64,000 nucleotides of DNA from Candidatus Calescibacterium sp. GTDB taxonomy: Bacteria > Calescibacteriota > Calescibacteriia > Calescibacteriales > Calescibacteriaceae. Below, piece after piece: positions 1 through 64,000 of the stretch. The stretch is from contig JAVVGL010000004.1 of NCBI GenBank assembly GCA_032249135.1, forward strand, positions 32,001-96,000, given 5' to 3'. The position numbers and the translations under genes were made by a program. The notes beneath the pieces were generated by a model. It did not search any database. It was given only the letters and a program-made list of their open reading frames with translations, and was not told where the DNA came from. Every line of letters starts with the position of its first letter. The stretch's first letter is position 1.

Positions 1-950
1 TCATAAAAGTATCTTCTGAAAAATGAGGATAAAACACTGAGCTGATAATCAAAATTCAAGTTTGGTAATTTTCCAGAAATAACTCCATTTTTCTCATATA
101 ATTTATACACAACTTTCCAGAGCGCCAAAACTGCATCCGCAAAGTTTTTCTCTTCAAGCTCAATTATGAAAATGTCAAAAGATTTTTTAGATGAAAAATT
201 GTAAAGAGCTTTTTTTGGAGGTAGCTCGTAAAATGAGTCAGTAGAAAATTTTCTCCTGTAAAATACTGGATACTCTTCAAAAGGGAAAGTGAAAATTATT
301 TTTTGAGAATCATAATCAAAGCCAATTCCAAAAATATCTGTATCTACCAGAATTTCCTGGGATTCCGAATCTATTTGATTTTGTTCTGTAAAATCATATT
401 GAGCAGGAAGTTTCAGGAGAGCTACCAATTTTTGTTTCTTCTCATCGTATGCAACTGATATAGGAACTGGTAATCTATCTTCCCTGAAAATCCATTTTTT
501 TGACTTCAAAAGAGAATAAACTTTATTTTGAGAAAAATTGTTTCCTTTTATAAAAACTCCTGGAACAAAGAAGGTTGTAGAATCAGGAGAAAAAGCAGTA
601 TCAAATTCAATCTTGATGCGAGATTTCGTATTTTTTATGGGGTCAACCTCTATTCTGGCATGATATAAATTCAGTTTCCCAACTTTCAAACCCAAATCTT
701 GAACATCTTTTTGTTCCAAAGTTATTTTATATGAAAAGTTAAACTGTGTCTCCTTTTCAAATGATATGCTTATTTTTCTCAAAGTTTCAACTTGTTCCTT
801 TATTCTTTTGCACCCGGAGGAGAAAACGGAAAAAAGCAAAACTAAAAAGAAAATTAGAACTGGCAGTAAATATATGAGAGCAAAACTAAAAAGGCTTACG
901 CTTACATTTTTCTTTTCTCCTCCACAGACCCTCCTTGAACAATAGCTCAT
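1..950 (-). CDS. Hypothetical lipoprotein, 3' end runs off the window
   Basis: Not in the ORF track. Manual translation from ATG 950 gives MSYCSRRVCGGEKKNVSVSLFSFALIYLLPVLIFFLVLLFSVFSSGCKRIKEQ..., open to position 1, with a hydrophobic signal and lipobox-like SSGC. Confidence 0.7.
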   Translation of the reverse strand, partial: MSYCSRRVCGGEKKNVSVSLFSFALIYLLPVLIFFLVLLFSVFSSGCKRIKEQVETLRKISISFEKETQFNFSYKITLEQKDVQDLGLKVGKLNLYHARIEVDPIKNTKSRIKIEFDTAFSPDSTTFFVPGVFIKGNNFSQNKVYSLLKSKKWIFREDRLPVPISVAYDEKKQKLVALLKLPAQYDFTEQNQIDSESQEILVDTDIFGIGFDYDSQKIIFTFPFEEYPVFYRRKFSTDSFYELPPKKALYNFSSKKSFDIFIIELEEKNFADAVLALWKVVYKLYEKNGVISGKLPNLNFDYQLSVLSSFFRRYFY

Positions 951-1030
951 AAAATAAAAAGTAAGGAAACACTATAAGAAACTTCTATTTATGAAATTTT
1001 GAAAATTCATGAAGTTCAGAGTATATGATT

Positions 1031-1085
1031 AAGGAAAGTTTTTCTTATATCAACTTGTATTGGCATGGGTTTAACCTTTATCTCA
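1031..1085 (-). repeat. 55-bp diverged copy of 1356-1410 (internal Rpn segment EIKVKPMPIQVDIRKTFL)
   Basis: Direct alignment gives 50/55 identical, and all 5 differences are synonymous third-codon changes. Confidence 0.9.
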
Positions 1086-1987
1086 TTTATGGTTTCTGAA
1101 AACCTTGATAAAATCGTCCCAGGTTTTTACATCTATTATTTTTCTCTTTATTTTTTTGAGGCGATTTAAATCATTTACTTTTTCTAAAAGAGTTTTTGCC
1201 TCTTTTATCTTTGATTTACCAAATTTAAGTTGAACACCCAGTAAAATTGCCTCTTTCAAGCCCTCCTGTTTTCCTTTTTTAATTCCTCTCTCCTCCCCCT
1301 CCTTCAATCCTTCCCGTTTTCCCTCCTTCAATCCTTCCTCTTTCCCCCACTTATAAAGAAAGGTTTTTCTTATATCAACCTGTATTGGCATGGGTTTTAC
1401 CTTTATTTCAATATCAAATAATCCTGCTAAAAAACTTATGCTATCTATATATTTTATGATTTCTTCTTCGTTTTTCAAAATTTCTACAATTCTTTTTTTG
1501 ACCTTTCTTATTATCTTGGGTTTATCTTTGAATTTCCCAGCCAAAATTCCCAAAATAACTTCTGCGGGTTTTTCGCTTTTTATAAAAACATCAGGATCTA
1601 TTTTCTTCATATCAAGTTAGCTTTGGGGTTTTGTACTCTGATGGAGGAGGATTTCCTTTACCAACGAATAAAACAATTTGCGTAGGTTCTTTTTTGTATT
1701 TTTCTACTATCGCGTAGTAGTAGCGAAACATCCTGCGTGGCAAATTTTTATCTTGTTGAGCTTGGATTTCAACTTGGATTATTTTACCATCAGCTTCAAC
1801 TAAAATGTCAGGACGAAAAGTTTTTACCAAACTTATCTCTGCCGATATAACTTTTACTTTTTTACCTATTTTCCTACCAATAGCTAAGTAATAAATTTTT
1901 TCTATTGCTTCTGAGAAAATCTCTTTTAAAATTGGGTCAAACCTTTTTAGCTCCTTTTTTATATCTTTCCTTTTCCTTTTCTTCCAT
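1083..1987 (-). pseudogene. Rpn/YhgA-like PD-(D/E)XK nuclease (recombination-promoting nuclease family), disrupted
   Basis: ATG 1987 gives MEEKEKERYKKGAKK, then a frameshift near 1942 into FDPILKEIF...RPDILVEADGKIIQVEIQ...RMFRYY (nuclease motif). A stop/deletion lies at ~1611. ORF 1083-1610 has the typical EGLKEGKREG repeats and a helical C-terminus. Confidence 0.75.
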
Positions 1988-2260
1988 TTTCCTTCTTTTT
2001 ATTTTCTTTTTTTCTCTTTTTGTTTTCTTCCTATCTTCCTATTTTTTTATTTTTCATACTAACTTGCTTTCTCATTTCTGTTTTAAATTAGAATTTTACT
2101 TATTTGCAGACCAGATTAAAGAGAATTCCGGCTATATCCTATTTAGGAGAGATTTGCTTGTACGGAAGGTTGATAGATTAACCATATTTGACTAAATATT
2201 TATCCTCTCGTAATTAACTGATCTTGTAATTGGCTGTTCTTTCAAAAAAATAAAAAATTT

Positions 2261-3595
2261 TCAGAAGTAGAGTCGCAAAGAGAACTCAACTGAATATATA
2301 AATTGTCTTAAATTTGCTGATGCTGGATTTATCTTATTTACAAAAGCTGCCGCCGCTCTGCCGGGAATAAAAAATATGTTAGCAAAGTCAAACCTTAAAT
2401 TATCTGCAATAGCGTATCTGAAAACCCCATCTATTTCGGCACCAATAAAATTTGATTTCAAAGAATTCTCACCAGAAAGAGTCAATCCTACACCACCTAT
2501 TGGAATAAAAGAAAGATGGGAAAAAAGAGAAAATTCACCCCAGACATCAAAAACAAAAAATCCAGGTCTCATAAGCCTAAATTGAGAAAATTTTTCTCCC
2601 ATATTAAGATCAAGATTATCTGATTTGAATATTATCTCGTCCTCCGTAAGGAGCAATGTTCGGCTCATTGATTTTCCCGAATAAATAAACCCGAAGTTCT
2701 GTCCCTCCCTGTAAGTGGGATTATCTGGACTTAAAACCATAATATCTGAACCGAATTTTATTTCACCCTTTTTTATAATTGAAGCCTGCAAAGCTCCTGC
2801 AAGATGATTTTCGTTCTTCAAATCAAAAGCCGATTTCGTAAATACCCCCGATTGACCGGCAACACCACCTATGAAAGAAAAATCATCAGTCTCATACCTA
2901 TAACCTAAAATCAAAGTAGAAACAAAAGAAAATTTTCTTATAATTGAATTATCAATTAAGTTGTAAATTCCCCCGAAAAACCCTTCACCAACAAATGGAA
3001 TTCCGTCTTTTGGTACAAATCCACCGGAAGCATACGCAATTGAGAAAACAAATGTATCATTCACAAAGTTGTTTGAGAAAAGCTCAATTCCTTCATAGGT
3101 TTGCTCAGGAACCTGCCCCAAAAATATCTGGAAATTTTTTGATTCAAACCTTGCTCCTCCTATCCAGTTCCTCAAAAATATTTCAAGTGGATCCGCAAAG
3201 TATTGGTATCCAACTTTAACTCTGCTTTCTCCTATTTTTACATCAGAGTAAATTTGCCTTGCAAAAATGAAAAGTTGTCTCCCTACTCCTGCATCAGGTC
3301 TTGCAAAAGTAAAGTTTCTGCTCCACAAATTGAACCCCCACAGAGTTTCAATTGCAAATTTATTTTCTCCTATGAAGAAAGATATCTTTGGTTCAGCGTA
3401 TGTTCCAAGAACGCCGGCAGTTTGTCCCCATGGTTCATAAAAAGCGGGAGATTTATCAAAATCGCTATCTGTTTTGAAAATAAAGAAGTTCTGAAAATAC
3501 CCTGAAAAATCAACTTTTTTCTCATTTCCACCATCCTCAGCCCACGCCTCTCCAAAAAACAAAAACAAAAAAACAAAAAATACAACAAAAAACAT
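2261..3595 (-). CDS. Outer-membrane beta-barrel protein (alginate-export-like porin)
   Basis: Signal peptide (AWA|EDG), amphipathic beta strands, IGAEIDGVFRY motif, C-terminal RLYF. Confidence 0.6.
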   Translation of the reverse strand: MFFVVFFVFLFLFFGEAWAEDGGNEKKVDFSGYFQNFFIFKTDSDFDKSPAFYEPWGQTAGVLGTYAEPKISFFIGENKFAIETLWGFNLWSRNFTFARPDAGVGRQLFIFARQIYSDVKIGESRVKVGYQYFADPLEIFLRNWIGGARFESKNFQIFLGQVPEQTYEGIELFSNNFVNDTFVFSIAYASGGFVPKDGIPFVGEGFFGGIYNLIDNSIIRKFSFVSTLILGYRYETDDFSFIGGVAGQSGVFTKSAFDLKNENHLAGALQASIIKKGEIKFGSDIMVLSPDNPTYREGQNFGFIYSGKSMSRTLLLTEDEIIFKSDNLDLNMGEKFSQFRLMRPGFFVFDVWGEFSLFSHLSFIPIGGVGLTLSGENSLKSNFIGAEIDGVFRYAIADNLRFDFANIFFIPGRAAAAFVNKINPASANLRQFIYSVEFSLRLYF

Positions 3596-3601
3596 ATCTT
3601 A

Positions 3602-6304
3602 TCACCTCCTTTTTCTTGAAACTATAACATCTTCTTTTACAAAGTAATCCCAATCATCAGAAATTTTTCCTTCTATTGGTGGTCTTATCACTATCTTGTG
3701 AATAAATCCCGGCTCATCAACTTCGTGATACCAGTACAACCTGAAATTCTTGTGATCATACATAATATAACCATCTGAAACCCACACAAAAAATCCATTT
3801 GGATAATATATGTAATACGGAATAAATATTTCTGTTGGCTCATCTGTTTCTTTACTTTCAAGTTCAAGAGTAAATTCTCCAACAGGATTTGGAATTCCTT
3901 TTTCAGGGTCAAAATAATGTAGCTCTGAGAAAAACTGCAAAGATTTCAGTTTCCCTGCAAGGAAGTTTGGATGAGGTCTTGCATAAGCTTCATACCCTCG
4001 CGGAACAAGATAAGTTCCATCATTAAGCTTGACAATATACGGGTCATCATCACAGCTTCTGGCTTTTTTAGAAACCGGTTTGCATTCCTCTGGCTTTCGT
4101 CTTTCAACAATTGAGAAATTTTCAGCATTCCAACCTTCACCTCTCCAATCATCGTTTTCCCAAGACCAACACCAAATTATTCTACCTATACCTATATCTT
4201 CAAGGGCTTCATATTCGTCGTTTATGATGTATTTTGGTATTATGTAATTTTCTGAACGAGCATTTTCAACTGCTTTCTTCCAAATTGACTCGCCCGAACC
4301 AATATTAGAAGCGGGTTGAGTGCTCAAAGTAAAGTAAGTTCCAAACTCTCCCAAAACAACAGGGATATTTCCCATATTCTTTCTCGCAGAAGAAATATGA
4401 GTCAAGATTGAAGTCAAATACTCTTTCTTTTTTTTCCTTTTTTCTTCAACTTTAAAAACTCTGTAAGGCATATTGAAGCCTGGGAAAGGATAAACATCTG
4501 GATACCAGTGGGGAGCATAAACAACCTGCGGGAGTTCAGGTCTTGAATACGGAACATTATAAACCGTTTCACCTTCTCCACCGCCAGTAATGAAAAGGAG
4601 TAACCATTCAATACCTGCTATCGTTGGTTCAACGAAAATTATAGCGTTCGGGTCATTTTGTAAAATAGCTCGTCCCATCCTCTCGTGGAAAGGCATTATG
4701 TAGTTTCTATCAAAACCATAGTTTAGTCCCAAAATAGCTAAAAGATTTGCTTTATCAAATCCCCACAATTTCATCTCTTGCTCTCTCGTTTCAGGTGTGA
4801 CATCTGGTAAAAGTCCTATACCTATGAGTATATCAACAAGGTCTTCCGCAAATTTTCTATCTGCAAAAATAGTGTCAATTAAATTAATAATTCCTTCTTT
4901 TGAACCTGTCTGAAAGTAAGCGGCGATGATGGTCATCAAAAGGAAAAACCCGCTTGGTTCGTTCATAATATCGTATCCTATGACATTTGGCATATCTGCA
5001 ACAGCTTTCGCAACCTCACCCCACATCCTCCCATAAGCAGATTGCAAATACTCCTGAATATTAACCATCTCATTTCCTTTCTTTACCTTCAAATCAGGAA
5101 ACACATCTTTTCCTGCAAACAAAGCAGCCCAAGCTCTCTGAACATCAAGGGAAAGACCCGCATTCAAACCCCAATTAGTAAAAGGTAACATATCTGTTGT
5201 TTGTTTTATTATATCTTCTCTTGACAGATTATTTATATCTACCCCCGGAATTTCAAGATAGCTTTTTACTTGATCTTTCAGACCAGAAAGAGTATTAGCT
5301 ATATTCTTATCAAATTTTGAAACAACATTTACTATTTTTTGCCAGTTTTCATCTTTTTCTATAAATTTTCTCAACATAAGAGTGATTCTTGGATATCCCC
5401 AGAGTTCTCCGCCGACATTTTCCTTTCTCTCATAAAGTATTTCTTGGACAGCCCATTTTGGCCACATATTACCTCTGACGGCATTATTATAAGGAGTATC
5501 TTCATCTTTACCTTTACATTTATTTTTGCCTTTTTGAGGCAATAAAGCACCAACTAATCCTGCGATATCAAATGATATCGGACTTTGACCTCCGCCACCT
5601 AAACCACCACCTGCAAAAGCGAGAAGGGTTCTCAGAGTTTGAACTATTGGTGATTCTGTATCATTAAAGCGTGCGATGAAAAATCTTGAAAAAATTGCAT
5701 CTGTATGTGAGTCCAAAAGAACATAGATATCGTGCTCCCACGCTTTCTCAACAATCTTTCTTATGTAATCTATGTAGTCATAGTTTATCTCATCTGGAGA
5801 ATTTGGCATAACACCTTCTATTGATATAAGAAGCCTTATTGTATTGAACCCAAGATTTTTTATCTGCCTGAAAAACTCGTCTGCCTTGTCAAGAGGGAAA
5901 GGTTTTCCAACATAATTTGGAGTTCCTTCAACCTTGAATTTGCAAGGGTCTTCATTCACAGGGAATTTATTGCTTCCCGAAACATTTACTCCATGTATGA
6001 AAACATATCTTCCTTTTTCGTCTTTCATATATGGTAGCCAATCTTTGCAGAAATCTTTCCAACCTTCTGTCGGTGGAGGACAATGCGGACGACCATCAGG
6101 TCCTACACAACAGACAGAAACTCTCCTTATATTTTTCCCTTCTTTACTAACGCTTTTCCCTTCCTTATCAACATAATCTTTTTTCCCGCAAAAAACAAAT
6201 CCGAGTAGAACCAAAGAAGTAAAAACCGCAGATAAGCCGATTAAACCTAATTCCTTTCTAATCATATATTTGATAGTAATAGTTCTATTTTCTGTCTTTT
6301 TCAT
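3602..6304 (-). CDS. GH5 glycoside hydrolase, endoglycoceramidase/steryl-glucosidase-like lipoprotein with large insertions
   Basis: HGVNVSG, GFNTIRLL, VLLDSH, GYDIMNEP (acid/base), APHWY, VLGEFG (nucleophile), YARPHP C-terminal domain. N-terminal FVFC lipobox-like motif. Confidence 0.8.
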   Translation of the reverse strand: MKKTENRTITIKYMIRKELGLIGLSAVFTSLVLLGFVFCGKKDYVDKEGKSVSKEGKNIRRVSVCCVGPDGRPHCPPPTEGWKDFCKDWLPYMKDEKGRYVFIHGVNVSGSNKFPVNEDPCKFKVEGTPNYVGKPFPLDKADEFFRQIKNLGFNTIRLLISIEGVMPNSPDEINYDYIDYIRKIVEKAWEHDIYVLLDSHTDAIFSRFFIARFNDTESPIVQTLRTLLAFAGGGLGGGGQSPISFDIAGLVGALLPQKGKNKCKGKDEDTPYNNAVRGNMWPKWAVQEILYERKENVGGELWGYPRITLMLRKFIEKDENWQKIVNVVSKFDKNIANTLSGLKDQVKSYLEIPGVDINNLSREDIIKQTTDMLPFTNWGLNAGLSLDVQRAWAALFAGKDVFPDLKVKKGNEMVNIQEYLQSAYGRMWGEVAKAVADMPNVIGYDIMNEPSGFFLLMTIIAAYFQTGSKEGIINLIDTIFADRKFAEDLVDILIGIGLLPDVTPETREQEMKLWGFDKANLLAILGLNYGFDRNYIMPFHERMGRAILQNDPNAIIFVEPTIAGIEWLLLFITGGGEGETVYNVPYSRPELPQVVYAPHWYPDVYPFPGFNMPYRVFKVEEKRKKKKEYLTSILTHISSARKNMGNIPVVLGEFGTYFTLSTQPASNIGSGESIWKKAVENARSENYIIPKYIINDEYEALEDIGIGRIIWCWSWENDDWRGEGWNAENFSIVERRKPEECKPVSKKARSCDDDPYIVKLNDGTYLVPRGYEAYARPHPNFLAGKLKSLQFFSELHYFDPEKGIPNPVGEFTLELESKETDEPTEIFIPYYIYYPNGFFVWVSDGYIMYDHKNFRLYWYHEVDEPGFIHKIVIRPPIEGKISDDWDYFVKEDVIVSRKRR

Positions 6305-6408
6305 TTGTGTTAAGGTTTATTTTAACAAGTGGAAAATTTTTTTCGCATAAACAGAAAAATTTGATGGTAAATCAAACGAAATTTTGTTGTTAATTTTTTT
6401 GTTAATTT

Positions 6409-7128
6409 TTAGTGTGGGATGAAGTTTATAAGGATGCCTGAAATTAACACTCCTATAAAAAAAAGTATGAAGTCAGATGTGGAGTTAAAAACCGGGATGA
6501 AATCGTGTATAGCGACATAAGTTAGTATCCCAGCAGATACTGGCGCAAAAACAACAGCTATCCCTTCAATACTAATACCCATTATAGCCAAAATAAATCC
6601 AAAAAGATTTGATATAGATATAATTGATATAAATTTCATAGATTTTTTTAGGTTGTGCCCAGAATAAATCAGAGAGAGGATAAATCCATCAAGGAATTTG
6701 TGAACAGCAATCAGCAATATTACTACAAGATAGCTTTTAGATGAAAGTAAAAACCCACCAAGGAAAAATCCATCTATAAGGTAGTGCATCCCAAGTCCAA
6801 CGGATATTTTATAAGAGAATGGTTCATCACATTCCCAACAAGCCAAACTTTCTCTTGATATATGTTCTTTTTTCAAGAAATTTATCTTGTCAAGAAAAAT
6901 AGAAACTATAACTCCGCCGAGGATGAGCGGAGGTATAAGTTCTGAATTTGCGATATGTATTGATTCAGGAAGGACACGCAGAAAAACAGCCGAAAGAATA
7001 ATTCCTGACCCTATGGAGAAAAAGTAGGATTTTCTCATAGACGAGAATTTGAGGAATAAAAAAGACGAGATCAAAGGCAATAAGAATAAAACGGAAATTC
7101 CTCCAAATATTTGTATGAAACTCCACAT
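6409..7128 (-). CDS. ZIP family metal transporter
   Basis: Polytopic, with GIILSAVFLRVLPES, GMHYLIDG, AVHKFLDG and YVAIHDFIP motifs. Confidence 0.8.
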   Translation of the reverse strand: MWSFIQIFGGISVLFLLPLISSFLFLKFSSMRKSYFFSIGSGIILSAVFLRVLPESIHIANSELIPPLILGGVIVSIFLDKINFLKKEHISRESLACWECDEPFSYKISVGLGMHYLIDGFFLGGFLLSSKSYLVVILLIAVHKFLDGFILSLIYSGHNLKKSMKFISIISISNLFGFILAIMGISIEGIAVVFAPVSAGILTYVAIHDFIPVFNSTSDFILFFIGVLISGILINFIPH

Positions 7129-7186
7129 AATAGTAAAATTCTAATCAGCTAACCAAAAAACATTAGAAGATTTTCATATTAATACC

Positions 7187-8056
7187 TTATTTTGTTTCAC
7201 TCCCCATGTGGGCTCCGAGGGGTTCAATATGAATTGAGCAATTCTCAACCTTCACTCCTATTTTCTCCAACTCCAAAGTTATTTTTTCTTCTATTGAGTG
7301 AGCTATCTTATGTGCTTCGGAGATCGGAGTTTGACCATCAACTTGCAAAATTAGCTCTAAACGCAAAGTATTATTTGAAGATAAAGAAGCTTTAATATCT
7401 CGGGTAGAAACACGGCTTTCAGACAAGATACTTTCTATCTTCTGTAAAACATTCCGAGGTGGAGCCCAATCAACTAAGAATTTCTCAGCCCTCCAAATAG
7501 TTAATATACCATTCAAGAGCAAAACAGAAGCAATAAAAAGTGCAAAAGCAGAATTTATGAAACTTATGTAATTTATGGAAACAAATGTTGATATGAAAAC
7601 AAAGAGTGTCTGAATAAGATCTGTTGTCTCGTGTAAAAGTTCAGCTCTTATTGCTTCGGATTTCAGCTTACGAGAAATCAAAAACAAGCTCAAAACCACA
7701 AAAATCATAAGAACAAAAGAAAAAAATGATGTCATCAGAGATGATTTTTGAGGAATCTGATTGAACTTGAAAATTATATATGTTCCACTCACACCGCTTA
7801 TGAATATCTGAAATATTCCTATTATGAGCGAGCCAAAAGAATCATATTTTATGTGTCCCCAGTGATGGGTTATATCTCTGCCGGATCGGGAAAGATTCCA
7901 GAAGAAAATGGATAAAGATAGGGTAAAGATATTTTTGAGTGAATCTACCCCATCGGAAAATAGAGCAAGATTTTTCCCAGTTATTCCCCATATGATTTTA
8001 AGAGCTACTACAAAAGAGTAAAAAACAAGTATGATAAAAAGATAAAACAAATACAT
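7187..8056 (-). CDS. Cation diffusion facilitator (CDF/FieF-like) transporter
   Basis: ALFSDGVDS, HHWGHIKYD, HETTD, and C-terminal dimerisation domain (EAHKIAHSIE...IHIEP). Confidence 0.85.
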   Translation of the reverse strand: MYLFYLFIILVFYSFVVALKIIWGITGKNLALFSDGVDSLKNIFTLSLSIFFWNLSRSGRDITHHWGHIKYDSFGSLIIGIFQIFISGVSGTYIIFKFNQIPQKSSLMTSFFSFVLMIFVVLSLFLISRKLKSEAIRAELLHETTDLIQTLFVFISTFVSINYISFINSAFALFIASVLLLNGILTIWRAEKFLVDWAPPRNVLQKIESILSESRVSTRDIKASLSSNNTLRLELILQVDGQTPISEAHKIAHSIEEKITLELEKIGVKVENCSIHIEPLGAHMGSETK

Positions 8057-8077
8057 AAATCAGAAAATAATAATCAT

Positions 8078-8098
8078 AAAATGCTTTGTCGCAATCAT
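8078..8098 (+). repeat. AAAATGCTTTGTCGCAATCAT, exact inverted copy of 30502-30522 (putative element end)
   Basis: 21/21 reverse-complement identity to 30502-30522; the core GCTTTGYCGCAAT also occurs at 28801-28813. Confidence 0.85.
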
Positions 8099-8158
8099 TG
8101 GCAAGAAAATTGAACGATACATATTAAATCCACAAATTAAAATTAAAATTTTTTAATT

Positions 8159-8575
8159 ATGAAAAAAGGGAATAAGAGGATAGTTCCGAAGACAAAAGAA
8201 GAGGCGATAAGTGAAGCAAAAAGGTTCTTGAGGAACGCAAAGGAAATTTTAGCAAAAACAGAGATAGAGTACGGCAGGATCTATAAAGATCCAAAAGCTA
8301 CACGTGAAGCTGCTGGAATAGCTTATTTGGCAGCATTACTTGCAATAGATGGATACCTTATATCAAAAGGAGTTCCACGGGATAAGCTCCCAACCTCCAT
8401 AGAAGGTTATATGGATGCCGTAAGAAAAATTCCAAAAAATGGAAAACTTATGGCAAACCTCATAACTGCTTATCAGAACTTGCATATTTTAGCTTATTAT
8501 CGTGGCGGAGTAGGTGTTGAGATGATAAAAGAGGGTATCAAAAGTGTTGAAGAAATTATAAAGATTTTGGAGTAA
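8159..8575 (+). CDS. DUF5618-like (HEPN-like) protein
   Basis: EAKRFLRNAKEIL...YKDPK...AAGIAYLAALLAID...YQNLHILAYY pattern. Confidence 0.65.
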   Translation: MKKGNKRIVPKTKEEAISEAKRFLRNAKEILAKTEIEYGRIYKDPKATREAAGIAYLAALLAIDGYLISKGVPRDKLPTSIEGYMDAVRKIPKNGKLMANLITAYQNLHILAYYRGGVGVEMIKEGIKSVEEIIKILE

Positions 8576-8593
8576 AGGAGGTTTTTAGGTTTT

Positions 8594-9397
8594 GTGGGCA
8601 AGTTAATATGTGCAGTTGATATAGGAAATTCAAACATAACCGTAGGAATATATAAAAAAAACCAGAAACCTCAAATAATAAACTCTTTCAGACTTTCATC
8701 TGATATGATGAAAACAGAAGATGAGTATGCAGTTTTGATTTTAGATATTTTGAAACTTTTCCAAATACCAAAAGATGATATAGAAGGCTTTTGTATCTCA
8801 TCAGTTGTCCCTCCTCTTCAGGGAACATTTGAGAACCTTGTAAAAAAGTATTTTTCTCATTCAAAGCTTGTCGTGGTTGGACCGGGCGTGAAAACAGGAA
8901 TCCATGTAATATATAATCCTCCTACTGATGTTGGTGCAGATAGGGTCGCTAATGCTGTTGGAGCCTGGGAAAAATATGCAAAAAACATGAAACCAAAAAA
9001 ACCAATTGTTGTTGTTGATTTTGGAACTGCGATAACTTTTGATTGTATAAGCCAAAAGGGTGAATATATCGGTGGAGCAATATTTCCTGGAATATATCTT
9101 GCGGTTGAGTCGTTATTCAAAAAAACAGCAAAACTCCCCAGCATACTTGTCAAAAAACCTGACGAAGTTATAGGAAAAAGTACATCTCATAGTATCCAAT
9201 CGGGTATTGTTTACGGATACGCCTCTATGGTAGATGGTATGATAGAGAAAATATCACAAGAGATGGGAAATGAAGTTTTTTCAATAGCTACCGGAGGTTA
9301 TTCTCGCCTTATTGCATCTTTATGTAAAAAAATATCTTGCGTTGATGAAACAATAACTCTTGATGGTCTTTTCTTCATATATATGAAGAATGTTTAA
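8594..9397 (+). CDS. coaX: Type III pantothenate kinase
   Basis: DIGNSN, SSVVP, VGADR, VDFGTAITFD, GGAIFPG, ATGG; AGGAGG RBS upstream of GTG. Confidence 0.95.
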   Translation: MGKLICAVDIGNSNITVGIYKKNQKPQIINSFRLSSDMMKTEDEYAVLILDILKLFQIPKDDIEGFCISSVVPPLQGTFENLVKKYFSHSKLVVVGPGVKTGIHVIYNPPTDVGADRVANAVGAWEKYAKNMKPKKPIVVVDFGTAITFDCISQKGEYIGGAIFPGIYLAVESLFKKTAKLPSILVKKPDEVIGKSTSHSIQSGIVYGYASMVDGMIEKISQEMGNEVFSIATGGYSRLIASLCKKISCVDETITLDGLFFIYMKNV

Positions 9398-9486
9398 GTA
9401 TATGAAAAATGTTCATATCCGCACCGATAAAATTTTCACCGTAAATACATTCTGAGTTTTTACCTTCTAACATCCTTGTTTTTTTC

Positions 9487-10602
9487 TTATTTAAAATCTG
9501 GTTTTGAGGTTTGTGGAGAGGATGGAGGTAGGACTGGTAATTTCAGAGCATCCTCTGGGATTTCTCCTTCAAGCGATTTCAGGAATGCAACTATTTTCTT
9601 TACTTCATCATCCGTGAGTTTTCTACCAAGCTGTATTTCAGCCATTATTTTTACGGCTTCCTCAAGAGACCACACCGATCCATCGTGAAAATACGGATAT
9701 GTTCTCGTAACATTTCTCAAAGAAGGAACTTTGAAAACATATTTATCTCCTTCGTTTTTAGTTATGGCATATCTACCCACATCTATCTGCTTTTTGTCTT
9801 TATACTTTATGACTTCGTAGTATGGTTTTACAAGTCCGAACTTTTGGAACATGTCTCCACCTATACCTTTTCCTCTGTGGCATGTTATACAACCGACTTC
9901 TATAAAAGTTTTCAGACCTTCTTTCTCCTCTTTTGTAAGAGCATTCAGATCACCTTGGAGGAATTTATCAAACCTTGATGGAGTAAGAAGCGTTCTCTCA
10001 AAAGCTGCTATTGCTTTTGCAATATTCTCGTATGTTACAGGGTCTTTTTCCTCTGGAAAAGCTTTCTTGAAAAGTTCAACATATTCTGGAATAGATTTTA
10101 TTCTATCAACAACAAATCCTTCATGAGGTGATGCCATCTCTTTTGGGTTCAATACCGGACCTTTTGCTTGTTCCTCTAAATCTTTTGCTCTACCATCCCA
10201 AAGTTGAGCTGTATGTAGTGCAGCGTTAAACACGGTTGGAGCGTTTCTCGGACCAATCTGCCACTTGTGTCCAATAGATGTTGGTAAATTATCTACTCCA
10301 TATGAAGCAAGGTTGTGGCATGAGTTGCATGAGATAAATCCACTTTTTGATAGCCTTGGTTCAAAGTAAAGCATTTTTCCAAGTTTTACTTTCTCCGGCG
10401 TTACACGGTTTTGAGGATTATCTATAACTTTTTCTGTGATTGGAGCGAAAAAAGTTTTTGCTCTTTCAAGTAAAGCTCTGTCTTCATCTTCTTGTGAATA
10501 AAGTTTTGGAGAGAAAAATACAAAAATTACCGAAGCAAAGAGAATAACCCCTAATCCACCACTTACTAATTTTGCTATTTTTTCCCTCTTTTTTTCCGCC
10601 AT
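9487..10602 (-). CDS. ccpA: Di-heme cytochrome c peroxidase
   Basis: Two CxxCH motifs (CNSCH, CITCH), RNAPTVFNA, WDGRA, FKVPSLRNV, PYFHDGS; AGGAGG RBS. Confidence 0.92.
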   Translation of the reverse strand: MAEKKREKIAKLVSGGLGVILFASVIFVFFSPKLYSQEDEDRALLERAKTFFAPITEKVIDNPQNRVTPEKVKLGKMLYFEPRLSKSGFISCNSCHNLASYGVDNLPTSIGHKWQIGPRNAPTVFNAALHTAQLWDGRAKDLEEQAKGPVLNPKEMASPHEGFVVDRIKSIPEYVELFKKAFPEEKDPVTYENIAKAIAAFERTLLTPSRFDKFLQGDLNALTKEEKEGLKTFIEVGCITCHRGKGIGGDMFQKFGLVKPYYEVIKYKDKKQIDVGRYAITKNEGDKYVFKVPSLRNVTRTYPYFHDGSVWSLEEAVKIMAEIQLGRKLTDDEVKKIVAFLKSLEGEIPEDALKLPVLPPSSPQTSKPDFK

Positions 10603-10932
10603 ACCATTTTACCTCCTTTTACATCAGTTTAATTTTTCCAAAAATAAATTTATGTCCAATTTTTTTATTTTCGTATTAATTGCAAAATTTTTTTATAAGA
10701 AAGAAATTATCATTTAAATTAGGATTACCACCACGAATTTTCAATTTTTATCTTCAATTTCAAACTTTCACTTTTTTTGTTATTTTTAGTTAAAATTTAT
10801 ATTAACGAGAGATAAATTGTAAATCCGACGGGGTAAAAATTCGGGGGAAAGAAAGGTTAATTTCATTTCTTCTATTTTTTATAATCTGTCAAAAACGAGG
10901 GAGAAAATTTTAGGAAAGGAGGTAAATTACAA

Positions 10933-11988
10933 ATGAAAATCATAGTATGGAAAAAGGGAATAAGAGGCAGGATTTCATTATCTTTTCTCTTCTTTTCTCT
11001 TTCTTTTGCATATTTTTATATTTCCAATTTATTTGCTCAGCAGATTGTATTAAAGTGTGCAACAATTGCTCCTGAAAATTCCCCTTGGGCTGAGCTTGCG
11101 AAGAAGGCTTCAACTGAATTGCAAGAAAAAACAGGTGGTTTAGTGAAAATGGAATGGTATTTCTCTTCAATTGCAGGAGATGAACCAGATATAGCAAAAA
11201 AGTTAAAGGAGGGAAAATTAGATTGTGCAGGTCTTACGGGAAACGGAATTTCTTATCTTGTCCCACCCATAAGGATTTTAGAGCTCCCTTTTTTCCTGAA
11301 AAATGTAAAAGAAGTTGATTTTATAAAACAAAGATCTATGAAGCTTTTTCAAAATATTGCGAACGACTATAATGTGAAGTTAATTTGGATATCGGATTTG
11401 GGTTTTGTCTATATATTTTCAAAACAACCTCTCAAAAAATTAGATGATATAAAAGGTAAAACTGTGTGGGTATGGAAAGGAGACTATCTTGCAGAATTTA
11501 TAGGTAAATTTTTGCAAAGTGAATTTCAGATAAAATCATTTTCTATACCAATTCAAGATGTAAAATCTCAACTTGACCAAATTCAAATATTATACAATAC
11601 TCCTTATGCTCTGAATGTGTTTGGGTGGGATAGTGGAGTAAAATATATTTTATCGCAACCTCTTAATTTTTCTTTTACAAGTCTTATAGTATCAAAAAAC
11701 TCTATGGATAAAATACCTCCTGATTACCAGAATATAGTTGAGGAAGTTTTGCGAAAATATCTTGATATTCTAACCAAAATGAATAGAGAAAGCGATAATA
11801 AAGCCATTGATATACTTAAAAAGAAAGGAGTTGAGATGACGGATTTCTCACAGGATGAGGTAAAAAAAGCAGAAGATATTTTTAGGGAGAAGGTTTGGTT
11901 AGCTTTAAAAGATAAGCTTTATCCATCTTGGCTTCTCGCTCAGCTCCTCACAGAACTTTCAGCATTCAGAGTTGGTGGAAGTAAATAG
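10933..11988 (+). CDS. dctP: TRAP transporter substrate-binding protein (DctP, TPAT-like)
   Basis: LKCATIAPENSPW, GDEPD, GKLD, LELPFF, PLKKLDDIKG; GGAGGT RBS. Confidence 0.8.
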   Translation: MKIIVWKKGIRGRISLSFLFFSLSFAYFYISNLFAQQIVLKCATIAPENSPWAELAKKASTELQEKTGGLVKMEWYFSSIAGDEPDIAKKLKEGKLDCAGLTGNGISYLVPPIRILELPFFLKNVKEVDFIKQRSMKLFQNIANDYNVKLIWISDLGFVYIFSKQPLKKLDDIKGKTVWVWKGDYLAEFIGKFLQSEFQIKSFSIPIQDVKSQLDQIQILYNTPYALNVFGWDSGVKYILSQPLNFSFTSLIVSKNSMDKIPPDYQNIVEEVLRKYLDILTKMNRESDNKAIDILKKKGVEMTDFSQDEVKKAEDIFREKVWLALKDKLYPSWLLAQLLTELSAFRVGGSK

Positions 11989-12018
11989 CAATAATGATCA
12001 AGTAAAAACGAAAAGTTT

Positions 12019-12741
12019 CTACTCTTTCTTGATAATTTTCATATTTTCTGTTATGAGTGTTTTTATTAATTCATTTGCGGTTTTTTCTTTCGTGTCTTTC
12101 AATTCATAGTCATTTTTTTTCTCTTTTGCTTTTGAGTCTAAAATTGTTTCGGTATATTCTTTTTTTATTACCTCTTTTAAAGATACTATATCTGTAAAGA
12201 AGCTCTTTTTGAGTTTCTCTTCTAATACCTTTATCCTTCTCATCTGGTCTTGTATTTCATTCAAAGTGAAACCAAATCTTATAAGGATTTCTGCTTTCTT
12301 AATTTCATCTTCTCTCACAAGGTTTTCCCATTGACCATTTATTATTTTCCTTGCTATCTCATCGCTTATTCCTATTGTTTCCTCAAATTTTTTTCTCACA
12401 GCTAAGACTATTGAATATGTGATTGTTTTCTTTTCACTCATAAGGCAATCTGATTCGTATCCCAAAGCTAAATATATTATACATTCAGAAAAGGCATCAA
12501 GGTTTGAAATCACTTTATCTCCGAAAATCAAGACAGGTTCTATTTTTTTTAGCTCAGGACTATCTGAAAAAGCGAAAGCCCCCGTTCCAATTACAAAATA
12601 ATTATTATTATTAATTTGGCTATTAATTTGATATGTAATTACTTGTGCGATGAAGGTAAAAATTAGTGTAAGGATTTTTGATTTTCTGAGCATCCTTTTG
12701 AAGTATTTTATAATTTTTCTTGTGAAGTTCTGGAAGCTCAT
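12019..12741 (-). CDS. Hypothetical exported protein (start uncertain; weak SurA-N-like resemblance)
   Basis: 240-aa ORF with an N-terminal hydrophobic segment; its 5' end overlaps yidD on the opposite strand. Confidence 0.5.
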   Translation of the reverse strand: MSFQNFTRKIIKYFKRMLRKSKILTLIFTFIAQVITYQINSQINNNNYFVIGTGAFAFSDSPELKKIEPVLIFGDKVISNLDAFSECIIYLALGYESDCLMSEKKTITYSIVLAVRKKFEETIGISDEIARKIINGQWENLVREDEIKKAEILIRFGFTLNEIQDQMRRIKVLEEKLKKSFFTDIVSLKEVIKKEYTETILDSKAKEKKNDYELKDTKEKTANELIKTLITENMKIIKKE

Positions 12742-12895
12742 ACCACATCCTCCATCTTGCAGATTTTATCCTTCTTGTTCAGAATATGCTCTTGAATGTG
12801 TGAAAAAATATAAATTCCCAATATCTTTGGTGAAGATAGCAAAAAGGCTTATCATGTGTAATCCATTCTCAAAAGGAGGGGTAGATCTTCCGTGA
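12650..12895 (+). CDS. yidD: Membrane protein insertion efficiency factor
   Basis: CRFYPSCSEYA...RLIMCNPFSKGGVD signature. Confidence 0.9.
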   Translation: MKVKISVRIFDFLSILLKYFIIFLVKFWKLIPHPPSCRFYPSCSEYALECVKKYKFPISLVKIAKRLIMCNPFSKGGVDLP

Positions 12896-13113
12896 ATTTA
12901 TTTAAGAATCTTCTCTCTCTTTTTATATTAGGTACTGCAACTTTATTTTATATTCTCAAAAGGCTATTTTTTGTCTTGTTCCCTCCTTTGTATGTTGTAT
13001 TAAGATTGATGGAGGACAAAAGAAAAAGGGAATATTTCAGGAAATATAAAACTGAACGAGTTGAGATAATATCATTAGATAAGTTAAAAAGGGAGGTGTC
13101 AATATGGGATTAA
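12892..13113 (+). CDS. Small hypothetical membrane protein
   Basis: Overlaps yidD by GTGA and is coupled to the next gene; hydrophobic N-half, basic C-half. Confidence 0.55.
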   Translation: MNLFKNLLSLFILGTATLFYILKRLFFVLFPPLYVVLRLMEDKRKREYFRKYKTERVEIISLDKLKREVSIWD

Positions 13114-14033
13114 GGAGTTTTTTTATCTTTGTGTCTTTTTGTTTTTTAGGTTATTGTTGTGGCTTTGTTTCGTGCAATAAGGTAAAAAAAACGGAGATAG
13201 AAGAAAAACCGCGCGGAGAAACTCTCGTGAGAATAGGAAATACAGAGGTTACTGTGGAAGAGTTCAGGGCATTTATATCTTCTTTGCCCGATCTGAGGAG
13301 AGCTGAGCTTATAAGGAGTCCTGAGAAGATGACCCAAGCTGTTGTAGAGTTTATTGAGGCTGTTGCTACATATGAGTATGCAAAATCGAAGGGATACTTT
13401 GATAGACCAGAAATAAAGATAAGATGGATTTATAACTCGGCTGAATTGGTAAGGTCATATATTTTCAGCGAAGAAGTTGCTCCTTATATTAAGGTTGAGT
13501 TCCAAGATGTTCAAGATTTTTACAATAATAATAAGCAGATGTTCTGGCATCCCGATGTCATACGTCTTATGAAAATAGAGTCTTCGGATAAAAAGGAAAT
13601 AGACGAGATAAGAAGCAAGATAAAAGATGTGAAAGACTTTATAAATATTGCTCAAACAAGACATCTTCCAGCAGACTTTGATTACGGATATTTAGATGCA
13701 GATCTTATACGTAAGAGATTTCCAGAACATGCTGATATTATTCTGAAAATGAAACCCGGTGAGATATCTCGTCCGATGAAGTTTGGTGAAAAATATGTTA
13801 TTTTTGCAGTCGTAGATAAAGTTGATGAGGGATATTGGGAGTTTGAAAAAGTTATAGATCAAGTTTTTAGAGCAGTCAGAGAAAAGAAGATAAAGGATAG
13901 AATAAGCAATTTAACAAAAGACTTTATTATGTCAAAAGATGTATTTGTAAATTTTGACTCAATTGAGAAGAATTTCGGTGTAAAACTTTCTCGTGAAAAA
14001 TTCGAGGAAATGTTTATGCAAAAATATAAATAA
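13104..14033 (+). CDS. Parvulin/PpiC-type peptidyl-prolyl isomerase-like lipoprotein (PrsA-like)
   Basis: FVSC lipobox, LVRIGNTEVTVEEF, DFYNNNKQMF, MKPGEISRP; GGAGG RBS. Confidence 0.75.
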   Translation: MGLRSFFIFVSFCFLGYCCGFVSCNKVKKTEIEEKPRGETLVRIGNTEVTVEEFRAFISSLPDLRRAELIRSPEKMTQAVVEFIEAVATYEYAKSKGYFDRPEIKIRWIYNSAELVRSYIFSEEVAPYIKVEFQDVQDFYNNNKQMFWHPDVIRLMKIESSDKKEIDEIRSKIKDVKDFINIAQTRHLPADFDYGYLDADLIRKRFPEHADIILKMKPGEISRPMKFGEKYVIFAVVDKVDEGYWEFEKVIDQVFRAVREKKIKDRISNLTKDFIMSKDVFVNFDSIEKNFGVKLSREKFEEMFMQKYK

Positions 14034-14072
14034 GAAAATATATAAAAAAAGAAAAGATACGACGTGTAAGCT

Positions 14073-14861
14073 ATGGTTTTTGTTGGGATTTTTTTGACTT
14101 TTATAAGTATTTCGTCTTATCATGGAGGAGAATCTTATTCTGATGAGATTTTGGCTTATGTTGAGAGGAGACCTATAACTCGTAGTCTTGTTTTATCATT
14201 TATGAGAACTTTCGGAGAAAAAAATTTTGACTCTGCTCTCGAAACAATAATAGATTTATTCGTTGTTCTTGAATATGCATCAAGACAAAACATAAAAATA
14301 CCGCAAGAGCAAATAGATAGCATAATAGAAAAGCTACATATGAAAGATATATCATCTGTTGAAAAAGAACTTCAAAGAAATGGCATGACTTTACAAGAAT
14401 ATAGAGATTTCATAAGAGCTAAAAGAATTTCAGATGAGATTTTCTTCCAACTTGTCGGTTCAAACTTCATAACAAATAAAGAATTACAGAAATTTTTCAT
14501 CAAAAACAAAGAGAAAATAGGGAAAGATTTTGAAAAAAGATTTGTTTTTTTCCTTGAAACCAGTGATAATGATTATAATTATGATATTTCAAGATTTAAA
14601 AGGTTAGGATGGGTAAGGAGAGGTGAGTTAAGTAAAATTTATGATGAAGCCATATTTTCAAAGCAGGTAACAGGTTTTTGCGAAATTTTTGAAGGAAACG
14701 GAAGAAAGATAGTTTTTTTTGTAAAAGAGATAAAAAATCCAGAATTTTCTGAAGTAAAAGATGACCCAAATTTCAGAGATTATTACATAAAAGAAAAATA
14801 TAAGGAGGTGTTTAGGACGTGGGTAGACGTCCAAAAGCAGAAAATATTTATAAAAAAGTAG
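14073..14861 (+). CDS. surA: SurA-like chaperone
   Basis: ILAYVERRPIT, LQRNGMTLQEYR, LGWVRRGEL; lies directly upstream of pdxA (conserved synteny). Confidence 0.65.
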   Translation: MVFVGIFLTFISISSYHGGESYSDEILAYVERRPITRSLVLSFMRTFGEKNFDSALETIIDLFVVLEYASRQNIKIPQEQIDSIIEKLHMKDISSVEKELQRNGMTLQEYRDFIRAKRISDEIFFQLVGSNFITNKELQKFFIKNKEKIGKDFEKRFVFFLETSDNDYNYDISRFKRLGWVRRGELSKIYDEAIFSKQVTGFCEIFEGNGRKIVFFVKEIKNPEFSEVKDDPNFRDYYIKEKYKEVFRTWVDVQKQKIFIKK

Positions 14862-16054
14862 AAGTTGAAGAGAAGAAGAGAGGAAGGAGAGGAAGGATAC
14901 CTCGCATCAAAGTTTCTGAACCATCTGATAGCGCAAAGGGTAAAGTCGTAATTGGAATAACTATGGGCGATCCTACCGGTATAGGTCCTGAGATCGTAAT
15001 TAAGGCTCTTTTAGATAGATCAATAAGGGAAAAGGTTTTTCCTGTCGTTTTCGGAGATAAAGGTGTTTTGGCAAGGGTTGCTCAAGATATAGGAATAACT
15101 GATGTGAGGTTCAGGGAGATAGCATCAATTGATAGTGTAAGAAATGCAGAAATAGGGAAGAGGGAAATTTTGGTCAAGAGTATATCAAACCTTAAAATGA
15201 CCAAGCTAAGATACGGTAGACCTGATAGAAACTGTGGGAGGGCTATGGTCAATTATGTCAAAGAAGCTGTAGATGCTGCTATGGCAGGATATATTGATGC
15301 AATAGTTACCGCTCCTATAAACAAGGAGGCAATAAATGAAGCTGGTTTCAGATATGGTGGACATACAGATATGATAGCTGATTTCACAGGTACAAAAGAA
15401 TTCACTATGATGTTCATATCAAAGCATTTTAAGGTATCATTAGTGACCATTCATGTACCACTCAAAGATGTGTCTATGAGGATAACTCCACAAAGAATAT
15501 ATAAGGTTGGATTGCTGACATGGAAGACTCTGAGACAATATTTTGGGCTGAAAAATCCGAAAATAGGAGTTTGCGGTCTGAATCCACACGCTGGCGAAGG
15601 TGGGATATTCGGTGATGAAGAAAAAGATCTTATATATCCCGGAATAGTTTCCATGAGAAGTAAGGGGATAGATGCAGAAGGACCTTTATCACCTGATTCT
15701 GCCTTTTGGCGTGCTTACAATAAAGAATTTGATGCTATAATAGCTATGTATCATGATCAGGGACTCATTCCGGTCAAGCTTATTGATTTTGATAATGCAG
15801 TTAATGTGACGATAGGTATACCTATAATAAGAACCTCGCCGGGGCATGGGACAGCTTATAATATTGCAGGTCAGGGCAAAGCAAATCCGGAGCCGTTGAA
15901 GTCTGCAATTGAACTTGCATATCAGATGTTCCTTACTAAAAAACAAATTGAGGCTCAGAAAAAGTTTCCAGAAAAGGAGGAATTGGAAATAGAAGAGGAG
16001 ATAAAAAGGTATAGAGTTACAGAACAGGAGATTGAAGAATATGTTTATCTTTGA
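14819..16054 (+). CDS. pdxA: 4-hydroxythreonine-4-phosphate dehydrogenase
   Basis: ITMGDPTGIGPE, TAPINKE, GHTD, GLNPHAGE, AMYHDQG, RTSPGHGTA. Confidence 0.95.
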   Translation: MGRRPKAENIYKKVEVEEKKRGRRGRIPRIKVSEPSDSAKGKVVIGITMGDPTGIGPEIVIKALLDRSIREKVFPVVFGDKGVLARVAQDIGITDVRFREIASIDSVRNAEIGKREILVKSISNLKMTKLRYGRPDRNCGRAMVNYVKEAVDAAMAGYIDAIVTAPINKEAINEAGFRYGGHTDMIADFTGTKEFTMMFISKHFKVSLVTIHVPLKDVSMRITPQRIYKVGLLTWKTLRQYFGLKNPKIGVCGLNPHAGEGGIFGDEEKDLIYPGIVSMRSKGIDAEGPLSPDSAFWRAYNKEFDAIIAMYHDQGLIPVKLIDFDNAVNVTIGIPIIRTSPGHGTAYNIAGQGKANPEPLKSAIELAYQMFLTKKQIEAQKKFPEKEELEIEEEIKRYRVTEQEIEEYVYL

Positions 16055-16283
16055 AAAAATTTTGTTATCGCTGTATTTTCTGTTATCTGGTTTGTTTTGT
16101 TTTCAAAGATTTTTTGTCTGTCCATATTGTTCTGTCTCTTCGGGAGGGGAGACTAATTATAATTACATCAAAAGCCTCATGTATGGCCCGGGGATACTTT
16201 TTTTATCACTTATTTTTGCCGGCATCTTGGTATTTTTAACATTCTTTTACTATGTAAGAAATGATAGAAAACACAAGAATTGA
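16032..16283 (+). CDS. Small membrane protein with CPYC motif
   Basis: Signal-like N-terminus, CxxC, one TM helix; overlaps the pdxA end. Confidence 0.45.
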   Translation: MKNMFIFEKILLSLYFLLSGLFCFQRFFVCPYCSVSSGGETNYNYIKSLMYGPGILFLSLIFAGILVFLTFFYYVRNDRKHKN

Positions 16284-16372
16284 AATTAGTAAAAATTAAT
16301 CTCAGGAAAAATTACCATACGAGCTGGAAACATTAGAAAAATTTTGCAGTTTTTTTAAACTATTTATTTAGT

Positions 16373-18169
16373 ATGAGCAGAAAGTCTATGTTCTTTCTTA
16401 TAGCTTCAAGAACTCTTATGAAATTATCTATACTTTCTGTGATTGGTGCCTTTCTTCATATTAATTTATTCTATGTTGTTCTTTTGCTCATCTTTTTTGT
16501 TCTTGAATTAGGGTTTCTCATCGTAAGGAAGGTAATGAGTCGGAGAGATTTTTCTTTTTTGATTTTGACTACTTCTCTTATTTCTTTTTTATTCTTCGCT
16601 CTTGCGGAAAAGATATATTTGGTTTTGTTTTTTGTCATCGTTGACTTGATTTGTCTTCTTTCTATTTTTTACAAATATTTTCTTGCTTTTGGAATGTTTT
16701 TCATATTTAGTTTTCTCATCTTCAATTTTTCTGGTTTCATAGTTACTAATTCGTTAAAATCTATTGATGTTCGGAAATTTTTGCATTATGAGAACATAAA
16801 TTTTGCAAAAGGAAGGAAAGAGGGGGTTGAGCTTGATAAAATTATCTTTCGCAATGGTGAATACATAAAAACTATGTTTTCTGATGGAGAAGAAATAACA
16901 TTATTTGTTAGGGCTTTGCCATATAAAAAAGAATATGTCCTATTACTTGCAACCTTAATTTTTCCGCTGATCTCTTTACCCATAATCTCTGGATTAGGAA
17001 AAATTAAAAATAAAAAATTAATAAGGTCAAAAGATAAATCCGAAAACTCCAAGGAATCCGATGACTCCAAGGAATCTGATTTGAATGTCCCGCAAGACCA
17101 TATAGGTAGTGAAGATAAAATATATTTTCTTTCCCTTCTTGAAGAAGAATTGAATTCATTTGAAAAAAAGATATCAGAGGATAAATCTGAAATAATATCT
17201 TTGGAGGAATTTCTACAATATTTTGAAAACGAAACATTAAAGCTTGTTCCTGATTTAGGTTTGAAAGATAAAATAATATCTGTGGTGGAAAGGATGAAAG
17301 AAGTTTTATTTTTGAAGAGAGACCTTTCTCAGTTTCAGGTTGAAATTAGTGAATTGAAAAAGATTGCATCAGATGTTCTTGAAAAACTCAAATCTTCTCA
17401 TAGGTCGGTCTTAAATTTTAAGCTCAAATTGGAAAATTTTGAAAGATATATCACTTTGCTTTTCAGGTCGTTGGAATATTCTTTCCATGAGATATTTTCT
17501 CCTCTTGGTGGTATAGAGAATGAGATTGGGAAGATAAAAATTCTACTATCTTCTGATGATCGGGAAGGAGGTAAGATTTTTAAATCATATGATATTTTTG
17601 TAGAAATTGTTGGTGAGTTTGAAAAAACATTAGACAGTTTCCTGAGAGATATTCTTTCTTCTCTTGAGAATATAAAAGTTCTTGCTTTCAATTCTCAGGT
17701 TTTAACATATAAGGTAATAGATAAGGCGAGAGCTTTTGAACCGCTGGCTTCTGCGGTTGAGGAACTCATTCTTGTTAGGATGGAAGAAGTATATAAAGGG
17801 TTAAAAGAAAGCTATGAGAAATTAAAACATTCTATTGGAAGGATAAAAGATGTAAAACTTGGTTTGGATATTTCTGTTGTAAATGAACTTGAAAAAGATG
17901 TAATTTCCTTCAAAAGTGAGGTGGAAAGTAAAATTTCCAGTGTTCGTTCTCTAATTTCTTCTAATATTGAAATATCGCGGAAAACATCAGAGGTTCTTGA
18001 CAAGCTTTCAGATTATATTTTACAGAATATAAATTTTTTCTCCGAATTTATATCTAAGTTAGATCAAGGATTGAGTGCAATAAGTTCTATCTCGGAGGGC
18101 ACTGATGAAGCAGAAAAATTCTTATCTTATGTTGATAAATTGTTAGACGAGCTTAAAGCCATAAAATAG
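16373..18169 (+). CDS. Multi-TM coiled-coil protein, degenerate methyl-accepting chemotaxis-like
   Basis: N-terminal TM helices and a long coiled coil; NIKVLAFNSQV...KARAFEPLASAVEEL resembles the MCP hairpin tip. Confidence 0.55.
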   Translation: MSRKSMFFLIASRTLMKLSILSVIGAFLHINLFYVVLLLIFFVLELGFLIVRKVMSRRDFSFLILTTSLISFLFFALAEKIYLVLFFVIVDLICLLSIFYKYFLAFGMFFIFSFLIFNFSGFIVTNSLKSIDVRKFLHYENINFAKGRKEGVELDKIIFRNGEYIKTMFSDGEEITLFVRALPYKKEYVLLLATLIFPLISLPIISGLGKIKNKKLIRSKDKSENSKESDDSKESDLNVPQDHIGSEDKIYFLSLLEEELNSFEKKISEDKSEIISLEEFLQYFENETLKLVPDLGLKDKIISVVERMKEVLFLKRDLSQFQVEISELKKIASDVLEKLKSSHRSVLNFKLKLENFERYITLLFRSLEYSFHEIFSPLGGIENEIGKIKILLSSDDREGGKIFKSYDIFVEIVGEFEKTLDSFLRDILSSLENIKVLAFNSQVLTYKVIDKARAFEPLASAVEELILVRMEEVYKGLKESYEKLKHSIGRIKDVKLGLDISVVNELEKDVISFKSEVESKISSVRSLISSNIEISRKTSEVLDKLSDYILQNINFFSEFISKLDQGLSAISSISEGTDEAEKFLSYVDKLLDELKAIK

Positions 18170-18222
18170 AAAATGATAAAATAAAAAAAGAAAAAATAGA
18201 GAATAAAAAAGAAAAATTTAAG

Positions 18223-19851
18223 ATGCTGTTGAATGAAAAAACATCAAAATTCGTAAATGTAGTGAAAGATTTTATAAGCAGGAACTATATTCGGTTATCT
18301 ATTGTTCTTTTATTTTCCATCTTTTGGATTTACTTTTTTCTGATTTTTGATAATATTCTCAAATTCCCTGAATTTATTTTCATGAACCTTATTTTTGTTG
18401 TATTATTTATTTTCCTACCACAAAATGTCTTTGTATTGTTGGCATTGGAGCTATTTTTGATCGGATTTTCAGTTTTTAGGGAGTCTTCTCACGCTATTAT
18501 TTCTGCTCTCCAACCAGAGTTCTTATTTGCCTTAATTTTCATTTCTGTTTTTTCTGTTTTGTTTTCTTTTCTAATTTTCTCCTTCTTCAAATACTACGAT
18601 GTTGGTTTCAGGAAAGATAAGGAAAAGATAACCGAAGACAAAAGAATTTATGAAGAAGTTAAAGTTTCTGATGAGATAAATTTAGAAGCTCTGAAAAGGA
18701 AAGTAGATATTTTGTTTGAAGAGATTGAGTCAGAAATAAAATCAAAGTATGATGCTATTTTAAAGAGGAAAGAGGAAATTATTAGGGTTTTCAGTGAGGG
18801 TAAATCTAAATTGCAGGAATACTACTCTCTCTTGATGAAAATTTACTCGGGGTTCTTAAATGAGACAAGGAGGGTTCAGATACTGGGAAATTTAGTTTCC
18901 GATTTTGTGAAGGATCTCAATTCATCAGCATCTTATATGATTGGCTTTTCTACGGAGTTGAGTAGATTCATTGGTGGTCTTTCATCTTTTAAATTTAGCG
19001 GAACTACTACCACTTTTTTTGATGCATCAAGGACTACCGACCATATTATTGATACTTTCGGAGAGAAAATTTCATCTTTGATTCAATCAATTTCGGCTGT
19101 AAATTTGTACAATCTTTGGGAGAATATATATGGTATAAGGGAGCATTTTTATGTTTTGAGGAAATTAATGCAAGATTTTCTACGAATTCCTCATATATGC
19201 TATGGTATTTCTATTAAGATCTCTCAAGTTGCAGCTTCTTCTGGTGATAGCGATGTCAGGAGGAGGTTATCTGCGATAGTTCAAGATATAGATGGTTTCT
19301 CTTTTAGGATTTCAGTTAATATAGCTCATATCTCCAAAAGAATAAATGATTTTGACAGTAAAATTTCTTCTCTATCAGATGCTTTTGATATTGGATTGCG
19401 TAGTTTCTCTGAGGTTTTGTTCTCTTTATCTGATATAAGATCAAGATATTTCAAAGGGATAAAGAGTAGAATGAAAGTTTTTATGGAGCAATACGAAAAA
19501 ATCTCAGATGTTAAAAATGTTATGCTGGAATTGGATAAAGATTTAGAGGCTCTTTATTCAGATCTCTCTTATGTTGTTATGACCACAGAGGACTTGATAA
19601 AGAAAACCTCATCGTTTATTTCTTCTCCTGAATTTGTCTCATTTTTAAAAGATTTAGAAGATAATATCCAAAATTCATCTCTCCTGCTTTCAAATATGGA
19701 TCAACTTATAGGGGGAATTCTTTCTCGTCTTGAAGCTCTTAACTCATTGGGCGTTCCTGAAAACGTGATGTACACTTATGTCCTCAAAAGTGTTCCTAGA
19801 TCCGAGATTATAAAAAAACTTTTAGCTGAAATTTCATCTTGGCATTATTGA
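18223..19851 (+). CDS. Multi-TM coiled-coil protein, possibly a very degenerate MCP-like protein
   Basis: Same architecture as the upstream gene; ISIKISQVAASSGDSDVRRRLSAIVQDIDGFS weakly resembles the MCP tip. Confidence 0.45.
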   Translation: MLLNEKTSKFVNVVKDFISRNYIRLSIVLLFSIFWIYFFLIFDNILKFPEFIFMNLIFVVLFIFLPQNVFVLLALELFLIGFSVFRESSHAIISALQPEFLFALIFISVFSVLFSFLIFSFFKYYDVGFRKDKEKITEDKRIYEEVKVSDEINLEALKRKVDILFEEIESEIKSKYDAILKRKEEIIRVFSEGKSKLQEYYSLLMKIYSGFLNETRRVQILGNLVSDFVKDLNSSASYMIGFSTELSRFIGGLSSFKFSGTTTTFFDASRTTDHIIDTFGEKISSLIQSISAVNLYNLWENIYGIREHFYVLRKLMQDFLRIPHICYGISIKISQVAASSGDSDVRRRLSAIVQDIDGFSFRISVNIAHISKRINDFDSKISSLSDAFDIGLRSFSEVLFSLSDIRSRYFKGIKSRMKVFMEQYEKISDVKNVMLELDKDLEALYSDLSYVVMTTEDLIKKTSSFISSPEFVSFLKDLEDNIQNSSLLLSNMDQLIGGILSRLEALNSLGVPENVMYTYVLKSVPRSEIIKKLLAEISSWHY

Positions 19852-19854
19852 TAT

Positions 19855-20529
19855 TTGATGTTAAAAGACATTATTGAGAAAGAAGGATTTTTGCTTTATG
19901 TTGTGACCGATGATAAATTCTTGCCATCGGGCTGTGGTAGGAAAGATATATCTTATGTGAGGGATATTGTAAGAAGATGTGCTGATGGCGGAGTTAAAAT
20001 TTTTCAGTATAGAGCGAAAACTATAGAACCTGTTTTTCAGTTAAAGCAAGCTCTTGCGGCGAAAGAAGAATGTGAAAAAAATGATATAATTTTCTTTGTA
20101 AATGATAGAGTAGATTTAGCATATATCATTGGAGCAAAAGGAGTTCATGTCGGACAAGAGGATATTCCGCCTCAAATTATAAAAGAGCGGTTTAATAATC
20201 TTATGATAGGTTTTTCAACTCATAACATCTATCAAGTGAGATCAGCTCCATTTAGTTTCGTTGATTATATAAGTTTCGGACCTGTTTTTAGGACGGAGAC
20301 AAAAAAAAGTAAATATCCCCCTACAGATGTAAATAACTTGCGAAAAGCCGTAAAACTTTCTCCAGTTCCTGTTGTTGCGATAGGTGGAATAAATTCAGAT
20401 AACATCGTTTATGTAGTAAAAGCTGGATGTAAAATTGCAGCATCTATATCATATATTCTTGAGAATCCAAAGGAAATTACATCAAGGTGTAGAGAAATTA
20501 TAAAGAAGGCAAAGCAAACCTTATCTTGA
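19855..20529 (+). CDS. thiE: Thiamine-phosphate synthase
   Basis: LYVVTD, QYRAK, FVNDRVDLA, GVHVGQED, GFSTH, GPVFRTETK, VAIGGI. Confidence 0.93.
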   Translation: MMLKDIIEKEGFLLYVVTDDKFLPSGCGRKDISYVRDIVRRCADGGVKIFQYRAKTIEPVFQLKQALAAKEECEKNDIIFFVNDRVDLAYIIGAKGVHVGQEDIPPQIIKERFNNLMIGFSTHNIYQVRSAPFSFVDYISFGPVFRTETKKSKYPPTDVNNLRKAVKLSPVPVVAIGGINSDNIVYVVKAGCKIAASISYILENPKEITSRCREIIKKAKQTLS

Positions 20530-20553
20530 TTGAAGAAAGATTATATCAAAAAG

Positions 20554-21054
20554 CTATCTTATCAGTATTATTTTCCTCAATTTTTCCTCTTCTATAACGA
20601 AAGGGAAGATAATAATGCAAAATAGAGTAGAGGAGACTACCTTCATAAGGATTAAAAGAATAGTTTTTGGATTTTCTATTATCAAATTCACCGATATAAT
20701 AGTTGATGATAGTAATGTGAGGATAGCCGTTAGTATTACTACTGTTGGAAAGTTTCCTTTGAACATATCTGGCATATAAGAAGCTATAAATCCTGTGAGT
20801 ATATATAATGTGCCGACCAAGGGATTTCCGCCAAATATTACTCTCAGCAAAGCTATTGCGTATGATATAAAAATAACACTGTAAGATTTTTTCTCATCCG
20901 CTGATATCCAGTAAGCAGCCATAATAGAGAATAAATCTGGAAAGAACGCAAGATAGCCGAAATAAACATATGGTATGAAAAGTAAAAATAAGAGAGCAGA
21001 TATAAAAATTAATTTTTTTATGCTTATATCACTTTTTCGTTTCAGAGTTTTCAT
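20554..21054 (-). CDS. mreD: Rod shape-determining protein MreD-like
   Basis: ~5 TM helices, PDL motif, directly downstream of mreBC. Confidence 0.6.
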   Translation of the reverse strand: MKTLKRKSDISIKKLIFISALLFLLFIPYVYFGYLAFFPDLFSIMAAYWISADEKKSYSVIFISYAIALLRVIFGGNPLVGTLYILTGFIASYMPDMFKGNFPTVVILTAILTLLSSTIISVNLIIENPKTILLILMKVVSSTLFCIIIFPFVIEEEKLRKIILIR

Positions 21055-21760
21055 CTCTTTTTATTTCTTCTTCCACAGCTATTACAGAAACATATAGTAT
21101 ATCTGATATGTCTGTAAGGATTTGAATTGCATCATCTTTTACTGTTCCTATTTTTATTCCGGCAGGTGCGCTAAATTTTGAACCAGATGTTACAGCTTCA
21201 TCTCCTTCTATCATCTCTATTGGTCCCAAGGATGCAAATATCTTCATCTTACCATCCTCACTTCCCCTGAGTATAGCTCTCATTTTTGATTTTGGAAAAA
21301 TTGCTTCAACATAGAACGATGGAGAAAAAACCGTCAAGACTTTACTTGAATTTTCAAAAACCTCCACTACTCTCCCTATAAGTTTTCCTTCTTTCATCAC
21401 AAGAGAATATTTTTTTATCCCATTCTCTTTCCCTCCATATATAAAAATCTCTTTCGGAAAATTGTCAGGTGGTATTGAGATAACTTTCGTTATTATTATT
21501 TTGTTTTTTTCTTCAAGATATGATGCTGAACTGAATTCTCTTTCCATTAATTCATTCGATTTTTTTGTAATATCTTCAAGGACTATTTTTGATATCTCTT
21601 TTTCCCTTTGATATTCCTTACCGCAAATATCTTGTTGGGAAAGATATATTTTTTGGAGCTTTTCAAATCCCGGAAGCTTTACATATAATATGTTGAACTT
21701 TTCTATTATAAAAAGAGTTGAAATTAAAACTATAACAAGTAATATTTTGGGGAGGAGCAT
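21029..21760 (-). CDS. mreC: Rod shape-determining protein MreC
   Basis: GKENGIKK...GKLIGRVVEV...SKVL, VTSG, PAGIKIGTV; follows mreB. Confidence 0.85.
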   Translation of the reverse strand: MLLPKILLVIVLISTLFIIEKFNILYVKLPGFEKLQKIYLSQQDICGKEYQREKEISKIVLEDITKKSNELMEREFSSASYLEEKNKIIITKVISIPPDNFPKEIFIYGGKENGIKKYSLVMKEGKLIGRVVEVFENSSKVLTVFSPSFYVEAIFPKSKMRAILRGSEDGKMKIFASLGPIEMIEGDEAVTSGSKFSAPAGIKIGTVKDDAIQILTDISDILYVSVIAVEEEIKRDENSETKK

Positions 21761-21769
21761 CGTAAAATA

Positions 21770-22816
21770 TCATGACACATTCACTCTTGTGAGAAGTTCT
21801 ATATCTTCCAAAACTTTTGCGCAACCTTTGGTAACTGCAAGTAGAGGTTCTGGTGCAACTATGGCTTTAACCCCTGTTTCCTTTTCAATAAGTATGTCAA
21901 GCCCCCTTAAAAGTGCTCCTCCTCCTGCAAGGTATATTCCTCTTTCATATATATCGGCAGATAGTTCTGGGGGTGTTTTTTCAAGTGTATTTTTTATAGC
22001 TGAAATTATCGCATATACTTGTTCCCGACATGCATTTACTATATCTCTTTGGGTTATCCATGCTTTTTTTGGGATGCCATTTGATACATCTCTGCCATAT
22101 ACTTCCATACCTTTTTCTGGCTCTAACTCAATTGCAGCTCCTATTTCTATCTTGAGTTGTTCTGCTGTTCTTTCTCCTATGTGTATCCCATGCGTTCTTC
22201 TGACATAGTGTATTATAGCTTCGTCAAACTCATCCCCTGCTATTTTTAGAGAAGTTGAACAAACGATCCCAGCCATAGATATAACTGCAACTTCTGTTGT
22301 CCCTCCTCCTATGTCTACTATCATGTTCCCCCCAGGTTGATCTACTTTCAGTCCTGCCCCGATTGCAGCAGCCATGGGTTCGTATACGAGATACACTTCC
22401 CCTGCACCTGCAAGTTCAGCCGCCTCTATAACTGCTCTCTTTTCAACCGGTGTTATTATAGAAGGAACTCCAATTACGACTCTGGGTTTGAGAAATTTAT
22501 TCCCACCCTCTAATGCTTTTCTTATAAAATATGAGAGCATAGCCTCTGCGACATCAAAATCTGCGATAACTCCATCTCTTAAAGGTCTGATGACTTTTAT
22601 GTCTTCTGGTGTTCTTCCCACCATTTTTTTTGCCTCGTTGCCGACTGCTATTACCTTTTTTATTCCACCTTTCAACTCCATTATAGCGACAACAGAGGGT
22701 TCATTTATAATCAAACCCTTTTTAGAGTGCCAGACAAGTGTGTTAGCCGTTCCCAAATCTATTGCAAGATCCCCTGGGTATCCGAAGATTTTTCTCAGGA
22801 AATTTTTTATAGACAT
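21770..22816 (-). CDS. mreB: Rod shape-determining protein MreB
   Basis: DLGTANT, EPSVVA, RPLRDGVIADF, EPMAAAIGAG, DIGGGTTE. True start is ATG 22816 (MSIKNF); the track's extension to 22936 runs through tRNA genes. Confidence 0.97.
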   Translation of the reverse strand: MSIKNFLRKIFGYPGDLAIDLGTANTLVWHSKKGLIINEPSVVAIMELKGGIKKVIAVGNEAKKMVGRTPEDIKVIRPLRDGVIADFDVAEAMLSYFIRKALEGGNKFLKPRVVIGVPSIITPVEKRAVIEAAELAGAGEVYLVYEPMAAAIGAGLKVDQPGGNMIVDIGGGTTEVAVISMAGIVCSTSLKIAGDEFDEAIIHYVRRTHGIHIGERTAEQLKIEIGAAIELEPEKGMEVYGRDVSNGIPKKAWITQRDIVNACREQVYAIISAIKNTLEKTPPELSADIYERGIYLAGGGALLRGLDILIEKETGVKAIVAPEPLLAVTKGCAKVLEDIELLTRVNVS

Positions 22817-22827
22817 ATTATTTTGGG

Positions 22828-22899
22828 AGCCCATGAGGGGACTCGAACCCCTGCCCTCCTCCTTACCAAGGAGGCGCTCTACCTCTGAGCTACATGGGC
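22828..22899 (-). tRNA. tRNA-Thr(GGT)
   Basis: GCCCATG acceptor, GCTC/GAGC D arm, CCTCC-TTGGTAA-GGAGG anticodon arm, AGGGG-TTCGAGT-CCCCT T arm. Followed by CCCA, so no exact encoded CCA. Confidence 0.95.
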
Positions 22900-22906
22900 A
22901 AATAAG

Positions 22907-22983
22907 TGGAGCAGGCGACGGGACTCGAACCCGCAACCCCCAGCTTGGAAGGCTGGTGCTCTAGCCGGTTGAGCTACGCCTGC
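22907..22983 (-). tRNA. tRNA-Gly(TCC)
   Basis: GCAGGCG acceptor, CCAGC-CTTCCAA-GCTGG anticodon arm, TTCGAGT T loop, encoded CCA. Confidence 0.96.
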
Positions 22984-23079
22984 TCACATATAGAGCTAAT
23001 TTTACTTATTGAGAAATTTAAATTTAATATCTCCGAAAATTTTGTTCTTATTTGTCAAATTTTTCTCCCTATATCCTAT

Positions 23080-23937
23080 TTACCCGAGTACCCTCCATAA
23101 TTTCCCATCTTTCTTTTTTCTTTTCATCATGTATAATCTTTCATCTGCCTTTTTGATGATTTCTTCTGGTTCTTTGCCGTCTTCCGGAAATTCCGATATC
23201 CCAAACGAAAAATCAAAACTTATTTTTTCTTTTATCCTATGAGCTATTTTTTCTGCAACATCTCCGCTTGCCCCTTTTACCAGTATAACAAACTCATCCC
23301 CCCCATATCTTGCGGCAATATCAGTTTGCCTTATGCTACTTTTTATTGATGCAGCTAGTTCTTTTAACGCTTTGTCTCCTTCTATATGACCTTTTGAATC
23401 ATTTATTTTTTTCAAGTCATCTACATCTATGAATATCAAAGAAAATTTTTCATCGTTGACGATTAGATTTTTAATTTCATTCTCAAAAAATCTTCGGTTA
23501 TATAGATGAGTGAGAGGATCTAAAATGGCTTCTATTTTTTGTTTTTTCCTTCTAATATGTTCTGCATAACTCCTTGATTCAAGGCGCATCTCAACTCGTC
23601 CCAAAGTTATAAGATCTCCTGGAAGAATTTTAGCCAAAACTATCTTTTTTCCATTTACGAAAGTTCCATTTGTTGAGTTCAAATCTTTTATTGTAAGTGC
23701 CCCTTCTTCTTTCATTTCAATAAATGCGTGTTTACGAGACACGCTCTTTTCTGGAATTACCATATCAACATCTCTTGACCTCCCTATTATTCCTGGTAGT
23801 TTCAGTTCTATTTCTCTTCCAGCAATTTCTGGTGGGCTTTCTATCACAAAAACAAAAATTCTATCTTCCCTCAAAATCCTTTTTCTTGCTTGCGTTATAT
23901 CAGTCGGATCTGTCAGGTCATCCCTTAACCTATTCAT
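23080..23937 (-). CDS. FHA-domain diguanylate cyclase
   Basis: FHA (IGRS, VSRKHA, DLNSTNGTFVNG) plus GGDEF domain (DPLTHLYNRR, ARYGGDEF) with RQTD I-site. Confidence 0.92.
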   Translation of the reverse strand: MNRLRDDLTDPTDITQARKRILREDRIFVFVIESPPEIAGREIELKLPGIIGRSRDVDMVIPEKSVSRKHAFIEMKEEGALTIKDLNSTNGTFVNGKKIVLAKILPGDLITLGRVEMRLESRSYAEHIRRKKQKIEAILDPLTHLYNRRFFENEIKNLIVNDEKFSLIFIDVDDLKKINDSKGHIEGDKALKELAASIKSSIRQTDIAARYGGDEFVILVKGASGDVAEKIAHRIKEKISFDFSFGISEFPEDGKEPEEIIKKADERLYMMKRKKKDGKLWRVLG

Positions 23938-23997
23938 ATATTCTTAATTTTAAATTTTTGATCTATCTATATTATTCTTAATTTACTCTTTTGTCTT

Positions 23998-25182
23998 TTG
24001 GGAATACAAAATTTGAAGCTGAAACTTTTAAATTTTTTTTTGATGAAAGACGGTAATAAACAAGATGATCAGGCTTTACTTAGTTTTAACTTAAAGATTT
24101 TTGTTGCGGGTCATAGAGGACTTGTCGGCTCTCATATACTTGATGCCCTAAAACAGAGGGGGTACAAAAATTTCGTTTTGAGGACAAAAAGCGAGCTTGA
24201 TCTGAGGCGTCAGGCTGATACTGAGGATTTTTTTTCAAGCGAAAAACCAGATTGGGTTTTTCTTGCTGCTGCAAAGGTCGGAGGTATCCTTGCAAACTCA
24301 ACCTATAAAGCTGAATTCATATACGATAACCTTGCAATCGCTCTAAATGTTATACATTCTGCTTTCAAATTCGGAGTAAAAAAACTCCTGAATTTAGGCT
24401 CATCTTGTATATATCCTAAATTCTCCCCTCAACCTATGAAAGAAGAATATTTGCTTTTGGGATATCTTGAGCCAACAAATGAACCTTATGCTATCGCAAA
24501 AATATCTGCTATAAAGCTTGTCAGATACTACAACGAAAGATACGGGACAAATTTCTTTTCTGTTATGCCAACTAATTTATACGGTCCTCGTGATAACTTC
24601 AATCTTGAAACTTCTCATGTTATTCCAGCTCTTATAAGAAAATTTCATCTCGCAAAACTTCTACAAAAAGATGATTTTGAAGGTATAATAAAAGATATAA
24701 GAAAAACTCCTCTGGGTTTTGGACTTGATGAAAAAATAAATTTTGAAGATCAGAACTCAATAGAAAAAGCTCTTTCATTTTGTGGGATAGAAAAACATAA
24801 AGTTACACTTTGGGGAAGCGGGGAGGTTTTCAGAGAGTTTTTATATGTAGAAGACCTTGCATCATGTTGTGTGTTTCTTATGGAAAATGTAAATGCAGAA
24901 GATATAAGGAAACTAAACCAAGACTATTTTGTGAATGTCGGGACAGGGGAAGATTTGAAAATAAAAGAGCTTGCTCAAATCGTAAAAGACACGGTTGGAT
25001 TTCAAGGAGAAATATCTTGGGATAGATCAAAGCCAGACGGAACTCCAAGAAAATTGCTTGATGTATCTTTGATAAAAAAACTCGGATGGGAACCGCGCAT
25101 TAGCCTAAAAGATGGAATAAAAAAAACATACTCTTGGTACTTGGAATATGTTTATGGAAATGCTGAATATGGTAGAAAATAA
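23998..25182 (+). CDS. fcl: GDP-L-fucose synthase (start probably ATG 24043)
   Basis: AGHRGLVGS, LAAAKVGGI, LGSSCIYPK, YAIAK, MPTNLYGP, REFLYVED, KPDGTPRK. Confidence 0.95.
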   Translation: MGIQNLKLKLLNFFLMKDGNKQDDQALLSFNLKIFVAGHRGLVGSHILDALKQRGYKNFVLRTKSELDLRRQADTEDFFSSEKPDWVFLAAAKVGGILANSTYKAEFIYDNLAIALNVIHSAFKFGVKKLLNLGSSCIYPKFSPQPMKEEYLLLGYLEPTNEPYAIAKISAIKLVRYYNERYGTNFFSVMPTNLYGPRDNFNLETSHVIPALIRKFHLAKLLQKDDFEGIIKDIRKTPLGFGLDEKINFEDQNSIEKALSFCGIEKHKVTLWGSGEVFREFLYVEDLASCCVFLMENVNAEDIRKLNQDYFVNVGTGEDLKIKELAQIVKDTVGFQGEISWDRSKPDGTPRKLLDVSLIKKLGWEPRISLKDGIKKTYSWYLEYVYGNAEYGRK

Positions 25183-25266
25183 TGGTAAAAGATAAACGAT
25201 TTTTTGCTTTTTGTTAGGGGAGAACTTAACCAATAAAAAAGAAATTAACCAAATAAAGAATATATC

Positions 25267-25689
25267 ATGAGTGAAGAGAAAATTATTTTTTCCGAGAGCG
25301 TAAAAGGGAAAGAAGGGGAGTGGATTGAGGAAGAATTTTGTTCAAAAGACCTTGAAAAATTTCTCGCCGCAATAGGTGAAGAAAATAAATTACAAGATTA
25401 TATAAAAAACGGATGGATTTTCCCAACATTCTTTACTATTTTCAGAAAAGGAAGACCAGACCCGCAAATTTCAGGATATAAAACTTTTTTACACGCAGAG
25501 CAAGAATACGAAATTTTCTCTTTTCCCAAATTAGGTGGAAAAGTAAGATACAGAACAAAAATCAAAGATATATACAAAAAAGTAAGTAAGAGGACAGGGA
25601 AAGATATGGTCTTCGTTGTTTTTGAAACCGAATTTTATTCTAACGAAAATCTTATTTGCATAGGTAGATCAACTCTGGTTTTTTTGTGA
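25267..25689 (+). CDS. MaoC-like hotdog-fold dehydratase N-terminal domain protein
   Basis: FLAAIGE, PTF, LHAEQEYE, MVFVVFETEF pattern. Confidence 0.75.
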   Translation: MSEEKIIFSESVKGKEGEWIEEEFCSKDLEKFLAAIGEENKLQDYIKNGWIFPTFFTIFRKGRPDPQISGYKTFLHAEQEYEIFSFPKLGGKVRYRTKIKDIYKKVSKRTGKDMVFVVFETEFYSNENLICIGRSTLVFL

Positions 25690-25710
25690 AGTTATGTAGG
25701 GGGTGTTTGT

Positions 25711-27374
25711 GTGCTTTTGACCAAAACTTATTCTTTCAGAAATTTCAGAGAGAAATTTGATAAAGTTAATCCAACTATTTTGTTAGTGTTCCTTTTTATT
25801 ATTACCTTTCTCCCAAATATTATTGTATATAACCGAACACATGCCGCGGGAGATATAGCAGAATACATTAATAATCCCTTGAGAATCATATATGGAGAAT
25901 TACCTTATAGAGATTTTTGGTTGATATTTCCTCCCGGTGAGGTTTTTTGCCTGCCTTTATATATAAGGTATTTGGATTGAATGTTAATATCTTGCTTGCT
26001 TTGACAGTTTTCCTCAACTCCTTTATTAGTGTTTCTTCTTTTCTTGTAGCAAGGCAAATATTCAAGGACAATTTCTTTTCTTCAGTAGCTACTATTTTAG
26101 TTATCTTCAACGGTTTAAGACATTACGGAGGTTTTATTTATATACACGTGTATTTTTTATTTCTTCTTATATCTGCTTTCTTCCTTTTGAGATACCTAAA
26201 AGATGAAAAACTTACAAATCTGTTTTTAACAGGAGTATTTTTGGGTTTAGCTTCTTTTTTTAAGTTGTATGAGGTTGGGGCAGCTTCTCTTTCGTTCCTT
26301 TTATTGGTTCTTATTTGGGCAAAACTTAAAAAAAAGAAAATCAAATCCATCGCTACCATGCTTTTCGTCCTTTTTGGTGGATCATTTTTATTTCCTGTTA
26401 TTACCTCTATTATTTTGATAGATATTTGGAAAGAAATGTTAAGATGGGTATTGATAGAGTCTGTATTACATGGTACATCTATGAATTTGCCATACTTTAC
26501 TGATTCTCGTTGGTACTTAGATAGAATTTTAGAGGATTTCAACAGTATCAAAGGAGGGAATTACTACAAGATTAGGTTATTTCATGATATAGTCGGTCTT
26601 ATATACACTACAACATCATATCTTTTGCCTTTTATTATTTTAGCTACATCTATTTTTTATCTGATATATGGAAGATATCTGAAAAATGAAAGGTACATTA
26701 TAGTGCTTTTTTTACTTTGGGGATTTTTTACTTTTCCAAAATCTTTTGGTCGTTCTGATATGAGCCATTTGGTAATATCCATTAATCCATTATTTTTCCT
26801 CGTAGTCTTCTTTTTGTGGAAAAGTATGCAAGATTTCAATAAAAATTTATTCAATAAAGTTCTCAGGTCAGCATATGCTATAATAACTCTTTTACTATTG
26901 CTTTCGGTTCCACATTTTTTTATTTATATCGCATTTCAGCTGAAAACTTATCGTCATCCGGTTGAGGCAAAGTATGGAACTCTGCTTTTCAAAGATCATT
27001 CAGATGCGAAAAATGTAAATGCTGTTATCAAATATATTGATCAAAATACGAACGAAGGAGATTATATTTTTGTTACCCCATGGTTTGCTCCCCCTCTTTA
27101 TGCCCTAACTAACAGAAGAAATCCTACCTATTATGATTCGCTAATTGATCCTATTGTCCTGCCATCAGAGGAAAAGCAGTTAAAAATTTGCGATGATCTT
27201 CTACGAAAGAATACTAAACTTGTGATTCATTATCCTGATTTCGGATATAGTGCAGGACATTTTATGAGCTCTTGTCCAATGTTGCAGAAATGTATAGAGG
27301 ATAACTTTGATTTAGTAGTAAAATACGGAAATTACTGGATATATAAGAGGAGGGAAATAAGAAACATGGAATAA
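25711..27374 (+). pseudogene. GT-C/ArnT-PMT-like membrane glycosyltransferase, split by a 1-nt frameshift
   Basis: GELPYRDFWLIFPPGEVF (25711-25980) joins LPAFIYKVFG (25947-27374) if one T is added to the T6 run at 25943-25948. Confidence 0.7.
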
Positions 27375-27502
27375 GAGTTAAAGATATATGCAACAGGGCG
27401 AAAAATTATAGTAGTTTGTTTGTCCCTTTTGCGTTTTTTCTCGTCTAATTTTAAATTTCTGCTTTAAAAAATTTTTTCTTTTTGGAAACAAAATTCTGAC
27501 TT

Positions 27503-28801
27503 ATGGTGGTTTTTGCCTTTTTGTTTTTTGCTATAAATCTTACATTAGATGAGGCAGTAAAAATAGCTGTTGAAAATAATCTTTCAGTCTCTTCTCAAAG
27601 ATACTCTCTCAAAGATGTTGAATATACTGCAAAAGCTGCCTGGTCTTATGTGCTTCCAAGATTAGTTGTTGATTCGTCTTACAGAAGAAACCTTGAACTA
27701 CCGGAAGCTCAAATAGGTATGCAAAAAGTAAAAGTAGGAAAGCCAGATCAAACCCAAATTACTCTGTCTTTGGTTCAATCTCTACCTATTGATGGTTCTG
27801 TTTGGTACCTCAAAGAAGCTCAAAAGTATTCTTACGATTCTCAATCATACTCGTTTTTGGCTTTCAAGAACGAAATAATTTTCAGAGTTGTAAATCTTTA
27901 CATTACAATTTCTAAACTTTTGCTCTCTCAAAATATAGCAAAGGAAAATTTAGAGAGGATGAAAAAGCATTATGAGGTCGCTCAAAACCTTTTTTCTGCT
28001 GGACTTATTCCCGAAGTTGATCTCACAAGAATAGAAACATCTTTGTATGAAGCTCAACTTCAACTTAAAAATATAGAAATTCAGCTCCACCAGAACCTGC
28101 AAAATTTTCTTCTGATTTTGGGCAAAGATGATATAGATCCTATTCCTTCTCAATCTATTGATGAACTCATTTTTATTTTTGATCCTTTCGGATTTTTTGA
28201 CTCAATAACCCAAGAAAAGATAGATATAGAAAATTCTCCTGATATATCATCTATAAGATTTAGGGTTTTGCAATTGGATAGACTTTCAAAAGCTCAAAGA
28301 GGACAACTCTTCCCGCAAATATCTTTTGGTTTTTCTCTCATAAACTCTTTCGGTTCTTTTATTGAACAAAGGAATATACCCGTTTTATCTGTTGGAGCAA
28401 ATTTGACTTTTGATTTTGGTGGAACTTACCACAACTACCTTGCAGTAAAGCAAAGAAAAATATCAGTTGAGTTTCAACTTGAAGATTTGAAAAGACAAAA
28501 AATCAAAAGCTTGGAAATGGTTATTAAAGAATATGAACTTGTAAAAAGCAGACTTGAACTCGCTCAAAGCAGACTTGCATCAGCTGAAAAATCCTTGAAA
28601 TCAGCAGAGGAACTTTTCAGATATGGAAAACTAACTTCTGTTGACCTTATGGATTATGAGTTCCAATACGAAAACGCAAAATTTGACATCATATCAGCAA
28701 AAGCTGATTTATTACTCCTTATGTGGAGAACTATTTACTTGACAGGACAGCTAGAGCAGTTTTTCATATCAAAAAATCATGTTGGCAAAAAGTCTAACTA
28801 G
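27503..28801 (+). CDS. TolC family outer-membrane efflux protein
   Basis: LTLDEAVKIAVENN, LPRL, FSAGLIPEVD, FPQISF, YGKLTSVDL. Confidence 0.88.
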   Translation: MVVFAFLFFAINLTLDEAVKIAVENNLSVSSQRYSLKDVEYTAKAAWSYVLPRLVVDSSYRRNLELPEAQIGMQKVKVGKPDQTQITLSLVQSLPIDGSVWYLKEAQKYSYDSQSYSFLAFKNEIIFRVVNLYITISKLLLSQNIAKENLERMKKHYEVAQNLFSAGLIPEVDLTRIETSLYEAQLQLKNIEIQLHQNLQNFLLILGKDDIDPIPSQSIDELIFIFDPFGFFDSITQEKIDIENSPDISSIRFRVLQLDRLSKAQRGQLFPQISFGFSLINSFGSFIEQRNIPVLSVGANLTFDFGGTYHNYLAVKQRKISVEFQLEDLKRQKIKSLEMVIKEYELVKSRLELAQSRLASAEKSLKSAEELFRYGKLTSVDLMDYEFQYENAKFDIISAKADLLLLMWRTIYLTGQLEQFFISKNHVGKKSN

Positions 28802-29060
28802 CTTTGCCGCAATGAGAACGACCCCATTTTCAGGGCGGCCCTGCAAAGCCATCAGGACCTAACCTCATCGCTACCCCCTCCCACTTCCCTTGCACCATCA
28901 CAGGGCGCAAGGGAGAGAAGTCCCTCATACAGAACCTCCCAAGGAGAGGTATAGCGAAGGCTACCCTCAGAACTCGCCAGAATTTCTGTCCGCTTTCCGG
29001 ACCCCTCACAGGTTCCTTCCTCAGGTTCCCCTGCTTTTGGGTCTCTGGCTCACTCTGAGA
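28781..29060 (-). ncRNA. Putative omegaRNA/reRNA overlapping the tnpB 3' end (scaffold to 28801, guide from 28800 leftward)
   Basis: Abrupt GC-rich tract with hairpins 28886-28896/28904-28914 and 28837-28843/28853-28859; loop 28844-28849 is complementary to 28801-28806. Boundaries are inferred. Confidence 0.55.
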
Positions 29061-30517
29061 GCTTTTATTTGTTTCCATCAAAAATTTTTCCAAAAATTTC
29101 TCCAAAAATTTCTTCTCCTTCTTCAACCTCCTCAAATCCCTCTTTATTCCATTTGCTTTGTATTTGTTTTTTTCTTGATTCAACTTATTTCTCAATTCCT
29201 CCTCCATTTTCCCTAATCTCCATAATGCATATTGAATGTAAATCTGGCTTTTGAGAAGCTTTTTGTAGTTCTCTGGTATTTCTTCCTGAAAACCTAACGC
29301 TTTCCTACCTATAACATATGCTCCTGCTATATCTTTATCTATAAAATACTGCGGACAATATTTCATCATACCTATAACTGATGTGAAAGCTGGATTTACC
29401 TTCACTACCTCTATTCCTTCCTGAATTGCTAAGCTCTCTATCTTTTTCAGTATTCTCCTATAAGAGAAAAATTGTAGGATTTTTCTGAGCTTTGCTTTAC
29501 CATCCCCTCTCTTTCCTTTTGGGAGCTTTCCAATATCCTCAATTGCTATTGCTTTATTTTTTTCTTTTGCAAATTTTATAACCTCGTGAGCTATCAACCA
29601 CTCCTCATATTCTTTCCTATTTCTGCTTTTGTATTTCAAAAGATAAGAAAGATAGATTGATTTGTAGCTTTGCAAATTACCATCAGGAGAAACTTCTGCA
29701 AGAGCAAGATGGAAAGGTCTTGCATTCACATCTATTCCTATTACTCCCTTTGATTTCGTAATTGTTTGAGGGGGAACATCAAGAGAAAATCTGACAAATC
29801 CGTATATTTGACCATCTTTGAGTTTTAGCTCAACAGTGTAAGGGAATTGCTCTCCCGATAAGATTTTTGCCAAAAACAAAGCCCACTTATCTGATTTCCC
29901 ACTCAAATCTCTCTTTACCCTTGCTAATATAAATTTCCTGTTCTTCAAAGCTATTCTTAACAGAAGATTGTTTTTACCATTTTCAGCAGGGATAAATCTG
30001 AGATTAAGGTTTCCTTTGTGAGTTTTGTGCTTTGCGCCTATGCTTAACAAAGTTCCCTGCCTTTTTTCTTTCCATTTTCTCTTAAGCTCCTTCAATCTTT
30101 TTCCTTGAAGATAATTCTTTTTGAGCTTTTCAAATAGAGTTCTACCACCGAATATAAGCTTTTTTGGATTCTGTCCTCTTGCTTTGCAACTTTGAAAAAT
30201 CTCTCTTGCTTTCTCAACTGCACAATTTACATAATGAGAGTTGAGTTCTGGGAATTTCTGTCTTGTTATTGTGTAAGCTTGCAAAGTGGTAAAACCCTCA
30301 AGAAGTCTCTTGTATGAAAATCTTACAGCAGAAGAGAAACTTCTCATAAGTTTCAGGATTTGTTCTTTCTCTTCCCTATTTACAACGAGTTTGAAACTTG
30401 TAGTTATGAACATATAAATTAAACAAATTGTAATAATTGATTTTGGCTTAAAGCGGAATTTTGTAAAATTTTTGAATTTAGGGAAGAAATTATAATTTCA
30501 GATGATTGCGACAAAGC
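28801..30517 (-). mobile_element. Non-autonomous TnpB-carrying element bounded by ~13-15-bp terminal inverted repeats
   Basis: GCTTTGCCGCAAT (28801-28813) and ATTGCGACAAAGC (30505-30517) match 12/13 as an inverted repeat. The only internal gene is tnpB, and the element sits antisense between co-oriented tolC and GH31. Confidence 0.6.
28830..30413 (-). CDS. tnpB: TnpB-related RNA-guided endonuclease (IS200/IS605/IS607 accessory type, zinc-finger-less, 527 aa)
   Basis: LMRSFSSAVRFSYKRLLEG N-terminus; RuvC-I GIDVN, RuvC-II IAIED, VNPAFTS, RuvC-III DKDIAGAYVIGRK. Confidence 0.88.
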   Translation of the reverse strand: MFITTSFKLVVNREEKEQILKLMRSFSSAVRFSYKRLLEGFTTLQAYTITRQKFPELNSHYVNCAVEKAREIFQSCKARGQNPKKLIFGGRTLFEKLKKNYLQGKRLKELKRKWKEKRQGTLLSIGAKHKTHKGNLNLRFIPAENGKNNLLLRIALKNRKFILARVKRDLSGKSDKWALFLAKILSGEQFPYTVELKLKDGQIYGFVRFSLDVPPQTITKSKGVIGIDVNARPFHLALAEVSPDGNLQSYKSIYLSYLLKYKSRNRKEYEEWLIAHEVIKFAKEKNKAIAIEDIGKLPKGKRGDGKAKLRKILQFFSYRRILKKIESLAIQEGIEVVKVNPAFTSVIGMMKYCPQYFIDKDIAGAYVIGRKALGFQEEIPENYKKLLKSQIYIQYALWRLGKMEEELRNKLNQEKNKYKANGIKRDLRRLKKEKKFLEKFLEKFLMETNKSSQSEPETQKQGNLRKEPVRGPESGQKFWRVLRVAFAIPLLGRFCMRDFSPLRPVMVQGKWEGVAMRLGPDGFAGPP

Positions 30518-30552
30518 ATTTTTAAATCATAAAATGTGTAAAATCCCTTTTT

Positions 30553-32709
30553 ATGATTGGAGTTTTGATGATAAATAGAGTTCATTTTGTTTTACTTCCT
30601 TTTCTTATCATTTCTTTCGGTCAGCTTACTTCCTGCTCTTCCTCTGCTCCTTCTAAATTAAGTGAAAATTACAAAGTTGTTCAGAGGTTAAATCTTATAA
30701 GAGTTGGAACTTCAAACATCAAATGGGAGCTTTACCTTGGTACAGGCGGGTACCAAAAATTAGAAGAGAAAGTTTTGAGTTCTTTTGAGTTTTCTCCCTC
30801 TGGTATTGAATCTGGTATTGAAAATCAGTTTGTTTCAGCTAAATTAGAGAAAAAAGACGATTTCGCTGTTATTTATGTGAGATCAAAGCTTTACGACTTT
30901 GATTTCAAGCAGGATATTTTACCTTTTATAGAACTTGAATTTCTATGTGGTGATAAAGAAAGATTTTTCGGTTTCGGCTCGTGGGCAGATTATGCCGACG
31001 CAACAGGAAGGAAAAGACTGATATACACACAAGAACAGCATGTTGGAGGAGAAATGACAGATGATGGAAAAATAGTAAATCAGCCATGGCCTTTTGGTGA
31101 ATTACTAACTTATTTTCCTGTTCCATTTTTTGTTTCTTCTCAAAACTATGCATTTTTTGTCACAGGATTTGACCCTATCGTTTTTTCCATATGTGAAGAT
31201 GGGAAAGTATGGAAAGTCAAGGTTTTCAATAATTCCGCCACATTTTTTGTTTTTGGCTGGAAAGAAAAACCCCTTGAAGCAATTAAAAAATTTACCGGAA
31301 TTGTAGGCAGACAAAAAACTCCACCAATATGGGCTTTTGGAAACTGGATAGATGCGATAGGAGGTCAGAAAAAAGTAGAAAATACAGCTCTTTTTTTGAG
31401 AGAAAATAAAATTCCTTCTTCTGCTATATGGACGGAAGATTGGGCAGGTGGTTTCAGGAGAACAGAAGATATATACACAATAGAAGGTTGGGATACAGAA
31501 CCATCTTATGAGCTTTATCCAGATATAAAATCTTTATCATCAAAACTTCACTCATTAGGATTTAGATTTTTGGGGTATTTCCACCATTTTGTCGGAAAAA
31601 ATAAAAAAGCCTTTTCATACTTTCAGGAAAACGAACTTTTGCTAAAAGCAAAAGATGGAAAAACAAGATTTGTTTTCTTTATACCAGAAGCTCAAGATGT
31701 TGGTTTGCTTGACCTTGAAAACCCAAAAACTTGGGAAGCTATGAAATCTATAATGAAAAGTGTGGCAAGTTTGGGCTTTTCCGGATGGATGGCTGACTTT
31801 GGAGAATGGGTAACTCCTGATATGATTTCATTTTCAGGTAAAACAGGTTGGCAACTTCATAACCTTTATCCGTATCTTTGGGCAAAACTCAACAGAGAAT
31901 TTTGGGAAGAGTTTTCTCAATCTGATTTTGTCTTCTTTTCAAGGTCTGGATTTACTGGTTCTTGGGTGTTTTCTCCTGTTGTTTGGCAAGGAGATCAGAA
32001 CACATCTTTTGAAAGACTTGACGGTTTAGGTTCTGTTATACCATTGATTACATCTTTGGGATTTTCAGGGGTTCATAGTGTGGGACCTGACATAGCAGGG
32101 TACACATCGGGGGTTTTGAGTCAAAATTCAGATAAAGAGCTTTATATAAGGTGGACATCTTTGTGCGCCTTTTTGCCAATATTCAGAACTCATCACGGAG
32201 TTACACCAGAAAAAAATTGGAGATTTACAAAAGATGATGAAACTCTTTCTATTTTCAGAAAATATGCTCAAATTCATATAAAACTTGCTCCTTTCTTTTT
32301 CGGCATCGCAAAAGAGGGAGAACAAAAAGGGTATCCAGCGGTAAGACATATATTTTTGGAGTATCCAGATGTTGTTCAGTTCATACCTGAAAAGTTAGAG
32401 GTTATAGAACAAGAGTTTCTGCTTGGAGGAAAGATGTTAGTTGCTCCAATTGTCAGGAGAGGTGAAACAAAGAGAGAAGTTTTCATACCACCGGGAAAAT
32501 GGGTTGATTTTTTCTCTCAAAAAGAATTTGATGGGGAACAAAAAGGAAAATTTTTAGAAGTTGAAATACCTTTGGGAGAGATTTTTGTTCTCGTCAAAAA
32601 AGGCGAGTGCATTGAAATTTTTGACCCGGTTCTAGATACATTAAATCAAACTCAAAATCCTGAAATAATAGGGATAGATGATGTGCAGATAAAGAAAGTT
32701 TGTTTTTGA
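30553..32709 (+). CDS. GH31 alpha-glycosidase lipoprotein (YihQ-related)
   Basis: LTSC lipobox, GRQKTPPIWA, WMADFGE (nucleophile), WQGDQ (acid/base), DIAGY, ELYIRW, FRTHHG. Confidence 0.88.
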   Translation: MIGVLMINRVHFVLLPFLIISFGQLTSCSSSAPSKLSENYKVVQRLNLIRVGTSNIKWELYLGTGGYQKLEEKVLSSFEFSPSGIESGIENQFVSAKLEKKDDFAVIYVRSKLYDFDFKQDILPFIELEFLCGDKERFFGFGSWADYADATGRKRLIYTQEQHVGGEMTDDGKIVNQPWPFGELLTYFPVPFFVSSQNYAFFVTGFDPIVFSICEDGKVWKVKVFNNSATFFVFGWKEKPLEAIKKFTGIVGRQKTPPIWAFGNWIDAIGGQKKVENTALFLRENKIPSSAIWTEDWAGGFRRTEDIYTIEGWDTEPSYELYPDIKSLSSKLHSLGFRFLGYFHHFVGKNKKAFSYFQENELLLKAKDGKTRFVFFIPEAQDVGLLDLENPKTWEAMKSIMKSVASLGFSGWMADFGEWVTPDMISFSGKTGWQLHNLYPYLWAKLNREFWEEFSQSDFVFFSRSGFTGSWVFSPVVWQGDQNTSFERLDGLGSVIPLITSLGFSGVHSVGPDIAGYTSGVLSQNSDKELYIRWTSLCAFLPIFRTHHGVTPEKNWRFTKDDETLSIFRKYAQIHIKLAPFFFGIAKEGEQKGYPAVRHIFLEYPDVVQFIPEKLEVIEQEFLLGGKMLVAPIVRRGETKREVFIPPGKWVDFFSQKEFDGEQKGKFLEVEIPLGEIFVLVKKGECIEIFDPVLDTLNQTQNPEIIGIDDVQIKKVCF

Positions 32710-32767
32710 TAAAGAAAATTTTTTGAGTCAGTTTTTTGAACTCAGTTTCTTGATGATTTTTTGAAAA

Positions 32768-33811
32768 TCAGTCTAATCCCTGTTTTTTTCTTTCCTGAAA
32801 AGATATTTTTCTGTTTTTGACATACCAGTTGTAAGTTTGTTCAAGGCAAAGTTCTGGTGTGAATTTTGGGGAAAAACCTAATATTTCTTTTGCTTTTTTT
32901 ATGCTATAATGAGCTCCAGTTAAAGCAAAGGGAATAAGCTCTTGTGGAGTATGAAAAAGTGGAATAAATGGCAATTTCATCGCTAAAATTATTCCTAATT
33001 TCACAATCGGAAGCGGTACTTTTATAATTTTCGTCTTACTTTTTACTCTTTTTATGAAGCTATCAAACACATCTATTACGGGAGGTGCGATCTCTGATGA
33101 TATGTTAAAAACATCATGATTTTTGCCGATTTTATTTGTTCCCGACATTTTTTCAAGTGTTTTCAAAGATAAAATGAAAGCCTCGGCTGCATCTTCTGCA
33201 TGAACACAAGTAAATGGTATTTTGGGATCACAAAATAAAAACAAAGGTAATCCAAGTCTTACTAAATCAAAAATAAATGTTATAGACCTTTCATGATAGA
33301 AACCTTCTCCGAAAATCATAGGTAATCTCAAAGATATTGCAAAAATTTTGTTTTGTGAGCAAGCTTTGTCAAGTAATCTTTCACATTCAAATTTATGTCT
33401 GCTATACGCACCTGTAAAAGCAGGAGTATCTTCTTCTGAAAGTGGATACTTTTTTTGTGGTCCAAAAATTTCTGTTGTTGAAGCAAAAACAATAAATCTA
33501 ACATTATGTGATATACAAGACTGAATAACATTTTTTGTTCCGTTGACATTTATATCATATAAGTTCTTTTCTCCGAGTCTTTTTTCCCATTGGGGCATCC
33601 TTCCTGCAAGGTGAAAAACAGTATCTACTCCTTTTACTGCATCATTTACCTTATTTGAATCTCTTATATCTCCTTGTATCCAGTCTATTTTACTGAATTC
33701 ATGAGGTGGTGGAAAAAGATCAAAACCTTTTACCTCAAACCCGTAACTTATTAGTTTTCTTATTACGTATCTTCCTAAAAGTCCCCCAGCCCCTGTAACC
33801 AAAACTTTCAT
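32768..33811 (-). CDS. NAD-dependent epimerase/dehydratase (extended SDR, 3-beta-HSD-like)
   Basis: TGAGGLLG, HLAG, NVNGT, YSRHK. Confidence 0.85.
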   Translation of the reverse strand: MKVLVTGAGGLLGRYVIRKLISYGFEVKGFDLFPPPHEFSKIDWIQGDIRDSNKVNDAVKGVDTVFHLAGRMPQWEKRLGEKNLYDINVNGTKNVIQSCISHNVRFIVFASTTEIFGPQKKYPLSEEDTPAFTGAYSRHKFECERLLDKACSQNKIFAISLRLPMIFGEGFYHERSITFIFDLVRLGLPLFLFCDPKIPFTCVHAEDAAEAFILSLKTLEKMSGTNKIGKNHDVFNISSEIAPPVIDVFDSFIKRVKSKTKIIKVPLPIVKLGIILAMKLPFIPLFHTPQELIPFALTGAHYSIKKAKEILGFSPKFTPELCLEQTYNWYVKNRKISFQERKKQGLD

Positions 33812-33925
33812 TCTTTTGGATGTAGATTTCTAATTTACAGAGTTATATTTGTAAAACAAAAATTTGTAAAATTGCTTAAAGTATAATATGAAAAAATCAA
33901 AAAATAGCAGAAAGGAGGTAGTAAT

Positions 33926-35311
33926 ATGGTAAGAAACGAAAACAAAAAAGATCAAAAAGGAAATATAGTAAAAGTAAAAAAGTTTTTACCTTTTGTAATA
34001 TTGTTGGCGGTTATATCTTCTTTTTATTCGGTTTTTTTAGTTTCTCATTCTGTTGCCGAGCCTATGGATTTTTATTGCTCCGGACCCAAATCTCGTATGA
34101 CCGGATGCACAGGTATTGCGGCTTCCAGTGGTTATGAATCTGCTTTCTTTAACCCTGCTCTTATATCTGCTAAAAAGAATTTTGGTCTTGGATATCTTTT
34201 TGCATCTCAAAAAGTTGAAGTTGAATTGAACGGGAAAAAATTAGATAAGGTTGGAAATCCTCTTGAAAATGTTTCTCAAATTAATGCTGGTCTTTCTTGG
34301 CGTTTATCTGATTTGCCTATTTTTGAGGAAAGTAAGGTCCTTGAACACATATCAATCGGTTTGGCTGCTTTTTTGCCAACCGGAAAACAGCTAATAAGAG
34401 TTGGAAATGTTGAAACAAAAACACCATCAACTCTCCTTTATGGCAACAGAAACTCCCGTTTCTCTACATTTGCAGGACTTTCAGGAAACATCCCTGTAGC
34501 TGAAAATTTTAAATTGTTTTTAGGTGCAGGGGGATATTTCTTTGCAGATCTTCCAATTTTTATTGATGCTAATTTATCTCCTGATAAAGACCTTGTTATT
34601 ATTGATGGTGCTCTTGAAGGTAAACCTGGATTTATTGGTGGTGCAGCAGTGGAGTACTCATCAGAAAATATATATATGAGAGTTGGAGGAGTTGGGAGAT
34701 CATCTCTTTATATAAATATACCAACAAAAGTTAATGCTTATCTTACGGGAGAGAAAATTCTGTCTCTAATGGCTGCCTTGGTAGATTCTTTTGTGCCGGG
34801 ACTTTTTGGAGGTGGGTTAGCAGGTGGATATAAATCAGAAGCTTTTAGTATTCATCTTGGGTTTGATTTTGCAAGATATCAGTTCTCAAAGTTCAAACCA
34901 TCTCTTTTAGAGGTTCAAAGTATTGAGCCGCAGGAAATCGGAGGAACTTTATCTGGTCTCTTACCGAAACACGAGCTAAAATTAAAAGATGTAAATGTAA
35001 TAAAAGTTGGAGGTATGGGGGAAATACCAGCTGGTAAAACAAAATTTCTCATAGGAGCAGGTCTTTCTTTGTTCCCATCACCTTTTGAAAATCAGACAAA
35101 CCTTTTCTTCGTTGATTCCGATAGAACGATTGTGTCTGGCGGATTAGGAATTTCTGCTCCGTCTCCCTTTTTAGTCAAAGGTGATTTGGAGTTCATAGTT
35201 TCAGGGCAACTTCATATGATATCTCAAAAACAAATTTCTTCACAAGGAAAAACAGCTTCTATCAAAGGCAATTTACCAGTTATATCTGCCGTTTTAAACA
35301 TAAACTACTGA
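33926..35311 (+). CDS. FadL/OmpP1-like outer-membrane transporter
   Basis: Signal peptide, hatch region with AFFNPA motif, beta strands, C-terminal aromatic residue; GGAGGT RBS. Confidence 0.65.
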   Translation: MVRNENKKDQKGNIVKVKKFLPFVILLAVISSFYSVFLVSHSVAEPMDFYCSGPKSRMTGCTGIAASSGYESAFFNPALISAKKNFGLGYLFASQKVEVELNGKKLDKVGNPLENVSQINAGLSWRLSDLPIFEESKVLEHISIGLAAFLPTGKQLIRVGNVETKTPSTLLYGNRNSRFSTFAGLSGNIPVAENFKLFLGAGGYFFADLPIFIDANLSPDKDLVIIDGALEGKPGFIGGAAVEYSSENIYMRVGGVGRSSLYINIPTKVNAYLTGEKILSLMAALVDSFVPGLFGGGLAGGYKSEAFSIHLGFDFARYQFSKFKPSLLEVQSIEPQEIGGTLSGLLPKHELKLKDVNVIKVGGMGEIPAGKTKFLIGAGLSLFPSPFENQTNLFFVDSDRTIVSGGLGISAPSPFLVKGDLEFIVSGQLHMISQKQISSQGKTASIKGNLPVISAVLNINY

Positions 35312-35380
35312 TTTTATGAACATAAACAAACTGTAACTTTTGATAGGTTTTTGTAGATTTTTTTCGTAGAAGAAAGATTT

Positions 35381-35407
35381 TTGACTTTCGCATCCATTTG
35401 ATAAAAT
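35381..35407 (+). promoter_or_regulatory. Putative sigma70 promoter of atpA
   Basis: TTGACT-N15-TAAAAT, with an extended -10 (TGn). Confidence 0.4.
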
Positions 35408-35481
35408 TCATTATTGATACAAAAAATAAATAGCAATATAAAATACCAATTTTTCAGAGTTAAAAAGGAGGAAAAAATCTT

Positions 35482-37008
35482 ATGATAGGTGCAGATGAAA
35501 TATCAAGTATTATAAAGGAAAGAATAAAGGGAACAGACTTTGAAGCTCGCTTTGATGAAATAGGAGTGGTCACATATGTTGGAGATTATATTGCACGAGC
35601 CTATGGACTCTGGGAAGCTATGGCTGGTGAGGTCGTTGAATTCTCATCGGGACACAAAGGAATAATCCTAAACCTTGAAGAAGAATCAGTCGGAATAGCT
35701 ATAACGGGTTCGACGGAAGGAATAAAAGAAGGAGATATAGTTAAAAGAACGGGAAAGCTTTTTGAGGTTCCGGTTGGAAAAGCTGTTCTCGGAAGAGTAA
35801 TAAACGCGATCGGAGAGCCAATAGATGGTCTCGGTCCAATTTCTTATGAGGAAACAAGAAGAGTTGAGGTTAAAGCTCCCGGTGTTATAATGAGGCAACC
35901 TGTAAGAGAACCTTTGCAGACCGGAATTAAAGCAATTGATGCTATGATACCGATAGGGAGAGGTCAGAGAGAGTTGATAATAGGAGATAGGCAAACCGGA
36001 AAGACTACGATTGCTATTGATACTATAATAAATCAAAAGTATGCAGAACCTCCTGTCTACTGTATATATGTTGCAATAGGGCAAAAGCTTCAATCTATTG
36101 CACAGGTTATAGATACCCTCAAAAAATTTGGAGCTATGGAATACACTACCGTTGTCGTTGCATCTGCCTCTGAACCTCCGACTTTGCAATATATCGCACC
36201 TTATGTTGGATGCACAATAGGAGAATATTTCAGAGATAACGGAATGCATGCTCTTATTATTTATGATGACCTATCAAAACATGCACAAGCATACAGAGCT
36301 CTTGCTCTACTTCTGAGAAGACCGCCCGGAAGAGAAGCTTATCCCGGAGATGTGTTTTATCTACATTCAAGACTTCTTGAACGCGCAGCTAAACTATCTG
36401 ATGAGCTTGGAGGAGGGTCCCTTACTGCTTTACCAATAATTGAAACCCAAGCAGGAGATGTCTCTGCATACATACCAACAAATGTTATTTCAATAACAGA
36501 TGGACAGATCTATCTTGAACCAGAACTTTTCTATGCGGGAATTCGCCCAGCGATAAATGTCGGAATTTCTGTATCTCGCGTTGGTGGTAATGCTCAAATA
36601 AAAGCTATGAAAAAAGTTGCTGGTATGCTCAGACTTGAACTCGCTCAATATAGAGAACTTGAAACTTTTGCTCAATTCGGTTCAGACCTTGATCCTGCAA
36701 CTTTGAAACAAATAGAAAGGGGAAGAAGGCTTACAGAAATTTTAAAGCAAAATCCTCACGAGGTTCTTCCGGTTGAAAAGCAAATCGTAATAATATATGC
36801 AGGAACAAGAGGGTATCTTGATAAATATCCTGTTCAGCTCTGCCGAAAATACGAAGAAGAACTCTATAAATTTTTAGAATCAAAATATCCTGATATTTTC
36901 AAAGATATAAAGGAAAAGAAAGATTTGACGCCCGAGATTGAAGAAAAGCTCAAAAAAGCTCTTGATGATTTTGATTCGTATTTTTCTTCTCTTGTAAAAC
37001 AACTATAG
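35482..37008 (+). CDS. atpA: F-type ATP synthase alpha subunit
   Basis: [45 protein letters not shown]. Confidence 0.98.
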
Positions 37009-37241
37009 ATGTGAGGAAAGTTATTTTTCACTTAGCTTAATTTTTTGTAAAATACCTCCGAAATCTTATTTTAGTTCAAATAGTTGTTAATGCTAAATAT
37101 TTGTTTCAGGAAGAAACTTTCATATTTGAAAATTACAAATCCTGGAAAAAATTTGATTTTTTTGCTCAAAAATGCAAAAATTTGGTTTTTGATCGCTTTC
37201 TTTCCCTTATCTGATGAGGGCTCCAAAAGTTGTTCAAAATC

Positions 37242-37270
37242 TTGACTTTTTTTTTTGAAGTGATTATATT
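37242..37270 (+). promoter_or_regulatory. Sigma70 promoter with T10 tract in the spacer
   Basis: TTGACT (37242-37247), N17, TATATT (37265-37270); T run at 37247-37256; AGGAGG RBS before ATG 37308. Confidence 0.6.
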
Positions 37271-37307
37271 TTTTCATATAAAAAAAACAAAAAAGGAGGT
37301 AAAAAAC

Positions 37308-40300
37308 ATGGGGAATAAAAAATTAATGTGTGGAGTATTGATGGTGGTTTTTGGATTTTTTGTGGCTTTGTTTTTGACGGCAGGTTCGGCAAACGCAAAA
37401 AGACTCCAAGAAATGCACCACTCAATAACCTTGGATACTGGTAACCCATATTCTGCTGGTCCAAAAGACCCTATAAGATGGGGCGGACTTCCTCAGGTTG
37501 CTCCCGGTTTTATAACTCGTACTGCGCTTGAAAAACATAATCTTGTGATAAGATTAACACAAGGGGGACTTAATGAAATAGGAAATCTTATTTCAGATAT
37601 ACTAAAATATGACCCATCGGTAGCTAACCTTATAAATTACTTTGCAATGTCATTTTTAGATAGATGCACAGATACAAAAGTTGTCGCAGACTTTTGGGAC
37701 TCTTTATTTGAATTTCAAGAGTGGCTTACACAAAACTATTCAAATAATGCAACAAAATATTATTACTACCAAACCGTAGCAACAACTGCCTGTGGAATAT
37801 TCCCTTCTTCTCCTGGTTTTAGCTACGGAGAAGGTACAACACACTGCTTTGGAAATGGAATTTATTTTGAATATATAGGTGGATACAACCCAACGGGAAC
37901 ATGGGATGAAGGAACAAATATGTGCAAAGACGACGGAAAAGGTCTTTTTTCTATGTGCTTACCTATCCCGCTTCTTAATGATGAAGGTGCTCCAATATGC
38001 GTTAATGCTGTAATCTATGGGCAAGAAAGAAATAAACAACCTTATCCGCCAACAATATTCTTCTCGGGAGGTTTTTATTGGCGACCGTTTGGAAAATGTG
38101 CTTCTGATTTGCCAGGTATCTGTCCTACATCACAAGGATGGGATAACTATTACTTTTTGGATAGGGTAACAGGAAATAGATTAATAGCAGATTATAATAG
38201 GAATGGTATAAGGGTAACACTCCAACAGAATATAGGAACAGATTATCCTGCAACTGCTACATGTGAGGGAGATTTGACAGAACATACATCAGATGATAGA
38301 TTAGATATCGGTATTGAGTTACCAAACTTTGAAATAGCCCTAACATTTACATCTCCTTTTGTGGATTCTCAAACAAGATATGTTGATTGTAACTGGGTTT
38401 CAGGTACTTGTCAGTTTAGAGACGGTGTTACGAGTTTCCCGAACGAGCTTTCTTTCTGTTTCAAAAACAGAGCTGCTGTAAGTGATAACCATATATGCGA
38501 CCCACAATATGATAACGGAGCAACAGGGTATAAATATGATCCAGCTCGTGTTATTTCAAACTACATAAATGGAAGGGCATATATAAGAATACCAATTTTA
38601 GCTTTAAGAGTAGGGATACAAATAAAAGGAAACTTCACAGACTTTACCAACTATAGAGATTGGGAACACATGGTGAGAGGTCTCGGAATAAACTTGAAAG
38701 CATTAGATGTTGTAGCAGGTGTCGCATATGACTTTGTTCCTATGAGCGCATCAATAACAACCCCTGCTTGTTGGTCCACTTCGTGGAACCAAGTAGGGTC
38801 TGTTCAGTATTGTCCAGAATACAGGGTATCACAGAAATTTGCAAAAACTCTGCTGTGGCTTGATGCAGTAATAAGAATGATCGCTGTTGATACCTTTGAT
38901 GTATCTTGTATTTCTGGTCACACGGTAACTCAATACGATACTTGTGTTGCATATTTCCTTTTCCCGGGACAAGTCTTTGATTTGAAAGATATAATAAAGA
39001 ACTTGAACCCAATAGATCACCCGTTGGAGGAGGTTGTTTATGTGGGACCGACAACATATTATGAGCACAAACCAAATAAGATTTTCATTGATTTTGGTTT
39101 CACAAACGATTTCTGGGCAGATTCAGCCGGAATAATTATAGCGGCTAATGTCGGAGTTGATATAAGATATGTTATGTGGAACTCCTCAGCTACAAGCATA
39201 ACATATGTCAAAAGAGACTACTCAGTATTTAATGATTATGTTTCAACTTGCGTACAATTTGCTTCTTTTGTAACTGCTGCTACAAGCCCAATAATACCAA
39301 TACCTGAATGCCAACCACAAACAGGGTGTCCATCTACTGTAAGAACTGTGTCAACTTGTCCTATTGTAAACGGTGGTTTAAACCCGTATGTCTTTGCTAC
39401 GGAATGGTTACCGCAAGCTCCTGCTCCATCGACCTTAGGAGAAGGTAGATATGGATACTCAATTACGAATTACTATGTGGGAATAGGAATTCACCACAAC
39501 TTAATATCAAGGGTTCTTTTTGAAGCAATAGGAGATGGTCTTGCTTGCATATGGGTAGATAAATACACACCTATGTTGGGAGGATTTGCCGGTGGTTTCT
39601 TGAAAACAGATTCATTTGGGTTCTTTATGCCACAACTCAAAGAAAAATACCCTGGAAAGGATATGGCGATTGAGATTATTCCAAACTACAAAGACCCAGG
39701 GAACCCATCTGGAAACTCGGGTGGAGCAGCTTCTTATAACACACCTCTATCTGTTGTAGCTTATGCAAAAACTGGTGGTCCAACTTTCAGACCCGTTCTT
39801 TCTGTCTATTCTTCAAACTCAACGAGAGTTAATTTCTGGAGTGAGTTTTTAGCGAATGCAACTTATGGTTCATCTTTTACGATGTTTGTTCAGCCATCAA
39901 CTTGGTTTGATACAGCAGACCTTATGATAGATATTCCTTATCTTGACCTTTCATTTAATGTGGTCACAACCGGTACTATAACAGATCCTATGGCAAGCCA
40001 AACATGGATGAGAATTTTTGGTTTAACAGTTGGGCTTATGCTATCCGTTGATATAGATATAGTGCCGTGTGTCTCTCCTGACTGTGCGAGAACGGTTGAA
40101 TTTCCTCCTTACGAATCTATTGATTTTTCACAGCCATTAACATCAGTTTTAAGAGATTATTATACTGGTCAATACTTGAACGAAACTACAAATTACTTCC
40201 CATATGGTGGTACATTTGCGAGAGTTATAGACTTGACCTTGTATGTGGATCCAGATGTAAGATACTTTATAGCATATAACACAAATGCTCTTGGGCTTTC

Positions 40301-41327
40301 TGGCTCTGATTGGTCTGAAATACTTGGTAATATTTTACCTGTTATCTTGAATGCAGTTGCTGGTGCAAAATTAAGAGTGGCATTTGACCCAGCAGCTCTT
40401 TTGCAGCTCCCAATTGAGCTTAACTTCCCATGGGTCGGTCCGGAGTTCGGAACAACCTTGAACTGGGATCAACCATTTGCAGGAAATCCAAGAGACAATA
40501 TCGGTGATTACTTTGAGATGTTTATACACTGGAGAGGAAGAGTCGGACTTGCTCGTATAGTTAAAATTCTCAAGAGTTTCGGTATAGATATCGTTGATAT
40601 AATTGGTGGAGTTGCTGGACTTTCACCGAAAGCGGTAAATCTCCACCTTGCTGATGGAAATATGAGAAATGGCTTCAAAGTCACACCACCTGAAACATTC
40701 ATAACATATACATCAGATCCACACGCTCTTTATACAAAAATTGAGTTTTCAGCTTGGTCCCCTGATAGTTCAAAGTTCAGATACTCTTGGAGACTTGATG
40801 GCGGAACATGGAACCTCTGGCAAAGAGAAAACTCAGTAGTTCTTACTCACCTACTTGAAGGATGGCATGTATTTGAGGTGAGAGCACAAGATGAAAATAA
40901 ACTGATAGACCCAACTCCTGCAAGGTTTGTATTCAGAATAGACTCTCTCGGACCGGATATAAGACTTACAGCACCTGATATGGTAAGAGGTTCAAAATTC
41001 AAAGCATTCGTAGATGTTCAAGACGCACAAGCGAAAAAATCGGAAACATTGGTGTCATGGAAATTAGATGATGCTGAGTGGAGTGAGTGGGTTCCGGCTT
41101 CTGAGATTACATCAATAGAGATAAACTCTCTTGCAAAAGGTGAGCATATTCTTCACATAAGGGCAAAAGATGATGTAGGAAATATATCAACATATTCACA
41201 CAGGTTCTTTGTAACAGAAAAAGTGGGTGTTCTCGGTTGTTCATCAGCATCAGCAACCGGATTGCTCCCACTTATTGTTATGGTTTTGATTGGATTTGCT
41301 ATCATATCAAGAAGGTTGAGAAAATAA
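37308..41327 (+). CDS. Large Cys-rich cell-surface protein with BPI/LBP(TULIP)-like segments, two Ig-like domains and a MYXO-CTERM-like anchor
   Basis: RBS-supported start MGNKK; signal peptide (ANA|K); PPETFI...YSWRLDGG.W...LLEGWHVFEVRAQD Ig-like domains; C-terminal GCSS-TM-RRLRK. Confidence 0.75.
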   Translation: MGNKKLMCGVLMVVFGFFVALFLTAGSANAKRLQEMHHSITLDTGNPYSAGPKDPIRWGGLPQVAPGFITRTALEKHNLVIRLTQGGLNEIGNLISDILKYDPSVANLINYFAMSFLDRCTDTKVVADFWDSLFEFQEWLTQNYSNNATKYYYYQTVATTACGIFPSSPGFSYGEGTTHCFGNGIYFEYIGGYNPTGTWDEGTNMCKDDGKGLFSMCLPIPLLNDEGAPICVNAVIYGQERNKQPYPPTIFFSGGFYWRPFGKCASDLPGICPTSQGWDNYYFLDRVTGNRLIADYNRNGIRVTLQQNIGTDYPATATCEGDLTEHTSDDRLDIGIELPNFEIALTFTSPFVDSQTRYVDCNWVSGTCQFRDGVTSFPNELSFCFKNRAAVSDNHICDPQYDNGATGYKYDPARVISNYINGRAYIRIPILALRVGIQIKGNFTDFTNYRDWEHMVRGLGINLKALDVVAGVAYDFVPMSASITTPACWSTSWNQVGSVQYCPEYRVSQKFAKTLLWLDAVIRMIAVDTFDVSCISGHTVTQYDTCVAYFLFPGQVFDLKDIIKNLNPIDHPLEEVVYVGPTTYYEHKPNKIFIDFGFTNDFWADSAGIIIAANVGVDIRYVMWNSSATSITYVKRDYSVFNDYVSTCVQFASFVTAATSPIIPIPECQPQTGCPSTVRTVSTCPIVNGGLNPYVFATEWLPQAPAPSTLGEGRYGYSITNYYVGIGIHHNLISRVLFEAIGDGLACIWVDKYTPMLGGFAGGFLKTDSFGFFMPQLKEKYPGKDMAIEIIPNYKDPGNPSGNSGGAASYNTPLSVVAYAKTGGPTFRPVLSVYSSNSTRVNFWSEFLANATYGSSFTMFVQPSTWFDTADLMIDIPYLDLSFNVVTTGTITDPMASQTWMRIFGLTVGLMLSVDIDIVPCVSPDCARTVEFPPYESIDFSQPLTSVLRDYYTGQYLNETTNYFPYGGTFARVIDLTLYVDPDVRYFIAYNTNALGLSGSDWSEILGNILPVILNAVAGAKLRVAFDPAALLQLPIELNFPWVGPEFGTTLNWDQPFAGNPRDNIGDYFEMFIHWRGRVGLARIVKILKSFGIDIVDIIGGVAGLSPKAVNLHLADGNMRNGFKVTPPETFITYTSDPHALYTKIEFSAWSPDSSKFRYSWRLDGGTWNLWQRENSVVLTHLLEGWHVFEVRAQDENKLIDPTPARFVFRIDSLGPDIRLTAPDMVRGSKFKAFVDVQDAQAKKSETLVSWKLDDAEWSEWVPASEITSIEINSLAKGEHILHIRAKDDVGNISTYSHRFFVTEKVGVLGCSSASATGLLPLIVMVLIGFAIISRRLRK

Positions 41328-41335
41328 TAACAAAG

Positions 41336-41384
41336 AAGGGGGACCTTTAAAAATCTGGAGATCCGGTCCCCCTTTTCTTTTTTC
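41336..41384 (+). terminator. Rho-independent terminator
   Basis: AAGGGGGACC (41336-41345) pairs with GGTCCCCCTT (41365-41374), followed by a T-rich tract. Confidence 0.75.
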
Positions 41385-41493
41385 TCCTGTAATTTTTTCA
41401 ACATTTTATCAATTGAGATTTTTTCTTTCTCTCAAAAAATATTACCTGAATTTAAACAAAAAGACGTAAAAGTGTTTTATTTTTATTTTTTTA

Positions 41494-42816
41494 TTGATGC
41501 AAATACCAAATTTAGGGAAGACTTTTAGGGGAAAAATTAGGGTCAAAGGAGATAAATCAATATCTCACAGAGTTCTTATTCTCTCCGGTTTATCAGAAGG
41601 TATTACGAAAATATATAATTTGAGCTCCGCTGATGATGTAAAAAGAACTGCAAATATCCTCTCAGAGCTCGGAGTCAAAATAAAAGAGAAAGATGGTCAA
41701 AATTATGTTAATGTTGAAGGCAAGGGGTTATACCTCAATTTTCCTCAATCTGTATTATATGCTGGTAATTCTGGAACAACGGCGAGAATTTTTTCAGCTA
41801 TTTTATCTGCTCAGAAATTTCCTTCTGTTTTAGATGGTGATGAAAGTTTGAGAAAAAGACCTATGAAAAGAGTTGTGGAACCTCTCAGGAAACTTGGGGC
41901 AAAAATATGGGGGAAAAATAATGGTGATAACTTGCCTTTGATTTTTGATGGCGCTGGAAAATTTAGGGGTGGGAAAAATTTTCTTTTATCTGTTCCAAGT
42001 GCTCAGGTTAAAACAGCTCTTTTAATTGCTAACTTTTGGAGCGATGAGCCTATAAAGGTAAAAGAACCTTCATCTTCACGAGATCATACAGAAAGAATTC
42101 TACCAATTTTTTCTGTTGATGTGAAAAAAGATGAAGATGGATTTATTTTTTGCGAAGGCAAACCCATATCTCCCGGATTTTTTAATGTCCCTGGAGATAT
42201 TTCTTCTGCCTCTTTTCTTTTGGCTCTCGGAATTTTGGGTAAAAATTCTGAGGTTGAAGTCTATGATGTTTTGTTAAATCCTACAAGAATAGGATTTATT
42301 CAAGCTCTAAAATCTATGGGAGGTGATATTGAGTTTTGGGTTGAAAGAGAGGAGGGAGGGGAGCCAGTTGGTAAAGTTGTTGCAAAATCATCTTTTTTGA
42401 AGGCCCAAGAGTTCAAGGGAGAAATAATTCCGCTTATGATAGACGAAATTCCTATTCTTTCTTTTATCGCTATTTTCTCTGAGGGAGTTTTTTGTGTAAG
42501 AGATGCAAAAGAGCTCAGGGTGAAAGAAACAGATAGAATTCATGCGATATGTCATAATTTGAGGGCTTTGGGAATTGATGTTGAAGAATATGAGGATGGT
42601 TTTTCATTTGAAGGTCTTGGCAAAGATGCTGAAAAAAAATTGAAGAATGACTATTATCTCAAATCATTTGGGGACCACAGAATAGCTATGTCTATTTTTG
42701 TTTTAGGATGTGTTATTGAAGGTAGGATTTTCGTTGATGATGATATAAAATCGGTTGTTTCTGTTTCATATCCTGAATTTTTCTCAGATGTCCAAAAACT
42801 TTTGGTTAAATTGTAA
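41494..42816 (+). CDS. aroA: EPSP synthase
   Basis: GDKSISHR, GNSGTT, LRKRPM, SAQVK, RDHTER, IDEIP, ELRVKETDR, GDHRIAM. Confidence 0.97.
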   Translation: MMQIPNLGKTFRGKIRVKGDKSISHRVLILSGLSEGITKIYNLSSADDVKRTANILSELGVKIKEKDGQNYVNVEGKGLYLNFPQSVLYAGNSGTTARIFSAILSAQKFPSVLDGDESLRKRPMKRVVEPLRKLGAKIWGKNNGDNLPLIFDGAGKFRGGKNFLLSVPSAQVKTALLIANFWSDEPIKVKEPSSSRDHTERILPIFSVDVKKDEDGFIFCEGKPISPGFFNVPGDISSASFLLALGILGKNSEVEVYDVLLNPTRIGFIQALKSMGGDIEFWVEREEGGEPVGKVVAKSSFLKAQEFKGEIIPLMIDEIPILSFIAIFSEGVFCVRDAKELRVKETDRIHAICHNLRALGIDVEEYEDGFSFEGLGKDAEKKLKNDYYLKSFGDHRIAMSIFVLGCVIEGRIFVDDDIKSVVSVSYPEFFSDVQKLLVKL

Positions 42817-42826
42817 ATCTTTCAGG

Positions 42827-44722
42827 TCAAATAAGTCTTCTTGAATCTATTCCTCCATCTTCAAGGAACTTTAATATTGAATATATATCTACTACAAGGA
42901 TTGGTTCCCCATCAGCTGATATTGTTGCTCCTGCGATACCTGTTGCTTTTTTTATCCCACTTATTGTTTTTACTGCTACCTCCTCCGATGATATTACTGA
43001 GTCCACAAGAATTCCTAATTTTTTTTCCGCTACTCCTACTACTATGAGGTGATACATATCAAGATTGTTTGAACCTATACCAAGAACTTTTCCTAAATAT
43101 ACGGCAGGGAGCAGATATTCTCTCCAATTTATAACAGGTTGCCCGCTTGCATACTTTATTTCGTTTTTTGATATTCTGCTTATTTCTATTACAGATGAAA
43201 GTGGGATGAAAAATTGGTTCCCATTGCAAGATACTTTTAGAGTATTCATGATTCCAACTGTTAGAGGTAGTTTCATAGTTATTTTTGTTCCTAAACCGAC
43301 TTCTGTTTCTATGTCAAGAGTTCCTTTCAGCTGAACTACTTTTGCTTTTACAACATCCATACCAACACCTCTTCCTGATACTTCCGTTGCGACATCTTTT
43401 GACGAAAATCCCGGAAGGAAAATGAGGTTTATAATTTCTTTTTCTGACATTGAATTTGCCTGCTCTTCTGTTATGAAGCCTTTTTCTATTGCTTTTTTTC
43501 TTATGATTTCTGGATCTATTCCTCTACCATCGTCTTGAACTTCTATGACTACATTTTCCCCCTCATAATACGCTCTGAGAATTATTTTCCCTTCCGGCGG
43601 TTTCCCAAGAGCTATTCTTTCTTCTGGTTTTTCTATGCCGTGGTCTATTGCGTTTCTTATGAGGTGAATTAGAGGTTCTTCTATTTCATCTACGATGTTT
43701 CTATCAAGTTCTGTTTCCTCTCCTTCTGTTATGAGTTCAACTTTTTTCCCAAACTGTTTTGCGATGTTCCTGACTGTTCCAGGAAACTTAGCAAATATTG
43801 TTTTTATGGGTATCATTCTCATCTTCATTACTGAAAACCTGAGCATAGAGATTATTTTATCTATATTAGCTACAATCTCAGATGCTCTTATTACATCTTC
43901 ATCTTTTGGATATTTTTCTTCTATTTTTGGAAAGATATTGAGTAGAAAATTTCTCTCTAATATTAGTTCTTCCGACAAAGCCATAACATCGTCTACTTTT
44001 TTTGTGGATATTCTTATTGTCTCATAAGCGAATTTTTTTCTTCTCTTCTCTTCTTCTTTTTTCTCCTCATCTTCTTTTATTTCTTTTTCTTCTTTCATTT
44101 TTGCTGCTGCTATTATATCTTCTCTTATTATACCTTCTTTTGTTTCTGCGTATTTTGTTCTGACCTGCTCAATTTGTATTTCCTTCAATTTTTCTTGCTT
44201 TTTTTCTTCTTTCTCTAATTTTCTATCCTCCCTTCCCGCTACTCCCTCCTTTTCTCTTATTTCCTCTTTTTTTTCTTCTGTTTGAGGTATAATTTCTCCC
44301 TGGAGTTTTTCTAATATTTTCTGGATTTTCTTTATCTCAGTATCTATTTCAATATCTCCTTCTTCTCCAGTGAGAGCTATGTTATCTGTGAGAATTTTGA
44401 GTTTTTCAAGTGCATCAAATAGTACATTAATTATGTCTTCCGTGACCGGGATTTTTTCATCTCTTATCTTTGCTATTAAGTTTTCTGTTTTGTGCGAAAG
44501 TTCAACGGTTTTATTTAAACCTAAAAACCCAGCTGCACCTTTTACTGTGTGCCAATCTCTGAAAAGTTCTCTTACAAGTTCAGCCTCATCCCCCTCTTTC
44601 TTTTCTATCGCAAAAAGTTTTCTTTCTATTTCCGGAATTCTTTCTTTCGTTTCTGCTATATATTGAGAAATATACTCTTTCAGAGATTCTTCCCACCCCT
44701 CAAATTTTTCCTCTTCTCCCAT
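42827..44722 (-). CDS. cheA: Chemotaxis histidine kinase CheA (no P2 domain)
   Basis: HPt FRDWHTVKG, dimerisation domain, HLIRNAIDHGIE, DDGRG, SGRGVGMDVV, C-terminal CheW domain. Confidence 0.95.
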   Translation of the reverse strand: MGEEEKFEGWEESLKEYISQYIAETKERIPEIERKLFAIEKKEGDEAELVRELFRDWHTVKGAAGFLGLNKTVELSHKTENLIAKIRDEKIPVTEDIINVLFDALEKLKILTDNIALTGEEGDIEIDTEIKKIQKILEKLQGEIIPQTEEKKEEIREKEGVAGREDRKLEKEEKKQEKLKEIQIEQVRTKYAETKEGIIREDIIAAAKMKEEKEIKEDEEKKEEEKRRKKFAYETIRISTKKVDDVMALSEELILERNFLLNIFPKIEEKYPKDEDVIRASEIVANIDKIISMLRFSVMKMRMIPIKTIFAKFPGTVRNIAKQFGKKVELITEGEETELDRNIVDEIEEPLIHLIRNAIDHGIEKPEERIALGKPPEGKIILRAYYEGENVVIEVQDDGRGIDPEIIRKKAIEKGFITEEQANSMSEKEIINLIFLPGFSSKDVATEVSGRGVGMDVVKAKVVQLKGTLDIETEVGLGTKITMKLPLTVGIMNTLKVSCNGNQFFIPLSSVIEISRISKNEIKYASGQPVINWREYLLPAVYLGKVLGIGSNNLDMYHLIVVGVAEKKLGILVDSVISSEEVAVKTISGIKKATGIAGATISADGEPILVVDIYSILKFLEDGGIDSRRLI

Positions 44723-44802
44723 ATATAAAAATTTTAATATAATTTCTTTCGGATGACAAACTTTTTTACTCAGTTTGGAAATGATTTTATTTTTGACTGC
44801 AA

Positions 44803-45084
44803 TTACTCACGCTTCCCGCCAGCGATTGCCGGAATGATAGATATTTCATCTCCATTTTTGAGGTCAGTATCAAGTCCTTTGAGAAATCTTATATCTTCAT
44901 TATTCAAATAAATGTTTATAAACCTTCTCACCTCTCCATTTTCATCAAGGATTCTTGCCTTTATTTCTGGGTTTATCTGTCCGAGTTTTTCAATTACTTC
45001 CCTTATTGTTTTTGCTTCAACTTCTAACTCGCCTTTTCCACCTACAAGTTTTCTTAGGGGACCTGGTATTTTTACTTTGACCAT
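44803..45084 (-). CDS. MoaD/ThiS/CysO-like ubiquitin-fold sulfur carrier
   Basis: VKIPGPLR, FINIYLNNEDIRFL, IIPAIAGG followed by KRE. Confidence 0.88.
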   Translation of the reverse strand: MVKVKIPGPLRKLVGGKGELEVEAKTIREVIEKLGQINPEIKARILDENGEVRRFINIYLNNEDIRFLKGLDTDLKNGDEISIIPAIAGGKRE

Positions 45085-45155
45085 CTCTTTAACCCTCCTA
45101 TCTACAAAAACTTTATTTTTAAATTCTATTTTTTTATTTTGTTTTTTTCAAATTT

Positions 45156-46334
45156 TTATATTTGTTGGTATCCAAAAATTTTCCTTATGAATTCTTTTCC
45201 TCTTGATATTTCTAACATTCTTATTAATGGTATCCTTGCTTTTTCTATTATTTCTTCTGGAACTTCTATTTTGTATTTTAGTTCTTTTAGGGACTCCAAA
45301 ACATCTTGGATTCTTATTGATTTCATATTTACACAAGTTTTCGGACTGCCTACTGAAAGTATTTGTTTATCTGGGTTTTCTCTTCTTATTCTTTCTACAA
45401 GTCCTTCTTCTGTTGCGAAAGCTATTTTTTTGTGAGGTGATTCTCTTGCGAATCTTACCATACCACCTGTTGAGAAAACTTCATCTGCAAGGTCTATAAC
45501 TTCTGGAGAGCATTCCGGATGAACAACCACAACTGCATCAGGATGTTTTTCCCTCAATCTTATTATGTCTTCGGGTTTGAACCTGTGATGAACATTACAC
45601 CAACCATCCCAAGGTATTATTTTTTGGTTTGTAAATCTTTGTATATATAATCCGAGGTTTCTGTCTGGTATAAAAAGAACCTCTGGAGCATTTAAAGATT
45701 TTACTATTGAGACCGCATTTGCTGATGTGCAGCATATATCGCTTTCTGCTTTTACTTCTGCATCTGTGTTGATGTAGCATACAACGGGTCTTCCTGGGTA
45801 CTTTTCTTTGAATTTTCTAAGAGCAGATATATTTATCATGTCTGCCATAAAGCATCCTGCTTCAAGGCGGGGTAAAAGTACGGTTTTTTCTGGGGATACA
45901 ACTTTTACACCTTCTGCCATAAAATGCACTCCACAAAATACTATAAGTTTATGGGGACTTTCTGCTGCTTTTATTGCAAGTTCAAGGGAATCTCCGACAA
46001 AATCTGCTATTTCTTGAATTTCAGGGAGCATGTAGTTGTGAGCCAAAATTAAAGCTTCTTTTTCTTTTTTGAGCTTTATTATTTCTTCTTGAATCTCTTT
46101 TATGTTTAAATCTTTTTCTTGTTTCACCTTTATAAAAAGTGGTGAAAGTTTTTTCCATTTTTCTGCATATCCTTTTGACTTAAAGATCTCTCTTGCATAT
46201 TCTACTCTTTCTTTTTCAAGCAAGGGTTTGTATTCATGAATTTGACTTTGGTCCTGTGTTTTACCGTTTACTTTTTCATAGTTTTCTTTCTCTTTGTTGT
46301 TAGTCCTATTATTTTTTTTAATTTCATCTTCCAT
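45156..46334 (-). CDS. nadA: Quinolinate synthase
   Basis: LAHNY, GDSL, CGVHFMAE, AGCFMAD, YINT, CTSANA, HPEC, CVNMK. Confidence 0.96.
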   Translation of the reverse strand: MEDEIKKNNRTNNKEKENYEKVNGKTQDQSQIHEYKPLLEKERVEYAREIFKSKGYAEKWKKLSPLFIKVKQEKDLNIKEIQEEIIKLKKEKEALILAHNYMLPEIQEIADFVGDSLELAIKAAESPHKLIVFCGVHFMAEGVKVVSPEKTVLLPRLEAGCFMADMINISALRKFKEKYPGRPVVCYINTDAEVKAESDICCTSANAVSIVKSLNAPEVLFIPDRNLGLYIQRFTNQKIIPWDGWCNVHHRFKPEDIIRLREKHPDAVVVVHPECSPEVIDLADEVFSTGGMVRFARESPHKKIAFATEEGLVERIRRENPDKQILSVGSPKTCVNMKSIRIQDVLESLKELKYKIEVPEEIIEKARIPLIRMLEISRGKEFIRKIFGYQQI

Positions 46335-46386
46335 ATTCTTATAATTTATTACTTTTTTATTTGATTTTTGCTTTTTTCTGCCAGTT

Positions 46387-47402
46387 CTACTTTCTCTCTA
46401 AAGACAAGAAATTTACGAGAAAAAACAGCAAGATTGAAAGAAAATTTGCCACTAAAAATGTAGGAAATATTGTTTTACCATAGGAAATAAATCTTGCGAT
46501 AAGGCTTGCTTCAAATAAAATAAATGCGATGTAATTAGGGATTTTGAGGAATTTTATAGTTGTCTTTAAGATAGATGGGAGTATCATTCTTGCATGAGCA
46601 AAGACCATGCTGAATACGAAACCCAAAAGCAAAGAATGAATTCTCAAATCGTAATTTATGTTTGGTATTATAAAAGATAAACCATAAATTATGAGCCAGA
46701 TGTAACCTGCCAATATACAATATGCTGTAAATCTGAAAGGTTCGGTTTTCCTCAGATTTATTAGGGCTATATCGGTGATGATGAAAATACATGAAAGTCC
46801 AACTAATATTATGCCTTTTAATGGATAAAATTTTTGGAGGAAAGGTAGCAAAAGTATTGAGGAAAAAATCAGATATTTTGATATTTTACTTATTTTTTTG
46901 AAGTTTTTTATTAATTCATACCTTTCTCCTAAAATAGTGAAGATGAAAAACAAACTCCAAAAATCAATAGCAAGCAATCTGTTTTTTTCGTACAGCTCAA
47001 AACCGAGTATATAAAAAATAGCCGATAAACCTAAAATTAAAAACTCTTCTTTCTTGAACCTCAAAAGGAAATACAAATATACTGCAAAGAGTATTAAACC
47101 ACCTGAATAAAAAAATATCAGGGAGATTTTTGGATTGAGAATTATAAACGGAACTCCCAAAGCATTTACGAGTATGAGAAAGTTCAATTTTTCATTTCTC
47201 AGGCTAACTATTCTCTCTGCCGTTATAAGTGTCCCAAAAATCCTCCTATCATAAAATACTGATGAAAAAAGGAAAGCTTATTTATAAATCCCAATTCTAA
47301 TCCTCCTCCTCTTGCGATGCCTGAAAGGGAACCTATAATGAATGAAAGAAAACCAAAAAACATGGAAACACGTACGAATATTTGCCAATTTATTTTTTGC
47401 AT
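46387..47402 (-). pseudogene. NnrS-like membrane protein, split by a 1-nt frameshift
   Basis: ATG 47402 gives MQKINWQ...HQYFMIGG, which joins FFGTLITAERIVSL and ORF 46387-47187 (YDLRIHSLLLGFVFSMVFAHA) if one base is added at 47233-47240. Confidence 0.65.
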
Positions 47403-47596
47403 AATTTTTATAGTAAAAAATTGATTTTGATTTATCTTTTGCCTTCTTTTTGCTGGTAAATTATCTTATGACAGATTGTCTTGTGGTAGATTTATCATTT
47501 GCAGAAAAAATTTTTGAATTTTTGTTCAAATTCAAGCGAAGATTAATCTTATACAATTTGTTATTTGATGAATTCTGAGATGGAGGTAGATAAAAA

Positions 47597-47815
47597 ATGA
47601 GCGACAAAATAATTCCTGCTCCGATAACAGCGAATGTATGGAAGGTACTTGTAAGCGAGGGGTCGGAAGTTTCAGAGGGTGATACTATTGTAATTCTTGA
47701 ATCCATGAAGATGGAAATTCCAGTTGAATCTCCTTACTCTGGGCGAATAAAAAAGCTTTATGTGCAAGAAGGGGGATCAGTTGTAGAGGGGGAACCAATA
47801 GCTGAATTAGAATGA
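47597..47815 (+). CDS. Stand-alone biotin/lipoyl carrier protein
   Basis: ILESMKMEIPV motif; GGAGGT RBS. Confidence 0.9.
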   Translation: MSDKIIPAPITANVWKVLVSEGSEVSEGDTIVILESMKMEIPVESPYSGRIKKLYVQEGGSVVEGEPIAELE

Positions 47816-47851
47816 ATAAAAGTGAAAATAAAAAAGATTTCATAAATAAAG

Positions 47852-48706
47852 TTAAACGGATTTTGACAGGAAGAAAGCTTTCAAAGTATTTCTCATAAGT
47901 TCTGCGACAGTTATTATTCCAACTCCACCGGGAACTGGTGTAATGATTGATGCTCTTTCCTTGGCTAAATCATATTCTACATCTCCAAAAACTTTTCCAT
48001 TTACAACTCTTGTCCCTATATCTATAACTACTGCTCCAGGTTTTATCCAGTTCCCTTTTATTATTCCAGGGACGCCAGCGGCGGATACAACTATATCTGC
48101 GGACCTTACTAATTCCTCTAAATTTTTTATATCTGTCGCTTTATGACAAACTGATACTGTTGCTCCCATATTCAGTAGCACTGCCGCACAGGGTTTTCCA
48201 ACGAGGTCAGATGAACCGACAACAACCGCTCTCTTTCCAGAAACCTCTACACCGTATATTTCAAGGATATCAATCATAGATTTGCATGCGCAGGGAATAA
48301 ATCTTGCTGTGGTATGATCTTTCATAACTTTTCCTAAATTTTCAGAGGTGAGACAGTCAACATCTTTTAAGGGAGATATCAGGTCAATTATTTCCTTCCT
48401 TATGTGAGGTGGTAATGGAAGTTGAATTATAAAGCCTGTGCAGTCAGATTTATTTAGCTCGTTAATTTTCAAGATAAGGTCCTGTTCTGTTATGTCTTGT
48501 GGTAGATAAATTTCCTCAATCTCTATTCCGCAAAATTGGGCATATTTTTTTTTGTTTCTTATGAAAAGCTCCATCTCATTATCTTTGCCTATTGCAACTA
48601 TTGATAGTTTTATTTTGTATCCCATACTTTTAATCCTTGATACCTCATCCCTTACGCTACTGAAGATTTCTTCCGCTATCTTCTTACCATCAACTTCACG
48701 AGCCAT
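47852..48706 (-). CDS. folD: Methylene-THF dehydrogenase/cyclohydrolase
   Basis: IQLPLP, KDVD, VGKP, VIDIG, GDV, TPVPGGVG. Confidence 0.95.
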   Translation of the reverse strand: MAREVDGKKIAEEIFSSVRDEVSRIKSMGYKIKLSIVAIGKDNEMELFIRNKKKYAQFCGIEIEEIYLPQDITEQDLILKINELNKSDCTGFIIQLPLPPHIRKEIIDLISPLKDVDCLTSENLGKVMKDHTTARFIPCACKSMIDILEIYGVEVSGKRAVVVGSSDLVGKPCAAVLLNMGATVSVCHKATDIKNLEELVRSADIVVSAAGVPGIIKGNWIKPGAVVIDIGTRVVNGKVFGDVEYDLAKERASIITPVPGGVGIITVAELMRNTLKAFFLSKSV

Positions 48707-48733
48707 AGTGAAAAGCTGAAAGAAATTTTATAT

Positions 48734-49837
48734 ATGAGGAAAATTTTTCAGATTTTACTAAATTTTATGATTACCTACAGACAATTGAGGTTGATTAAGG
48801 TGGTGAAAAGAATTCCTACAAAAGACAAAGAGATAGAATGGGAAGAAGATATGGAGGAAAAAAGAGAAAAAATTCTAATTTCAATTGTAATTCCTGTATA
48901 TAATGAGAAAGATAATATTGAAGAGCTCCACAAAGAAATATCGGATGTTATAGATAAAATGGAAAATTTTGATTTTGAAATAATATATGTTGATGATGGC
49001 TCCAATGATGGTAGCTATGAGGTTCTAAAAAAAGTAGCCCTTTCAGACAGCAGAGTTAAAGTTATAAGGTTCAAAAAGAATTTTGGGCAAACAATAGCAA
49101 TAAGGGCTGGATTTGACTTTGCAAAAGGAGTTATAATAATAACTATGGATTCAGATAGGCAAAATGATCCGAAAGATATACCCCGTCTTATAGAGAAGCT
49201 CATTAATGAAAATCTTGATATAGTTTCTGGTTGGAGAAAAGAAAGAAAAGATAAATTTGTAAGGGTTTTTTTCTCAAATATTGCTAATAAAATAATATCT
49301 ATTATTTCGGGTGTGAAACTTCATGACTATGGGTGTACTCTTAAAGCATATAGGAAAGAGATTGTTAAAAATCTTGAACTTTTTGGTGATATGCATAGGT
49401 TTATTCCAGCTTTTGCATCTTTTTATGGTGCGAGGGTAGGGGAGTTAGTAGTAAATCATAGACCAAGATTGAAAGGTAAATCAAAATATGGACTTATCTC
49501 TCGGGTTTTCAAGACAATTATAGACATGGTGTTTTTGAAGTTCTTTTTATCATTCCAGACAAGACCTATGAGGTTTTTTGGATATATAGGAATTTCTGTT
49601 ATCTCGGTTGGTGTGATAATTTCTTTTTTTGTACTGTATCAAAAATATTTTCTAGGTGTGTGGGTTCATAGGAACCCTCTTTTCATAATATCTATATTCT
49701 TTGTGATATCAGGACTGCATTTTATTATGACCGGAATTATAGCTGAAATATTAATAAGAGTTTATTTTTCATCAGATCAGGGGAGAAAACCGTACTTTAT
49801 TCAAGAGATTTTAGAATCAGAGGAAGTGCAGAAATAA
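48734..49837 (+). CDS. GT2 polyprenyl-phosphate glycosyltransferase (ArnC/GtrB-like; likely start ~48851)
   Basis: SIVIPVYNE, VDDGS, NFGQ, MDSD, HDYGCTLKAY, HRFIP, two C-terminal TM helices. Confidence 0.9.
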   Translation: MRKIFQILLNFMITYRQLRLIKVVKRIPTKDKEIEWEEDMEEKREKILISIVIPVYNEKDNIEELHKEISDVIDKMENFDFEIIYVDDGSNDGSYEVLKKVALSDSRVKVIRFKKNFGQTIAIRAGFDFAKGVIIITMDSDRQNDPKDIPRLIEKLINENLDIVSGWRKERKDKFVRVFFSNIANKIISIISGVKLHDYGCTLKAYRKEIVKNLELFGDMHRFIPAFASFYGARVGELVVNHRPRLKGKSKYGLISRVFKTIIDMVFLKFFLSFQTRPMRFFGYIGISVISVGVIISFFVLYQKYFLGVWVHRNPLFIISIFFVISGLHFIMTGIIAEILIRVYFSSDQGRKPYFIQEILESEEVQK

Positions 49838-49855
49838 CTTGATTAATAAATTCTT

Positions 49856-51667
49856 ATGAACGATTTTTTGTTCAGGAGGAAATTTTTTATCAGAAGTTCC
49901 GATTTCATATTATCTTTATCATCTGCGATATTTGTGAATTCCTCTATATTATATTTTATGATAGTTCATAAGGAACCTGTTTATTTCCATTACGATGAAG
50001 TAATTTGGGTATCGCAATCTTTGTTTTGTGGTGGTAATTTCCCGTTTGATGAGCAAAAGTGGGGACTTGTTATTCCTTTACTATGTTTGATTTATCCTCT
50101 GAAGTATATTATTGAACCATACTATTTCTCTACTATTCGCATTTTTCTTGTTTTTTTAGATATGTATTTGCTTTTGAAACTTTTGAACTTATTTTTTTCA
50201 AAGCGAATATCTCTTATAATTTTCTTCTTTCATTTCTCAAACATATTCTCTCTTTTAAGACTTCTTTCCGGAAAAGTAGGAGACGAAACCTTTATTTCCA
50301 ATTTATATGGAAATACATTGAGAGTTTTTAATCCTTCTTTTTTTCTTATATTTTTTCTTTTGTTTCTCATTTATTTTATGAGGTTCCTTGATTTGGAGGA
50401 AAAGCAGGAAAAAATAGGGAGGAAAGATATTATATTTGCCGGAATTTTTTTAGGATTATCTTTTTATTCTTTAACTTTTTGGTGGATATATCTCGTTTCA
50501 TCTACTATTTTTCTTTTCTTTGTACTTCTTTTGTTTAGGAAAGGTTCGCTTAAAGATGTCTTCAAAGTTCTCGTTGTAGGAGTTATTTTGGGGTTACCGG
50601 CTCTGATTTTCAATTTATATCAGAAAAGCTTAGTCGGAGAATCTATTATGAGGTCTGCCTTCTTTATAAAAATTCATCAGGATATTTCGCTTGTAGATTT
50701 TCTCCTAAAAGAGATACCAAAAGAATACACTTTCCTTTTCATCTTATCTCTTTTCTCTTTTGCTTTTTATTCAAATTTTTCAAAGAAGTATTTATTTATA
50801 TTTTCTGGTTTTTTTTCTGGATTTCTTCTTTTCTTTTCAGAGTATATTCTGAAAATTTTCATGCAGGGAGCCATGCATTTTACTGTACCTTTTAAACTCT
50901 TTACAAAAATAGCCATAGGTTTGGCATTACAGAAATTTGAAGAATTGAGATCAAGAAGATTTGTCTATTATCTTTTTAGCTTTGCTATAAATATCTTGTG
51001 TGTTTTTATGTTCGTTTTGTTCGTATTAAACTGGGCGCTTTTCTTTTTTAAGGTTAAAAAGTTTGAGGAGAACACAATAAAGATAAAACAATTCAAAGAA
51101 GTTGCTTTGTGGATAAAATATAATACACCGGAAAAATCAGTTGTAACGGTGGATGATTTTTACGGATTTTTTGTTCTATTTGATATGTTTCCTGCATCCT
51201 CTGAACTGATGTTACATATTTTGAGCAAAAGATTAATTTTGCATAGTAGTATCAATATCATATCAGATTTGACTGATAATGAAGTTTTTGAGAGGTTTAT
51301 AATAAGATCAAAGTTGCTTGGTCTCTCCGAAGATGAGTTTAAAGATTACATTTATAATATTTCAAAGAGAGAGCATGTTTTCTGGGGTAGCTCTCCATAT
51401 AGTACTTTTGTTTCAAAAGCTTATTTCGGAGAACCAAAAGATTTCAAATTTTCAAAATATAAGAATATCTATGAAGCAATAGATGATTTTGTGAAGGTAG
51501 CTTTAAGATACTATCAAGATGAGAGATACTTTGAGGATTTGTTAAAAAAATATAAAGTTGATTATGTTGTAAGAAAGAAAGCTTATCAAGGGGAGTGGTA
51601 TCTCAAAGAAAAATCAAAGATTGGAGAGTTCTATATATTCAGGGTGGCAGTTCAGAAAAAAAATTGA
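49856..51667 (+). CDS. Polytopic GT-C-like membrane protein, paralog 1
   Basis: First-loop HYDE, ~12 TM helices, WIKYNTP...KYKVDYV C-terminal domain as in GT-C/OST-like proteins. Confidence 0.6.
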   Translation: MNDFLFRRKFFIRSSDFILSLSSAIFVNSSILYFMIVHKEPVYFHYDEVIWVSQSLFCGGNFPFDEQKWGLVIPLLCLIYPLKYIIEPYYFSTIRIFLVFLDMYLLLKLLNLFFSKRISLIIFFFHFSNIFSLLRLLSGKVGDETFISNLYGNTLRVFNPSFFLIFFLLFLIYFMRFLDLEEKQEKIGRKDIIFAGIFLGLSFYSLTFWWIYLVSSTIFLFFVLLLFRKGSLKDVFKVLVVGVILGLPALIFNLYQKSLVGESIMRSAFFIKIHQDISLVDFLLKEIPKEYTFLFILSLFSFAFYSNFSKKYLFIFSGFFSGFLLFFSEYILKIFMQGAMHFTVPFKLFTKIAIGLALQKFEELRSRRFVYYLFSFAINILCVFMFVLFVLNWALFFFKVKKFEENTIKIKQFKEVALWIKYNTPEKSVVTVDDFYGFFVLFDMFPASSELMLHILSKRLILHSSINIISDLTDNEVFERFIIRSKLLGLSEDEFKDYIYNISKREHVFWGSSPYSTFVSKAYFGEPKDFKFSKYKNIYEAIDDFVKVALRYYQDERYFEDLLKKYKVDYVVRKKAYQGEWYLKEKSKIGEFYIFRVAVQKKN

Positions 51668-51743
51668 GGCTAATGAGATAGGGTTGAAATTTTGAGGATT
51701 TTATGAAAAAAGATTTTTTATTTATAACTTTTGAAACATTTTA

Positions 51744-53582
51744 TTGAAGAGAAATATGAAAATTGAGATCAAATTCCTGGAAAAGATTTTTCTTAGATAC
51801 CTTGATTTTTTTGTAGCCTTATTTTCTGCTTTACTTACTAACCTCATAACTATCTACTTTTTTGTGAAGTATCATGAACCAATATATTTTCACGCAGATG
51901 AATTCAGATGGTTAAAGCTGGTTTCATTTTGTGGTGGAGAGTTTGCATTTTATGAGCAAAGGTGGGGAATAATAGTACCGCTTTTGTGTTTGATTTACCC
52001 TTTAAAGTTTGTGATTCCTTTATATTATTTTGGTCTTTTGAGACCAGTCTTTATTTTTTTTGATATGTATTTGCTTTTGAAGGTGTTAGGGTTTATTTTT
52101 TCGAGGAAAGTTGCATTGATAATTTTCTTTTTTATTTATTCTCCTATTTTTTCTTTTTTGAAGTTTATTTTGGGTGTAGAGGGTATGGGGATAGTACAGA
52201 ATGCGATGCATGGAGGACCTATGAGGATTTTCAATCCTGTGTTTTTTATGATATTTTTTCTTCTTTTTTTGTATTATTTTTTGAGGTTTTTAGACGGGGT
52301 GGAAAGGTGGGAAAATGATCCCGAGAAATGGGGGAAATATAGATTATTAAGTGGAATATTTTGGGGTCTGTCTTTTTATTCTCACATATATTGGGCGATA
52401 TACACTTTTTCGATATTTATGTTTTCTGTATTGATTTTGCGTTTTTTAGGAAACAAGTGGAGCAAGTTAAGAAGGGAGATTATGTGGATTTTACTTTTGG
52501 GTGTTACAATAGGTGTCCCTGGGATTCTTTTTAATTTTTATCAGAGGGAGTTGATAGGTGAGACTGTGGAAAGGACATTGATTTTGAAAGTTGAAAGGAA
52601 TATAGAGGTGCTCAGAGATGCATTCAAGCCGGAGTATTTATTTCTTTTCTTACTTGCTTTATTATCTTTTGTTTTGAGGTGGAGATTTACTCCGAGGAAC
52701 ATATTTATTTTTTCTGGTTTTTTTGGGGGGTATTTGTTGTTTTTTGCTGAGTATGTTTTGGGGGTATATATGCAGATTAGTGGTCATGTAATATTTCCGT
52801 TCAAGATTATGGCGAAGGTTGGGATAGGATTGCTGTTTGAGAGGATAGAGGAAGTTGCGAGGGAATTTAAGATTAAGATATTAAGATTTTTTATTGATAT
52901 AGTTTTAGTTTTAATGTTTTTTGCGTTTATGAGTAGCAGTTTGATTGTTTTTTATTATTCCACCTCTTACTTTTCTGCAAGCTATGATAAAGCAAAGAAT
53001 TTTAGGGAGGTAGTAAATTGGATAAAGGAGAATACCTCTGATGATTCTGTAATAACTTGTGAGGACGATTTGATCTATTCTCATTATGCTGCAATAGCCG
53101 GTCATTCAGAGCTGGTATTATCTGTTGCAACAAATAGATTTATCTTATATGATATTGTAAATTACTTTTCTGATTTGAAGCATGAGGATGTTTTCAATAG
53201 ATTTATTCTCAAGACAAAATTACTCGGATTTTCCGAAGCTGAACTAAAAAAATATATTTATTATGATATCATTAGACCTCATAAATGCTATGTAGTTCTT
53301 CCTGGACTTGGTGATTTCTGTACACCATACGCTCTGAACCTTTTTGGAGAACCTCAGGATTTCAAATTTCCGAGAGATAAAGGTGTGCTTGAAGTAATAG
53401 ATGATTTTGTGGAAGTAGCTTTAAGATACTATCAAGATGAGAGATATTTTGAGGATTTACTGAAGAAATATAGGGTTGATTATGTTATAAGAAAGAAACC
53501 GTATCAAGGAGAGTGGTACCTCAGAGAGGAAACAAAAATTGGAGAGTTCTATATATTCAGGGTTATAAAAGAAAAAGAATAA
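51744..53582 (+). CDS. Polytopic GT-C-like membrane protein, paralog 2
   Basis: HADE, WIKENT, KYRVDYV; clearly homologous to 49856-51667. Confidence 0.6.
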   Translation: MKRNMKIEIKFLEKIFLRYLDFFVALFSALLTNLITIYFFVKYHEPIYFHADEFRWLKLVSFCGGEFAFYEQRWGIIVPLLCLIYPLKFVIPLYYFGLLRPVFIFFDMYLLLKVLGFIFSRKVALIIFFFIYSPIFSFLKFILGVEGMGIVQNAMHGGPMRIFNPVFFMIFFLLFLYYFLRFLDGVERWENDPEKWGKYRLLSGIFWGLSFYSHIYWAIYTFSIFMFSVLILRFLGNKWSKLRREIMWILLLGVTIGVPGILFNFYQRELIGETVERTLILKVERNIEVLRDAFKPEYLFLFLLALLSFVLRWRFTPRNIFIFSGFFGGYLLFFAEYVLGVYMQISGHVIFPFKIMAKVGIGLLFERIEEVAREFKIKILRFFIDIVLVLMFFAFMSSSLIVFYYSTSYFSASYDKAKNFREVVNWIKENTSDDSVITCEDDLIYSHYAAIAGHSELVLSVATNRFILYDIVNYFSDLKHEDVFNRFILKTKLLGFSEAELKKYIYYDIIRPHKCYVVLPGLGDFCTPYALNLFGEPQDFKFPRDKGVLEVIDDFVEVALRYYQDERYFEDLLKKYRVDYVIRKKPYQGEWYLREETKIGEFYIFRVIKEKE

Positions 53583-53626
53583 AGCAGAATTTGGAAAATT
53601 AAATTTTTGTTGTTAAAAGTTAATTT

Positions 53627-55540
53627 GTGTGTGGAATAGCTGGGATTGTTTCTTCATCAGTTTCTGATGAGATTTTCCTAAAAGCTCTCAATCTTATTTC
53701 ATACCGTGGTCCGGATGACACTGGATTTTTTGCGGGGATTGATCAGAAAACTCAAAAAAAAGTTCTTCTGGGTATAAATAGGCTCAGCATAATAGATATT
53801 CAAGGTGGAAAACAACCTATGAAATCAGAAGATGGTAAAATTGTTGTTGTATTTAACGGGGAAATTTATAACTTTCTTGAATTAAGAAGGAAGTTGGAAG
53901 GTAAGCACTTTTTTCGTACAAGTTCAGATACAGAAATTATACCGCATATGTGGGAAGAATACCGAGAAAGTATGCTTGACTATTTTGATGGAATGTTTGC
54001 CATTGCTCTTTATGACTCAAAAGAAAATATCCTGTTTTTGGCAAGAGACCCCTTTGGGGAAAAACCTCTTTACTACTCACTATCTCAAAATCAATTTATT
54101 TTTGCATCAGAGCTAAAGGTTATAATCTCGTTGGCTGATTTTTCACCTGAGCCAGATTTTTACGCTATCGCAAAATACCTCTTTTATGGTTTCATTCCGT
54201 CTCCGCACTCTGCTTTCTCTAAAATAAAAAAAGTACCAGCTGGACACTACCTTATTTTTGACTTAAAAAACTGGGATATTAAAATAAAGGAGTATTTTCA
54301 GGTAAAAAGAATAAAAGCGGTAAATACTTTTGGAATTCAAGATATAAAGCATCAAATCAAAGAAAACCTTTATATTTCTGTGAAAAGAAGACTTATAGCA
54401 GATGTCCCGTTGGGGATATTTCTTTCTGGTGGAATTGATTCATCTTCTGTTGTAGCAATAGCTTCGGAATTTACAAAGCCCAAAACTTTTTCCATATCTT
54501 TTTATGAAAGCTCTTACGATGAATCAAGCTTTGCAAGAGAGATTTCATCTTTTTTTGGAACAGATCACACAGAGTACAGAATGCGTGAAGATGATATGCT
54601 TGAAGTCATTCCAGAAATTTTTTCAAAACTTGATGAACCATTTGCAGATTCTTCAATATTACCCACATATCTATTGAGTAAGCTTACAAGACAAAAGGTA
54701 AAGGTTGCGCTATCCGGAGATGGTGGGGACGAACTTTTTGGTGGGTATCCAACTTACATTTCTCATATTCTTGCAGAACTTTTAAGAAGAATTTTGAGAT
54801 GGAAATTCAAATACTTTGTAGTAAATCTAATTGAATCTTTGCCATCTTCTTTTGAGTATTTCAGTTTAGATTTCAAACTCAAAAGATTTTTTTCGGGTTT
54901 TGATCTTGATCTTCCGCAAAGACACTATTTTTGGATGAGATATTTTTCTCCATCAGAAATAACCAATATTTTGAATTTAGATATAAAGCAAGATTTTATC
55001 TTTGAAGATGCTTTAAGATACTACAAAGAAGCCGTAGAAAAAGATATTGATTTTTTTTCATTGCCTATGTATCTTGATATGAAACTTTATCTTCAAGATG
55101 ATATTTTGTTTAAGACTGATAGAGCTTCTTCTTTTTGTTCTCTTGAAGTAAGAACACCTTTTCTTACAAGAGAAATTGCCAATTTGTGCTTTTCTTTGAA
55201 ATTCAAAGATAAGATAAGACCGCTAATTTATACTCTTGACGGATTAAAATTTATACTCAGAGATATAATGAAAGAAAAGTTACCAAAGAGAATATTGAAA
55301 AGAGGAAAACAAGGGTTTGCTGTCCCGATAAGTTTCTGGATAAAGAAGAAAGAAAGGATTTTTGCGGAAAAGGTCTTTGAGCTTGAAAAATACCTCAGAA
55401 GATTTGGAGTATTATCTCCTTCTTTTTCTCATTTTGTTTCCAAAGAGTTCTCCGATCATATAAATTTAAGAAAAAATAATTCAAGAAAGATTTTTGCTTT
55501 ATTTTCATTATCACAGTGGATTGAAAGATGGATAAGGTAA
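53627..55540 (+). CDS. asnB: Asparagine synthase (glutamine-hydrolysing) family amidotransferase
   Basis: N-terminal CGIAG, RGPD, NGEIYN, LSGGIDSS, LSGDGGDELFGGY, EVRTPFL, KQGF. Confidence 0.93.
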   Translation: MCGIAGIVSSSVSDEIFLKALNLISYRGPDDTGFFAGIDQKTQKKVLLGINRLSIIDIQGGKQPMKSEDGKIVVVFNGEIYNFLELRRKLEGKHFFRTSSDTEIIPHMWEEYRESMLDYFDGMFAIALYDSKENILFLARDPFGEKPLYYSLSQNQFIFASELKVIISLADFSPEPDFYAIAKYLFYGFIPSPHSAFSKIKKVPAGHYLIFDLKNWDIKIKEYFQVKRIKAVNTFGIQDIKHQIKENLYISVKRRLIADVPLGIFLSGGIDSSSVVAIASEFTKPKTFSISFYESSYDESSFAREISSFFGTDHTEYRMREDDMLEVIPEIFSKLDEPFADSSILPTYLLSKLTRQKVKVALSGDGGDELFGGYPTYISHILAELLRRILRWKFKYFVVNLIESLPSSFEYFSLDFKLKRFFSGFDLDLPQRHYFWMRYFSPSEITNILNLDIKQDFIFEDALRYYKEAVEKDIDFFSLPMYLDMKLYLQDDILFKTDRASSFCSLEVRTPFLTREIANLCFSLKFKDKIRPLIYTLDGLKFILRDIMKEKLPKRILKRGKQGFAVPISFWIKKKERIFAEKVFELEKYLRRFGVLSPSFSHFVSKEFSDHINLRKNNSRKIFALFSLSQWIERWIR

Positions 55541-56145
55541 ATAAAAAAAGTGATTTAGCTGTGAATAGTGAAATGGGAAACAGAATTATGAAGTTAAATT
55601 TGGGTTGTGGTTCCTTTAAGAAATATGGCTATATAAATGTAGATATAAGAAAAGAAGTTAATCCAGACCTTGTGGTTGATCTAAATAAATTCCCTTATCC
55701 TTTTAAAGATAATACTTTTGATCTTGTGGAAGCTTTTCATGTTTTGGAACATTTGAATTCTCCGTTTGAGGCTATGTTTGAATTACATAGAATATTGAAA
55801 AATGGCGGAGAGTTGAAAATTGCTGTACCTCATTGTAGTAGAGGATTTTCTCATCCGGAGCATAAAGCTGGTTTTGATGTTACTTTCCCATATTATTTTG
55901 ATCCAAAGTATCCTCAATATTTTTATGGGAAAGAGTTCAAACTTAAAAAACTTAGATTGAATTGGTTGGGGCAGAAGTATTTGAGAAAACAGCACCTATC
56001 AAAGCTTACTTTCTTCACTTTGGAAGTTATGGATAGGTTTATAAGTTTTTTTGCTAATTTAAATCCACTTTTGTGTGCTAAATTATGGTGTTATTGGGTG
56101 GGAGGATTTGATGAAATTTATATGGAGTTCATTTGTGTCAAATAG
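55528..56145 (+). CDS. Class I SAM-dependent methyltransferase (type 11-like)
   Basis: LNLGCG, PFKDNTFD, HVLEHL, HRILKNGG. Confidence 0.85.
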   Translation: MDKVNKKSDLAVNSEMGNRIMKLNLGCGSFKKYGYINVDIRKEVNPDLVVDLNKFPYPFKDNTFDLVEAFHVLEHLNSPFEAMFELHRILKNGGELKIAVPHCSRGFSHPEHKAGFDVTFPYYFDPKYPQYFYGKEFKLKKLRLNWLGQKYLRKQHLSKLTFFTLEVMDRFISFFANLNPLLCAKLWCYWVGGFDEIYMEFICVK

Positions 56146-56205
56146 GTTATGATAGTTTTTATTGTTTTTTTCTTTTATGGGAAAATTTTTATTTTCTCAA
56201 AAGTT

Positions 56206-57108
56206 TTAACCTTTGAGTCTTGGGTCAAAAATTTGAGCTAATTTATCTGAAAGAAAATTTACTAAAACCCATATTGAAGAAATTGAAAATACGCAGGCAT
56301 AAAGTAAAGGTAAATCTCGTGAAAGTACAGCTTGTACTGTAAGCGAACCTATTCCTGGGAACGAAAAAACCGTTTCGGTTATAACTGTTCCTGAAAGCAG
56401 AACTCCTGCTTGAATTCCGATAACCGTTATTATTCCTGATGATATAGCTTTTGATATATGTAAAAGTTCTCTTACAAAACCTACTCCTTTTGACCTAATA
56501 AATAAGAAAGCATCTGATTTTATAAAGTCTTCTGAAAGGTTTTTCAAAAATCTCCCGAGAACAATAGATAAGGATATGCTGAGCGTCAAAGCTGGTAAAA
56601 TTAAAGATTTCAGGTTTTCAAATCCAGATACTGGCAAAAGCCTGAGCTTTACGGAGAACAAGATTATAAATATTACTCCGAGCCAAAAGTTCGGTATAGA
56701 CCATAATATTGTTGATAAAATTGTAATTGCATCCTCCCACTTTCTGAACAAAATGTAAAGTATGAATATAAGATTTGCAAGGAAAAAAGTTATCGCAAGT
56801 GTTGTTATCGCGAGTAAAAATGTATTTTTCAATCTTGGAATTATAATATCTCTTACCTTTTGCTTTGTGTAAAAAGAGTATCCAAAATCAAACTTTATCG
56901 CTGAGATCAAAGTGTTTTTGTATCTTTCAAGTAAAGGTTTGTCAAGACCGAACTCTTTTTTTATTTTTTCTATCTCTTCTCTGGACGCCCTTTCTCCTCC
57001 AAGTAGTTCAGCTGGATCTCCTGGAATAGCCTCAATAATAAAAAAAATGGAGGTGAGTACAAAAAATATTGTTAAAATTGCTTTGAATATGTCAGAAAAA
57101 ATCCTCAA
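56206..57108 (-). CDS. Peptide/nickel ABC transporter permease (DppB/OppB-like)
   Basis: PGDPA, GLDKPL, DFGYS, SIPNFW, LILPALTL, ITETVFSFPGIG, RDLP, DPR. Confidence 0.9.
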   Translation of the reverse strand: MRIFSDIFKAILTIFFVLTSIFFIIEAIPGDPAELLGGERASREEIEKIKKEFGLDKPLLERYKNTLISAIKFDFGYSFYTKQKVRDIIIPRLKNTFLLAITTLAITFFLANLIFILYILFRKWEDAITILSTILWSIPNFWLGVIFIILFSVKLRLLPVSGFENLKSLILPALTLSISLSIVLGRFLKNLSEDFIKSDAFLFIRSKGVGFVRELLHISKAISSGIITVIGIQAGVLLSGTVITETVFSFPGIGSLTVQAVLSRDLPLLYACVFSISSIWVLVNFLSDKLAQIFDPRLKG

Positions 57109-57173
57109 ATCTCAAAAAAATCCTCAAATCTCAAATTTGGTCTACTAATACCAAAAGTAAGCTAATCTTAATT

Positions 57174-57410
57174 TTACAATATTTTTTCTTCGCCGGCTCT
57201 TCTTCTTTCTTCTTCTGTTATTTTCTTGTATTTTACTTTGTTTGCTGCAATTTCTCTTAGGGCAACCACTATCTCTCTGTTTTCTTCTATGTTGTCTATG
57301 GTGGGTCTTGCTCCTTTCATAAGTTGATGGGCTCTTAAAATTGCCATTCTTACAAGAATAAATTTGTTCGGAACTTTTTCAAGGCAGTCCTCTATTGTAA
57401 TTCTTGCCAT
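57174..57410 (-). CDS. rpoZ: RNA polymerase omega subunit
   Basis: [31 protein letters not shown]. Confidence 0.95.
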
Positions 57411-57499
57411 ATTTTATATGATAAAAAATGGGGGTTTTATAATTTATTTTTCACAATTTTTTATTTTTGGGATATTGGAGCAGATGAAATATAGAATTT

Positions 57500-58048
57500 T
57501 TAAGAAAGTTCAAAAGCAGAGTGCAGTTCTCTTACGGCTAACTCAACATATTTTTCTTTTATAACACAAGATATTTTTATCTCGGAGGTTGAGATCATCT
57601 CTATATTTATTCCTGCTTTTGCAAGAGTTGAGAACATTTTCGCGGCTATGCCGGGTCTATCTCTCATTCCTGTTCCTACTATTGATACTTTTGCTATTGT
57701 ATCATCATATCTTACTTCTTTGAACCCCATTTTCTTTGCAACTTCTTGAACTGTATCTAATGCTTTTTTTAGTTGCTTTCTTTTTACTGTGAAAGTTATA
57801 TCTGTAAGTCCCTCTGATGAGACATTTTGAACTATCATATCTACGCTTATTCCAGCTTCACCTAATGGTGTGAAAATTGCAGCTGCTATTCCGGGACGAT
57901 CTGGAACCCCTATAATAGTTATTTTTGCCTGATCTTTGTCATATGATATAGCAGTAACCGGTCTTTCATCTTCTATCTTCACTACGTTTTTTTTTTCTTT
58001 TTTATTTTCTTTCTTTTTTATTTTTTCTTCTTTTTTCTTTCCTGACAT
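57500..58048 (-). CDS. Stand-alone tandem ACT protein (aspartokinase beta-subunit-like)
   Basis: [53 protein letters not shown]; no kinase domain. Confidence 0.85.
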
Positions 58049-58181
58049 GGCGTTTTTAGGTTTTGTAGTCTTTTTTGTATTATTGTTTATATAAGTTTTG
58101 AAATTTCATTTTGGTTATATTCTGTTTTTCTTTTTTTTGTTTTATCTTTTGTTCTTTTATTTTTTCGCTTTGTATTCTTTA

Positions 58182-59528
58182 CTATTTACTTTTTTCGTTG
58201 TTGATGAATATTTTTTGGAGTTCCTCTTCAATTTTGTCTTTTATTTCCTCGGCTTTTTCTTTGTTTTCATATTCTACCATAACTCTTATTACAGGTTCTG
58301 TTCCGGAGTATCTTACGACAACTCTTCCGCCTGATTTCTCTACCTCTTCCTTTATCTTCCAAACATTTCTGAATTCTTCTGAGTTCAAATCTTTCTTTTG
58401 TGAAATTTTTATTTTCCCTTTTGCTTGATAGAATTTTTCTATTGCTAAATCCTTCAAATCTTTTTGCTTTTTTATAACATATTCTAAAACTTTAAGAGCA
58501 GATATTATTCCATCTCCTGTTGGAAGTATATCATAAAGTATTATGTGTCCTGATTCTTCTCCCCCAAGGTTTGCTCCAACTTCTTCCATTTTGTAAGCTA
58601 TATTTCTATCTCCTACATCAACTCTTACGAAGTTTAATTTGTTTTCTTTTGCGAATTTTTCTAACGCCATGTTAGATAGTATCGTGCCAACAATTCCCCA
58701 CCTTATTTCTCCTTTTTCCATCATAGATTTAGCTAAAATTGAAATCAGCTGATCTCCATCATATAGATTACCTTTTGAATCTCCTATAAGAACTCTATCT
58801 CCATCTCCATCAAATATTATTTTGAAATCTCCATCTTCTGATAAAGCTTTTTGAGGATTTTCACTGCCAACTCCTAAATTTATATTTTCTCCGTCTGGAT
58901 TTGCTCCTATGGTTTTTACTTTTGCGCCAAGTTCTCTGAAAATCTCTGGCGCTATATTTGAAGTTGATCCATTTGAGCAGTCTAAAACTATATTCAGACC
59001 TTTCAGCATATTTTTGGGGAAAAGATTTAAGATGAAGCTTTTGTATGTGCTTTTACAAAATTCATAATCTTGATGGAGTTCTCCGATCTGATATGAATTT
59101 TCTGCTTCGTTTATTTTTTGATTTTCAAGGAAAAATTTTTCTATTTCCTTTTCAGTTTTTTGGTCTAATTTCAACCCATCCTTATTGAAGAATTTTATTC
59201 CGTTAAATTCTGGGGGGTTATGAGAGGCTGATACGGAAAATGCGCCGTTGTATCTGAGGGTTCTGCATATCAGTGAGGCAGCGGGAGTAGGTAATATTCC
59301 AGCAAGTTTTACATTAAAGTTTTGTGAAACCAAAACCCCTGAGAATATTGAAACTATCGGTAAGGATGATTTTCGTGTATCCCAAACAACCACATAATTT
59401 CCTTTTTCCATAACACGGCTTGTAGCTTTTGCTATTTTAAAAATAAGGTCAGGAGAATATTTTAGTTCATCTCCTTGTGAATTTCCAGATACAATAAATC
59501 TTATTCCATCTGTTCCGAAAAGTTCCAT
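58182..59528 (-). CDS. glmM: Phosphoglucosamine mutase
   Basis: FGTDGIR, SASHNP, DGDGDR, GGEESGH, RYSGTEP.IRVMVE. Confidence 0.92.
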   Translation of the reverse strand: MELFGTDGIRFIVSGNSQGDELKYSPDLIFKIAKATSRVMEKGNYVVVWDTRKSSLPIVSIFSGVLVSQNFNVKLAGILPTPAASLICRTLRYNGAFSVSASHNPPEFNGIKFFNKDGLKLDQKTEKEIEKFFLENQKINEAENSYQIGELHQDYEFCKSTYKSFILNLFPKNMLKGLNIVLDCSNGSTSNIAPEIFRELGAKVKTIGANPDGENINLGVGSENPQKALSEDGDFKIIFDGDGDRVLIGDSKGNLYDGDQLISILAKSMMEKGEIRWGIVGTILSNMALEKFAKENKLNFVRVDVGDRNIAYKMEEVGANLGGEESGHIILYDILPTGDGIISALKVLEYVIKKQKDLKDLAIEKFYQAKGKIKISQKKDLNSEEFRNVWKIKEEVEKSGGRVVVRYSGTEPVIRVMVEYENKEKAEEIKDKIEEELQKIFINNEKSK

Positions 59529-59641
59529 TTTTTATTTTTATTATGTTCAGATTCATTTTGATTCATATAAAACAAACTTTTTCTCTTCAAATATGTTTTT
59601 TTCTTACTCTAACACTATCAGGTCTTTTACACTTTTGCAAA

Positions 59642-60300
59642 TCAACTTGAACTGATATGAGTAGCATTTTTCTAACGGTATTGAAAAAGTTCCAAAATGA
59701 GTTTTTCTTTGGATTCTTGGTTTTGAAGGATCGCTTATATCAAATATCATAGCACCGGCGTATCCAGAAGATAAATATAGCCTATTTTCCCAGTGAGCTA
59801 TGCCGGCTGCGATGTCATTTAGAACTCCATAATCAAGGGAATATGATGTTATTTGTGAGGGAAAACCGGTAGAAATATCCCAAATACTGAAAGTGTTATC
59901 TACTCCCTCTGCGGTAAAGAGTAAATTCCTTAGATGAATTTTCGTCTAGGTAAAAGTTATCAATTTTGTTTTTGACTTTAAATCTTATGTATCCATCAGA
60001 GTTTATAACATATTCTCTTTTTTCTTCTTGGTAGTTTATACTTTCAGGAGAAATACGACCATTTCCTTCTGGAACAGCAATAGTTTTTACCTTTGGTTTT
60101 GGAGTATTTTGAAAGTTGGATGGGATTTCAGAAAATTCAGATGAAACTGAACCTATATCCTTCTCAAACGCCGTTTCTCTCATATCCTTTCCATCTCCAA
60201 AATCATACTTTCACCTTATCAACGACTTCAATATCTCATCTTTGATTCTTCTTGTTGACGATATCAAAGCCTATCTTCAAGCAGAATTTCCCTTATAAAA
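59642..60300 (-). pseudogene. Remnant of a PKD-like plus LVIVD-repeat surface protein
   Basis: R*KYDFGDGK (PKD-like, stop at the Trp position), frameshift near 59920, then YLSSGYAGAMIFDISDPSKP (LVIVD-like) ending at TGA 59642. Confidence 0.5.
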
Positions 60301-60377
60301 GATATTATCAAATCAAAAACTTCTCCGAAGGTAATTCTTATAATTCATATACATCTTGGAGGAGATGGAATAAATTT

Positions 60378-61067
60378 TCATCGTAATGCTATATATTCCA
60401 TAGGGCTTACATCAAATGTTTCCGCCATGCCTGTATCAAGACCAGCAAGAACATCTGTAACTAAAATGAAGATTGGACTTATACAAAATATTTTTCCAAC
60501 ATTTTGTATGACTCTTCCTTCTTTCCAACCCCAAAAGCGTGTTTTACCTAAATCTTTCAGACTATTTACATCTTTTCTTATTGTGAAAAAATATGAGAAT
60601 CCTTGTTCAGTGAGAAGTAGTAATTTAAAACCTCTTTTTTCATAAATCTTTCGAAACTCTGGGAAAAACTTGTCCGTTATTCTATCGGCTTCATCATAGC
60701 TTTTAAGGAGCATGGGGAGATCAAGCACTCTAATCTCGGGTGCTGTTTTTTTTATTCCTTGTAATGTAAATATTCCACCATCTATTTGACCATCAGCTAT
60801 TTTTTTTACCATTTCTTCTTCATCACCAAGAACTCCGTCTGGGTAGATATAAAATTTGATATCAGGGTAGTTTTTTAGGGTATCGTTAATTATGCTTCCA
60901 ATTATTTTCAGCCAATCCGAATCAGCTGGCGCGAGAGTTCCTATTTTTACTGTTAAGCTTAAAGCTTTTTTTGGGAAATTTAGTATAATCGGCAAGGTAA
61001 GAAGAGATATTTTCAAGCAAAACAAGCAAAAAATGTAATACCTCTTTACTTTTCCCCCCGTCATCAT
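60378..61067 (-). pseudogene. Truncated TRAP DctP paralog
   Basis: IGTLAPADSDW, GVLGDEEEM, GQIDG, LDLP; ends at IALR* where homologs have ALxW; ~100 aa shorter than the intact paralog at 10933. Confidence 0.65.
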
Positions 61068-61622
61068 TTAAAATTTTAGCTGATGTTTTTCTTTTTGCTT
61101 GTTTTGTTTTATTTTTTTACCTTATTTTAACAGTCAGTTATTGAGTTAAAAATTTAGTATTTCAATTCTTCCCTATGTCAACTATGGGAATGTATGTTTT
61201 TTCTCAAAATATTGCAGACTACTCTATATTATCAAATGTTGGAAGTTTTTCATCCCATCAACAGTTGCAATTTCCCAATCTCCTGCGGTTTCTACTATAT
61301 CTCCTACTATAAGTTCGGAGGGTTTCTGTGTCAGATATCTGTGCATCGGCACCAGATCCGCATATATGTTCTAGAAGCCAAGATTATGGTTTTGGCTCTG
61401 CAGTTGCAGCAAACAAAGAAGATGTTAAATCTTATTTGTTTTTTTAGTCGGAACAAAAAAAGAAAGAAAAAAATTTGAACAAACGGTCAAATTTTTGAAA
61501 TTAGCTAATTTTCGTCCAAACTTCAGAAAATTATAGAAGTAAGCAACAGAAATTATGTTCTTGCGGTCAAAAGTAGTGATTAAATAAATGAAAAAATAAA
61601 CAGAAAAGAGGAGGTATTTTGT

Positions 61623-62831
61623 ATGAAAGTGTTTGTAAGGGGAGTATATTATGACCCTGTTGTGAAAGAAAGGCAGGGAGAAACATATAAAGAGGTTTTA
61701 TTTCGTGTTTTCAAGAGAGTGTTGGAAGATGCTGAAGTTTCACCAGATGATGTAGATGGTGTAGTTTTCACTCCTCCTGTTCTCGGTGGAATAAGACAAC
61801 ACTTCATGCATGCTCATCATATGGGACACTATCTTGGGAAGAAATTCAAAGTTGAGGTTATGGTTGAGAACGGCGGTAGCACAGCGGCTCTTGCTTTAAG
61901 ATATGGCATGCTTGAAATTCTTTCAGGAAGGTGCAATGCAGTTTTCGTAATCGGGATGGACGACAGAGGTGATAGAATTCCGGAAGGAATGGAGTTTCCT
62001 CATTTCATATATGATATAACATTAACTCAAATAAATCTTTACGGACCTTTTGATTCTATGTATGGAATTGGAGCTCCTATCCCATATTATGCTATGGCTG
62101 GACAAAGATATATGATAGAAAAATCAGTAAGCAGAGATGATTTGAATTGGGTAGCTGTAAGATTAAGGGAACATGCTGAAAAAAATGAGAAAGCTCTTTT
62201 GAGACAAAGAATAAATCCAGAAGATGTTATTGCTTCAAAAGAAATATGTCCCCCTCTTTATCTTTACGATTGTTCTATTTTTGCCTCAGGTGCTGCAGGT
62301 GTTCTTCTCACTTCGGAAGATTTTGAGAAAGCGAATCCTTCTAATAAAAAAAGAAAAGTTCAGATAAGAGGATACGGTGAATTCCATACTCCGACATCTT
62401 TTTTACCTAACCAGTTTGAATATATACCTTACTATTCCGAAGCTTTGCGAAAAGCTACTGATGAAGCTTTCTCACAGGCAAAAATAACTCAAAAAGATGT
62501 TGATGTAGTAGAAATATACGGAGTTTTTACCACTACTGAACTTACTATTCTTGAAGACATGGGGTTTTTTGATGAAGGAAAGGCAGTGTATGCTTTTAAG
62601 GAAGGAAAAGTTGGTCCTGATGCGAGGCTTTATGTTGATCCTTCTGGGGGTAGAGTAGCATGCGGACATCCAGCAGGTGCTACGCCTTTGATAGAAGTTT
62701 GTGAAGTGGTTCATCAGTTGAGGAGTGAAGCTGGTGCGCGTCAAAAGAAAGGCAAATGCGATATCGGAGTTGTCCAGGCAGAGCACGGTATGCTAAATGG
62801 TTCGGTCGTCTTTGTTTTTGAAGGTCTTTGA
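61623..62831 (+). CDS. SCP-x type thiolase-superfamily protein lacking the catalytic Cys (Ltp-like aldolase candidate)
   Basis: VENGGST in place of NxCxS, PLYLYDCS, EIYGVFT, SGG...GHPAGATP, QLRSEAGARQ; GGAGGT RBS. Confidence 0.85.
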   Translation: MKVFVRGVYYDPVVKERQGETYKEVLFRVFKRVLEDAEVSPDDVDGVVFTPPVLGGIRQHFMHAHHMGHYLGKKFKVEVMVENGGSTAALALRYGMLEILSGRCNAVFVIGMDDRGDRIPEGMEFPHFIYDITLTQINLYGPFDSMYGIGAPIPYYAMAGQRYMIEKSVSRDDLNWVAVRLREHAEKNEKALLRQRINPEDVIASKEICPPLYLYDCSIFASGAAGVLLTSEDFEKANPSNKKRKVQIRGYGEFHTPTSFLPNQFEYIPYYSEALRKATDEAFSQAKITQKDVDVVEIYGVFTTTELTILEDMGFFDEGKAVYAFKEGKVGPDARLYVDPSGGRVACGHPAGATPLIEVCEVVHQLRSEAGARQKKGKCDIGVVQAEHGMLNGSVVFVFEGL

Positions 62832-62867
62832 TGGTCAAACATAAATTTGGAATTTTAAAACTGAATT

Positions 62868-63602
62868 TCACTGGAAAGAAACCGAAGCATAAGCACCTAC
62901 TCCGTATCCTTGCCTTATATTACTTTTTTGCCCGATCGCTCCGAATCCAAATAGACCGATTTTTGGTTCAATTGGTTTGGTTGGAATAGAAATGTTAAGA
63001 TGCATTTGAGGTTGAAACACTATTTTTTTGAGTTCCTCGTATATTCCACCAAGTTTTAGTTCAAAAGAGAGAATTTTTGGAATGAAATAAGTTCCCCCTC
63101 CTAAAAATAGAAAAACTTCATTTTGTGTTGTATGAGGGTAAAGTGCATTTATCTCTTTCTTATCTTTTGAGGGAGAAAATCTTGCTCCACCAAGTAGAGA
63201 AAATTTTAGATTTAATAGATCAAATCTAAAAAATACCATCGGACTTATTACTATTCTGTTTTGAGTAAAGGGTGTAGAACCTGTTGGAAATTCAAAAGAT
63301 AGCAAAAAAGTTGGCATAGGAGAAAAATCAAGTAAGGAGATTTTGAAAGCTCCGGATATATCCGATAATTTCACATCTCCTTTTTCTGTTAGACCTGCTG
63401 GTATATCAGCTCTTAATCCGAAGATTTTGAGGAATGAGAATCCACCAAATGTGCCAATCAAAATATTTCTTTCGTAGTTTGAAATTTTTCTTTGTGATAT
63501 AAAAGAAATTAATCCTATTTCATCTTTTACTTTATGTTCATCAAAAAACTCAGGATATCCCCAAGATATCAGAAAGTAAGAAAGGAAAAATTCTGCTAAC
63601 AT
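62868..63602 (-). CDS. Putative small outer-membrane beta-barrel protein
   Basis: Alternating beta-strand pattern, EFPTG motif, C-terminal VSFQ. Confidence 0.5.
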   Translation of the reverse strand: MLAEFFLSYFLISWGYPEFFDEHKVKDEIGLISFISQRKISNYERNILIGTFGGFSFLKIFGLRADIPAGLTEKGDVKLSDISGAFKISLLDFSPMPTFLLSFEFPTGSTPFTQNRIVISPMVFFRFDLLNLKFSLLGGARFSPSKDKKEINALYPHTTQNEVFLFLGGGTYFIPKILSFELKLGGIYEELKKIVFQPQMHLNISIPTKPIEPKIGLFGFGAIGQKSNIRQGYGVGAYASVSFQ

Positions 63603-63691
63603 GCTTTAATAAATTTTACAAATTTGCTCGGTTTACATTTATTTTATCAGTCTACTGTTAATTTTATGGAGTCATCAGTAAATAGGATGTT

Positions 63692-63831
63692 AATAATAGT
63701 AATATTTTTTCAAAATACTTAAAATTTATATAAGGGTGTTTCTAGACAGAAGAAAAACAGAAATAATAGTAATATTTTTTCAAAATACTTAAAATTTATA
63801 TAAGGGTGTTTCTAGACAGAAGAAAAACAGA
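63692..63831. repeat. Perfect 70-bp tandem duplication
   Basis: 63692-63761 is identical to 63762-63831. Confidence 0.95.
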
Positions 63832-64000
63832 GAAAGGGAAAGAAAAAGAAAAAGAGAAAGTAAGAAATTTATTTCGTAGGAAACTAATAAAATTGGGCGT
63901 ATTTCTTCTACCATCAGCATATATTATTTTTGATGGAACAAAAAATAGGATTCAGGCACAAACATTAGTTGAGCCTCCTACACCTGCTCCAAAGATCAGG

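Follow-up and report, generated by a model that had tools for sequence, protein, structure and literature searches.

The element at positions 28800-30518 of the window (the whole 64,000-nt stretch of Candidatus Calescibacterium sp. DNA that was analysed) is in our view, with a probability of about 0.72, a non-autonomous element of the IS5 family that generates IS903-style 9-bp duplications, carries a TnpB with an embedded omegaRNA as cargo, is mobilised in trans, and uses its cargo for homing or retention. The features of the locus are as follows (positions are those of the window).

27503-28801, plus strand: tolC-like outer-membrane efflux gene (Pfam OEP, E 1.8e-42)
28784-28799, minus strand: presumed guide segment, 16 nt of host DNA past the right end and antisense to the tolC 3' end, assigned from TnpB biology
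28800-29065, minus strand: probable omegaRNA (reRNA) scaffold, GC-rich (55-58% versus ~33% around it)
28800-30518, minus strand: whole non-autonomous element, 1717 bp including both repeats, with a further constant base at each end
28801-28815, minus strand: right-end terminal inverted repeat, whose outer 6-7 nt would double as the 3' strand of a helix or pseudoknot with an RNA hairpin loop
28830-30413, minus strand: tnpB ORF, 527 codons (527 aa), the only gene of the element
30503-30517, minus strand: left-end terminal inverted repeat, GCTTTGTCGCAATCA in the sense of tnpB, 104 nt upstream of the tnpB ATG
30519-30532, minus strand: left-flank target signature, with the 9-bp target ATTTAAAAA (tnpB sense) at 30519-30527, a spacer base at 30528 and TTAT at 30529-30532
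30553-32709, plus strand: GH31 glycoside hydrolase gene (Pfam Glyco_hydro_31 domains), downstream of the insertion

The stretch 28801-30517 is bounded by the terminal inverted repeat GCYTTGYCGCAAT, with GCTTTGCCGCAATGA at 28801-28815 and TGATTGCGACAAAGC ending at 30517, and the two arms pair at 13 of 15 positions, as an earlier, sequence-only reading of this DNA had proposed. The other copies in the genome terminate in this repeat as well, and both ends are present in 64 complete elements, i.e., the window copy and 63 of the 80 metagenome loci. The copies align up to the repeats and the homology among them stops there, which answers the question about the boundaries of homologous copies that the same reading had raised. 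Its extent of 28801-30517 was right as to the repeats but one constant base short at each terminus: in the sense of tnpB, a T precedes the left end (position -1 in 55 of 56 distinct left flanks) and another T follows the right end (position +1 in 49 of 50 distinct right flanks). The 13-mer GCTTTGYCGCAAT has three occurrences in the window, where shuffling predicts 0.10 and none of 100 shuffled sequences had as many; the third occurrence, at 8083 (C4:40083), is a solo remnant. Genome-wide, the 13-mer has 22 matches when up to one mismatch is allowed: eight mark the termini of tnpB copies (C4:60801, C14:57106, C42:157 and C51:567 on the right; C4:62505, C21:32184, C37:4296 and C41:10389 on the left), two bound an IS5-like element (C24:2292 and 3328), and the remaining 12 consist of the solo remnant, the end of an IS5-like fragment (C20:21634) and 10 unclassified matches. 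Deletion derivatives were also found, one of ~190 bp at C37 and one with a joint 28915->30443 in run X1. The label "MITE-like", previously given to the window element, suits the ~190-bp derivatives, but not the element itself, which is 1.7 kb and coding, whereas MITEs are short (under ~0.6 kb) and non-coding. A pattern search of five genomes with ends of the G001:C128 type matched that one locus only, and a simple inverted-repeat finder gave no convincing ends at many distant loci, including those in Sulfurihydrogenibium, Thermus, Meiothermus and Firmicutes.

The same genome (G000) contains a 1049-bp element at C24:2292-3340 that has both repeats and the flanking direct repeats AAATGAATT, and its ORF corresponds to an IS5-family DDE transposase (transpos_IS5_2, E 8.9e-25; DDE_Tnp_1, 31 bits versus a cut-off of 23). 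A transposase gene with the same ends, which had been suggested as something to look for, therefore exists, and the guess that the ends are IS5/IS903-like agrees with this partner and with the 9-bp duplication described below. C24 is the only IS5-like copy assembled in G000, compared with at least five TnpB copies, and it is degenerate, as it lacks the N-terminal ~55-70 profile positions and has an internal TAA. An intact 326-aa relative (P0272) from metagenomes, 91% identical and belonging to a cluster of 141 sequences, aligns to positions 4-288 of the profile, whose length is 289. With 95 bits, the partner transposase stays under the NCBIfam IS5 equivalog cut-off of 140 bits. By eye, the first ~45 nt of the left end of the window element resemble the transposase-proximal end of the C24 element, and at C24, a single case, TTAT sits one base further from the end than it does at the TnpB elements. 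No IS5-like copy was found in G001-G003, although G001 holds TnpB copies. Searches of G000 (87.5% complete) recovered neither Y1_Tnp nor the Resolvase domain of serine recombinases, and the element lacks an internal tnpA, as had been claimed. Judging from the shared ends, a C24-type IS5 element is most likely what moves the window element; the features that speak for the IS5 family are the ends shared with a DDE_Tnp_1 element, at C24 and in a Thermocrinis pair (see below), together with the 9-bp duplication.

The 64 complete elements correspond to 54 distinct flank pairs, which we count as distinct insertions. A 9-bp target-site duplication, called as a direct repeat matching at 8 or more of 10 positions, flanks 27 of the 54; the other 27, the window copy included, have none. 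The earlier statement that a clear duplication is lacking thus holds for the window copy but not for the other copies that have it. Many of the insertions that lack a duplication have one flank in common with another locus, identifying them as recombinants between copies. The insertions lie in one orientation beside the one-sided motif TTAT-N: at positions -15 to -12 of 56 distinct left flanks, T is found in 52, T in 55, A in 43 and T in 41, and no mirrored motif was found in 50 distinct right flanks. Due to this single orientation, the presumed guide after the right end would match the motif-adjacent DNA of the empty site.

In the window copy, the left end follows TTAT-G-ATTTAAAAA and the right end precedes AGTTAGACT. 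In the sister genome G001, tolC adjoins GH31 without an element between them, and AGTTAGACT follows a second TTATG in this empty site, which means that the host has lost 5 nt net and that no duplication is present. The empty tolC-GH31 junction foreseen by the sequence-only reading was found there, with five bases more than predicted. When 28801-30517 is excised, the tolC stop changes from TAG to TAA and 35 bp are left to the GH31 start at 30553, reproducing both earlier statements; in the TAG, the TA is host sequence and the G is the first base of the element, and the TolC product ends in ...KKSNS* in G001 and in ...KKSN* in the window. The window copy was at first suspected to be a recombinant or an assembly chimera, because it has no duplication and its right flank is common with locus L075. 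This was ruled out by L123, a 152-kb metagenome contig that has both window flanks, and by the adjacency of tolC and GH31 in G001; moreover, the junctions expected from a recombination origin were not found in the genome and the loci. No contig joining across 28800/30518 was found in four read runs, a result that is uninformative on the absence of an empty allele.

A similar arrangement is found in another lineage. In the Thermocrinis genome G041, GAGRYTGTTCTAAAAAT has 68 matches, versus three for a control pattern, and bounds 1642-bp TnpB elements, derivatives of 184-308 bp that qualify as MITEs, and a 934-bp DDE element. The latter encodes a 278-aa DDE_Tnp_1 protein with homology to the transposase of C24 (24% identity, E 4e-6). 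Thermocrinis therefore shows the same pairing of TnpB and IS5-like elements, with ends that are different but match each other. The Thermocrinis-type duplications range from 9 to 12 bp while the motif stays anchored to the right-end junction; such a spread is unusual for a single DDE transpososome. All three IS5-like copies in G110 have a 9-bp duplication that is preceded, always on the same end, by GTCA, GTCA or GTAA, and no match to the window TnpB family was found in that genome at E <= 1e-10, indicating that an analogous one-sided motif arises without TnpB. The TnpB elements of G062 have ends (CTGTAAAAAAGTGTAAAAA) that differ from those of the IS5-like element in that genome, where a search for a partner found none, and G072 contains tandem pairs of transposase and TnpB.

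The tnpB ORF matches TIGR01766 (49 bits, cut-off 32) and guided_TnpB (E 6.5e-14, with a score below the cut-off of that model), and source annotations label the protein "IS605 OrfB family transposase". The protein core spans residues 1-450 and includes the RuvC residues D228, E292 and D361, and the last 77 codons (451-527) overlap the RNA gene. Alignments (28 sequences for the motif comparison and nine for the genome scan) show an invariant D228, a nearly invariant E292 and, in the nine closest sequences, an invariant D361; GiDlN and ivlEnL of the window protein align with GVDLG and IQIENL of Cas12f. The subclade of the window keeps the RuvC-III Asp (DKDIA), and most of the more distant relatives have His there. 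A C4 zinc finger was not found: 13 residues separate NPAFTS from DKD, and 0 of the 28 aligned sequences have room for Cys4. An AlphaFold2 model (pLDDT 88.8) has Cas12f (E 1.5e-11), Cas12k, the ISDra2 TnpB 8exa (E 7e-7) and Fanzor2 as its top Foldseek matches. The protein is thus a zinc-finger-less TnpB with an intact D-E-D triad, as had been read from the sequence, with a predicted Cas12f/TnpB fold. Among 61 distinct copies, diversity at the three codon positions is 0.055/0.048/0.227 for residues 1-450 and 0.076/0.068/0.096 for residues 451-527; with third-position diversity 4-5 times that of the first and second positions, the core is under strong purifying selection.

On the minus strand, the RNA region folds with -132.5 kcal/mol (z -5.85), the plus strand having a z of -3.2. 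Across subfamilies with proteins 47-51% identical to that of the window, the columns of its alignment average 71% identity, and RNAalifold predicts 58 pairs, 15 of them with compensatory changes. An Rfam scan of 27000-32000 at E <= 1 returned nothing on the GC-rich block and a chance match elsewhere (Ref84, E 0.39). Taken together, this conserved structured RNA, which overlaps the tnpB 3' end and is predicted to stop at the right end of the transposon, is probably an omegaRNA. In both families, a loop 14-15 nt past a conserved GGTTAG is complementary to the terminus (GCTTTG/CAAAGC, GAGGCTG/CAGCCTC and GAGGTTG/CAACCTC), and the counterpart of the presumed guide in the G001 empty site has TTATG before it. 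The summed contig depth over 28813-29025 in two RNA libraries is ~10-40 times that of the tnpB body, with two DNA runs being flat; as contig depth cannot rank parts of a gene, nor show RNA ends or strand, this gives a weak hint of expression of the RNA region.

These features may be combined into the following mechanism. An IS5-like transposase, as the shared ends suggest, would move the element in trans, and the transposase clade would insert it one way beside an asymmetric motif (TTAT-N in the window family, ..G(T/G)CA in the genomes of the order Aquificales that were examined), so that the right end would always come directly after the motif. TnpB would read this transposase motif as its TAM, the guide would consist of the duplicated 9 bp running on into the flank and would match unoccupied alleles, and cutting of these alleles would lead recombination to copy the element back in, so that it homes or is retained. 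In the right-end repeat, the outer half would have two roles, as a site for the transposase and as a strand of the RNA helix next to the guide, and this dual use would make the RNA loop co-vary with the transposon ends between lineages. That the asymmetric motif as TAM, the 9-bp duplication as guide seed and the dual-use repeat form an RNA-guided homing module on a cut-and-paste IS5-type transposon is a tentative proposal, to which we give somewhat less than even odds; this geometry was not found in the main text of Altae-Tran 2023 or of Kojima 2026. Counted against the joint reading were the degenerate IS5-like copy in G000 and the failure to find one in G001-G003, the TTAT shifted by one base at C24, the mismatched ends in G062, the insertions without a duplication, and the 9-12 bp spread in Thermocrinis.

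An autonomous element, in which the RuvC TnpB, with its RNase-H fold, is itself the transposase or places the insertion through TAM binding, would account for the one-sided motif and the high copy number, and would fit the scarcity of IS5-like copies relative to TnpB elements in G000, the TnpB copies of G001 that have no IS5-like match, the unlike ends in G062, and a motif that keeps its place at the right-end junction even when the duplication varies in length. However, the IS5-like elements of G110 show the same duplication and one-sided motif without TnpB (3 of 3), in two phyla the ends co-vary with those of a DDE element, tnpB-less MITEs have spread, and it is established knowledge that TnpB is dispensable for IS605-type transposition (section 5.1 of Kojima 2026, PMC13565253); we consider autonomy highly unlikely. 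Hardly credible is that this is an ordinary solo tnpB of the IS200/IS605 (IS1341-group) or IS607 type, whose repeat is a coincidence or a hairpin feature: the source annotation points that way, and an internal segment can pair with the right terminus, which recalls a subterminal hairpin to some degree, but the inverted repeat lies at both extreme ends of 64 elements, half of the insertions have duplications of a kind that these families do not make according to sections 5.1 and 5.2 of Kojima 2026 (PMC13565253), searches of G000 found neither a Y1 nor a serine recombinase, and a DDE element has the same ends. Membership of either family was thus rejected, being contradicted by the duplications and the inverted repeats.

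The remaining alternative accepts the IS5-like transposase as the mover but sees in TnpB and its RNA decaying cargo, or a system for RNA-guided repression or defence, instead of a homing device. It can invoke the His that more distant relatives carry at RuvC-III, as described for RIIIr-4 in the main text of Altae-Tran 2023 (PMC10691335), and the debated benefit of homing to a cut-and-paste element (section 6.2 of Kojima 2026, PMC13565253). On the other hand, the TnpB core is under strong purifying selection in the 61 distinct copies, the D-E-D triad is intact in the subclade of the window, the RNA is conserved with compensatory changes, and the right end always abuts the motif, which is the geometry that a guide needs. 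This alternative seems unlikely to us, and the IS5-family homing element remains the preferred reading.

Homing by the TnpB and omegaRNA of IS200/IS605 elements (ISDra2, ISGst) was reportedly described by Karvelis in 2021 and Meers in 2023. As in those elements, the guide RNA scaffold overlaps the tnpB 3' end and stops at the right end, the presumed guide is the flank, and the presumed TAM is the transposase target motif. Unlike in ISDra2 and ISGst, transposition makes a duplication, and the motif is consequently 10 nt from the left end instead of adjacent to it; the duplicated 9 bp would be guide positions 2-10, the occupied site would keep a TAM followed by a 10-nt partial match, and the ends are inverted repeats instead of asymmetric hairpins. 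The IS903 group has short terminal repeats that begin with (G)GCTTTGT. The window family resembles this group in its 9-bp duplication, (G)GCTTTGT-type repeats and DDE_Tnp_1 transposase, and differs from it in the asymmetric target motif and in a partner transposase that falls under the IS5 equivalog cut-off. ISL2 and IS1031 are groups of the IS5 family. Both are named, along with IS630, as DDE partners in Kojima 2026 (PMC13565253).

The sequence-only reading had assumed that bacterial TnpBs ride IS200/IS605 or IS607 elements. This is out of date, since the main text of Altae-Tran 2023 (PNAS, PMC10691335) describes TnpBs in DDE-transposase elements with inverted repeats (branches DDE-1 to DDE-6), as well as solo TnpBs whose ends are nearly identical to those of transposase-bearing elements and which were inferred to be trans-mobilised. 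DDE-associated and trans-mobilised solo TnpBs were hence already published in 2023, and the window element adds instructive detail; full-text searches of the literature found no paper on its particular family. As far as that main text allows comparison, the window element shares with these TnpBs a position inside an inverted-repeat element with the tnpB 3' end within 250 bp of the transposon end, and differs from DDE-1 to DDE-6 in that transposase and TnpB reside in separate elements, except for the G072 tandems; set against these branches, its duplication is 9 bp, IS903 style. The likeness to the RIIIr-4 clade, as described there, rests on two features, the missing C4 zinc finger and the Asp-to-His change at RuvC-III in most of the more distant relatives, and the subclade of the window differs in keeping the Asp. 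Fanzors, too, are TnpB-family nucleases that travel as cargo, in their case on eukaryotic DDE transposons that have inverted repeats and make duplications. According to section 6.2 of Kojima 2026 (PMC13565253), their short sequence-specific duplication (TA, TTAA) is recognised as a portion of the TAM, with the 3' copy in the RNA scaffold; here, in contrast, the duplication is 9 bp of arbitrary sequence that would lie in the guide, and the motif is outside it.

In the parts of the Kojima 2026 review (PMC13565253) that deal with them, DDE-plus-OMEGA elements in prokaryotes are treated as rare and unexplained. The open question that the present family addresses is of what use an RNA-guided nuclease is to a transposon whose movement produces a duplication and a double-strand break. 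With its many copies, MITE derivatives, candidate partner transposases and an empty site in a sister genome, the TnpB/IS5 family is a natural system for this question, for which the TAMs (TTAT-N here, ..GKCA in Thermocrinis) and the guide register are predicted. The compact, thermophilic, zinc-finger-less TnpB, with a core of ~450 aa, may also interest genome-editing work, and "IS605 OrfB" genes of this kind should not be filed under IS200/IS605. If TnpB cuts unoccupied copies of the chromosome, insertions would be driven to fixation in polyploid cells, provided that the hosts have several chromosome copies. If true, this would account for the TnpB derivatives outnumbering their autonomous partner.

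The element at window 28800-30518 (minus strand, which is the tnpB sense; 1717 bp from repeat to repeat) carries tnpB as its sole gene, in agreement with the sequence-only reading, which had noted the lack of tnpA. The two 15-mers which that reading took as termini lie where it placed them, and they match as an inverted repeat at 13 of 15 positions. The features on which the argument turns are the following.

Window 28830-30413, minus strand: tnpB-like open reading frame of 527 codons
G000 (the window's own genome) C24:2292-3340: IS5-like element of 1049 bp, with the same repeat at both ends and AAATGAATT on both flanks
G000:C37:4146-4310 (L016): MITE of ~190 bp, a miniature derivative of the TnpB element

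The 527-codon frame scores 49 bits against TIGR01766 (cut-off 32), 39.2 bits against TIGR01765, the N-terminal domain, which is under the cut-off of 47.25, and E 6.5e-14 against guided_TnpB, also under that profile's own cut-off. Pfam gives a weak Cas12f1-like_TNB match, and a DUF2192 match above cut-off (residues 354-443, window 29085-29354, E 3.4e-7) that covers the RuvC-III and coiled-coil part. DUF2192 is listed in Pfam as "uncharacterized protein conserved in archaea", and this family may consist of TnpB-derived fragments. The three RuvC acidic residues recognized earlier are present as D228, E292 and D361, within the motifs GIDVN, AIEDIG and DKDIAGAYVIG, and the Cys zinc finger is indeed absent, because just 13 residues separate NPAFTS from DKD. 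In an alignment of 28 sequences, D228 does not vary and E292 hardly does; the RuvC-III position is Asp in the closest clade and His in the majority of the remoter relatives, and no relative has room for a zinc finger between the motifs. An AlphaFold2 model of residues 1-450 made with this alignment has a mean pLDDT of 88.8. Its top Foldseek match is Cas12f (E 1.5e-11, TM ~0.5), with Cas12k, ISDra2 TnpB (8exa, E 7e-7), ISFba1 TnpB and Fanzor2 ranking below, and in a profile search of PDB sequences RuvC-I and RuvC-II align with the Cas12f motifs. With Asp or His at RuvC-III and no zinc finger, the family fits the description of the TnpB major clade RIIIr-4 in the text of Altae-Tran et al. 2023 (PMC10691335). 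It comprises 1582 clusters at 50% identity (E <= 0.001), and the 80 loci kept from a genome scan are nearly all labelled as thermophilic lineages (Thermocrinis, Hydrogenobacter, Sulfurihydrogenibium, Thermus, Meiothermus, Thermovorax), one being Candidatus Calescibacterium nevadense.

The repeats are the true ends of the element. Their core, GCTTTGYCGCAAT, occurs three times in the 64-kb window (0.10 expected from shuffles), and in the 51 contigs of G000 (87.5% complete) this 13-mer is the outer limit of every other element copy found, namely a near-full, 90% identical copy on C21, partial copies at contig ends (C5, C41, C51, C14 and C42), and the C37 miniature. The latter is made up of ~40-115 nt of the right end and ~75-110 nt of the left end, with TTAT at the usual distance from the left end and no duplication; a similar deletion joint (28915 to 30443) is seen in the DNA run X1. 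A metagenome scan found 154 relatives, and 80 of these loci were retained. The left repeat is present in 75 of the 80, usually 107 nt ahead of the ATG, while the remaining five are truncated at the gene start; the right repeat lies just past the stop codon in ~70 of the 80. A solo 17-nt left-end terminus, TGCTTTGTCGCAATCAT, is located at window 8082-8098 with no element behind it; the sequence that follows is a host gene, of which C42 has a paralogue, and this terminus was probably left behind by a copy that has since been lost.

In the window, the element is flanked by tolC (OEP domain) on one side and a GH31 gene on the other. The empty tolC-GH31 junction that had been predicted is present in the sister genome G001, in which homologues of tolC (95% identical) and GH31 (91% identical) are direct neighbours and the element is absent from the junction. 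The empty site reads ...AAGTCTAATTCATAATTTTTAAATCATAATTATG... on the G001 plus strand, and the occupied site in the window reads ...AAGTCTAACTA, the element, and ATTTTTAAATCATAAAATG. The empty site contains, in the tnpB sense, two tandem motifs, TTAT-G-ATTTAAAAA and TTAT-G-A(A/G)TTAGACT; the left end of the element lies after the first 9-mer and its right end before the second, so that the host has undergone a net loss of 5 nt (TTATG) and this copy has no duplication. The TTAT-N rule (TTAT followed by any base in the left flank) nevertheless holds at each junction taken singly. The same structure would equally result from a standard insertion if 14 bp beside one end were then deleted. tolC has lost its last codon, and its stop TAG consists of host TA and element G. 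Both flanks are also carried by L123, an independent 152-kb metagenome contig, and the arrangement is therefore not an assembly artefact. The TnpB match of the L123 allele is 1698 nt instead of the usual ~1580, so there must be an extra stretch of ~117 nt inside or beside its tnpB.

The absence of a clear target-site duplication, as noted in the sequence-only reading, thus applies to the window copy, but not to the family as a whole. Counting the window copy, 64 elements with both ends and sufficient flank represent 54 distinct flank pairs, and in 27 of these the two adjoining 10-base stretches, one preceding the left end and one following the right end, agree at 8 or more positions, revealing a 9-bp duplication. 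According to logos of 56 distinct left and 50 distinct right flanks, the layout in the tnpB sense is TTAT, N, nine bases and T, then the element from GCYTTG to CAAAGC, then T and the same nine bases. T is found at -1 in 55/56 left flanks and at +1 in 49/50 right flanks, and both bases are therefore part of the element. The TTAT motif occupies -15 to -12 (T 52, T 55, A 43 and T 41 of 56). Its mirror image is absent after the right-hand duplication copy in the 50 right flanks, which makes the motif one-sided and bound to orientation. Of the 27 pairs that lack a duplication, many have one flank in common with another locus (L046 with L058 and L099; L069 with L050), the pattern that recombination between copies would give. 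Left and right flanks are reshuffled among metagenome contigs (L045/L057/L093, L046/L058/L099, L069/L050), which indicates that copies often recombine with one another and that genomes in these hot-spring populations are rearranged as a consequence.

A transposase gene with the same ends, for which the sequence-only reading had suggested looking, is found at C24:2292-3340, and it encodes an IS5-family DDE enzyme. Its 243-codon open frame matches transpos_IS5_2 (E 8.9e-25, profile positions 70-288 of 289) and DDE_Tnp_1 (31 bits, cut-off 23). This copy is degenerate, with a missing N-terminus and an internal stop. P0272, a metagenomic protein of 326 aa that is 91% identical to it, covers profile positions 4-288; it scores 95 bits against the IS5 equivalog cut-off of 140, and is therefore a distant member of the IS5 family. 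All 141 sequences of the P0272 cluster are located on contigs of at most 1109 bp, as is typical of a multi-copy insertion sequence. No Y1_Tnp or Resolvase domains were found in G000 (87.5% complete).

The same relationship is observed in a second lineage, which belongs to another phylum. Thermocrinis-type TnpB copies are 1642 bp and have ends GAGGCTGTTCTAAAAAT; the Thermocrinis genome G041 (1.3 Mb) contains 68 matches to this type of end versus 3 for a control pattern, and these delimit full copies, MITEs of 184-308 bp and one 934-bp transposase element. The 278-aa protein of the latter matches DDE_Tnp_1 (47.8 bits, cut-off 23) and IS5_2 (E 7e-19), and the C24 transposase is a homologue of it (24% identity, E 4e-6). 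The end sequences are quite different between the two lineages, yet within each they are common to the TnpB and IS5-like elements. Such lineage-wise sharing is the signature of mobilization in trans, presumably by the IS5-like transposase. The finding of the sequence-only reading is real, and it was interpreted correctly. The IS5-like transposase is present in 21 of 121 sampled genomes of the Thermocrinis order (Aquificales). It should be noted that in G062 the TnpB elements (L253, L256) have other ends, CTGTAAAAAAGTGTAAAAA, and no partner transposase was identified; together with L180 and L196 they form another subfamily of the TnpB family. The shared-ends rule is thus not valid for the whole protein family. 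After the right end of CTGTAAAAAAGTGTAAAAA-type elements a conserved ...CAGTTTGG(T/A)TGACCAGG is seen in three unrelated hosts. G072 has two loci, L258 (G072:C2:240580-245106) and L261 (G072:C2:341456-345985), at which a TnpB element is followed head to tail by a degenerate IS5-like one, with 9-11 bp between the two; GATCCTTAT flanks the L258 pair taken as a unit, and its reverse complement forms the spacer. These pairs could be composites, or result from insertion beside an existing end. Locus L132 (1339-2945; the same element as G001:C128, L018) contains a 51%-identical TnpB element whose ends are GAGGTTGTTCTAAAAATCCC and whose 9-bp duplication is TGCAACTAA; directly beyond its right end lies a further copy of this element that deletion has reduced to 179 bp.

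The target motif could belong to TnpB or to the transposase. The 14 Thermocrinis-type elements with a clear duplication have duplications of 9 bp (2), 10 bp (8), 11 bp (2) or 12 bp (2), which start right after a motif ending in CA (TTGGCA, TTGTCA, CAGACA, etc.) in 11/14 flanks in the tnpB sense, or 12/14 once L205 and L207 are read on the opposite strand. Three MITEs have the same CA-ending motif before the duplication, as does, on one side, the IS5-like element L207. In G110, another genome of the order, in which the TnpB family has no match at E <= 1e-10, each of the three IS5-like copies (1010 bp) is accompanied by a 9-bp duplication that follows GTCA, GTCA or GTAA, always at the same end. 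Because these copies have a one-sided motif in a genome with no match to this TnpB family, we ascribe the asymmetric target preference, which is specific for orientation, to the DDE transposase clade and not to TnpB, a view based on a small sample of 3 + 1 autonomous copies in the order. At C24, the single Calescibacterium-type IS5-like copy, TTAT lies one base further out.

The right end appears to encode an RNA. Window 28800-29065 has 55-58% G+C (genome ~33%) and its tnpB-sense strand folds at -132.5 kcal/mol (z -5.85; other strand, z -3.2); no Rfam family matches this block. Ten aligned right ends, including those of subfamilies whose proteins are 47-51% identical to that of the window, have a mean column identity of 71%, and RNAalifold predicts 58 pairs, of which 15 show compensatory changes. 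In a set of 61 distinct copies, the three codon positions have diversities of 0.055/0.048/0.227 over codons 1-450 and of 0.076/0.068/0.096 over codons 451-527; the evenness of the latter implies that the tail is constrained as nucleic acid, and the frame through it stays open in every subfamily. In both families, the last conserved hairpin has a loop (14-15 nt past an invariant GGTTAG) whose sequence is the complement of the outermost 6-7 nt of the right end, so that the outer half of the right-end repeat would double as a strand of a predicted guide-adjacent helix or pseudoknot. In 37 of the 38 distinct Calescibacterium-type ends, loop and terminus read GCTTTG/CAAAGC, and in the remaining one the terminus is CAAAAC; the 37 Thermocrinis-type ends include GAGGCTG/CAGCCTC (19), GAGGTTG/CAGCCTC (5) and GAGGTTG/CAACCTC (2). 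Judged from these sequences, the RNA loop has changed in step with the transposon ends between lineages. Summed contig depth, a poor measure, is roughly 10-40x that of the tnpB body at 28813-29025 in two hot-spring RNA libraries and flat in two DNA runs, which is only a hint of expression.

The anatomy of the element, its duplication, shared ends and empty site, and the conservation of protein and RNA are observed features, and a mechanism can be proposed that connects them. The IS5-like transposase would bind the repeats and insert the element with a 9-bp stagger, in a single orientation, beside TTAT-N. Transcription of the RNA would run through the right end into the flank, so that the guide would begin with T and the 9 duplicated bases and continue with more flank. 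In an unoccupied allele, the sequence matching this guide would sit immediately 3' of TTAT-N, which TnpB would read as its target-adjacent motif (TAM), and cleavage followed by recombination with an occupied copy would restore or spread the element. The occupied site would keep the TAM and match the guide over just 10 nt up to the left repeat, and would be expected to be spared.

The concept of DDE-associated TnpB is already published, as the texts of Altae-Tran et al. 2023 (PMC10691335) and Kojima 2026 (PMC13565253) make clear; the text of the latter names ISL2, IS630 and IS1031 as partners and calls such elements rare in prokaryotes. In the text of these two papers we found neither the separate-partner arrangement (the supplements may list the clade), nor the 9-bp duplication as guide seed, a one-sided motif belonging to the transposase, or the dual use of the right-end repeat. 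The family described here provides a well-populated natural system for asking what role TnpB has for a DDE transposon.
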